A DNA stretch of 63,976 nucleotides, the filler included, from Hyphochytrium catenoides (lineage: Eukaryota > Protista > Hyphochytriomycota), in NCBI GenBank assembly GCA_900088475.1. It is 9 parts of 9 records of this genome, joined end to end, with 100 filler letters (N's around TTAATTAATTAA, not from the genome) between each part and the next. Parts side by side here need not be neighbours in the genome. Positions count along the whole stretch, not along the records: positions 35,796 to 39,161 come from FLMG01000309.1; 8 more parts are not named here. One strand, 5' to 3'. Of this stretch, positions 1 to 63,976 are shown one piece after another. Under the pieces are notes generated by a model, which saw nothing but the letters and a program-made list of their open reading frames with translations, did no database searches and was not told where the DNA came from. The translations under genes were made by a program, and so were the position numbers. Within the stretch, counting starts at the first letter, position 1. Every line of letters starts with the position of its first letter.

Positions 1-24
1 TCTCTCTGTCTTTCTCTCTGTTTC

Positions 25-67
<43 letters not shown>

Positions 68-400
68 TTCTCGCTCTAGATCCTCACCCATTGCACTCCT
101 TTGATAGTCCTATCTTGGCTGCGCTGCTTTCTCCCGTTCCCTTCCTTGTTACTTCATCTATAGCAGTCGTTGTCATTGGCTGCCCACTTCCACATAAGTG
201 TCTTCCCTCATCGGCTTGCTCTCTCTCTGTCTGGAGAAGCTTGAAACTCTCAGCGCTGGTTAAGGCGACGCGCTCAGGTCTCTTTCCATTAAGTCTCTGT
301 CTCTGGAAAAGACAGCAGAGTCATCAACTTCCCCCGTCATCGCCAATTCAGTTCCAGAAGAGTCTTTGCCTTACCCCGCGATACCGTCATAAAGTCTACG

Positions 401-891
401 ATGAAGGAATATTTGGCCGGCGTGGTGGTCGGCCTCTGTGTGGGCGCGGCAGTCGGCGCGTCGGCTGAGTTCTCGTTCCTCCAAGTGAGGAAGAGAGTGA
501 AGAAGCCCCCGCCTGAGAGCTTGAAGTCCTTCAAGTACCGACCGCGCAATGCGATGGACGTGCACATGCTGCCATATGTACACGCTATCAATCAGGTCGA
601 GAAGGCCAAGAGGAGCCTTGAAGCTGAACTCATTCGGATTCTCACCTTGACCTGTCCAGGCTGGAAGAATGTTAACATCAACCAGTGTGAGGTCAAGCAG
701 CTTGGAGGTAAGGCTAATTGAGGAACAGAGGACAGAGAGAGAGAGAAGAGAGAGAGAGAGAGAAATGGAGAGAGAGGTGTCAGCCATGAATATCTTAGTC
801 GTGGCTGTTAGGGCCGGGACGAGAGGGAAGAGGGGAAGAGAAAGAGAGAGAGACTTGTAGAACAGGGCAGAGAAGGAGACCAAAAAATAAA

Positions 892-927
<36 letters not shown>

Positions 928-2246
928 ATCAATGAACTCCTCTCTCTCGCTCTTCTTCCAGTGACCCGCGCCTCTATCTATTGATGGCTTCCTGCCCGTT
1001 CGACTGTCTTTTAATGGTGCGATTGATAACTGTCTCGCCTCTCACCGCAGGCGCCATGACGAACTTCATTTTCTTAGCGAACAAGAACGAGGGCGAGAAT
1101 GCAAAGGTTCTCATTCGAATCTATGGAGAAGGGACAGAGAACTTCTTCAGTAGAGAGGATGAGATGAAGCTGTTTGAGCTGCTCTCCAACGCCAACGTAG
1201 GCATCGGACTGCTTGGAACCTTTGAGAACGGGAGACTGGAGAAAGTCATCAATGGCGAGGTAAGAGAGAAGAGCAGTGCTCCTGCGTAGAGGCTAGGGCT
1301 CATCTTCTTTGCCGTGTCACCTTCCTTCTTCTTTTGTTCATTCATGAGCATGCTGGCTAGGCTGTACATATCAACCGCTACCTCTTGGTATTCCCATATG
1401 TCTTACATATGTCTTTGAATACCTTGACAGACCATAACCAATGCGGACATGAGAGCGCCAAAAACCTTCGTAAAGATCGCTGCCCGCATGTTCCAGCTGC
1501 ACCAGATGGATCTTCCTCTTGACAAGACACCGCAGCTCATGCCGCGAATCCAGGCGATGTTCCAGCAGGTGAAGGCGCTCTGCACTGGGAGCAAGTTCAA
1601 GTTCGTAGACTTCACGAAGATCGCTGGATACATTGAGCAGTTTGAGAGTCTCATCCCTCGGTACGCTTCACCGATCGTGTTTGCGCACAATGACCTGCAG
1701 TATGGCAATGTGATGGACACATACGATGGATATGTGACGCTGATTGACTATGAGTACGGCGGCTATAACTATCGAGGCTTCGATATTGGCAACTTCTTCT
1801 GTGAATGGATGTACAACTACGCCAGCCACAGTCCCCACCTGCCCCTTGTTAGATACTATCCTTCTGAGGAACATCAGGTGAGCAGGAGTGATAGCTTTGG
1901 GTCTCTCTTTGTTTCTCTCCCCTGAGATGCCAGCTTAACATCCTGGTCTCGTCTCGCTGTCTTACAACCTTTCACTGTCTCGCATTCCGCGTCCAATCCT
2001 TTGTTGGCGGTTTAGCGTGAGTTCGCAAAGGCGTATCTTCAAGGCGGGGACCCTGGGAAGGAAGTGTCAGAGGCGGAGCTGGACGCGCTCTGTCTGGAGG
2101 GGAACTTTTATGCCTTAGGCTCTCACCTATTTTGGGCCTGCTGGGGCTACCTTCAGGCCGCCCAGTCCACTATTGACTTCAACTATTTGGAGTATGCCAA
2201 CGCCCGAATATCCTGCTATGCGATGAGTGTCCCCACCTTCCTCTGA
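401..2246 (+). CDS. Choline/ethanolamine kinase, 4 exons (about 401-707, 1051-1259, 1431-1877, 2016-2246)
   Basis: Splicing joins LG|GAMTN. Also present: IRIYG, Brenner motif HNDLQYGN, choline kinase motif LIDYEYGGYNYRGFDIGNFFCEW and C-terminal SHLFWACWGYLQAAQSTIDFNYLEYA. GT..AG borders are seen at all three introns. Confidence 0.93.
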
Positions 2247-2969
2247 TAGTCTTCCCTAGCCCTTTGCAACTGTGTCTGTCTCCGCAGCCCATTACCTCTC
2301 CCCTGCTGCATACTATCCTCGCATCTAGCTTTTATTTCCTCTGCTAGAGCTACTTCTTTCGTTCGGTCAGCGTGTTGTTAGCCGCTGCGAGTTCTGACCC
2401 ATCTTGTCCTGTCGTTTACTATGGCTGTGGAAGGTGGAAGGCAGAGAGCAGCAAAACGCCTTCAATTGACAGTGTTTGAAGGGAGAGCATACCCCTCTTC
2501 AGTAATAATATATAATAAGTTATTGATCGAAAAACCGACTGATGGGATGTAAGATATGAAGACAAAAGCGAGGAGGAACGAATAGAGGCATAAGCCGGCT
2601 CTTGAAGGGGAGAAAGAAAGGGAAGGAAAGAGCTCTTTGTTGCGGAGTGCGCTTCTATCACCGCGCGGTGTTCAGGCTTGGCTGGCTAGCTGACTCGTAC
2701 TGGATGCTAGTCCCAATGGAACATCTACATAGTCCTCTGGCTTAGGTGAACCCTTCCTCTGAGCCAGATCAGCAGCCACCCGAGTAGGTGCGCTGTGCTG
2801 AGATAGCACTAGTTGATTTCCACCTGCTTGTCTCTGCGGCTGGCAGTCCTGTCACTGACAGGGTTTATCAGGGCTGCCGCTCTTTAACACTTAAAGAGAC
2901 CAGGTCTGTGTCTGTAGGGTCCGATGTCTCTTTCTTGGCTCCATAGGTAACGAGGTAAACCTTTTCCTC

Positions 2970-3740
2970 TTAAGGCCTCGTAGGAGGAGACCCAGAGCTC
3001 TCACTTGCAGTCGCAAAGGTCTCAGCGTCTGGATCACTAGTAGGCGTACATAAGAGATTATAGGAAGGCGTCATGCACACTAATGGCTCGCCTTTCCCTT
3101 GCTCCAGGGCCGCAGGCGTGTCAATATTTCCCCAGTCGCCCGAGTCCGTTCGCGGTCTATGCAGCCTCACATTGCGCATCACGTAGACCACCACAGCGGT
3201 GATTAGAGCTGCGCCTACGATGCTAACAGCGACAAAGATTGTGGCCAGGCTACCGGTGGACATTCCCTCATCTTCTGCTGCCCCTCCTCCAGCTTTATTG
3301 GCCACTGAGGCAGAGTTCCTTTCGCTGTCTGCCTCGGAAGTGCTGATAGAGTCTGATGGAGCTGCTTCCAGCGGTGGAAGTGGAGCACCTGTCGTCGCGG
3401 GAGGGACAGTAGTCGGAGTCGAAGCTTTCTGTGCTGGAGCGGGCGTTGGTGCGGTAGGCTTTGGTGGAGGAGTGGTGGGAGTTTTTGGCGTCGGAGGAGG
3501 CGTTGGCGTTGGAGCCGCCGTTGGGGCCGCGGGAGTGGGAGGCCTTGTGGTCACCTGAGGAGTTGGGGCAGCTGTCGGGATTGGTGTGGGCTGTGATGGC
3601 TGCGGCGTGGGCTGGGATGCCGGGGGCGGAGTGGGCTGCTGGCCGACAGCTTGCCCTAAAACTAATGGAGATCTATGCGGCATCAGGAACAAGGCAAAAG
3701 CCAAGCAACAAAAAAAGATGCTCGATTGTAAGGTCCTCAT
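2970..3740 (-). CDS. Pro/Thr-rich single-pass type I membrane protein (mucin-like or cell-wall sensor-like stalk)
   Basis: N-terminal signal peptide, PTP/APT-rich ectodomain, one hydrophobic helix (LATIFVAVSIVGAALITAVVVYVM) followed by basic residues. The true 3' end may be spliced differently. Confidence 0.7.
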   Translation of the reverse strand: MRTLQSSIFFCCLAFALFLMPHRSPLVLGQAVGQQPTPPPASQPTPQPSQPTPIPTAAPTPQVTTRPPTPAAPTAAPTPTPPPTPKTPTTPPPKPTAPTPAPAQKASTPTTVPPATTGAPLPPLEAAPSDSISTSEADSERNSASVANKAGGGAAEDEGMSTGSLATIFVAVSIVGAALITAVVVYVMRNVRLHRPRTDSGDWGNIDTPAALEQGKGEPLVCMTPSYNLLCTPTSDPDAETFATASESSGSPPTRP

Positions 3741-4233
3741 CTCTGTCTTCTCTTTACTCTGAGGTACCTAGGTTGATGGCTCCGAAGAACAGGGTGTGGA
3801 GGCTCAATAAAAGCTCAAGTGAAGAGGTGCTCGTCGGACATCTGAAGCCTCTTCAAAGCTCTGCTTTATAGTGGAAATGGAGAGCTCTCGACTGGAAGCT
3901 TGGGCCTTGCGTGGAGCCTTTGCCGTTTTCTGGAAGCTGCTATTATAAAGAGGCTCTGGAAGGTGCCTCTCTATCTCAATCTTTATAACCTCTACCTGGT
4001 TCCGTGCGCAGACACTTCTTCTACTCTCAGAGGTCAGAAGAACTGGCAAAAGTTTTTGCTCGTCTCATCTCAAGCCAATCTTTGCACAGCAAACCTTCCC
4101 AACCTCGTGCCGCGAGTCCACTCGACAGACTACTCAGTGATCACGGCGAAGGAGGGGAGTGGAGAAGAGGAAAGGATAAGAAAGAGAGAGAGAGAGAGGG
4201 AGAGAGGGAAAAAGAGAGAAGAGGGAGAGAGAA

Positions 4234-4290
<57 letters not shown>

Positions 4291-7200
4291 AAGAAGTTTG
4301 ACAAGATTTGGTCAGCTGAGGTCAGTGGCCGCGCAGCGGCCTCAAGATCAGGACCGGAGACGGGGTCTACCGCTTTCTTCAGAGTCCTCGCATTAGCCGG
4401 TAATTTACCTCTGTCTCGGAGGTTTATATGTAAAACATAGGTGTTTGTCATGTCTCTAGAGGTTGATTGGCGTGTCTCTTCGGCTTCCTTTCCTTTTTTC
4501 TCTGTTCTCTCGTTCTGACAGCAGCTTCTCATGTGCCCACTCCTCTGCGCTCTGTCTCCCCGTATAACCCCGTCCCTACCGTACCTATTCCGCCTTCGAT
4601 CATCGCACCTACAGGCTCTGTCTAACCCTATATCTACTGTTAAGTAGTACGAGGCTCCCTACTAGACTGAGCTCTGTCTCTGAAGAGGTAGCCCTCTGTC
4701 TCGCCTATCCCCCAGTTACTAGACTATCTCTCTTTAGTCGCTCTCCTACTTCCAATAAAAAAAACCAAAAACTCCGTGTATCTTTCTTCCCTTCCTGACC
4801 AGGCACCAGCCAATCACAAACCACCAGCCCCTTTGTCTACTCCAAAATAATACGTAGGTGTGAGACAGTCAAATCTACCGCAAGTGTGATATTACTACTG
4901 CCTTGTGAATGCTGGGTGTCTGTTTAGTCCCAGATGAATAAATCTAGGCGTACAACGCCCTCCAGAAACGCACCACAATAAGGTCAGTATACATAATGTA
5001 CCTAACACGGTCCACGCACAGGCAGAGAAGTTAGTGAAGTCACTAGTCGCGCTTATCTCACCGCCGCAAAAATTTGCCTTGTCAGCGGTGGGAAGTGACG
5101 GTCACAGATCTCTGGGAAGCAAGAGTGACACAGCCAAGACCAGGGAAAGGAAAGGGAGCAAAGAAGAATAGAGTTTCTTGCCCTTGAATCCAACATCCTT
5201 TTCCCTCCTCCCCCTGTCTCATCACTCGTCAGCATCACCATCACTCCAATATCATTGTTTCTGCCAAAGTTAACCTTTGACACGGTATTTTCGGAAGTTG
5301 GTATTTGTTTCCAAGGATATGCAATGACAATGATTATTCTCCAATGTTATATTCGGCAGGCAGACAATTTTGAGTGGCCTCGCCTCATCAATACTAAGTG
5401 TTGCCTAGGAAAAACAATGCCTTACCATTATAATCGGTCGACACCACCGTTTTCCAGACTATTCAAGGGTGGTGAAGCTTAACTTTGGCAATTTTTGGCA
5501 GACCATGCCTCTGTACCGTAGAGAACGGAAGTTGGTCATATCTGTGACGAACATCACCGCAGGTGGTTCTCCTAACATAATGTTAGCGATTATAGTTCCT
5601 GGCTGGAGCTACCGCATCTCTCCTCTCTCATTGCTTCTCTTTCAACCCTTATCTCTTGCTCTCTGTCTGCCTATCCTCTCCATCAGACCTACGGCAGAAC
5701 TAACTGCAGGCGAATGTGTCAGCAGTGAGTCTACGGACGAAAGCCTAAGAAAGACCCAGCCGAATGAGGAGGAGTGGTGGTTCTCTCCCGTCATTTATTT
5801 AGCGGGAAATCCAGGTCAAAGCGCGAGTCCTGGCGCCAGGTTGTCTAAGCTCAGTTCAGCCCCATCTTCTCTTCCACCAGCAGTCCAAATGGTCGTCGTC
5901 CAGCATCCAGCATCACCAGTCATTCCACGCTATGATAGAACTAGTACCTTACGCTTTCTCCTGAAGTAAGAGAAAGCTTGCCAATGATCGAGGCGAGTTG
6001 GAGAGTGATCATCCTACCGTTACTCTGTAGTTCTATGAGAAGTGGCCTGCGCTGAGTAGAAGAGGAAACTAAGGCCGCCGACAGGAACTTCAGATTCCTT
6101 GGCAGGTTTGGCAGCTGTGGACGGAGAGGTTGAAGAGGCGATCTTCTGCTTGTTTAGAGGCCTTTGAATGCGAGAAAAAATGTTGCTGGCGGTCGAAAAG
6201 TGTCATTCTTTGTCTCGCTATCTGTTAGGCTGGAGTTCCAGAAACTGAGATTGGAGCTGTACAACGCCTTCTAAGGCTCTTGTCCTTACTCACCTTCGCC
6301 TTTGAGACAAAGTAGCCGAACGGAATAGCAGTGTAGCGTCATCATCAAGGAAGCGCCTATCATATGATTGACAGTGGGCGAGCAATGTGCACAGCGGTTT
6401 TGCGGCTGTGCACGTCGTGAGTTCTCCAGTTAGGGACAAGGTTGACAACGATGAACCGGCGCCTAGTGAGGGAATAGAAAGTGGAGAGCGCTATCCGCAC
6501 ACCTCTTAAGGGAGTCAGACGTCTCAGTGATAGAGATGTTATAAGTCTTCTTCCTTATCTTAAACTGCAGTCATCAATCACAGACACCATCCTTTCACTG
6601 TCGTACGTCACGAGATTCAACATGCTTGCTGGGTAAAGTGCAGCTGGCGTGTGTCTTAGAAATGCCAGCTGCAGAATCAAGGAGGCCAGGAGCTGTCCTC
6701 ACCAACTTGATACTGCCTTCCCTTTGTCCAGTGTGCCCCTTATGACTGGTTGTCGTTGGCTAGCAGAATAAGCGAGAGCCTCGACGTAGAGTGTGCTGGC
6801 CATCGGCGGGTGGATAGTTTGATGTAACACCGTCGTGATCAGAGCTGATTTTATAAGAAGGAAAGATAGCAGCAGAAGACAATCAAGCTAAGTCAGAGGA
6901 GAGGAGTTGCGAGGTAGTCGGATGCGCTGCGAAGCTGATCGCGCCAGGGCTCTCTAGGCTGCTAGCCAGCAGGTCATAGGATGAGGTCGTAGCTGTCACT
7001 AGCTCAACACGGCAGAAGCCGGGCTGAAAGGAGCTCTAAGTTAGACACAATGAGTGAGAACATGTCCCCGAGGAGCTGATCCAAGCTTTGTCCATGGCCT
7101 TGAAGAATGTGCGTGCGATAGGAGCGACACACCTAGCGCCGTCAGCGTTCAATGAGACGACATTGATATCTAAGAATTAACAGAATCCTAGAGGTCACTT

Positions 7201-8252
7201 TGAAGAGTTGCAAAGCGCTGGCGTTCTGAGAGCTCACAGAGAACTCCCGAACGAGCTGAATGTTCTCAGCATCTTCCGCTTCTGCTCCAGGGGCTCCTCC
7301 TGATTCCTTTGAGTTCCCGTTGAGCTATGCTAGGTGAAGGTGATGACGGCACGAAAGTCGCGATCTGCTAGTTTTGAGCTCAGCGTTTGGAACAAAGGGC
7401 TAACGTTTATTAGCAAGCACCGCAGTACAGCTTGCATGGTATCGCGGCAAGATGGCTCGTCATGCAAGGCCATAGAGTGAAGGCCGGACAGCACCAGTTC
7501 ACGACCACTTATGCTTGCCAAGCTCACACATTGACCTCCACTCCTCTCTGCATCCAGCCTAAATGTTAGCTCCACTGTGTCCTAAACCCTTCGCAGATAG
7601 GCCGTTGCCCCTAACGCAGCAGCACCATCTCCATGAAATAAAGCTCCAGCGATGCTGCAGAGTCGCTTGAGCTTGAAGATGATGTGTGAGCAACTTTGAA
7701 GTGAAGATCTGCGCGCCCAGCCCCCGCCCTTACGGTTAGCGGTCAGGCAACTGGCAGGTGGAGCTTGGGGCTGTCTTTTTGCTGCATCAGAAGCTTGCTA
7801 GGAAAGGCTTTTAGCTGGACGAGAGCTGTCGGTCGTGAGTCCTGACAGGCACTGAAGAGCAAGAAGTCCCTTGCCTAAGCTCGCCTCTGCGTGCTACGTA
7901 GTGGTGAGCTTCCATCTGCAGCCTTGGCTAAGAGAACGAGTGTCCTCCGCTTGCTTCCTCGGTAGCCGTGGTGCTCTGGGACACTTGGTCGGTCTTCGCT
8001 CATTGTCTCACTGTGCCGCGGAACCACAGCTCTCGGGGCCGGATACCCAGCAGATACAGTGAGTCCAGAGCATTTGAATCAGAATGTTTCACGTCATGCC
8101 TTCCCCCAGATGACGCTCGCACAATATCGCCATGACCTCTGCAGTAGACTGCAGCTGTGTGCATGAAGTGCTCTGACATTCAGAGAACGCGGACAAGGCA
8201 ATCCCTACCCCCTGCTACGGAACTTAGGTTGCTGGTTGGACCGTTGTTATCA

Positions 8253-10783
8253 ATGAGGGCATCTATACATCCCCTCCGGCGAACCCCTCTTTGGCGGCAC
8301 AACGTGCTGTCCAAGACCCTGAGCACGACCTCTAAACGGCCGCCGGTGTCGGCCTTTCTTGCTCTGGCGCGAGCTGTCAAAGCTCTGCCGAACAACAGAT
8401 CCACAGAACGTCAGGATACAAAGGACGAAGGCCCAACGCACTACCAGCCAGAGATCTTTCTACGCCTGATAGCCTCGGCAGGGAAGCGTCGAAGTCCGGA
8501 CCAAGTGCTCAGCATCCTCGACAAGGTGCCCGAGAACCTGGATCCGGGTCATAGACACGATATCTATGCCGCGGCCATTCGCGCTTGTTGCTGGGGCGGT
8601 GAGTCCGCTCTCCTGGCACTCTCTCTCTCTCTCCGCCTATAGCTGCGACACAAGTGTCGCCGCTTTTGCTGATTTATTTTGCTCTAGTCGTATATGTTGT
8701 CGCTCTTCGAGGGCCACGATCTGTCTTTTGCCTTCCCTTCTTTCCATACTGAGAGAGAGACAGGATCCTCTGCTCTTCATTGTCTCCTCTCCTCCTTAGC
8801 CCGTCTACTCTTCCTAACAGTCCTCTTTGTCTGCTATCGACAATTTCTCGCCTGACATGAGCTTCGCTTCCCAAAGTTCTCGCCTGCCTCCCGCTCCTCA
8901 GTGCCTAACCCATCGGTCCTAACCATACTCTCCCTTGGGACTCTATTCTATTCTGTTGCCCTAGACACCAACGGCACGGCGGAGGTGCTACAAATACTTC
9001 GGCAAATGCCGCGGACAGAGTTGCCGAAGCTCTCCTCCCAGCTCCTGAGACATACCATTGCTGTCTGCAAGGAGAAAGAGGCGTTGGATCAGCTGTTAGC
9101 ATTCTATAGAGAAGAGAAACTGATGACAGGTCAGCTTCACGAGTCGCTCACATCATTCTCTTCTTTCGACTTATTGTGGATAGCCTCTAGTATCTTTCTC
9201 CTTTCAGACCTTCCCCCTCTTCCATCTTTACTTTTCGATGCGCTCTCTCTCTCCTTCTCTCTCCCTCTCTCTCTTTTCTGCCAAAGCTCACTTTCTGTCG
9301 GTTCGTCCACAGATGAGATGTACGAAAAGGCTGTGACGGTTTACTCTTCAAAGTTTGGGGCGGCTGAGGAGCTGCTGGAACTCCTTGAGCAGATGGTCCA
9401 GGCGGGTGCGCGGCGGGATCTACGAATCTATCAGTCCATCATGGGCATCGCCGTCAAACAAGGGAAATATGAGGAGGTAGTGCTGCTCCTCTAACCTGTC
9501 TGGCTGTTGTTCTCCGGACCTCGGACTCTATAGAGCCTCTCTCTTCAGCACCCTCTCCTGAGCCATCTATGTACTCTCTTCTTCCAAATTCATTGCCGGC
9601 GCTTTTGTCTATCTCGCTAATCCTATGAGGTCAGTCTATCCTCGTCCTCATGGCTCCTGTACCACTCTAGGCCTTGAACGTATGGTCAAGGAGGCTCGCC
9701 AAGGAAGACTTTGCTCCGGATATCCATCTCTACAGAGTGGCTCTCTCGGCAGCTATGGGGACACAGCAATACGATGTAGCCCAGTCTCTCTTCTCCTTTC
9801 TCCAGCGGGCGTACCAACAGAACAAGAGGAAAGGAGGGATGGATCCTGACTTTCTTTCTCAAGGGTTAGCGCTCTGTCTGATGCAGAATAATAAGTCAAG
9901 CCTACGAAGCATGGCGGCAATGATGCTCAGAGACGATTGTCCTCTTTCTTCTGCATCCTTCCATCAGCTTCTCAAAGCTTCTGTCTTGTTAGATGACGCT
10001 GGACTATACCGAAAAGTGTACCAGAAAATGGCAGCGCAGACCTCTCGGCTTTCCCTTTTATCACCTAATCATCTTTCCCGTCTTGTCTCTGCTGCTTATT
10101 CCTTGGGACTATGGGAAGACTGTACCCAGCTTGTGAAAGAGACGCACGCCCCAGGGACGCCGATCAGCTACAGGGTGGCAGTCAAGTGCATCCAAGCGCT
10201 GCTAAAGAGTGGGAGAGAGAAAGAACTGGTCAAGTTCATTACGATCATAGGCGACCACTCGCTCTCTTCTCTCGAGGACGACGTCATCTACTCCTGGGCA
10301 GTGCAAGGCTGCTCCAAGCTGGAGGATGAAGGCAAAGACATGGTGGAGAGCATCGTCAAGCACCGGAGAGACAACTTTCCCGACAAAGCTCTTTCTCTTT
10401 TTCTGGCAAATAACCTCCTGAGCTTTTATGCCAGCAGATCTCTTCTTCCTGACGCTAGGAAGACGTGGATAGAGTTATTGGATGGAGGAAGAGAGCCAAA
10501 CAAGCGATCGTTCTCACTCATTATGCAGTTTTATGAGCGTGAAGGAAGGTATGAGGAGGTAGTTGACCTTTACCATCTGTCTCTTCTTTCTGGCATCCCT
10601 TCCGCTACGTCCATGGTGGAGTCAACAGTTGTAGCTCTGGACAAGCTGCAACGGCGAGGAGAGGTCTTCGTCCTTTTGGACAAGGAAAGAGAGAGGGTCG
10701 GGCCGACAGAGAAGATTTATGGCACAGACTCGGGGAAGTTCTACTTTGACCGGTGGAACATGAAGCCCAAGTCTATGTCCTAA
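8253..10783 (+). CDS. Pentatricopeptide/helical-repeat protein, probably organelle-targeted (exons about 8253-8598, 8966-9129, 9313-9476, 9671-10783)
   Basis: Arg/Ser/Thr-rich transit-peptide-like N-terminus. PPR-like segments: LLEQMVQAGARRDLRIYQSIMGIAVKQGKYEE, APDIHLYRVALSA, REPNKRSFSLIMQFYEREGRYEEVVDLY. Confidence 0.6.
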
Positions 10784-11117
10784 GACCCGCGGTGGAAAAG
10801 TGGTTGGGGAGAAGGGGAGACTGCAAGCAATGTTTAGACCGAGAGGTGGTGTGTGTGTGTGTGTGTGTGAAAGAGAGAGAGAGAGAGAGAGCGGTTTGGT
10901 GCTTGTTCAGTCAGCAATGTGCTGTCTTTAGACCTTCTCCCTTAGCTTATAGACTTTATAGCTGCCAAAAAAGGCAAGGCAAAAGACAGGAAACAGACAG
11001 GACAACTATCGTAGAGGTAGTCCAGGGACAAGATAGAGACCGTCACAGACTCAGAGTAGTGGCGGTGGCTACAGCTAGCCAGCAAGTGGTGGACGAGAAA
11101 GAGAGAGAAAGGGGTTA

Positions 11118-14100
11118 TCAGTATACGTCACTATGGGGAGAGAAGTGATGATACAAGGTCTCTTCTTCTGCGTCCAGGGCCTCTCCGGCGGCTCCATCCT
11201 CTGACGCCTCCCCCTCCTCTTCCTCCCTGAGCATTTCAAGCTGGACAAGTTGACTGAGCTGCTGGAAGCTCTGGGTAAAGCCCAGAGTCCGAGAAAAGAA
11301 TGTCAACGTACACCGAGAGAGGGAGAACTCAACTGCGGAAAGGGGAGACGGGAATATGAGTCTGAGCAAGATTAGTGACTTGTCCAAGAAAGTGGACTTT
11401 TCTTTTTGCACCAAGCGGCTTTGCCTATATCGCGGGACGCCTTCTCTCTTTCCCCTCTCTCTCTCATGTCTCTCTCTCTCTCTGCAACGGATGTGAGACT
11501 GGATCAAGTACCTGGCTTGAGGTCTATCTCGGTGTAGAGCACCGGCAGTATGAGTTTGCCTTTGTCTTCGGAGAAGAAGATGAGATCCTTGTGCAGGTCT
11601 TTGCACAGCGTCTGATTGGTCATGACGGCCACCACTGCACTCGACCTATGGGGGGAGAGGTAACAGTGAGCATTGAGAGTAAGGGACAGACAGTTGCCCG
11701 GTTATTTCAGCAGCAGACGGAGACACGGAAGAGAGACTGAGAGAGAGAGAAACAAAGAGGCGGCCCACCTAAGGATGGCGTCCTTTGCTCGACCAACTTT
11801 TTCCGCCAGGTCCGCTCCTGAGATATCCTGATCTGTCTGTACGCGTATTTTCTTCTCTGCGAAGGCTCTGACCAGCTGCCGCACGAAAGAGAGATGCAGC
11901 CCAGCGTGGATTATAAAGACAAAGGCAGCATCGCCCTCTGCTGTGTAGGAAGAAGGAGAGAAGTGTGAGAACGACAGAGAGGGAACCATGTCAAATGAGT
12001 AGGGGCAGACGTGTGTTGTTGCCTAGCAATAGGAAGCCTCCGTCAGGCCGTCTTGCCTCCTCATCCTTCCTGCCACTCTGCCTCAGGTCTCTTCTTTCTC
12101 TTTCTCTCTCTCTCTCCCTCCCCTCCCTCTTTCTCTTGCTGCCGGTTTGTCTCTCCTCCTCTCCTTGCTGTTCTTTGTGCTCGACCGTCATGGGGAAGGT
12201 AACCAAATATAGAGAATAATAAGGGTCTTCTCTCTGGTCCTCTTACCATGCCGAGCGTCTCCTCCTGCCTCCCGTGGCTCTTTCGGGCGAGAGAGACGCC
12301 TCTTTCTGCCATCATCTCCTCTTCTTCCTCTCCTGCTGCCAGCCTTTCTCGCTATCTCATCTCTGACACCATCAGAGAGAGAGAGAACTTTTGCTTGGTA
12401 CTCGTCTTCTCGGTATTCAAAGCAGAATGGAGGAGACGCATCTCTCTTCTCTTTCTTGAGAATCGCCGTATCAAAGTTGATGATTTGGCGAGAGTAGAGA
12501 TACACCTTGAGAAAGGAAGAGAGAGAGAGAGAGAGTCCCTTAAGAAGACGAAGGCTAGGAGAAAAGGAGACGTCGCCTACCTGTAGGACATCCGAGAAAC
12601 TGACCGTGGAAGACAGTTTGACACCAAAGACTAGGATTAAGCAGCCAAAGTAGAGTGAAAGAGCAGAAGAGAGAGAGAGAAAGAGAAGTCAAACGACAAG
12701 ATCCAGTAGTGACCCAATCTGTTTGGCATCTGGAGGGAGCTGATATAGCGGTTTTATGGCACTCCTTCCCAAGTTTCCTCTCCGTTAGCTGTCTCTCTTT
12801 GTCTATTGCTCTCTCTTTCAGTCTCGGCTCCGCAATCTCTCTCTCTGTCCTCGTCATCATCTCTAGATCTCTCTCTCTCTCTGTCCTTGTCATCATCTCT
12901 AGACCTCTCTCTCTGCATGCCCCGTATGTCTTACTTGGTTTGCCTGCTTCCTTAGCTATCGCGAGCTCCTTCAGACACCACTGACTCCGGCCATAGTCTT
13001 CCGCACAGATCGCGATCACCACCTGACAGTTCTGAATGCCCTGAGCGATCTCATCCCGCCACTCCGCGCCAGCACGGATACCTAGGCCAAAATAGAGGCG
13101 CGTAAGGAGGGAGAGACAGAGAGAGAGACCAGCGTGGAAGAGAGGATAAAGCCTTGGCCTCTAGTTTGGTGCATAGTGACTCTAACTGTCGGATTGTCCA
13201 TACGGAGAAAAATGCCCCTCTTCTTCTCCTTCTCTCTCTCTCTCTTTATTTATTTACTGCCGTCTGTCGTTTTCGCTCTTCCTTTTCTCTTCTCATCTAT
13301 CTCTACAAATCTCTCCTTTGACCTGTATGCTCTGTCGTGTCTAGCCACGTCGTGATCTTCTGTTCTTCTAACGATTGCCTGAGGCGCCGGGCAAACTCTC
13401 CATGGGAATGAGTATAGCTGGAAAGAGGCAGCCGTAAGAGAGAGAGAGAGAGTTGGAGAGAGAGAAAGATAGGATGAGATGTCCAGGAGTAATCCTAAGC
13501 ACGTTGGGCCCCGAGTGGCGTTTACCTGATAAAGACGTCTCTCACGCCAATCTGCTTCTTTATCGCATACTGCACGGAGGAGATCAGTCCAATTAGGGGA
13601 GAGAGAGAGAGACCGAAGAGAGAGAGAGAAAGAGACAGAAAGAGAAAGCGTAGCAGAGACTTTGCAACGGGGGAAACCGTGCCATCAGGGAAGAGGACAC
13701 ACTGGCGTAGAGGCAGGAAGTAAGAGACATAGAATGCCCTAGACCAAGACGGAGAGACAGCCAGGAAAAGAGAACCAAGAGAGAAGAGAGGGAGAGCATA
13801 GGCAGAGAGAAAGAGAGAAAGACCTGTAGCTCCATTGACGATGCGCAGTCCAGCGGTCTCTTCAACTCTTTGTCCTCCAGTCTAAAGTCTGCCCCTCGGC
13901 GGAGGAGAGCTAGCGCAGAGTTCTTGTTCCCTCTCCGTATCGCAATATGCAGCGCAGTCTCTCCTCTTCCCTCGCACCTGTACGTAGTGACAGAGTGAGA
14001 GGGAGATCCGTCGGAGAATGGGCAAGAGAGGGAACAGAGAGACAAAAGAACAGAGAGAGAAAGGTAGTTTAACACAGAGACAGAGCAGAGAGAGAGAGAC

Positions 14101-14352
14101 CCAGAGGAAGGAGAGAGCCTTACCTGGAGTTGAGATCACATCCCGCCTTCATCAGCTCGCCGAGGATTTCCTCTGTCATATTATCTGTCTCACATCCGCA
14201 TGCCACGGCGTTCCGTCCCTCAGCGTCCACCAAACGGCCGTTAGCGCCGTGACTTACCAGCAACTAATGCGTCACAAAGAGAGAGAGAGAGAGACAGAGA
14301 GAGACAGAGAGACAGAGAGAGAGAGAGAGACAGAAAGAGAGACAGAGACAGA

Positions 14353-14383
<31 letters not shown>

Positions 14384-14639
14384 AAAGAGAGAGAGGGAGA
14401 CAGAGATCCAATGGAAGAGAGAACAATAAGAGAAGACCATCAGATGGAGAGAGAACTCACAGAAGGGAAAGGAAGGAGATCGACATAGATGGGACAGAAG
14501 GAAGTAAGCGATGGCCAAGAGAGACACAGAGAGAAAAGGGAGTGAGAAGTGCGGAAGAAAAGAAAGAGAGAAGGTGGGACGAGCGCGAGGTAGAAAAAGA
14601 GAGGCAGGGATATAATAAAAGGAGAGAAGGGGGAGAGGG

Positions 14640-14682
<43 letters not shown>

Positions 14683-27595: not shown

Positions 27596-27820
27596 GTGCA
27601 GCGCAGCAGAAACAGTCAAGGGTTAGCGAGAGAACCGCCTGGGATCACCGTTACTACTGCGGAGGACGTTGCCAAGCTGGTGAAGCAAATAGCCTGCGGC
27701 TATCCACCCGAACGGTATTCAAGACACTCCCTGAGGGTAGGAGGCGCCACTGAACTAATTAACGGTCCGGCGGGCGACGACCTAACCATCTAGTTCTTGG
27801 GAACCATCTAGTTCTTGGGG
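27596..27820 (+). pseudogene. Tyrosine recombinase C-terminal fragment (DIRS/Crypton-like relic)
   Basis: YSRHSLRVGGATEL matches the H-x-x-R box II motif. It is followed by a stop and a local duplication. Confidence 0.6.
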
Positions 27821-29791
27821 CCCATCAGGCCCATCAAGTCCTTAGGGCCCCAGCAGCAGGTAGGAGGCTTTCAAACTACCACTCCCTAACATTTTCTACG
27901 CTAAGCGCGCACAAAACCCACAGCTACGCGGCAAGGAGAGCTCTCAGGCTAGTAATGTCAAGCGCCACTTTGATACCCCCAGCCAGAGGCTTGTCATACA
28001 CTGCATGCTCTGTCACGTCATCCGGATGAGCAGAAGGAAATGATAATAGTAGCTATCATCCCTCAATGGTCAAAATAAAAGGTCAGAACCACTGCTATGA
28101 AAGGATAGCTAGTAAAGACTAACTTCTGTGGTAATAAGGCTTCAATAATTCTCATCAGCCCTCACATATGCAGTTCTATGCTAGACCGCAGTGCAAGGAT
28201 GAGCGACGACCAAGAGAAATTATTAGCAGCTGTTCGAGGATCATACGACAACAAAGTGTCAGAAGCACTGCTATTATCATGAAAGGACTAGTAAGGACTA
28301 ACTCCTCTAAAAAGGTTTCAACAATGTTCATCAGCAGCCCCCCCATATGCACTTCTATGGCAGACAGCAGTGTAAGGTTGAGGTTTGAGCATCAATACGG
28401 CAGCGAATAGTAGATAGCAGCATAGTTCACAGTTCATAGTTTACAAAGTAGTAAAGAAAGATGAAACTCGGTGCAAGAAGAGAAGCTCTAGCAAAAGAGC
28501 CGAGAGACGCCTCCTTGCAAATAACGAGAGCAGCTCAGCACAATCAAAGAGCAATTGAGTAGTGAGCCAGCAGGAAGAAGGAGCAACACAAGCAGCAGCA
28601 CAACAACCGTAAGCAGCCCAACAAGCAGCAGCACCAAGCAACAACGCAGTGCAGCAGAGGAAAAAGAGCAGACAGAACTAAGCACCACGGCGTTGCTCGT
28701 CGCTTGTTACTTATTACTACTGCGCTCATAAGCGCCCGGCGATGAATTTTTCTTATTATCAAAAAGAGGTGCTGTTGCCCTGCGCCTACTTTTACATGTG
28801 TTCACTTCCAATTAGCAGGTGGTGCATGGCGCACAGCTCTCGCCTGCGAGGGATAGGCTTTGACCTTGTTATTAAGCGCAGGAGGAGGGGTAATAAGTAG
28901 TCCTCGTGGCACTACTCTACCTCAAGTCGACCAACAAGTTGTGGTCCTCAGGAAAATGAGATTTCTCTTTTTATGCTTTTTCCCTATTCAGAACATTGCT
29001 TTGTTTTCTCTGTCCCTCACAGTAATTTGTCTACATTTCTCAGGTGCGGATGCACCTTTATCTTCCGCTTATGGATTTATCTTTATTAGCGGTTCAATAA
29101 CCTTTTCTACTTTTTGAGTTATCTAGCTACCACTACTCTATAATGAACTAAGATGAAGTGAAACAAGAAGAAGAAGAAGGAGGAGAGGAGAAGAAGAAGG
29201 AGAAGAAGAACGAGATAAAGAACGAGAAGAAGGGGAAGAAAAAGAAGAAAAATGAAGGGGAGAGAAGAGCTACAAAGCCCTGGACCCTTCAACGCGTTCT
29301 CCTTCACCCTCACCATCAATGTCGGAAAAGGAAACACAATCATTGTTGATGAACTCTTCCGCAATAATGATAGGAGACGGAGGAGAAGAAGAAGAAACGG
29401 GCATGGCGCCGAGATAATCATCAACATCGCGCTCAACCATGCAAGCTAGAGCGGGAATCAACTGCTGAACAGGAATACGCTTCAGAATCTAAATTGCATT
29501 TTCTTCATGGACGGTGAAAGAAGTTCTGATACGAAAAATCAGAGTCTTTGCCAACCGAGACCAATGACGAAGCGGTACGGGAAGCCTTAACAATAGCGGC
29601 ACCATCATTACTTTTCTTCGAGGAAAAGGCTCAAAATAATGATGCTGGTTGAGATCCTTTCAATGCCGTATATTCACCCACACCTGAGCTGACATCTGCC
29701 CGCCAAAGCGGAAAAAGGAAGGCTAACGAGAGGGGCACTCAGCTCTCTCTCTCTCTCTTGAATTACACCTGCGGTCCTTCGAGGAGTCATC

Positions 29792-30046
29792 ATGGGTGAG
29801 CAGAAGGAGGAAGACTCCCCTCCCGGCACTCCTCCCAGTCCTACAGTAATAATTCGGCGGCTGTATCAGGCTACGAAACAAATCCAAAATCTGAACAGTG
29901 TGTCTTGGCACTCATTGCGCCACGGTCTTGTCAGTCCATGCCGAGCTGCTCGGGTCTCTGAAGACATCGTGCATTTGGTTACTGGGAGTAGAAGTCGCAC
30001 TTCTAGGATGGCCTGTGTGATGGCGGCAAGAGCGGAGAATAAGTAG
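29792..30046 (+). pseudogene. Second tyrosine recombinase-like fragment
   Basis: VSWHSLRHG...VSEDIVHLVTG resembles the YR HSLR..G H/W region. It is short and degenerate. Confidence 0.45.
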
Positions 30047-30697
30047 TGTTGGAGCCCTACTTGAGTGCAAGGTTAGATGAGAGGAGTAAGGCTAACCTAG
30101 CATTCAAGCGCATCGATCTGCTGTCACGACGATAAACCATCATCAGTAGTGTCGAGAAAAAGTTTGTTTTTGTTCCTAGAGTAGTAAGTACCAACGTAAA
30201 GAGTGATTCGACTGCGTTTCGTTGGCCATATTAGAACCAGTGTAAGAAGAACAACTGTTGGCCCACGCCGCCCTTCAACAAAAATGTTCCTGCAACCTTC
30301 TTACTTCATCTCTGTTCCACTTGGCCACACTACAGAACGTCTAAAAATAGCCCTTATGCTGAGTGAGCTGAAGAAGAAGATTGTGGTGCTTATATTACCA
30401 GCACTTATTTCTTCTTATTGCTTCTTTATACAGTCTTCTTTTCTACTTATCAACAATCCCAAGCTATCATCAAACGTAATCAATATTGCTTCTTTTCTCT
30501 CTTCTGTCTTTGGATATTATGATGGTCAGCTTCCGTGAGGCTGCGAGTCCTTACGTCGAATGAGGAGCGAGGGTGCTCAATACTTCGTCTTCAGGTTGTT
30601 GAGTCAAGGTGTAGCAGTGGTCCTCCTTGTAGCATGAGGGAAAGAAGAGTACTCCATGACCTAGTGGCCAAGTGTGATGGAGACGTCCCAGCTACGT

Positions 30698-31336
30698 TTA
30701 CTCTTCGCATTTTTTCCACCGCAAATGATAGAGAGTGCTCATGGAGCCATCAGTAGAGTCCATGGTAATGAAGCTAGTATCCGTTGGGCTAGAGTTGCCT
30801 TTGTAGACGCGGAGCTCCGTGTTCAGGTTCAGGTTTCTCTTAACGCCACAAGGATGATAGACAATGGTTGCCGCATCTGTTGTATCTGTTACTTGCCAAT
30901 TGTCCTCAAAAGGGCCATAGAAGTCGTGAGCCGTCGTTGAGGATTGGGTCTCCCCTTGAAAGTAGTAAGTTGCCAATTGGGTTGCTCTGGCGCCATGTGC
31001 CAGGCTGGCAAAGCCTCTGTAATCAGCCTTAGCGATTGCATAGGTAAATCCCTGAGGCACGTGGAGCAACACCCCCAGTTGGCAATTCTTCCTCCAGTCA
31101 AAAGGGCTGGATCCCCAACCGACAGACGCCAAATAGGAGCTGTAAGTAACCGTGAATGCTTCTTTGTCAGGGGCTACAGCTACGACAGCGGTACCACGGG
31201 GGCAGCCTGAGCCGTTGACACTGACAATATCCATCGTTATATTCTCTTTCGGTGGAGGAGCGGTCGTTTCCACCTCAGTGGCGCCGACAAGCGCGACAAG
31301 TAGAGCCGCTGTAAGGCTTGATAGCAAAAGCTTCAT
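30698..31336 (-). CDS. Secreted DUF4360-family protein, intronless
   Basis: Signal peptide from MKLLLSS; motifs NGSGCPRG, FTVTYSSY, RKNCQL, PQGFTYAIAKADYRGFASL, YYFQG, FITMDSTD, YHLRWKKC. Confidence 0.85.
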   Translation of the reverse strand: MKLLLSSLTAALLVALVGATEVETTAPPPKENITMDIVSVNGSGCPRGTAVVAVAPDKEAFTVTYSSYLASVGWGSSPFDWRKNCQLGVLLHVPQGFTYAIAKADYRGFASLAHGARATQLATYYFQGETQSSTTAHDFYGPFEDNWQVTDTTDAATIVYHPCGVKRNLNLNTELRVYKGNSSPTDTSFITMDSTDGSMSTLYHLRWKKCEE

Positions 31337-34300
31337 CTTAACATAAAACGAGACTAAGGTCAACGCAGGGACACGTCGAGTGATGATGTGGACCTTGTAC
31401 CGACCGTGAGTAGTACCGGGAAAGTTGGATTATGATGGCTGCTTAATAAGGAGACATAAGAGAACAGAAAGGCCCATCTGGATGAGTTACCATCAAGACC
31501 GAGAGAGGCAGCAGAGCACTTCTCTCTATCGATCATCAGGTTCCTAGTCGTCCTTCTCGTCTGAACTTCTCCAAGTTTCCTTCCCTCTGAATAATGATTA
31601 ACGGCGTTCCTTCCTAGCCGTCGTGGTCCCTTGTGAAGACCATGTTTCAGCCAGTTTGCGCGGGCTAGAGCTGCCTGTGTAAGGGGTTTGTATGTCCAGG
31701 CTCTGAGGCAAGGCTTTCTCTCACTGGCCCGCGTTCATACTTCCTTCTCTCTTTCTATTCGCAGATCCGCTCGCTACTACTCTTGTCTTTTTCCAGAACG
31801 GGTGACATATCGCAACTGCTCTTTCTTGCGAGTCTCCAAATTCTTACTACTGTCATTATGACAGATTCTCAGGACATTGTACGCATCAATGTGGCTTGAT
31901 TGGTGGCCTCGGCTGCTTCGTCCTTGACACAAGCACCGAAACTGGACATTGTGAATATGCGTGATTTCTTTAACAGATATCTCCTCAACCGGATGTGATG
32001 TGATGGCTTCATCATGCTACCCTCCTTGCTGGAGAAAATGATTGAAGGCTGGTGACGAGAGAGAAGAAGAATAGAGGAGCTAATTCTTATAAACACACAG
32101 CAGCTATTGCAAAGAGATGCAAACAAACGGGGAACGGCTTCTGCCTCTAATATTCAAGGCAACCTTTTGCTTCAAGCTGGGTAGCACGAAAGCAGGTGGT
32201 GGTGGGGATGTCATTAAAAGTAAGTCAAGGTCTCCGTCGGTCGCTTCCCTTTGGCAGCGAGGTCTTGGCGAGAGCGTCTTCTTCTTAGAAAAAGAGATGG
32301 AGAACGTTCCCTTGCGCCGCCCGCCGGCAATAGGACTCCTTTGAGAGGGACCGTTCTGTTGGTTGTACAGGGCTGCTGGCAACAGTGTGGCCACAAACTT
32401 CCAAAATGTTGCTGCTCGCTCCACAGATTTAGAAAGAAGTCATATTGAATCCCCCCCCCAAAGCGCTTGCTAAGAGTGCAAGATAGAGGTAAAAAGGCAG
32501 CACATGAAAATGCAGGAGGTCAGTTATAGCCGGAAGAAAGTTAAAAAGATTCGTCCAGCTGCTTGCTCTTTCTTTGCGGAGCTCTGACGTTGATTGATAG
32601 TTTGCAACCGCCCACGTCTCTCGATGAGGACACTTATTATCAAGAGGAAGGAGATGATGATGAACAGCCCCTATTGGTGGCCAGCAGCAGAAGAGTGGCT
32701 CTTCACTAGTTCTTTCCTCTACCTCTTCATTGTTGTTTCTTGGGAGTGATGCTAATCATTGTTGGTACCTTGATCACCCACCCACCACCCACCTACATAC
32801 CAATTCTTATACCACTTTTAGCCACCTGGGTGCGCAGTCGTGGTCGGCTGCTTTCGTCACGGAGAACAAGAAAAGCGAAGCAGCCAGTACAGATTGTCAT
32901 TGAGAACTGATGACATGACATGTACATCTACGGTTTGTAATTACAGAGTAATAATAGAAAAAAAACAGCAAAAAGGGAGGATGACGGTTATAGCTTTTTT
33001 GTCTACGATTATTATTACTCTGTGTTCTACTATTTACTTCCTAGGTAGCTTGATCGCGTACCTTCCCTTTTACGGATCTTCTTCCAATCAGCGGACCAAA
33101 CAGGCCTATTGTTTAGCGCTACAAGAAAGCGACGATGAGAGAGGAGGGATGGTGGACTCTAGTTCTACTATCGTAATACTCCGTAATAATAATAAGATGC
33201 CAAGAAAAGGTAATTTAATAGTTTTTTCGTGTTTAATGTGGCCTTTATTATAGTTTTTATAAAAAAAAAATTGGAACCTCGCACCCGCTGTTTCAACCTA
33301 GCCCTTTTCTGTGGGTAATAATTAGGAGCAAGAGGAGGAGAGCAAGAGTTAAGGAGCGCCCTCCTAGATTTTGTGCTGCAATCAACAACTTGAATTACGA
33401 CGGCCGCACGCAGGCACCTGATAGTAGGTGGACGTTTGATTGCAATGCACTGCTCTGAAGCTTCTCACCGTTAACCTTTCCAGCTTAGATCTGTTTTCCG
33501 CTTCCCTGTTCTGCGTTATTAGCGTGCTCCAGGAGTGCCGCGACTACCGCCAGTATTACTCTTGCGGAGAAAGGATTGCGAATGATTCCTTGCAGGAAAT
33601 CAATAATGGGGACGATGTCGTTGACACGGTGGTGTCCAGTTCGACGACCGACGAGGAGGTGCAGCCAGAAGACCAGCAGAATGAGGATGGCAAGAACTGA
33701 CGGACGGACAACAAGAAGAGGCCAGGATCATTGGAGTCATGAGGAGGAAAGTCGTCATGATGGACGGCCGCGGCAAGAAGAAGAGAAAACTTCTTGACAA
33801 TTCCCTGATATGTACTTTTCCCCGTCGTTCTTCTTCGTCGCCATCCTCCTCCATACTAAACTCTTGCTGGATATTATGATTGTACGCATCGCCCGTAGGT
33901 GGTGGATATACTGCGGATATGGAGAGGGGAAGAAGGGATAGGAGGAAGTGATCAGAGCAATAAGTAAAAGAGGAGGAGATGACGCTAAGTTTCCAGTCAG
34001 TCGTAGCGTGATAGTAGTAATGGTGAGGACACACATCATTGTGATAGAGGCAGTCCTCCTCTGGCGAATAATCCCGGCGATCTTCTCCGCTGCTTGCCTT
34101 CTCCTGCTACCTACTTGTTGTAGCTCTGAGAAACCTAACCAGAAGAAGAATAGTGGGAACTCTTAGTCCGTGTTGCGAGCCGCTTAAGAAGATTAAACAT
34201 ACTCCTTTGCTCTGTACTTGTAGCTGGCTCTGATGATCTCGAAGAGCGTGCTGTCCCTCACACGTTCCAGAACAGGGGCCAAGGGGTGAAGAAGAACGCG

Positions 34301-34678
34301 GGGGACTGAAAAATCGCAACGTACTTTCGTCAAAAGAGAGTCACCACGAACGATAATCCTATTGCTAACAACGCTGTTGAATTCCGCCGTTTCTTGATGA
34401 CTGAGCTGGAGGAGGAGTAGCATACATAATAAGCAAACAGGGCAGTAGATGAAGTAACCGGATTGAGGTGGGGAAATGGAAGCAGAAGTAGATGACGCTC
34501 CACGACATCCTTCCTGCTGCTGGAGGTTAGTACCATCCCCCTCGCTATTGGCCCTCAAACAGCAACTTTCCAGGTGCCGGACACAACTTCTTGCCTTCCC
34601 AGACTTGTAGCAGTCAGTCGCCCCATCCCACCAACACTTCACGGTCTACTATTTATATTTCCTCAGTCCGACGTCAAG

Positions 34679-35344
34679 ATGAAGCTTTGTCGTCTTCTCG
34701 CTAATGGCCTTGCTTCCGCTCTTTTCTTTGCGTGGGTTGATGCCGCTAAAGAAGGGGAAACCATAGGTCCGCCAGAGGGAAACGTTACTGCCGAACTCGT
34801 CAACCTAAACGGCTCTGGTTGTCCACCTGGCTCTGCCCTAGTAGCGATATCCCCGGATAACACCGCTTTCACCGTTACGTATAGCTCCTATTTGGCCTCG
34901 GCCGGCTATGGTTCCGGACCTTTTGACTGGAGGAAGAACTGCCAACTGGCCGTGCAAGTCCTCGTTCCTCACGGTTTTACCTATGCCGTGGTCCAAGCTG
35001 ACTATAGAGGATTTGCCAGCCTCCCCGAAGGTGCCAAGGCTAGCCAGTTGGCATCTTATTACTTTCAGGGAATGCCGCAGACTGTTAGAAGCAATCATCG
35101 CTTTCAAGGCCCTTATGAAGACAACTGGCAAGTGACGGACAATACGGATATTGCGGCCATTGTTTATCATCCTTGCGGTGCCCAAAGAAATCTGAATGTC
35201 AACACTGAGCTTCGAGTGTATAAGGGCAACTCTAATGCTCAGGATACCAGCTTCATAACGATGGACTCCACCGATGTTTCTTTCAGCACAATTTACCATT
35301 TTCAATGGAAAAAATGCGAAGAGGACGACGACGACCAGGAATAG
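34679..35344 (+). CDS. Secreted DUF4360-family protein, intronless paralogue
   Basis: Signal peptide from MKLCRLL; motifs NGSGCPPG, RKNCQL, DYRGFASL, YYFQG, FITMDSTD, YHFQWKKC. It aligns end to end with the 30698-31336 gene. Confidence 0.85.
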   Translation: MKLCRLLANGLASALFFAWVDAAKEGETIGPPEGNVTAELVNLNGSGCPPGSALVAISPDNTAFTVTYSSYLASAGYGSGPFDWRKNCQLAVQVLVPHGFTYAVVQADYRGFASLPEGAKASQLASYYFQGMPQTVRSNHRFQGPYEDNWQVTDNTDIAAIVYHPCGAQRNLNVNTELRVYKGNSNAQDTSFITMDSTDVSFSTIYHFQWKKCEEDDDDQE

Positions 35345-35795
35345 GCTTAGACTGTCCAATCTTTTGTTGAATAAGATGACAATGTGGGACCTTCTTGCTA
35401 AGATGGAAACTAACGTAGTCCAGGCCTTCTTCCTGGCTAGGTGGTGGAACCCTCTTCCTAGTAGTCATAGTAGTTATTAGACGACGCAAGAAGAAGAAGA
35501 AAAGAAGTTTGTTGTATGCAGCCGCTTTGGGATAACTACTTGTAGTATTGAGAGGAAACAATGAATGTATAGATAGTGTAGTAGGGCCAAACCGATCGTG
35601 GTGCGGGCAGCGCTTATAATAATAGTCTTTCTTCCAAAGGTGGTCGGAGGAGGACCGGTGACATGGTACTCCCGATTCTGAATGTCCTAGGACACNNNNN
35701 NNNNNNNNNNNNNNNNNNNNNNNNNNNNNNNNNNNNNNNTTAATTAATTAANNNNNNNNNNNNNNNNNNNNNNNNNNNNNNNNNNNNNNNNNNNN

Positions 35796-36983
35796 GCGTG
35801 GAACGGGGGAACTATGTGCAAGTGCCATAGATGAAATTCTTATCGGAGAACAGACCCGAAGACGTGCTATGCGCACTACCAACAAGAGTTATGATGAAGA
35901 AGAAGGCTTTCCAGCATACGCTCTACATCAACGAACGATAAAGGAACCGCATCATCACCGTCATCACGAGACTAAGAACAAGGCTCATCCAGGGTCATCA
36001 GCATCATCATCAAACATTAAAGTTCGCGACCAATGGCCGGAGTGCCCATTTTGCGGAAGTCGCAGCCATCCTTCGGAGAAATGCTGGGAACTCGAGCAGA
36101 ACGCTCATCACAGACCGTCTTTCTGGAAATCACGCTCTAAAAGGAATCTGTCAACAGCTTTGAAGAAAATTATTGATTTACCTTCATCAAAGAAGAAGAC
36201 TTCTTATAGTGAAGCAGTCAAGGAACTACTGAGAAGAACTGAAGAACAAAACCAGCTCATCACTAAGGAAACATCTCAACAACCAACTAAACTATCTCTT
36301 TCCGAAGAAGCAGCACGGACAGGAGTCAATTAACATCAAGGTCCCAAGGATCCAAATGAAGGACAATTAAGCAATACGCATGCTCTGAATCAAGAAAAGC
36401 TTGACGCTGCTAACAATACTCTCCTTTCTTTCTATCTAGCACTGAAGCAATCAGACAATTTGCAAGTTTCTGGAGATCTCGACGCGTTTATCAGAGACGC
36501 TAAGGAAACCACATCTCGCCAACCTCGCTGTTCGTCGTACATCGAGAAATGTTTACAATGGAAAACCAAGAACCAAGTAATCTCTTTCTAGCGGGTCTAC
36601 AGCATGCGGGGAGGTGTTGAAGGTTCAGCTTCGACCCTTCACAATAGGGAGTTCGAGCTGCGGAAAGGTGTTGGAGTCTGAGGGCACAGCTATGTGGCCT
36701 ACAAGCTGGGAAGCTTAACTACCCAAGTTTCAGCTCCAAACTCCCAGTAGAAGCCGAGATATGAAGCAAACGAAATGCCCCTGTTTATCTATGCGTTATG
36801 GTCAGTACCCCGGAATACCTTCAGGACTGACTGTTCTAGACAGGGATTTCTCTATGACTGAATATCTTAGGGTTTATTAGGAATAGTTGGCATAGTCAGA
36901 ATAGCTCTAGATTATGGGACCCCAGTTGGGCTTATAAGTCGAGCACTCTCATCTAATGACATTGTCCAATCATCCCGACAACA
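35796..36983 (+). mobile_element. Gag-only LTR element (family B), 3' part: gag with CCHC knuckle and a premature stop at 36333, PPT, and ~315-bp 3' LTR (36669-36983)
   Basis: CPFCGSRSHPSEKC is CX2CX4HX4C. There is no pol between gag and the LTR. The LTR starts TGTTGGAGTC and recurs at 51924, 54981 and 59524. Confidence 0.8.
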
Positions 36984-37980
36984 AATCCAAAAGTGATCAG
37001 AAAATGACCGCTTTCAGAGTTACAGTCTTATGCATGTGATGATGGTAGCCTCCAGGCCGGATATAGCCTTCGCGGTACAATCGGTTAGCCAGCATATGAC
37101 TAACTGTAGATAGACTCACTGGGCCGCTGTGAAGCGGATACTGAGATATCTGAAAGGGACTGCAGACCACTTCTTATGTCTAGGAGGAGAAGCAACCCCA
37201 GACATCATCAATCAGAGTCCAAGACTACAACTCTTTGCAGATGCAGACTGGGCGAGTGATCCTATGAACAGGAAATCCATTTCAGGCTACTTTCTTACAC
37301 TGGGGACTGGTGCTTTCAGTTGGAAGGCTAAGAAGCAAGACATAGTGGCTTCTTCAACCACTGAAGCTGAGTGCATCTCACTGTGGACCGGAGTCAAACA
37401 TGCAGAACACATCTCTTATTTCTTACAGGAGCTTCAGTATCCACTGAGTAGACCCATCCTCGCACATCAAGACAACAAGAGCACAATAACAGTCTGCGAG
37501 ATGCCGAGACCCAAATCGAAATATATTGATGTCGAACACTGTGTGGTTAGAGACCAGGTGAATCGCAAAGTCTTGGAATTGCAACACTGTCCAACCAACA
37601 AGATGACTGCCAACATTCTCACGAAAGCGTTACCAGCACCTCAGTTCCGAGAACTTCTTCCGCAACTCGGGATTGTCCCGTCCACATCCGTCGTAAGACA
37701 AAGTCTACTTTCCGGGGAGGACAAGGCGGAGGCCGACGGACACTCAGCAGGAAGTCTGGACCTGCGGGGAGGTGTTGAGAGCAGAAGCTGACAAGAGCTC
37801 TAAAAGGCTCACAGTTCCAGAAACTATCTGACAAGAGGAAGAAGGCACAAAACAAAGTGTTTCAGAGTTATGTTAACTAGATTATTATCATTAGGTAAGT
37901 CATCACACGACGACAACAAGAAGTAGTAACTGGGTCTAGTAGTTTATACGAGACACAGTTACTCTCCAGAACAACTACAC
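36984..37980 (+). mobile_element. Copia retrotransposon 3' fragment (RT C-terminus/RNase H, PPT GCGGGGAGG, LTR starting TGTTGAG at 37773)
   Basis: RPDIAFAV..HWAAVKRILRYLKGT, FADADWA, RKSISGY, SSTTEAE, DNKS, ILTKAL. Confidence 0.9.
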
Positions 37981-38036
37981 TGTTAGGACTGTGAGTTGTA
38001 TCCGGTATATAGTTCCTGGTCACTCCAGTCTAGTAT

Positions 38037-38115
38037 GGATACTTGGTGCAATGTCTTTGCGGTAGACGTTTGGTTGATCATTCATGAGATCCAGGTTCAA
38101 GTCCTGGAATATCCT
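38037..38115 (+). ncRNA. tRNA-like Pol III gene inside T2 LTR (copy 1, slightly decayed)
   Basis: Acceptor GGATACT/AATATCC, A-box-like TGGTGCAATG, T-arm CCAGG-TTCAAGT-CCTGG, TATATA at about -31, TTTT at 38120-38123. Confidence 0.72.
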
Positions 38116-38153
38116 TTACTTTTCCACTGTACTCTAATAGCGATTTCCTTTCA

Positions 38154-38167
38154 TGGAGGATATTCCA
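38154..38167 (+). promoter_or_regulatory. Primer-binding site of T2 (repeated at 38544-38557)
   Basis: TGGAGGATATTCCA is the reverse complement of TGGAATATCCT+CCA, the 3' end of the LTR-encoded tRNA-like RNA. Confidence 0.85.
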
Positions 38168-38425
38168 CGGCTACGGCTTGGCCCAGTTAGTTGGCTTAAG
38201 GACTCACTGTCCTGCCGTACCAATTAGCGGTTAGAGTCCTCATCTACCTAATGACTGTTGGTTAGTCCGCCTATGTCCGGAATCCGAATGGGCCACAGTC
38301 CTGATGGGAAACTCAAGGAGCTCAGTTACTCATTTCGGAGTCTGAGTTGCTCCTTGACTTCAGTGGGAGTGCTAGGACTGTGAGTTGTATCCGGTATATA
38401 GTTCCTGGTCACTCCAGTCTAGTAT

Positions 38426-38505
38426 GGATATTTGGTGCAATGTCTTTGCGGTAGCACGCTTGGCTGATCATTCATGAGATCCAGGTTCAAGTCCTGGAAT
38501 ATCCT
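38426..38505 (+). ncRNA. tRNA-like Pol III gene inside T2 LTR (copy 2)
   Basis: Perfect acceptor stem GGATATT/AATATCC, D-stem GTGC/GCAC with an enlarged loop, perfect T-arm, and an anticodon stem that does not pair. Upstream TATA and downstream T4. Confidence 0.8.
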
Positions 38506-38588
38506 TTACTTTTCCACTGTACTCTAATAGCGATTTCCTTTCATGGAGGATATTCCACGGCTACGGCTTGGCCCAGTTAGTTGGCTTA

Positions 38589-39161
38589 GAGCAACTGCAC
38601 CGGGAGCCTGTAAACGAAACTTTATCTTTAATTTAAAGTTTCCGAGGATTTCAATCCCGCACCGGACCCTTTATTTGACCCTTTAACTGTAAATTAAAGT
38701 TAAAGGTTCCGCTGACTCTTTAACCGAGCCCGATTTAAAGAGTCTAGACCTGACCCTTTATATCAAACTGGTGTGGTAATCTAGAGGAATAACTAGAAAA
38801 AGCAGTTTGATAGACCGACCTTTTCTGATTTTCTGATGAAGATCTGAAGGGAAAACGCGGGAGCTTTTGAAGTTGAAACACTGCTATCTAGCGGCGAGCG
38901 CTCATCATCAAACAAGAAAAATTAGCTCCTGCTTGCGTCTTTTTTCGGGACATACTGCTATGACTGCATGGTGAAAATAGGAGGGGCGATGAGTCCGCAG
39001 GAGGGCAAGCTGCAATAAGAGGGAGCACCTCAATCAGCAGCAACAACCTTTAACAGCCAGGCAGACGACGCCCGCGCTATCTTCCTACTACTATCAATAC
39101 AGCAGGCAAGCCTGAGGGCTCGCCATTTTAGATAGGGGTAATCCAGCCTTGACCGGCAGGA
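38589..39161. mobile_element. Possible PIF/Harbinger-type DNA transposon left end interrupting the T2 array
   Basis: T2 homology stops abruptly at TTA|GAGCAACTGCACC. A TTA target and a GAGCAACT-type terminus resemble PIF/Tourist ends. The other end is lost in the gap. Confidence 0.4.
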
Positions 39162-39287
39162 NNNNNNNNNNNNNNNNNNNNNNNNNNNNNNNNNNNNNNN
39201 NNNNNTTAATTAATTAANNNNNNNNNNNNNNNNNNNNNNNNNNNNNNNNNNNNNNNNNNNNAGAGAGAGAGAGAGAGAGAAGATAGA

Positions 39288-39319
<32 letters not shown>

Positions 39320-52488: not shown

Positions 52489-54604
52489 GAGAGTGAGTTA
52501 GACCGACAATTAGGTGAGTTAATTCGACCCTCACCACTGATGATCCAGAGAAGCTAGGTAGGTATGAGGGGGAGTGCTGAGTGCTACAATGTTCGTTGTC
52601 AGTAGTACAGTAGTCACTCTCTATACACACCTAGCTCTCAGGGACATAGACGTTACGGGTACACCTGTGTTATGGAAAGGAGGGATGTGAGAAGAATTTC
52701 CAGAAGAACACAGGACCAGCAGAGGAGAGAGAGAGATGATGAGGGAAGCTGGGCCGAGCAAAGATCTCGAGACCAGACTCTCAGGACTTAGCAATCATTC
52801 AGAGAAATCTCAATCAGATATCAATACCCAGTCCCTTTGTTATCGTTTCATCTAGATTGTGCTCATACAGAACCTTCAGGCATTGCCACCCAGCTCTGTA
52901 AAGTCCATCACAATCATCCTCAAGAAGCTGGTTTGATGGAACGGATCCATTCGGACGTCAAAGGCCCCTTAGAAGTCCCATCTTTAAGCGGAAAGCGGTA
53001 CTATGTGACGTTCATCGAGGAGAGTACGAACTACACGTGCACGAACTTCGTCCGGGAGAAGAGCGAGGTCTTTGGAGAGTTTAAGGGGTTCAAAGCATTC
53101 ATGGAGAATAAAAACTGGGAAGAAGATCAAGACCCTAGTGAGCGACAACGGGGGAGAATATACTTCAAATTGCTTTAAGAAGGACTTTCTGAAGAAGCAT
53201 GGGATTGAGCATCAGAGTACTGCCCCCCACAACCCGCAACAAAATGGGAAAGCAGAACGTAAAAACCGCTCCCTGATGGACATGACTAGGTGGTGCATGC
53301 TGCATCACGCTAGACTACCGAAAGTCTTCTGGGCTGAAGCCATTCAAGCTGCCACTTATCTTCAGAACCGATGCCCATCATCTTTTCTAAAAGGCAACAC
53401 TCCTTTTGAAGCTCTCATGGGGAAAAAGCCATCCCTTCAGTATTTGAGAGTCTTCGGCTGTGTGGCATACGATTACATTCCCAGCACTCAACGAAAATCG
53501 CTGGACGCAAGGAGCAAGCCCTATATCTTCTTGGGCTATCCGGAGCATCAGCGTGGGTACAGACTTATGGACTCGATCAGCAAGAAGATTGTCATCCTCA
53601 AGGATGTAATTTTCGATGTACAGAAGTTCCACATAGAGGGTAGGGAGCTAAACTACCCCACCGATGATACTTTCCTGTTCTTGGAGGATGAAGAACAGCA
53701 GCCTCTGGAGCCAGCAGTTGAGGTGCTAGGAGATCTCATCGAAGAGGAGAACGACCCAGCGGTGGAAGGAGAGAACTCAGACAAGGAGCCTTGGAGATCA
53801 AGGCCGAATGAAGAAGCCTGTCATCAAGGAGTTTACGGTGTCTTCCTACTTTGTGGGGGAGGAATTTGCGATGGCCGCAGCTGCGGCTGACGTGGATGAG
53901 CCTCTCACCTTCTCTAAGGTCATGGTCTCTCCTGAAGCAGCTGAGCGATGGAAGGAAAGCTATGGACGCTGAGTATCAATCTCTCATTGACAACGATACC
54001 TGGGAGCTTGTGCCTTTGCCATCAGGCAGGAAGGCAATTACCTCTAAGTGGCTGTTCAAGGTCAAGCAGAATTCGGCCGGTGAGATTGATCGCTTCAAGG
54101 CCAGACTGGTTGCCCGCGATTTTACGCAACAGGAAGGTATTGGCTATTAGGAGACCTTCTCTCCTGTGGTCAAGTTTGAGACGATCCGCGCCATCCTGGC
54201 AGTTGCTGCTGCTAAGGATTTAGAGCTACAGCAAATGGACTTCTCTACTGCTTTCCTCAACGGGGTGCTCGAGGAAGAGCTATTCCTAAGGGCTATGAGA
54301 GAGGAGGGAAGAATTTGGTTTGTCGCTTGAAGAAGTCCATAGTCGAGAGCAGCCTGGAACCAGGTGGTCAACGCTTTCTCTGAGGAGCATGGCTTCAGTC
54401 GCTCCAACGCGGACTCCTGCGTCTACGTCAAGGCGGAAAAGGATATGATCCTTATCATTGCCATCTACGTTGATGACTTGATCCTTGCCTCCAACGACTT
54501 GGAAGCTGTTGAACTGTGATCGACGCTGAAACCAAAAACTGTACAGCGGACGACGCAGAGGGGAAAATCCCTGGTATATAAACAAAAACGGGGATTAGTC
54601 AAGA

Positions 54605-54685
54605 GTACGTTTGGTGTATGGTGCATACTGGTTAGGGTGTCGGTATCAAAGACAGAGGTCCTGGGTTCAAATCTCGGAGCGTACA
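54605..54685 (+). ncRNA. tRNA-like Pol III gene in T1 5' LTR (loosely tRNA-Pro-like)
   Basis: Acceptor GTACGTT/AGCGTAC plus discriminator A, A-box-like TGGTGTATGG, T-arm CTGGG-TTCAAAT-CTCGG, TATATAAA at -30, TTTT at 54690-54693. The anticodon region is enlarged to 28 nt and poorly paired. Confidence 0.78.
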
Positions 54686-54755
54686 AAACTTTTCTCCGGT
54701 ATATCCAGACAACCCCCAATATTAACTTAAAGTGCTCACCATCAAATGATAAACA

Positions 54756-54771
54756 TGGTGTACGCTCCGAG
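54756..54771 (+). promoter_or_regulatory. Primer-binding site of T1
   Basis: TGGTGTACGCTCCGAG is the reverse complement of CTCGGAGCGTACA+CCA. Confidence 0.88.
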
Positions 54772-54980
54772 CGATTTAACTCGGGCAATATAGTGAGTTA
54801 TTCGGTTCTGACCACGGATGACCATCACAGTTCCATTTGAATCTAGAGCTTACAGAGTTCTCTAGATTCCAGGGGAGTGTTGAACTGTGATCGACGCTAA
54901 AACCGAAAAGTGTACAGCGGACGACGCAGAGGGGAAAATCCCTGGTATATAAACAAAAACGGAGATTAGTCAAGAGTACG

Positions 54981-55304
54981 TGTTGGAGTCTGAGGGCATA
55001 GCTATGTGGACTACAAGCTGGCAAGCTTAACTACCCAAGTTTCAGCTCTAAACTCCCAGTAGAAGCCGAGATATGAAGCAAACGAAATGTCCCTGTTTAT
55101 ATGTATGGCTTATGGTCAGTACCCCGGAATACCTTCAGGACTGACTGTTCTAGACAGGGATGTTCTCTATGACTGAATATCTTCGGGTTTATTAGGAATA
55201 ATTGGCATAGTCAGAATAGCTCTAGTTTATGGGACCCCAGTTGGGCTTATAAGTAGAGCACTCTCATCTAATGACATTGTCCAATCATCCCATATAATCC
55301 AACA
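54981..55304 (+). mobile_element. Family B LTR nested in the T1 array
   Basis: TGTTGGA...TCCAACA termini. It matches the LTRs of the gag-only elements. No TSD. Confidence 0.88.
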
Positions 55305-55424
55305 GGTTCTCTAGATTCCGGGGGAGTGTTGAACTGTGATCGACGCTGAAACCAAAAAGTGTACAGCGGACGACGCAGAGGGGAAAATCCCTGGTATATA
55401 AAGAAAAACGGAGATTAGTCAAGC

Positions 55425-55505
55425 GTACGTTTGGTGTATGGTGCATACTGGTTAGGGTGTCGGCATCAAAGACAGAGGTCCTGGGTTCAAATCCCGGAGC
55501 GTACA
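55425..55505 (+). ncRNA. tRNA-like Pol III gene in T1 3' LTR
   Basis: Same fold as 54605-54685, with T-arm CTGGG-TTCAAAT-CCCGG. Confidence 0.78.
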
Positions 55506-58500
55506 AAACTTTTCTCCGGTATATCCAGACATCCCCCAATATTGATTCAAAGTGTTCACCATCAAATGATATTAAATTAACAAAGCTCTCAACAACTTGA
55601 AGACTCTTCTGGCAGAAGAACTTTAAGATGAAGGACTTGGGAGAACTTAAATTCTTTCTTGGAATGGAGATCTCGAGGGATAGACAGGCAAAGAAGATCT
55701 ATCTCAGCCAACAGAGATACCTTAAGGACATCTTGAGGAGATTTGGTATGCAGGACTGCAAGGCAGTGGTGACTCCTTTGGAAGACGGGTTGAAGCTTTC
55801 TAAGGAGCTGCCACCTGGGACCGAGAAGGGAGAAGAAGAGCCAGTGGACGGCATCTACAGGCATTATCGGAAGCCTGATGTACGCTATGATCGCTACCAG
55901 GCCAGATATTGCTTATGCGGTTGGACTACTTAGCCGATTCATGGTGAATCCCGGAAAGCGGCACTTGGAGTGCGCAAAGGTTCTGCGCTATCAACGAGGA
56001 ACAATCTCTTTCTCTCTTGAGGTCTCTGGAGATCTGCTTCTTAAAGGCTTCTCGGATGCAGATTGGGCTGGTTGTCCGGATGAGAGAAAATCAACCAGCG
56101 GCTTTGTTTTCTACTTGGGGAACGGTGCGATCAGCTATAAGTCCTCAAGGCAAACAACAGTTGCCTTGTCCAGCACGGAGGCGGAGTATATAGCTTTGTG
56201 CACTGCGGCTAGAGAAGGCATTTGGCTTCGACGACTTCTCTCAGAGCTTAAGTTCCCAACGCAGTCTCCTACTGTTATCTATGAGGACAATCAAGGTGCA
56301 ATTGCTCTTAGCAAGAACCACTTGGTGCAATCTCGGACCAAGCACATTGAGACGAAGTACCACTTCGTTAGGGAATGCATCGAGAGAAAGGAGTTGTCTG
56401 TTTCCTTTATGCCCACGAATTTGATGGTAGCCGATGGACTTACGAAGGCTTTAGGCAAAACGAAGTTTGCAGAGTTTTGTCAGAGACTTCAACTGCTTTA
56501 GGGTTCTTTGACTTCTTAAAGCGAGGAAGGGTGTCGAGGATCAAACTTCTCTCTCACGTTCTTTCATCTGACTCTTTGCGATTGTTCTCTTACTTTGGTC
56601 TTATCTAGCATGTTAGAAAAGGTAGAGTTCTAGACTTAGAGGGAAAAGTATTGAGTTCCGCTTTTAGAGAGTCAAACCTTAGGCCCTTAGATACGTAGCA
56701 AGAGTAAGACTAGTAGCATGTTTCGGTAGAATTAGAAAGTAGAGTTGGACCAGCCAGAAGAAGTGTCACCAGGCACGCGCCTTTGACCTGGTCGTAAAGA
56801 GTAGCTTAGCTATAGTTTATCTTAGTAGTGAGAAGATTAGAGTCGTAACGTTACGACGCTGTAAGGTAGACTTTAGAGTGAGAGGTAGTATAGCTCATAG
56901 TTAAAGTTTGGGTAGAGCAGAAGAGCAATAGCTTCTAGAGTTAAGATGAGCCGAGCTCTTTGCCGACTTGTCAGTAGTGAATTCATTCCGCAATTTGCCA
57001 AGCACCAGAAAACTCAGCTAGCCAACCTGCTAAAGCGTCTTTAGCTGAATGGACCTTCATAACAGCTTTACCGCTGTATTAGCTCTTGGATCTGTCTGTG
57101 AGGTGATCGGCTTCACCGCTGTTCCTCGTAACTCCTCTGTTAGCGCGCAGGTTGGTACGTCGTGGCCGGACTGCTCTCAACAGTAACGTCTGTGTCCCTG
57201 AGAGCTAGGTGTGTATAGAGAGTGACCACTGTACTACTGACAACGAGCATTCTAGCACTCAACACTGCCCCTCATACCTAGCCTCTCTGGATCATCAGTG
57301 GTGAGGGTCGAATTAACTCACCAAATTGTCGGTCTCACTCACTCACCCCCCCGCAGACGAAGCTAGGTGGGTAGTGGCAAGAGTACTGGTACTAGGAGGG
57401 ATGATTCCAAGGTGAAGATGCATTGTCCGAAAGAGAGGAGCGGGTAAAGGCTTGGTGAGACAATCAGCGGCCATAGCTGCAGAGGAGAGGGTGTAACAGA
57501 TCGGCTTAATTCTCCCGTTGGCTGCTTCTATTGCAGGACACAGTACTTGACATCAAAGTCTTTGACTTTGGTCGTGAAGAGGAACAGGGAACAATCACAC
57601 TCTTGTTGTCCTGGCTATTACGAACGAGCAGCCGGTTGGAGAAGCCAAGCTCGCTCAGGAAAACTCTGAAGTGCTCTGCGACCTGGCTCGCGGACCAAAG
57701 AGACGCGTCCGTCTCCGGCGTTGTCGACGCTCGAAGAGATTGTTTCTTTGACTTCCAATCAAAAGCACCGCCGTTGAGGCCCAATAAATAGCCTGTGCGT
57801 GATAGACTTGCGGTCATCTGAGTCACTAGCCCAACCAGCATCAGCCTGCATCGAGAGTTGAATAGGAGCATCTCCTCCTAGACACAAGGAATAGTCTTGG
57901 GTGGCCTTCCGGTAGGAGAAGTTACGTTTGACAGCCTCCCAGTGGACGTGGCGGAAGGCAGTTACATGTTGGCTCACAGCTTGCACCGCATAAGCGATAT
58001 CGGACCACGTGCACACCACCATTGACATGGAGCAAGGAACCCACTGCTTGGCGATAAGGGGTTCGAGCCAACCGGTCAACTTCATCAACAGAAAGAGGAA
58101 TGGTCGACGCTTTGGGCAAGTACGTCTTAGGCATCGCGGGGATAGGGTTTGGGTAGGCATCAAGTAGGTTGAAGCGCTCCAAGATCTCTGCGATATACTT
58201 CGGTTGTCGAAGGTATATCTTCCTAGCAGCTCGATCCCGTTTTACTTGGATGCCCAAGTAGTACTCTAACTCCCCCAAATCGGTGGTAGAGAAACGAGCA
58301 GGCCTCATAGTCTTCAGACCTGCAATTTCCTCGGTGGTGGGAGCAAAGAGGAGTATGGTCATCAACGAAGACGCCGACGATGTCAAGGTCGGCAGGTCTC
58401 GAAGAGTGCTGCTTGGCGTATACTCCAAAGTCACAGACGGTGCGGTGAATCCCCTTGTTCCATCAGATAATGGTGGGGGGTGTCATTCCACATCTGGGAC

Positions 58501-58859
58501 TGGAGCGGAGACCATATATCGACTTCTTCGGCTTCCAGATGCTATCTTCTTGTCCAGGAGCTGCGAAACTGGGGGACTGCCGCTTGTACACCTGCTAGTC
58601 AAAGTTGCGGTTCAGGCAGGATGCCTTTTTATCGACGTAGTGTACTTCTAGATCGAGCGTGGCGGCGAGCGAGAGAAGGCAGCGCGCTCTGTCATGCCCT
58701 ATCACTGGACCAAAGACCTCGCTAAAGTCAATACCTTACTTCTTCTGTCGATTGCCAGGAGTGACCACACTTGCCTTGTACTACTGTACTTGTGCACTGC
58801 TAACGATCTCTCTTCCGCGATCGGAGCGTATCTCCTTCACGCGCTCACCCGTCTGGTTC

Positions 58860-59117
58860 TGTTAGATTTTATCATTGGATGGTGAGCACTTTGTATTAAT
58901 ATTGAAGGGCGTCTGGATATACCGGAGAAAAGTTTTGTACGCTCCGGGATTTGAACCCAGGACCTCTGCCTTTGATGTCGACACCCTAACCAGTATGCAC
59001 CATACACCAAACGTACTCTTGACTAATCTCCGTTTTTGGTTTATATACCAGGGATTTTCCCCTCTGCGTCGTCCGCTGTACACCTTTTTTGGTTTCAGCG
59101 TCGATCACAGTTCAACA
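58860..59117 (-). mobile_element. T1 solo LTR with 5-bp TSD GGTTC, inserted in the Copia integrase
   Basis: TG...CA termini. GGTTC lies at 58855-58859 and 59118-59122. Confidence 0.92.
58936..59016 (-). ncRNA. tRNA-like Pol III gene in T1 solo LTR
   Basis: Same 81-nt fold as the other T1 copies. Confidence 0.78.
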
Positions 59118-59523
59118 GGTTCTTCATGAGAAGAATGAGCTTCTTCAACTTAGCTTCTGCTTCTCCTTTGCTTTGAAGAAATTGCACAAAGCACCTCCGA
59201 GAGTGATCATCCACAACGAGCAGAAAATGTACATAGCCTTGATAGCTCCAAAGAATATTTTCGTCGAAAGGAGAAAGAAGAAGGAGAATCAACAGGACAT
59301 TTACGAGACAATCCTCATCTCTTCAAAAATTCTCCAAAGCCCCGCCTCCATCCTTTGACTCTATAGTGAGTCACCTGTACGTCCTAGGGACTCTCTCTCT
59401 GGCTGCAGATGAGGGAGGCATCGACCGTATTATGACTGATGAACAGAGAAGAGTGCCTAGCTCTTCACACTCCGGATACTCTACATTCTTCTTCTGAACG
59501 CTCTCTCTGCTCCAGGTCCAGGG

Positions 59524-60869
59524 TGTTGAATTATATGGGATGATTGGACAATGTCATTAGTTGAGAGTGCTCTACCTATAAGCCCAACTGGGGTCCCATA
59601 ATCTAGGGCTATTCTGACTATGCCAACTATTCCTAATAAACCCTAAGATATGGAGTTATAGAGATATCCCTGTCTAGAACAGTCAGTCCTGAAGGTATCC
59701 TGGGGTACTGACCATAAGCCATAGGTATAAACAGGGACATTTCGCTTGCTTCCTATCTCGGCTTCTACTAGGAGTTTAGAGCTGAAACTTGGGTAGTTAA
59801 GCTTGCCAGCTTGTAGTCCACATAGCTGTGCCCGCAGACTCCAACACCTCCCCGCAGCTCGAACTCCCTCTTGTGAAGGGTCGAAGCTAAACATTCAACA
59901 CCTCCCCGCATGCTGTAGACCCGCTAGAAAGAGATTACTGGTTCTTGGGTTTCCATTGCACACATTTCTCGATGTACGATGAACAGCGAGGTTGGCGAGA
60001 TGTTGTTTCCTTAGCCTTTTTGATAAACGCGTCGAGATCTCCAGAAATTTCCACATTGTCTGATTGCTTCAGTGCTAGATAGAAAGAATGGAGAGTATTG
60101 TTAGCAGCGTCAAGCTTTTCTTGATTCAGAGCCTGCGTATTGCTTAATTGTCCTTCATTTGGATCCTTGGGACCTTGATGTTGGTTGACTCCTCTCCGTG
60201 CTTCCTCTTTGGAAAGAGATAGTTTAGTTGGTTGTTGAGATGTTTCCTTAGTGATGAGCTGGTTTTGTTCTTCAGTTCTTCTCAGTAGTGCCTTGACTGC
60301 CTCACGATAAGAAGTCTTCTTCTTTGATGAAGATAAATCAATAATTTTCTTCGAAGCTTTTGACAGATTCCTTTTAGAGCGTGATTTCCAGAAAGACGGT
60401 CTGTGATGAGCGTTCTGCTCGAGTTCCCAGCATTTCTCCGAAGGATGGCTGCGACTTCCGCAAAATGGGCACTCCGGCCATTGATCGCGAACTTTGATGT
60501 TAGATGATGATGAAGCTGGATGAGCCTTGTTCTTGGTCTCGTGATGACGGTGATGATGAGGTTCCTTTATCCTTTGTTGATGTAGAGTGTATGCAGCAAA
60601 GCCTTCTTCTTCATCATAATGCTTGTTGGTAGTGCGCAGCGCACGTCTTCGGTGTTGTTCTCCGATGAGAATATCATCTATGGCACTTGCACATAGTTCC
60701 CCCGTTCCACGCACTTGGATGGCTTGAGCAATACCTTCATATGAGCGGTGGAAGGGCCATAAGTACTGCGGCTTTGTAGAGGTTGTCGTAGAAATCTTTC
60801 TTCTCCATTATTTCTCAAAGTAAATCAAGCTTTCTTCTCTGCTGGCACAGGAAGAGGCTAATGTCTTGT
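59524..60869 (-). mobile_element. Gag-only LTR element (family B): gag ORF 59935-60714+, double PPT, 3' LTR 59524-59846
   Basis: Close paralogue of 35796-36983. It has the CCHC knuckle and the ORF is open where the other copy has a stop. The 5' end is lost in the gap. Confidence 0.82.
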
Positions 60870-61230
60870 NNNNNNNNNNNNNNNNNNNNNNNNNNNNNNN
60901 NNNNNNNNNNNNNTTAATTAATTAANNNNNNNNNNNNNNNNNNNNNNNNNNNNNNNNNNNNNNNNNNNNGAGAGAGAGAGAGAGAGTAGAGGAGGGAGAG
61001 AGAGAGAAGGCATTCTCATTCTGTCTCACCAGGAAGGCGTTACATGTCCAAGCTATCCTTCTATCTCTGATATTGTAAGCCGCATTAATAATAGAGTAGT
61101 TCTTATTCTTCATCTGGTTTCGACTTTGGTTCAGCTTAAAGGATAACTCACAATATAGTTATCTACCGTTCTTGATCTTCAACTCGTGTCTCTCGTCTCA
61201 GTCTCTCTCTCTCTCTTCTCTCTCTGTCTT

Positions 61231-61287
<57 letters not shown>

Positions 61288-61322
61288 TCATGAGACCCTC
61301 TATTACTTCACAGAGCACTAAA

Positions 61323-63976
61323 TCACCCATCCGTGCTCTGCTGATGGCGGGCTACTTCTTCATTCGCAAGGAGTTCCAGCTCTTCTGGCGAGAGCAGCGC
61401 CTCTCCCACGGCGATGGTCTCGCCTTCTTTCCAATCACGTTCAACTGTGAACTCTTGCACGCGTTCGCCATTGACTCTAACGTTCCACTTCATAAAGGAA
61501 GAAGCAAGGAAGAGAGAGTGCAGCCCCAAGAGGCAGATGAGTGGCCCAAAGAGAGGACATGCCACCGCGAGGGAGGAAGAGAAGGCGGAGAGCACACAGA
61601 GCACAAGGTTAGCAGAAACAATCACATGGACAAAAAGACCCATTTCTCTCCTTCCTACCCGATGCCCCACATAAGTTGTCACAGGGTAGAGCTGCTGCGG
61701 CTCCAGATGTGTCTGGAAGACATCTTCCCAATAAAGATCAAAGGGGATCTTCGCAACGCTCTCAAACGTGACGGTGACTGGTCCGAGCCTCTCAGACGGC
61801 TTCTGATAGATTGGACCGTTCCACAGCCATAGGTTAGCCGCCCACTTCGTCCCGCTAATGACAGGACACCCGCCGTGAAGAGATGAGCGGTCCATCGAGC
61901 CGTTCCCCGTCTGACTATAAAACAGCGTTGCCATGCCTTTCTTAGGGTACACCGCCAGCCTGTAAGTATGAAAGGAGGAGGCAAGGACGAGTGCGCGGTT
62001 ATGAGTAGCAGAAGTAAGGAGGGAGAGAGTAAGAGGTAGCCTAAAGAAAAGGAAGGCAGGCACAAAGAGCAGAAAGCAAAGACCAGAGAAGAGCTCTTAA
62101 GCAAAATGAGCTCGGTCAAAGGGAGAGGCAAGGCTGCCTTACTTCTCATAGCACTGCTGCGACATCTCCTCCTCCCAGGAGCCAGGTTCAAAGATTCCTG
62201 CTGCGGCCTCAGGGTATGGCCGCTTCATCTCTGGCGTGGGGATCTCAGCATTGGGAAAGACTGTCTGCAGACTGACAATCAGATCGTTCTCAAAAAGCAG
62301 ACAAGGGTGTGGATGATGTTCCAGGAAAGAGAGCAAAATGCGAGAATAAGGAGGACCAAAGGATGGCAACAGACGGCAATCACACTTGGCTTAGAGAATG
62401 ATATGAGGGAGAAAGAAACGGAGGACGGATTTAGCTGAAGAGAGAGAGAGAGAGAGAGAGAGAGCGCACCTGTCCTCCCTCTTCCACGTCGCTGAGATAT
62501 AGAAAGACAGTGGCAAAGCGATTGGATCCATTCCTGGCGGGCTGGAACTCCCAGTCATCTTCTTCGTTTTCTCGGTCTGTGTCCTCCCAGAAGTCATAGT
62601 GTGGGATATATGCTTGTCTCTGCTGATAGCGCAGGATCTGCAGTCCATCATAGCCAATATTTTCTTTGAAAGGCTTCGCGCGAAGCAGTTCCGCCGCACG
62701 CCCTGTGCCAAGGGATAGCAGGAGAGAAGATTTGAACAGGGAAGAAGATAACAGACAACAGGAAAGAGAGGAGACCCCCTGGGGAAGATGGAGAGAAATC
62801 AGAAAGAACTCTTGGACTAAGACTGTAAGAAGGACATCTGAGAAGTCAGACACTGGGACAAAGTGCGCAGGAGACAAATTGGAAAGCGGTAGCTTCCCCA
62901 AGAAATGTCCCTTTCTCTCCCTTCTTTCTTCATTTTCTCTCTTCTTTCTCTCGTTTGTCCTTGGCATAGGTTTTCTTATCTCTTTGTCCTAAGTGTAAGC
63001 TCACTAGCTCCTCCGTACCTTGTATCGCCACTGAGGACTCTGAAGTGGTGTCGAAGACATTCTCACTCGTTCTCTGGTCATATATCGCCTGAGTAGAGTT
63101 TCTCTCTGAAGTGAGTCCTACGATACTTCTTGCAAGTGCTCCTCCTTCTAAAACACCGTTAATGAGCTTCTCTGTCTCGTCATCTGTGAACAGATTGTGG
63201 ATGAGGAACACGCGAGGGCTCTCGCTGATGGACTCGAGGACGATGGGCTGGCCTGGAATAGGACTTGCGAGTACCGAGTCGGGCACTTCCACCTTATGTC
63301 CAAACTAGAGAGAAAGGAGGAACCAGGACGATCGAGATCGAGAAAGAGAGACAGAAAGAGAGAGAGAGAAATGTGTGAGATAAAGACAGACAAACACAAA
63401 GGAGAGAGAGAGAGAGAGAGAGGAGAAGCTTCGAATAGTTTATCATAACCGTGGAAGGAAGGGAGTAGACTCTCTGTCGTGAGAAAAGCTCAGGAAGTGG
63501 AGTCATGTGCTTATAATCAACTAGAAGACAAAGACTAAACTGAGAGATAACTAGTTAGACAGAGAAGAGAGAGAGAGTGAGAGAGAGAGAGAAAGAGAGA
63601 ACTGAAACCCATCTGCACTTCTTTTTTAGCACAAGGAAAAGAAGAGAGAGAGCTAGAGCTTGAGAAATAAGAATAAGAAAGAAAGAGAGGAGCTAAGAGC
63701 ATGAGAGAGAGAGAGAGTCCTTACCCTCACAAAGGGCCAAACGAAGATCAACCCAGGCGGGACGAGGTAGAGCCTCTCCGTGTCCAAGAGATGCTGATAC
63801 TCCGTCACTTGCACTCCTTCGCCTGTGAAGACATGCTCTGCTATAAAGCTCTCTTCTTCGTAGAGATTCTTCCTGACATGGACCAAGCTTGACAGGTAGC
63901 TCAGCAATCCCTCTCTCCCATTGTCAAAGTTCTTCGGGGAGAGAGAGACTTCCACGCCGCCGGTGCTCTCTCCATT
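61323..63976 (-). CDS. Prolyl 4-hydroxylase alpha-like 2OG-Fe(II) oxygenase, multi-exon, 5' end outside the window
   Basis: SESPRVFLIHNLFTDDE, RTSEN, LQILRYQQRQAYIPHYD, NRFATVFLYLSDVEEGG, PKKGMATLFYS, SLHGGCPVISGTKWAANLW (HxD...H...K motif). Confidence 0.92.

What the first reader, a model, noticed from the sequence alone, without database searches (positions are those of the whole stretch)
37981..38588. A second, unrelated TRIM family (T2) shows the same self-primer logic with a different tRNA-like RNA and a matching different PBS
Seen: 173-bp LTRs with no evident similarity to T1 outside the tRNA boxes hold an 80-nt tRNA-like gene ending CCTGGAATATCCT. Each LTR is followed by TGGAGGATATTCCA, which is TGG plus the complement of that end (14 nt). 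Acceptor stem and PBS therefore co-vary between families (GTACGTT/AGCGTAC-A versus GGATATT/AATATCC-T). Inference: this makes coincidence very unlikely and points to a class of elements with orthogonal primer/PBS pairs.
Basis: partly seen in the sequence, partly recalled or inferred. Interest (0 to 1): 0.92.

Follow-up and report, generated by a model that had tools for sequence, protein, structure and literature searches.

The report
Mini-retrotransposon matching its own tRNA-like RNA
A tiny non-coding LTR retrotransposon of a known kind (Helenus, with a tRNA-like gene in each terminal repeat) has a reverse-transcription start site that exactly matches the end of its own tRNA-like RNA, which the published survey of such elements did not find; so it may supply its own primer, though a matching host tRNA could not be ruled out.

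Summary
Two direct repeats of 173 and 174 bp (TG…CA, 169/174 identical) each hold a 79-80-nt tRNA-like sequence. Copy 2 scores 36.6 bits on Rfam tRNA (threshold 29). TTAC-TTTT follows each one. Right after each repeat stands TGGAGGATATTCCA, the exact complement of the tRNA-like 3' end plus CCA (chance 2e-7 at that site).

The element kind is not new. It matches Helenus/TRIMp3 (Kojima 2024, PMC10886601), small LTR elements with tRNA-derived LTRs, and looks most like the rust-fungus families. Kojima looked for complementarity between the LTR tRNA-like sequence and the primer-binding site and found none. T2 therefore looks like a new variant.

My best reading (0.45) is that the LTR's polymerase III transcript is processed, CCA-tailed and primes reverse transcription in trans. 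The main rival (0.38) is a host tRNA with the same 3' end. I could not test that: the host is unknown, and no other T2 copy or matching tRNA gene turned up in any collection.

Only one, rearranged locus exists (LTR-internal-LTR-45 nt of internal). The co-variation with "T1" lies outside my piece and was not tested.

The parts
37981..38153 (+). LTR1 (173 bp, TGTTAG…TTTCA). Its tRNA-like part is the more decayed of the two.
   Evidence: Direct repeat with 38370-38543, 169/174 identical. Homology with copy 2 starts exactly at the TG.
38037..38115 (+). tRNA-like sequence of LTR1. It has a C·A mismatch in the acceptor stem and a 1-nt deletion in the D stem.
   Evidence: Rfam tRNA 19.3 bits, below the gathering score of 29. 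ARAGORN calls it only with relaxed thresholds.
38116..38123 (+). Trailer TTAC plus TTTT, a likely polymerase III terminator. It is the only run of four or more T in the 389-nt unit.
   Evidence: shuffles give a mean of 2.8 such runs, and P(one or none) is 0.19, so this is weak. The same 9-mer TTACTTTTC occurs in three Helenus entries; in the two passages shown (Helenus-3_PSt, Helenus-7_PHord) it follows the tRNA-like part by 0-2 nt.
38124..38153 (+). U5-like tail of LTR1, ending in CA.
   Evidence: Read from the sequence. Identical in LTR2.
38154..38172 (+). Primer-binding site. TGGAGGATATTCCA gives 14 exact pairs with the tRNA-like 3' end plus CCA; extended by 5 nt the match is 17 of 19.
   Evidence: Duplex energy -27.6 kcal/mol against -5.5 for the acceptor stem. 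Inverted repeats I3-I6.
38154..38369 (+). Internal region (216 bp), non-coding.
   Evidence: No frame in T2 is open for more than 67 codons. The 64-aa ORF has no homologues. No Rfam family matches the region.
38313..38357 (+). Stable hairpin just upstream of the PPT-like run. Its role is unknown; a packaging or dimerisation signal is a guess.
   Evidence: -22.3 kcal/mol, z -2.74, 2 of 200 shuffles fold as well.
38362..38369 (+). Short polypurine-like tract AGTGGGAG abutting LTR2.
   Evidence: Read from the sequence. Resembles the short G-rich PPTs of fungal Helenus entries such as …gggagga and …aagggggtg.
38370..38543 (+). LTR2 (174 bp, TGCTAG…TTTCA). It carries the better-preserved tRNA-like sequence.
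38426..38505 (+). tRNA-like sequence of LTR2. It has a perfect 7-bp acceptor stem GGATATT/AATATCC, a D stem GTGC/GCAC with an oversized loop, an 8-nt anticodon loop, an intact T arm and discriminator T.
   Evidence: Rfam tRNA 36.6 bits (gathering score 29), E 7.5e-7, model positions 1-71.
38506..38513 (+). Trailer TTAC plus TTTT of LTR2.
38544..38588 (+). Second copy of the PBS plus the next 31 nt of internal region, identical to 38154-38198. Homology then stops abruptly.
   Evidence: What follows (38589-39161) has no similarity to T2.

Best explanation
T2 is a Helenus-type (TRIMp3) non-autonomous LTR retrotransposon of an unidentified eukaryote, probably a fungus, lying among Ty1/copia debris in a rearranged LTR-internal-LTR-partial-internal arrangement.

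Proposed mechanism (inferred, not shown):
1. The A and B boxes of the LTR's tRNA-like sequence recruit RNA polymerase III.
2. Short transcripts end at the TTTT five bases downstream.
3. Only the acceptor stem and T arm are well kept, and that minihelix is what RNase P, RNase Z and the CCA-adding enzyme need. The RNA is therefore trimmed after the discriminator U and given CCA.
4. The resulting 3' end …UGGAAUAUCCU-CCA pairs with the 14-nt PBS of full-length T2 RNA.
5. It primes minus-strand DNA synthesis by the reverse transcriptase of an autonomous partner, probably a copia-type element.

On this reading the element encodes its own primer instead of borrowing a host tRNA.

Shown: the anatomy, the tRNA-likeness and the exact complementarity that includes TGG against CCA. 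Inferred: transcription, processing, CCA addition, packaging and priming.
For: - Anatomy: TG…CA repeats, a PBS abutting the CA, a G-rich tract before LTR2 and no coding capacity.
- tRNA-likeness: 36.6 bits on Rfam tRNA for copy 2. The B box occurs only in the two LTRs. The acceptor stem and T arm are the only consistently folded parts.
- The complementary 11-mer ends exactly at the discriminator base, and the three PBS bases before it are TGG, matching a CCA that the genome does not encode (the genome has TTA there). P is 2.4e-7 for the 11-mer at that site. This fits a processed, CCA-tailed RNA and not a fold-back of the genomic RNA.
- TTTT lies 5 nt after the tRNA-like end and nowhere else in the unit.
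- The T arm (identical 17-mer in Helenus-3_PHor) and the TTACTTTTC trailer are shared with rust-fungus Helenus families whose acceptor stems differ (TGGAGCC, TCTAGTC…). The acceptor therefore looks lineage-specific within these elements.
- By eye, the tRNA-like body resembles the tRNA-Gln printed in PMC5159642 in the D arm, variable region, T loop and discriminator. Acceptor pairs 3, 5, 6 and 7 differ on both strands. This is a lead only.
- Copia-type elements that use a complete tRNA use tRNA-Met (PMC6317226). T2's PBS is not of that type.
- Weak extra RNA-level pairing exists between the T arm and 38558-38575 (-11.9 kcal/mol; P 0.05 against shuffles, 0.017 against genomic windows).
Against: - There is no precedent. 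Kojima surveyed several hundred Helenus families for exactly this and found no case.
- Only one locus is available, and its upstream LTR has a decayed tRNA-like copy (19.3 bits).
- No expression, processing or priming data exist.
- Beyond 14 nt, the PBS differs from the LTR copy at tRNA positions 60 and 62. It remains compatible with a tRNA-shaped primer that has a CGTGG T stem (A58 and C61 are kept). The real primer could therefore be a slightly different RNA: a host tRNA or a sibling T2 copy.
- The host tRNA set could not be examined.
- The A box fits the consensus only partly.
- The absence of other T runs is not significant (P 0.19).
Confidence: 0.45

Rival explanations
1. The primer is a host tRNA. 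The host has an ordinary tRNA ending …UGGAAUAUCCU-CCA. T2's partner element and T2 use it as their normal primer. The LTR's tRNA-like sequence descends from the same tRNA, through a gene copy or a SINE inserted in an ancestral LTR as Kojima proposes, and still keeps its 3' end. On this reading the match is shared ancestry, and the LTR copy serves only as a polymerase III promoter.
For: - All tRNA-type PBSs known so far use host tRNAs.
- The PBS read to 19 nt gives AGCCGTGGAATATCCTCCA. That keeps the invariant A58 and C61 of a real T arm but differs from the LTR copy at positions 60 and 62, as expected if the primer is a related but different molecule.
- In Kojima's set the tRNA-like sequences of wasps and molluscs are aligned with tRNA-Lys, and several of those families also have tRNA-Lys PBSs. 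Primer type and LTR tRNA type can therefore coincide.
Against: - Kojima found no family in which the LTR copy and the PBS are actually complementary, so such coincidences are rare.
- A scan of 241 million metagenome contigs for either form of the 3' 20 nt gave 16 hits, none of them a tRNA gene. The scans of the prokaryote genomes (T2's own form) and the viral contigs (T2's form and the PBS) found no tRNA gene either. The host itself seems absent from these collections, so this is weak.
- An acceptor stem with five A-U pairs, on a body that by eye looks like tRNA-Gln, is not what known tRNA-Gln genes have (a lead only).
- A non-Met complete-tRNA primer is unusual for copia-type partners.
Confidence: 0.38
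2. Priming is in cis, of the Tf1/Sushi/TAR type. The 11 nt TGGAATATCCT in the R/U5 part of the genomic RNA fold back onto the PBS, RNase H cuts, and the released 5' piece primes. The tRNA-like shape plays no part in priming.
For: - The genome-encoded complementarity is 11 nt, with a 41-nt loop. It dominates the predicted fold of a read-through RNA (-20.2 kcal/mol without CCA).
- Self-priming from the 5' LTR transcript is an established mechanism, also predicted for one copia lineage.
Against: - The complementary block ends exactly at the discriminator of the tRNA-like fold, and the PBS continues with TGG, which pairs with CCA and not with the encoded TTA. Neither is expected for fold-back priming; jointly they would be a coincidence of roughly 1 in 10,000.
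- Fold-back priming needs the transcript to start at 38105, inside the tRNA-like sequence, about 68 nt downstream of where a tRNA-type promoter starts.
- The fold is not significantly more stable than shuffles (z -1.47).
Confidence: 0.05
3. There is no current function. T2 here is a dead, rearranged or mis-assembled relic, and the LTR/PBS match is a fossil of an old event, for example a single aberrant priming that rewrote the PBS. It has no ongoing role and there is no family behind it.
For: - Only one locus was found, with no other copy in any collection searched.
- The LTRs are 2.9% diverged, and the tRNA-like copy in LTR1 is decayed.
- There is no clean right end.
- A 124-nt run identical between the copies could let an assembler join two loci.
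Against: - The collections searched evidently lack this host, so the absence of copies says little.
- The 14-nt match, terminator, acceptor stem and T arm are all intact in LTR2.
- A one-off rewriting of the PBS by the LTR's own RNA would itself mean that this RNA can prime.
Confidence: 0.12

Closest known systems
Helenus (TRIMp3), TRIMs with a tRNA-derived sequence in the LTRs; Kojima 2024, PMC10886601
   Same: - Short non-coding LTR element: 562 bp for LTR-internal-LTR, against a published range of 311-1263 bp.
- The LTR starts TGTT and ends CA. It holds a sense-oriented tRNA-like sequence with a B box, followed within a few bases by a T run.
- The PBS abuts the LTR and a short G-rich PPT precedes the next LTR.
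- The T arm CCAGGTTCAAGTCCTGG is identical to that of Helenus-3_PHor, and the trailer TTACTTTTC matches Helenus-3_PSt and Helenus-7_PHord.
- Tandem arrays are reported for one Helenus family (LTR-11_DR).
   Different: - Kojima states that no complementarity exists between the LTR tRNA-like sequence and the PBS in any family, and concludes that it plays no part in priming. T2 has 14 exact pairs, counting CCA.
- T2's PBS and acceptor sequences are absent from his sequence file.
- Most fungal families prime from tRNA anticodon loops. T2 has a 3'-end (TGG) type PBS.
Cassandra (TRIM with 5S rRNA in the LTRs) and Ajax
   Same: A small-RNA gene with a polymerase III promoter and terminator embedded in the LTRs of a TRIM.
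   Different: They carry 5S rRNA, not a tRNA, and no 5S match was found here. In Ajax the PBS matches tRNA-Leu, a molecule other than the embedded 5S sequence.
Self-priming LTR elements (Tf1/Sushi, Tcn1, the TAR copia lineage)
   Same: The primer sequence is encoded in the element's own LTR and is complementary to its PBS. About 11 nt are encoded.
   Different: There the 5' end of the genomic RNA folds back and is cut off by RNase H. No tRNA shape and no CCA are involved. In T2 the match sits at the 3' end of a tRNA-like fold and includes TGG against CCA, which points to a separate, processed small RNA acting in trans.
tRNA-derived SINEs (SINE2)
   Same: A decayed tRNA head kept mainly as a polymerase III promoter. 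Kojima proposes that such a SINE inserted in an LTR gave rise to Helenus.
   Different: SINEs have no LTRs, PBS or PPT, and LINEs move them. In T2 the repeat starts 56 nt upstream of the tRNA-like 5' end, and T2 has LTR hallmarks.
tRNA-like small RNAs made by RNase P, RNase Z and CCA addition (such as mascRNA); from general knowledge
   Same: An acceptor/T-arm minihelix suffices for processing and CCA addition. Rfam gives a weak T-arm match to mascRNA-menRNA (about 12 bits).
   Different: They have no link to reverse transcription. The match here is far below threshold and covers little beyond the T arm.

Membership tests
Helenus / TRIMp3 (Kojima 2024) | Short non-autonomous element with no protein-coding capacity (published range 311-1263 bp) | tested here: met
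   LTR-internal-LTR is 563 bp (37981-38543). The longest open frame is 67 codons. The 64-aa ORF has no homologues.
Helenus / TRIMp3 (Kojima 2024) | Two direct LTRs with TG…CA ends | tested here: met
   173 and 174 bp, 169/174 identical, TGTTAG/TGCTAG…TTTCA.
Helenus / TRIMp3 (Kojima 2024) | tRNA-derived sequence with box A and box B inside the LTR | tested here: met
   Rfam tRNA 36.6 bits for copy 2. The B box GGTTCAAGTCC is exact. The A box fits only partly (TGGTGCAATGT, by eye).
Helenus / TRIMp3 (Kojima 2024) | PBS just downstream of the 5' LTR and PPT just upstream of the 3' LTR | tested here: met
   A TGG-type PBS abuts the CA. The PPT is short (AGTGGGAG) but resembles the fungal Helenus PPTs seen.
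Helenus / TRIMp3 (Kojima 2024) | Target-site duplication of 4-5 bp flanking the element | not testable with these tools
   The right end is missing. LTR2 is followed by a second PBS and 31 nt of internal sequence, then unrelated DNA.
Helenus / TRIMp3 (Kojima 2024) | Dispersed multi-copy family in the host genome | tested here: inconclusive
   No other copy in the metagenome, viral or prokaryote-genome contigs, or among predicted proteins. The host genome itself is not in these collections.
Tf1/Sushi-type self-priming elements | The first ~11 nt of the transcript pair with the PBS, and the primer is released by RNase H; no tRNA 3' end is involved | tested here: inconclusive
   11 encoded nt do pair with the PBS. 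However, the match ends at a tRNA-like discriminator and continues as TGG against CCA. The transcription start is unknown.
Cassandra / Ajax | 5S rRNA-derived sequence in the LTR | tested here: not met
   No 5S match in the Rfam scans.
Functional (decoding) tRNA gene | Complete cloverleaf with a 7-nt anticodon loop, found by standard tRNA finders | tested here: not met
   ARAGORN at default settings finds none. With relaxed settings the D and anticodon arms are called inconsistently. The Rfam alignment shows an 8-nt anticodon loop, an oversized D loop and a mismatched anticodon stem.
tRNA-derived SINE | The unit starts at the tRNA head and has no LTR, PBS or PPT | tested here: not met
   The repeat starts 56 nt upstream of the tRNA-like 5' end, at a TG, and PBS and PPT are present.

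The most novel reading that the evidence does not exclude
T2 is an LTR retrotransposon that encodes its own primer. A tRNA-like gene in the LTR is transcribed by polymerase III, trimmed and CCA-tailed, and its remodelled acceptor end matches the element's PBS. This would give a primer/PBS pair independent of the host tRNA pool, possibly derived from a tRNA-Gln/PBS-Gln pair by three-way co-variation of the 5' acceptor strand, the 3' acceptor strand and the PBS.
Probability: 0.45. Interest if true: 0.85.

Novelty: new variant of a known kind. Interest (0 to 1): 0.62.

Why it matters
All LTR retroelements known so far start reverse transcription in one of three ways: from a host tRNA, from a host half-tRNA, or from a fold-back of their own RNA.

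A retrotransposon that carries the gene for its own tRNA-shaped primer would be a fourth way. It would explain why Helenus-type elements keep a paired acceptor stem and T arm rather than only promoter boxes. It would also revise the published conclusion that these tRNA-like sequences have no part in priming.

Such an element would make primer choice and primer/PBS co-evolution directly testable, and would offer orthogonal primer/PBS pairs for engineered retroelements.

If a host tRNA turns out to match instead, T2 is simply a new Helenus family with an unusual, though explicable, coincidence.

Tried and rejected
1. Looking for other T2 copies or a matching tRNA gene:
- The metagenome scan with a pattern covering both the LTR form and the PBS-inferred form of the 3' 20 nt gave 16 hits. 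All are chance matches in unrelated, mostly coding-looking DNA, and none is a tRNA.
- The viral-contig scan with the LTR 20-mer gave none. With the 17-nt PBS it gave 12 chance hits in phage sequence.
- A looser scan (T arm, gap, terminator) gave none.
- The prokaryote-genome scan gave two chance hits in Bacteroidales.

2. Using the LTR's 64-aa spurious ORF to find copies among predicted proteins. The word-index search found nothing, exact look-up found nothing, and the full HMMER scan found one unrelated repetitive protein.

3. Identifying the host through the neighbouring copia pol fragment. The only close relative is a 991-bp ENA metagenome contig (95% aa, 96% nt). The next ones are also metagenomic. 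Named hits are only 30-40% identical and come from plants, rusts and animals. Exact look-ups of the window's own ORFs failed. No relatives turned up in viral contigs.

4. A second tRNA-like piece in the internal region. TTGGCCCAGTTAGTTGGCTTAAGG looks like a D arm by eye, but Rfam gives no tRNA match, so I dropped it.

5. An origin by read-through copying of the primer tRNA. I rejected this because it would leave the tRNA antisense and downstream of the LTR, whereas the tRNA-like sequence here is sense-oriented and inside the LTR.

6. A plain tandem duplication or satellite. TRF reports no such array. The homology starts exactly at a TG and follows LTR logic, so this reading is kept only as part of the 'relic or assembly' rival.

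7. A literature search for the PBS or primer strings found only unrelated oligonucleotides. No paper after Kojima 2024 reports self-complementary Helenus elements.

Full report
**What is there.** The piece (35796-39161) is eukaryotic repeat debris. At 37981-38588 lies a 389/390-nt unit present 1.56 times.
- LTR1: 37981-38153, 173 bp, TGTTAG…TTTCA.
- Internal region: 38154-38369, 216 bp.
- LTR2: 38370-38543, 174 bp, TGCTAG…TTTCA.
- The first 45 nt of the internal region again: 38544-38588, identical to 38154-38198.
- Unrelated sequence after that.

The LTRs are 169/174 identical, and all five differences lie in LTR positions 3-95. Homology between the copies begins exactly at the TG. A short purine run (AGTGGGAG) abuts LTR2. 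No frame in T2 is open for more than 67 codons.

**The tRNA-like sequence.** Each LTR holds a sense-oriented 79/80-nt tRNA-like sequence (38037-38115 and 38426-38505).
- The acceptor stem is GGATA(C/T)T / AATATCC, the T arm is CCAGG-TTCAAGT-CCTGG, and the discriminator is T.
- ARAGORN at default settings finds nothing.
- The first Rfam scan of the whole 3.4-kb piece missed it even at E ≤ 10.
- Given only 101 nt, Rfam tRNA matches copy 2 over the full model at 36.6 bits (gathering score 29, E 7.5e-7). Copy 1 reaches 19.3 bits.
- The alignment shows an oversized D loop, an 8-nt anticodon loop and a mismatched anticodon stem. With relaxed ARAGORN settings, only the acceptor stem and T arm are called consistently.
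- It is therefore a decayed tRNA with the acceptor/T-arm minihelix intact, not a decoding tRNA.
- The B box GGTTCAAGTCC occurs in the window only at these two places.
- Five bases after the tRNA-like end stands TTTT, the only run of four or more T in the unit. This is suggestive but not significant (P 0.19).

**The complementarity.** Directly after the CA of each LTR stands TGGAGGATATTCCA. Its reverse complement, TGGAATATCCT-CCA, is the last 11 nt of the tRNA-like sequence plus the CCA that cells add to tRNAs. The genome has TTA at that place.
- An 11-mer match at that exact site has a chance of 2.4e-7, and anywhere in the LTR 3.9e-5.
- The duplex with the CCA-tailed end is -27.6 kcal/mol, against -5.5 for the acceptor stem.
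- Extended to 19 nt the match is 17/19. The two mismatches fall at tRNA positions 60 and 62, while the invariant A58 and C61 are kept. The PBS thus reads like the end of a tRNA-shaped molecule that is very close to, but not identical with, this LTR's copy.
- Further RNA-level pairing of the T arm with 38558-38575 is marginal (P 0.05 and 0.017).

**Surroundings and host.** Upstream lie Ty1/copia fragments:
- a Zn-knuckle gag-like ORF at 35869-36333;
- a pol C-terminus at 37129-37791;
- two copies of a PPT-plus-LTR start, GCGGGGAGG|TGTTGA, at 36605 and 37763.

The pol piece is 96% identical at nucleotide level to a 991-bp ENA metagenome contig, and its 3' LTR is cut off at 37859. The other relatives are metagenomic or only 30-40% identical. 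The host therefore remains unidentified. Nothing suggests a human origin.

**What is known.** Kojima (2024, PMC10886601) described Helenus, TRIMs whose LTRs carry a tRNA-derived sequence, and grouped them with Cassandra and Ajax as TRIMp3. They occur in rust fungi (113 families), a few Agaricomycetes, several animal phyla and Selaginella.

T2 fits this description feature by feature and looks most like the fungal families:
- The LTR starts TGTT.
- The tRNA-like part is followed by a T run.
- The PPT is short and G-rich.
- The T arm is the same 17-mer as in Helenus-3_PHor.
- The same TTACTTTTC follows the tRNA-like part in Helenus-3_PSt and Helenus-7_PHord.

T2's acceptor and PBS strings are absent from Kojima's sequence file. 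[quoted passage not shown] So the kind of element is known, and the LTR/PBS match is the new part. I found no later paper reporting it.

**How it most likely works.** The match ends exactly at the discriminator base and continues as TGG against an unencoded CCA. That points to a primer that is a processed, CCA-tailed small RNA. It argues against Tf1-type fold-back priming, for which neither feature is expected. I give fold-back priming 0.05.

The primer is then either T2's own tRNA-like RNA or a host tRNA with the same 3' end.

For the self-encoded primer (0.45):
- The parts that are kept are exactly those needed for RNase P, RNase Z and CCA processing.
- A terminator stands 5 nt downstream.
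- The T arm and trailer are shared with Helenus families that have quite different acceptor stems, so the acceptor looks lineage-specific.
- By eye, the body resembles the tRNA-Gln printed in PMC5159642, with acceptor pairs 3, 5, 6 and 7 changed on both strands. This is a lead only.
- Copia-type elements that use complete tRNAs use tRNA-Met, which this PBS is not.

For the host tRNA (0.38):
- Every known tRNA-type PBS uses a host tRNA.
- The two mismatches at positions 60 and 62 fit a related but different molecule.
- Nothing about the host's tRNAs could be examined.

A relic or assembly artefact without current function keeps 0.12. There is only one locus, the LTR1 copy is decayed, and a 124-nt run identical between the copies could have let an assembler join two loci.

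**What could not be done.**
- No other T2 copy and no tRNA gene with this 3' end was found in the metagenome, viral or prokaryote-genome contigs, or through the ORF trick. The host itself appears to be missing from these collections, so these negatives are weak.
I did not use it.

**Verdict.** T2 is a new Helenus-type family with a feature the defining survey did not find. I rate it a new variant of a known kind, interest 0.62. It would rise to about 0.85 if the host lacks a matching tRNA or if acceptor and PBS co-vary across subfamilies.

Noticed in passing
window 38426-38505 (and 38037-38115): The Rfam tRNA match (36.6 bits, above the gathering score) was not reported when the whole 3.4-kb piece was searched at E ≤ 10. 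It appeared only when 101 nt were given. This is a filter effect that could hide tRNA-like LTRs in routine scans.
   Followed up: yes
window 38313-38357: A stable hairpin (-22.3 kcal/mol, z -2.7) lies in the T2 internal region, just upstream of the PPT-like run. Its role is unknown.
   Followed up: partly
window 37981-38198 vs 38370-38588: All five differences between the two copies lie in LTR positions 3-95. The last 79 nt of the LTR plus the first 45 nt of the internal region are identical, a 124-nt run. This could mean constraint on the T arm, acceptor, U5 and PBS, a recombinant, or an assembly join.
   Followed up: partly
window 38173-38200: Just after the PBS, TTGGCCCAGTTAGTTGGCTTAAGG looks by eye like a tRNA D arm or A box. 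Rfam gives no tRNA match there.
   Followed up: yes
window 35869-36333, 36605-36620, 37129-37859: Nested Ty1/copia debris: a gag-like Zn-knuckle ORF, a pol C-terminus 96% identical at nucleotide level to ENA contig L001, and two copies of the PPT-plus-LTR start GCGGGGAGG|TGTTGA. The 3' LTR is cut after 88 nt at 37859. The PPT and LTR start resemble those of T2 (GGGAG|TG(T/C)TAG), so this copia family is a candidate partner.
   Followed up: partly
window 38589-38760: AT-rich inverted repeats (38616-38640 / 38685-38709) and repeated ACC(G/T)GACCCTTTAT motifs lie right where T2 homology stops. They could belong to another small element or to a variant internal region.
   Followed up: no
window 38426-38505 and 38544-38562: By eye, the tRNA-like body resembles tRNA-Gln (sequence printed in PMC5159642) in the D arm, variable region, T loop and discriminator. 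From memory, the PBS start TGG-A-GG is also that of a tRNA-Gln PBS. This raises the possibility of a tRNA-Gln origin followed by joint change of both acceptor strands and the PBS.
   Followed up: partly

Follow-up and report, generated by a model that had tools for sequence, protein, structure and literature searches.

The window analysed, a 63,976-nucleotide stretch of Hyphochytrium catenoides DNA, contains at positions 54507-55582 a copy of a short non-coding LTR element, here called T1. Listed in window coordinates, the insertion is made up of the following parts.

54503-54507, plus strand: upstream copy of the target-site duplication, AAGC(T), its last T doubling as base 1 of the LTR
54507-54755, plus strand: 5′ LTR of T1, 249 nt, with termini TGTTG...AACA and the terminal CA at 54754-54755
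54772-54870, plus strand: rest of the short internal region downstream from the primer-binding site (PBS), non-coding
54871-54877, plus strand: polypurine tract (PPT) AGGGGAG, abutting the LTR start at 54878
54878-54981, plus strand: truncated middle LTR copy, comprising the first ~104 nt and broken 5 nt inside the tRNA-like unit
54981-55304, plus strand: LTR of another family (X), 324 nt, with termini TGTTGG...CCAACA, followed by GGTT
55306-55326, plus strand: second copy of the final 21 nt of T1's internal region, with a PPT (GGGGGAG) that abuts the LTR at 55327
55327-55582, plus strand: 3′ LTR of T1, 256 nt, with a tRNA-like unit at 55425-55505 (CCCGG variant) and TTTT at 55510-55513
55583-55587, plus strand: downstream copy of the target-site duplication, AAGCT

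T1 displays the architecture of a TRIM: short direct LTRs with TG..CA ends, a short internal region, a PBS after the 5′ LTR and a PPT before the LTRs. The two full LTRs are about 95.5% identical. The family consensus of the PPT is GGGGGAG, the A at 54871 being replaced by G in nearly all family contigs. No coding capacity was found in T1; its only open reading frames are antisense (82-107 aa) and correspond to no Pfam family, and a search with one antisense frame across T1 returned no homologue. That the insertion is genuine was established from three runs of the source organism (X1-X3), in which paralogous Copia copies have an empty site: the joint 54502->55583 is present with a 5-bp duplication, five letters fitting both sides. 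The first-pass annotation had pictured a simple TRIM, non-coding and completed by a PPT, a 3′ LTR and a target duplication. All of these components are present, but the duplication is not clean, being ambiguous by one T, and the simple anatomy had to be abandoned: the copy is a composite that includes the extra truncated LTR, the family X LTR and the repeated PPT segment. The GGTT that follows the X LTR is identical to the first 4 nt of family X's own PBS, and family X is far more abundant than T1, as indicated by read depth and by loose ends at 54980 and 55308. Canonical T1, as found in a soil-metagenome contig, measures about 620 bp (121 nt of internal sequence between two LTRs of about 250 nt); the copy at 54507-55582 reaches 1076 bp because of the inserted material that it carries. 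The T1 family is abundant, and two additional copies lie nearby.

58860-59117, minus strand: solo T1 LTR, with a tRNA-like unit at 58936-59016
52305-52488, minus strand: rearranged T1 LTR fragment, with a tRNA-like unit at 52312-52394

The solo LTR is bordered by a perfect 5-bp duplication, GAACC (59118-59122 and 58855-58859). The rearranged fragment is followed by an inverted piece of LTR end and then by an X LTR (52246-51924).

Within each T1 LTR of about 250 bp lies an 81-nt tRNA-like unit, as initially reported and as located by ARAGORN at 54605-54685 and 55425-55505. In the 5′ LTR, the unit and its surroundings are arranged as follows.

54575-54582, plus strand: TATA-type box TATATAAA, starting 30 nt 5′ of the first base of the unit and invariant in five of five LTR copies
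54605-54685, plus strand: tRNA-like unit, 81 nt (ARAGORN)
54690-54693, plus strand: TTTT run, starting 5 nt past the 3′ end of the unit, resembling a Pol III terminator and kept in three of four LTR copies

ARAGORN predicted a cloverleaf in all four T1 LTR copies. The unit at 54605-54685, which is of the CTCGG variant, comprises a 7-bp acceptor stem, a D arm, a long variable region, a T arm with a 5-bp stem, and a discriminator A; the acceptor and T stems are both intact. The anticodon loop has 8 nt (TTAGGGTG), and the call made by the program, tRNA-?(Pro|Pro)(aggg), is possible only with a loop of that size. A box B motif (GGTTC) is present; box A, TGGTG..TGG, is near but not identical to the TRGCY..YGG of Kojima's Helenus. 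When the 3′ LTR unit was aligned end to end with the Rfam tRNA model, 22 nt stood in place of the model's 11, and the score was 24.5 bits (E 0.0018) against a gathering score of 29. The unit is therefore tRNA-like and not, as "tRNA-like gene" might have been taken to mean, a normal tRNA gene. A conventional nuclear tRNA gene was ruled out on this sub-threshold score together with the 8-nt loop and aberrant anticodon arm. Rfam scans of T1 yielded no 5S rRNA match, the insert being tRNA-like. The folding stability of the unit is no greater than that of shuffled sequence (z from -0.95 to -1.7).

Six sites vary in the unit among the four LTR copies, none of them in the acceptor stem or the D arm; a G-U pair is retained in the T-stem variant, and a purine in the T-loop variant. 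Variability is about threefold higher in the U5-like tail, with 11 differences in 195 positions versus 4 in 243. The unit matches the human tRNA-Pro-AGG given in bioRxiv 10.1101/342485 in its anticodon loop, its 5-nt variable loop and its T arm. Human and Aplysia tRNA-Pro, a comparison set of animal tRNAs from which the host's own may differ, are unlike it at every one of acceptor pairs 2-6 and at the discriminator. As read from its sequence, the predicted T1 RNA is a degenerate, non-decoding tRNA-Pro-like cloverleaf with a remodelled acceptor stem. The acceptor stem and T arm are the parts on which 3′-end processing enzymes act.

The PBS follows directly on the terminal CA of the 5′ LTR.

54756-54771, plus strand: primer-binding site TGGTGTACGCTCCGAG, 16 nt

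The reverse complement of TGGTGTACGCTCCGAG is CTCGGAGCGTACA followed by CCA, and CTCGGAGCGTACA constitutes the final 13 nt (54673-54685) of the 81-nt unit. The DNA past the 3′ end of the unit reads AAAC, in agreement with the earlier remark that the CCA is absent from the DNA. The complementarity is exact and in register: it begins at the discriminator base and spans 13 nt of the T-stem 3′ strand, the acceptor 3′ strand and the discriminator, with no significant added complementarity in the flanks of the core on either side. This 13-nt core is the longest complement between LTR and internal region; 2000 shufflings of the internal region gave at most 12 nt, and the chance of an in-register match is about 4^-13. 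Confinement of the match to 13 nt starting at the discriminator thus suggests the footprint of a CCA-tailed primer as opposed to an inverted duplication. The PBS follows the LTR's own remodelled acceptor sequence and not a tRNA-Pro-type PBS (TGGGGGCTCG). One could still suppose that the match does nothing in priming and survives, in a dead family, from a rearrangement such as the inverted duplication of part of an LTR. The region is indeed heavily rearranged, one T1 fragment has an inverted piece of its own LTR end, and the copy at 54507-55582 is chimeric. This explanation appears highly improbable, given that similarity is absent beyond the core on both sides, that the match occupies the canonical PBS position, after CA and with TGG, that the same PBS is found in many family contigs and in the soil metagenome, and that the T1 family has made clean 5-bp duplications.

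The exact 16-nt complement originally described was recovered by pattern search at 54756-54771 for the 5′ LTR copy (16/16) but does not extend to the family: three of four copies (3′ LTR, solo LTR, rearranged fragment) read CCCGGAGCGTACA, with CCCGG in place of CTCGG, so that 15 of the 16 PBS positions can pair with the family consensus, and position 16 finds a partner only in the variant of the 5′ LTR at 54507-54755. Since PBS positions 17-18 (CG) mismatch the T loop (AT), the PBS is no fresh 18-nt copy of the present RNA. Across the family contigs, the soil-metagenome contig included, no PBS variant attains a share of at least 10% among the differences listed.

These features identify T1 as a non-autonomous LTR retrotransposon of the Helenus type (TRIMp3) generating 5-bp target duplications. 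With Helenus it shares its small size, its lack of coding sequence, its PBS and PPT and its 5-bp duplications; in both, each LTR holds a sequence derived from a tRNA that contains box A and box B motifs, has a paired acceptor stem and is followed by a run of T. Its TGTTG...AACA termini are Copia-like, as in fungal and plant Helenus, and the Copia elements that it adjoins have a PBS matching the iMet anticodon stem-loop. In the published Helenus consensus file, no exact T1 words (9-15 nt, from the LTR start, PBS and unit) were found except generic T-arm words shared by families. The main difference concerns the PBS. In Helenus this site is complementary to a host tRNA, the known pairings covering about 8-12 nt, and not to the element's own LTR unit; in T1 it is a 15-16-nt in-register complement of that very unit, a situation found in no described family. 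Kojima (2024; PMC10886601) sought complementarity between LTR and PBS in about 200 Helenus families, found none and concluded that the tRNA-like sequence of the Helenus LTR plays no part in priming. The match in T1 is thus new relative to Helenus, which answers the concern of the first-pass annotation that it might already be reported there, while the same survey makes the prior for a family-encoded primer low. Cassandra is likewise a TRIM with sequence and promoter derived from a Pol III gene in each LTR; however, its insert is of 5S origin, with no CCA end and no complementarity to the PBS, which is of the host-tRNA type.

Priming on a host tRNA is the rule for LTR elements, and the T1 PBS could be explained in the same manner. 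A conventional host tRNA ending ...C(U/C)CGGAGCGUACA-CCA would serve as primer, the LTR unit would be a degenerate captured copy, or SINE head, from the same tRNA, and the PBS/LTR complementarity would reflect shared ancestry, not function; a matching conventional tRNA gene outside the T1 LTRs would end in CYCGGAGCGTACA. A single tRNA species can account for both LTR insert and primer in known Helenus: wasp and bivalve elements have Lys-like LTR inserts alongside tRNA-Lys PBSs. However, LTR copies in these Lys/Lys families have lost complementarity to the PBS, whereas T1 keeps 12-13 of 13 positions despite a wrecked anticodon arm. The poor fit of PBS positions 16-18 to T1 RNA could be explained by another tRNA. 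Against this stands the composition of the unit: its body resembles tRNA-Pro(AGG), but its acceptor stem and A discriminator are unlike human and Aplysia tRNA-Pro, so that a matching host tRNA would have to be an odd hybrid. The T-stem part of the PBS, TCCGAG, resembles the tRNA-Pro-type PBSs of murine leukaemia virus and Gypsy-13_CGi, while its acceptor part reads TGTACGC as opposed to GGGCTCG for tRNA-Pro, and it is the element's own unit that it matches. Also unfavourable is that scans of 241 million metagenome records and of IMG/VR, collections with few eukaryotic sequences, turned up no tRNA with the T1 3′ end. No publication listing this 3′ end was found. No model-organism tRNA is known to have the acceptor stem of the T1 unit, which may also speak against a host tRNA. 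Priming by a host tRNA is thus a serious contender, albeit a rather doubtful one.

A primer could also be provided in cis. Of the self-priming fission yeast elements Tf1 and Tf2, Tf1 primes with the first 11 nt of its mRNA, which fold back in cis and are then cleaved by RNase H. If the T1 unit does supply the primer, T1 and Tf1/Tf2 would be alike in encoding their own minus-strand primer and in having a PBS complementary to their own LTR-derived RNA; Tf1 is without a tRNA-like gene, CCA or separate Pol III transcript. Elements of the Tf1 type have a PBS complementary to the extreme 5′ end of their own transcript. In T1 the complement lies at the 3′ end of the unit, 69-81 nt after its first base, and would not be a 5′ end were transcription to begin at the unit or upstream of it. 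In a long T1 transcript the PBS would pair in cis with the 3′ strand of the unit, which counts against a free primer. Such pairing, in which the unit's 3′ strand folds onto the PBS in the full-length transcript, might be followed by cleavage of the duplex to yield a primer in cis without CCA, or might serve packaging or PBS masking, TGG being left over from an earlier PBS of the tRNA type. When 54605-54800 is folded to minimum energy, the PBS region is indeed paired with the T arm and the 3′ strand of the acceptor, and fold-back self-priming is established for Tf1 and its relatives. Nevertheless, the whole fold is no more stable than shuffles (z -0.44), helix extension past the core is no better than chance (p about 0.2), and a cis model does not predict that complementarity should end exactly at the discriminator beside TGG. 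Nor is any activity known that would cleave at an internal site 81 nt into the RNA. We consider a cis mechanism improbable.

Since the PBS exactly matches the 3′ end of the LTR unit plus CCA, we tentatively propose that T1 supplies its own reverse-transcription primer from the tRNA-like gene in its LTR, a suggestion that we place just short of an even call. The proposal is partly supported, the features visible in the sequence all being compatible with it. RNA polymerase III would transcribe the unit from many T1 LTR copies, and RNase P and RNase Z could trim the transcript because its acceptor/T-arm half is intact. The CCA-adding enzyme would then tail the trimmed RNA to give a species of about 84 nt, the last 15-16 nt of which would anneal to the PBS of T1 genomic RNA. 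An autonomous Copia-type partner would supply the reverse transcriptase that extends this primer into the minus strand. We infer each of these steps, from transcription through processing and CCA addition to use as a primer. A precedent for the processing is mascRNA, a product of the host lncRNA MALAT1 with no role in reverse transcription. It and other tRNA-like structures that acquire CCA do not decode but fold like a tRNA, with the acceptor/T-arm half intact; in cells, RNase P and RNase Z cut them and a CCA tail is added. The mascRNA family gave the second, weak Rfam match on the T1 T arm (12.8 versus a threshold of 42.5).

During plus-strand synthesis, the primer 3′ end would be copied back into the PBS, which would keep the PBS in step with the LTR-borne gene with no host tRNA involved. 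Reverse transcription is known to write the 3′-terminal 18 nt of the primer into the PBS of the progeny, a ready means for a new primer to fix its own complement. It is about as conceivable as not, if slightly less so, that the LTR-encoded primer is a Pol III-made, CCA-tailed, non-decoding derivative of tRNA-Pro whose acceptor stem has diverged, together with the PBS, from every host tRNA. An element-encoded tRNA-like primer matched to the element's own PBS is hitherto unreported; if T1 does make one, its priming would be independent of the host tRNA pool.

The piece around T1, a TRIM-like LTR family, is made up of nested retrotransposons, and the T1 copy sits within a degenerate Ty1/copia pol gene. 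The Copia frame upstream of T1 (...IIAIYVDDLILASNDLE) contains two stops; the ORF at 55628, downstream of T1, matches the C-terminal portion of Pfam RVT_2; integrase and SH3-like domains lie further upstream. Identity to the best Copia homologues reaches only 57%, and these are either unnamed or spread among animals, and a protein atlas places the Copia in clusters rich in Streptophyta. Uninterrupted Copia is present in contigs of three source-organism runs, where 54502 is joined to 55583 and five letters (AAGCT) fit either side. Since the joint of the uninterrupted site shares these five letters, the T1 unit truly inserted here and duplicated 5 bp of target; in this copy one T, which is also the first LTR base, blurs the duplication. 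The insert measures 1076 bp from the 5′ LTR (LTR1) to the 3′ LTR (LTR3), which are approximately 95.5% identical to each other, and contains the following features.

54507-54755: LTR1, with TG...CA termini
54871-54877: polypurine tract (PPT), after the primer-binding site (PBS) and a 121-nt internal region
54878-54981: truncated LTR copy, the first ~104 nt, with the break 5 bases into the tRNA-like unit
54981-55304: LTR of a second family, X, 324 nt, inside the T1 copy and followed by the four bases GGTT
Between GGTT and LTR3: second copy of the final 21 nt of the T1 internal region, PPT included
55327-55582: LTR3, end of the T1 insert

The simple TRIM described in the first-pass annotation must thus give way to a composite one, with a truncated LTR, an X LTR and a repeated PPT segment inside the T1 copy. 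The canonical arrangement, LTR-PBS-121 nt-LTR (about 620 bp), with an identical PBS, was found in a 409-nt soil-metagenome contig. Within the chimeric interval (54878-55326), the truncated LTR meets a complete X LTR and 4 nt of the X PBS through 1-2 nt of microhomology, the T1 internal region resumes 21 nt before the 3′ LTR, and a single target duplication bounds the whole unit. The chimera could stem from a template switch between co-packaged RNAs, or, in a tandem T1 dimer, from a nested insertion and a subsequent deletion.

In each copy of the T1 LTR, ARAGORN folds 81 nt into a cloverleaf. The acceptor stem has 7 bp (GTACGTT/AGCGTAC, including one G-U pair), and a D arm comes next. The anticodon stem of 5 bp carries an 8-nt loop (TTAGGGTG), the variable region is long, the 5-bp T stem is closed by the loop TTCAAAT, and the discriminator is A. 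The Rfam tRNA model aligned to the unit end to end, scoring 24.5 bits against a threshold of 29 (106-nt query), with 22 nt in the anticodon region against 11 in the model; the unit was not detected in an Rfam scan of the whole piece at E≤1. TATATAAA begins 30 nt 5′ of the unit's first base and TTTT 5 nt past its last. The unit is tRNA-derived and non-decoding. Both of its possible anticodons are assigned to Pro by ARAGORN. The anticodon loop with the next base (TTAGGGTG), as well as the 5-nt variable loop and the bases just before it (AGAGGTC), is identical to human tRNA-Pro-AGG (sequence from a published library design, bioRxiv 10.1101/342485), and the T arm has one mismatch to it. Acceptor pairs 2-6 and the discriminator are all unlike human and Aplysia tRNA-Pro, with pairing preserved. 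Among the four T1 LTR copies of the piece, the unit has six variable sites. The acceptor stem and the D arm have none; the single T-stem change preserves a G-U pair and the T-loop change preserves a purine. The U5-like tail varies about three times as much (11 differences over 195 positions versus 4 over 243, four copies), a contrast that, in so small a sample, is only suggestive of lower variation in the unit.

The PBS (54756-54771) consists of the 16 nt directly after the terminal CA of the LTR, TGGTGTACGCTCCGAG. It was originally claimed to match exactly, as reverse complement, the 3′-terminal 13 nt of the unit with an added CCA that the DNA does not encode, and our analysis bore this out. 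The 13-nt core is the longest complement between LTR and internal region, exceeding all of 2000 shuffles, and its alignment with the discriminator and with the canonical PBS position is exact, a coincidence expected by chance about once in 4^13. The complementarity is real and statistically secure. On neither flank of the core was significant extra complementarity found, at the DNA or the RNA level; an inverted-duplication origin and a longer primer/template helix were rejected for this reason, and the match is best read as a primer/PBS footprint rather than the stub of an inverted duplication. PBS positions 17-18 (CG) mismatch the T loop of the unit. LTR1 has CTCGG where LTR3, a solo LTR and a rearranged copy have CCCGG, so the consensus RNA pairs at 15 of the 16 PBS positions. 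Approximately 1,900 contigs of the largest run matched a 1.5-kb stretch; the LTR tail varies, and among the differences listed none places an alternative letter at 10% or more inside the PBS or the next 26 nt.

The T-stem part of the T1 PBS (TCCGAG) is common to tRNA-Pro-type PBSs (cf. Gypsy-13_CGi), and the acceptor part is the LTR's own TGTACGC, not the GGGCTCG of tRNA-Pro. Both acceptor strands (5′ and 3′) and the PBS are thus mutually consistent yet depart from the presumed parent, represented here by human and Aplysia tRNA-Pro, from which the host's own tRNA-Pro may differ. We postulate, with a little less than even confidence, that transcripts of the LTR unit are trimmed, receive a CCA tail and serve in trans as the T1 primer. 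Copying of a primer's 3′ end into the progeny PBS is known; by this step PBS and LTR unit would stay matched. As a mechanism, such a private primer appears plausible and testable. Its main rival, which we regard as a serious though less probable reading, is a conventional host tRNA ending in CYCGGAGCGTACA from which the LTR unit was captured. Coincidence of the same tRNA species is known in Helenus, where Lys-like LTR inserts occur with tRNA-Lys PBSs; in these cases, however, the LTR copy has lost complementarity to the PBS, and a Pro-like body joined to the T1 acceptor stem and an A discriminator would make an unusual host tRNA. The minimum-energy fold suggests that PBS and unit might pair by folding back in cis, a role we consider improbable and one that leaves unexplained why the match ends at the discriminator, beside TGG. 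That the match is a functionless relic seems to us very improbable.

Scans of metagenome and viral collections and protein look-ups gave only chance matches or nothing. In metagenome contigs, GTTCRANNCYCGGAGCGTACA gave 5 matches, all in GC-rich DNA resembling bacterial coding sequence, with no tRNA and no similarity to T1. In IMG/VR, chance matches to the 14-nt PBS numbered more than 118, none with an LTR context or the full 16-mer in context, and the tRNA-end pattern gave 0. No homologues were found for a 107-aa antisense ORF spanning LTR1 and the PBS, and exact-protein look-ups with two ORFs yielded no recorded match. Used as literature words, the unit's 3′ end and the PBS returned unrelated matches only, and a full-text search for self-priming with tRNA-like LTRs found nothing relevant. 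Parts of the stretch, for the most part X and T1 LTR words, had counterparts at 97-99% identity in the soil and rhizosphere metagenomes of about 15 studies, which suggests that the source organism, or one closely related to it, is a eukaryote commonly present in soil or associated with roots.

Other T1 sequences lie in the same region. A solo LTR on the minus strand (59117-58860) is bounded by a perfect 5-bp duplication, GAACC (whole, 58855-59122). It ends in GATAAAATCTAACA, and LTR1 of the full copy is 6 nt shorter there; both forms occur in reads at the junction of LTR and PBS, and the difference is therefore one between subfamilies. In a rearranged fragment (52265-52488, minus strand), the tRNA-like unit is followed by an inverted copy of the last ~36 nt of the LTR and then by an X LTR. 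Long inverted repeats (50864-52656 and 57183-58453, 81-96% complementary), comprising a second Copia-like element and its flanks, make the 10-kb piece roughly palindromic. Reads with a 54586/54756 joint (26 letters between) identify a T1 derivative at one source-organism locus, in which the first 14 nt of the unit abut the PBS as the result of a deletion between two TGGTGTA heptamers. The PBS resembles the 5′ acceptor strand of the unit, as the acceptor stem predicts.

The X LTR (324 nt, termini TGTTGG...CCAACA) is found at 54981-55304 and, on the minus strand, at 52246-51924 and 59845-59524; in reads X is roughly ten-fold deeper than T1. At loose read ends, other X copies are preceded by ...GAGCTGCGGGGAG, and their LTR is followed by GGTTATGGGCCCACGCG. 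The latter is the X PBS; it is complementary to initiator tRNA-Met at the anticodon stem-loop (half-tRNA priming of the Copia type), a type of priming known for fungal Helenus elements and their partners (Kojima 2024, PMC10886601). T1 and X have their LTR termini (TGTTG...AACA) and PPT (GGGGAG) in common. They probably share enzymes and differ in primer, and the X LTR is a candidate LTR for the autonomous partner of T1.

By its organization, T1 fits a known kind of element, Helenus/TRIMp3. Helenus elements are TRIMs with a tRNA-derived LTR segment, and fungal and plant families show 5-bp duplications and Copia partners (PMC10886601); their PBSs pair over about 8-12 nt with host tRNAs and are often common to autonomous Gypsy elements (supplementary figure, PMC10886601). 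T1 differs in the complementarity between its PBS and its own LTR, which the sole systematic study reported absent in Helenus (Kojima 2024, PMC10886601). Exact T1 words (9-15 nt; LTR start, PBS and unit) matched the Kojima consensus file only in generic T-arm words common to other families. In the same data (Kojima 2024 Data S1), the T stems of Helenus-9_PTrit-LTR and Helenus-9_PHor-LTR show a compensatory pair (ATGGG/CCCAT versus GTGGG/CCCAC), and both LTRs retain a paired acceptor stem, GTGTGTT/AACACAC. There are thus hints that Helenus tRNA-like units in general may be under structural constraint, against a promoter-only view.

The private primer, if confirmed, would have several implications. 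To our knowledge, every tRNA-primed retroelement or retrovirus takes its primer from among the host tRNAs, and the Tf1 group, which folds back its own mRNA, comprises the sole self-primers; a dedicated tRNA-shaped primer encoded by the retroelement would add a third way of solving the priming problem. The tRNA-like genes of Helenus-type elements, so far seen only as promoters or as non-functional, would thereby gain a function, and the PBS would be freed from host tRNA sequence, so that the element could evade PBS-directed silencing by 3′ tRNA fragments and primer competition. T1 would then be a natural system of enforced co-evolution among primer, PBS and acceptor stem. Should a host tRNA share the unit's end, T1 would represent an unusually fresh capture of a primer tRNA into an LTR, which would still inform on the origin of Helenus elements.
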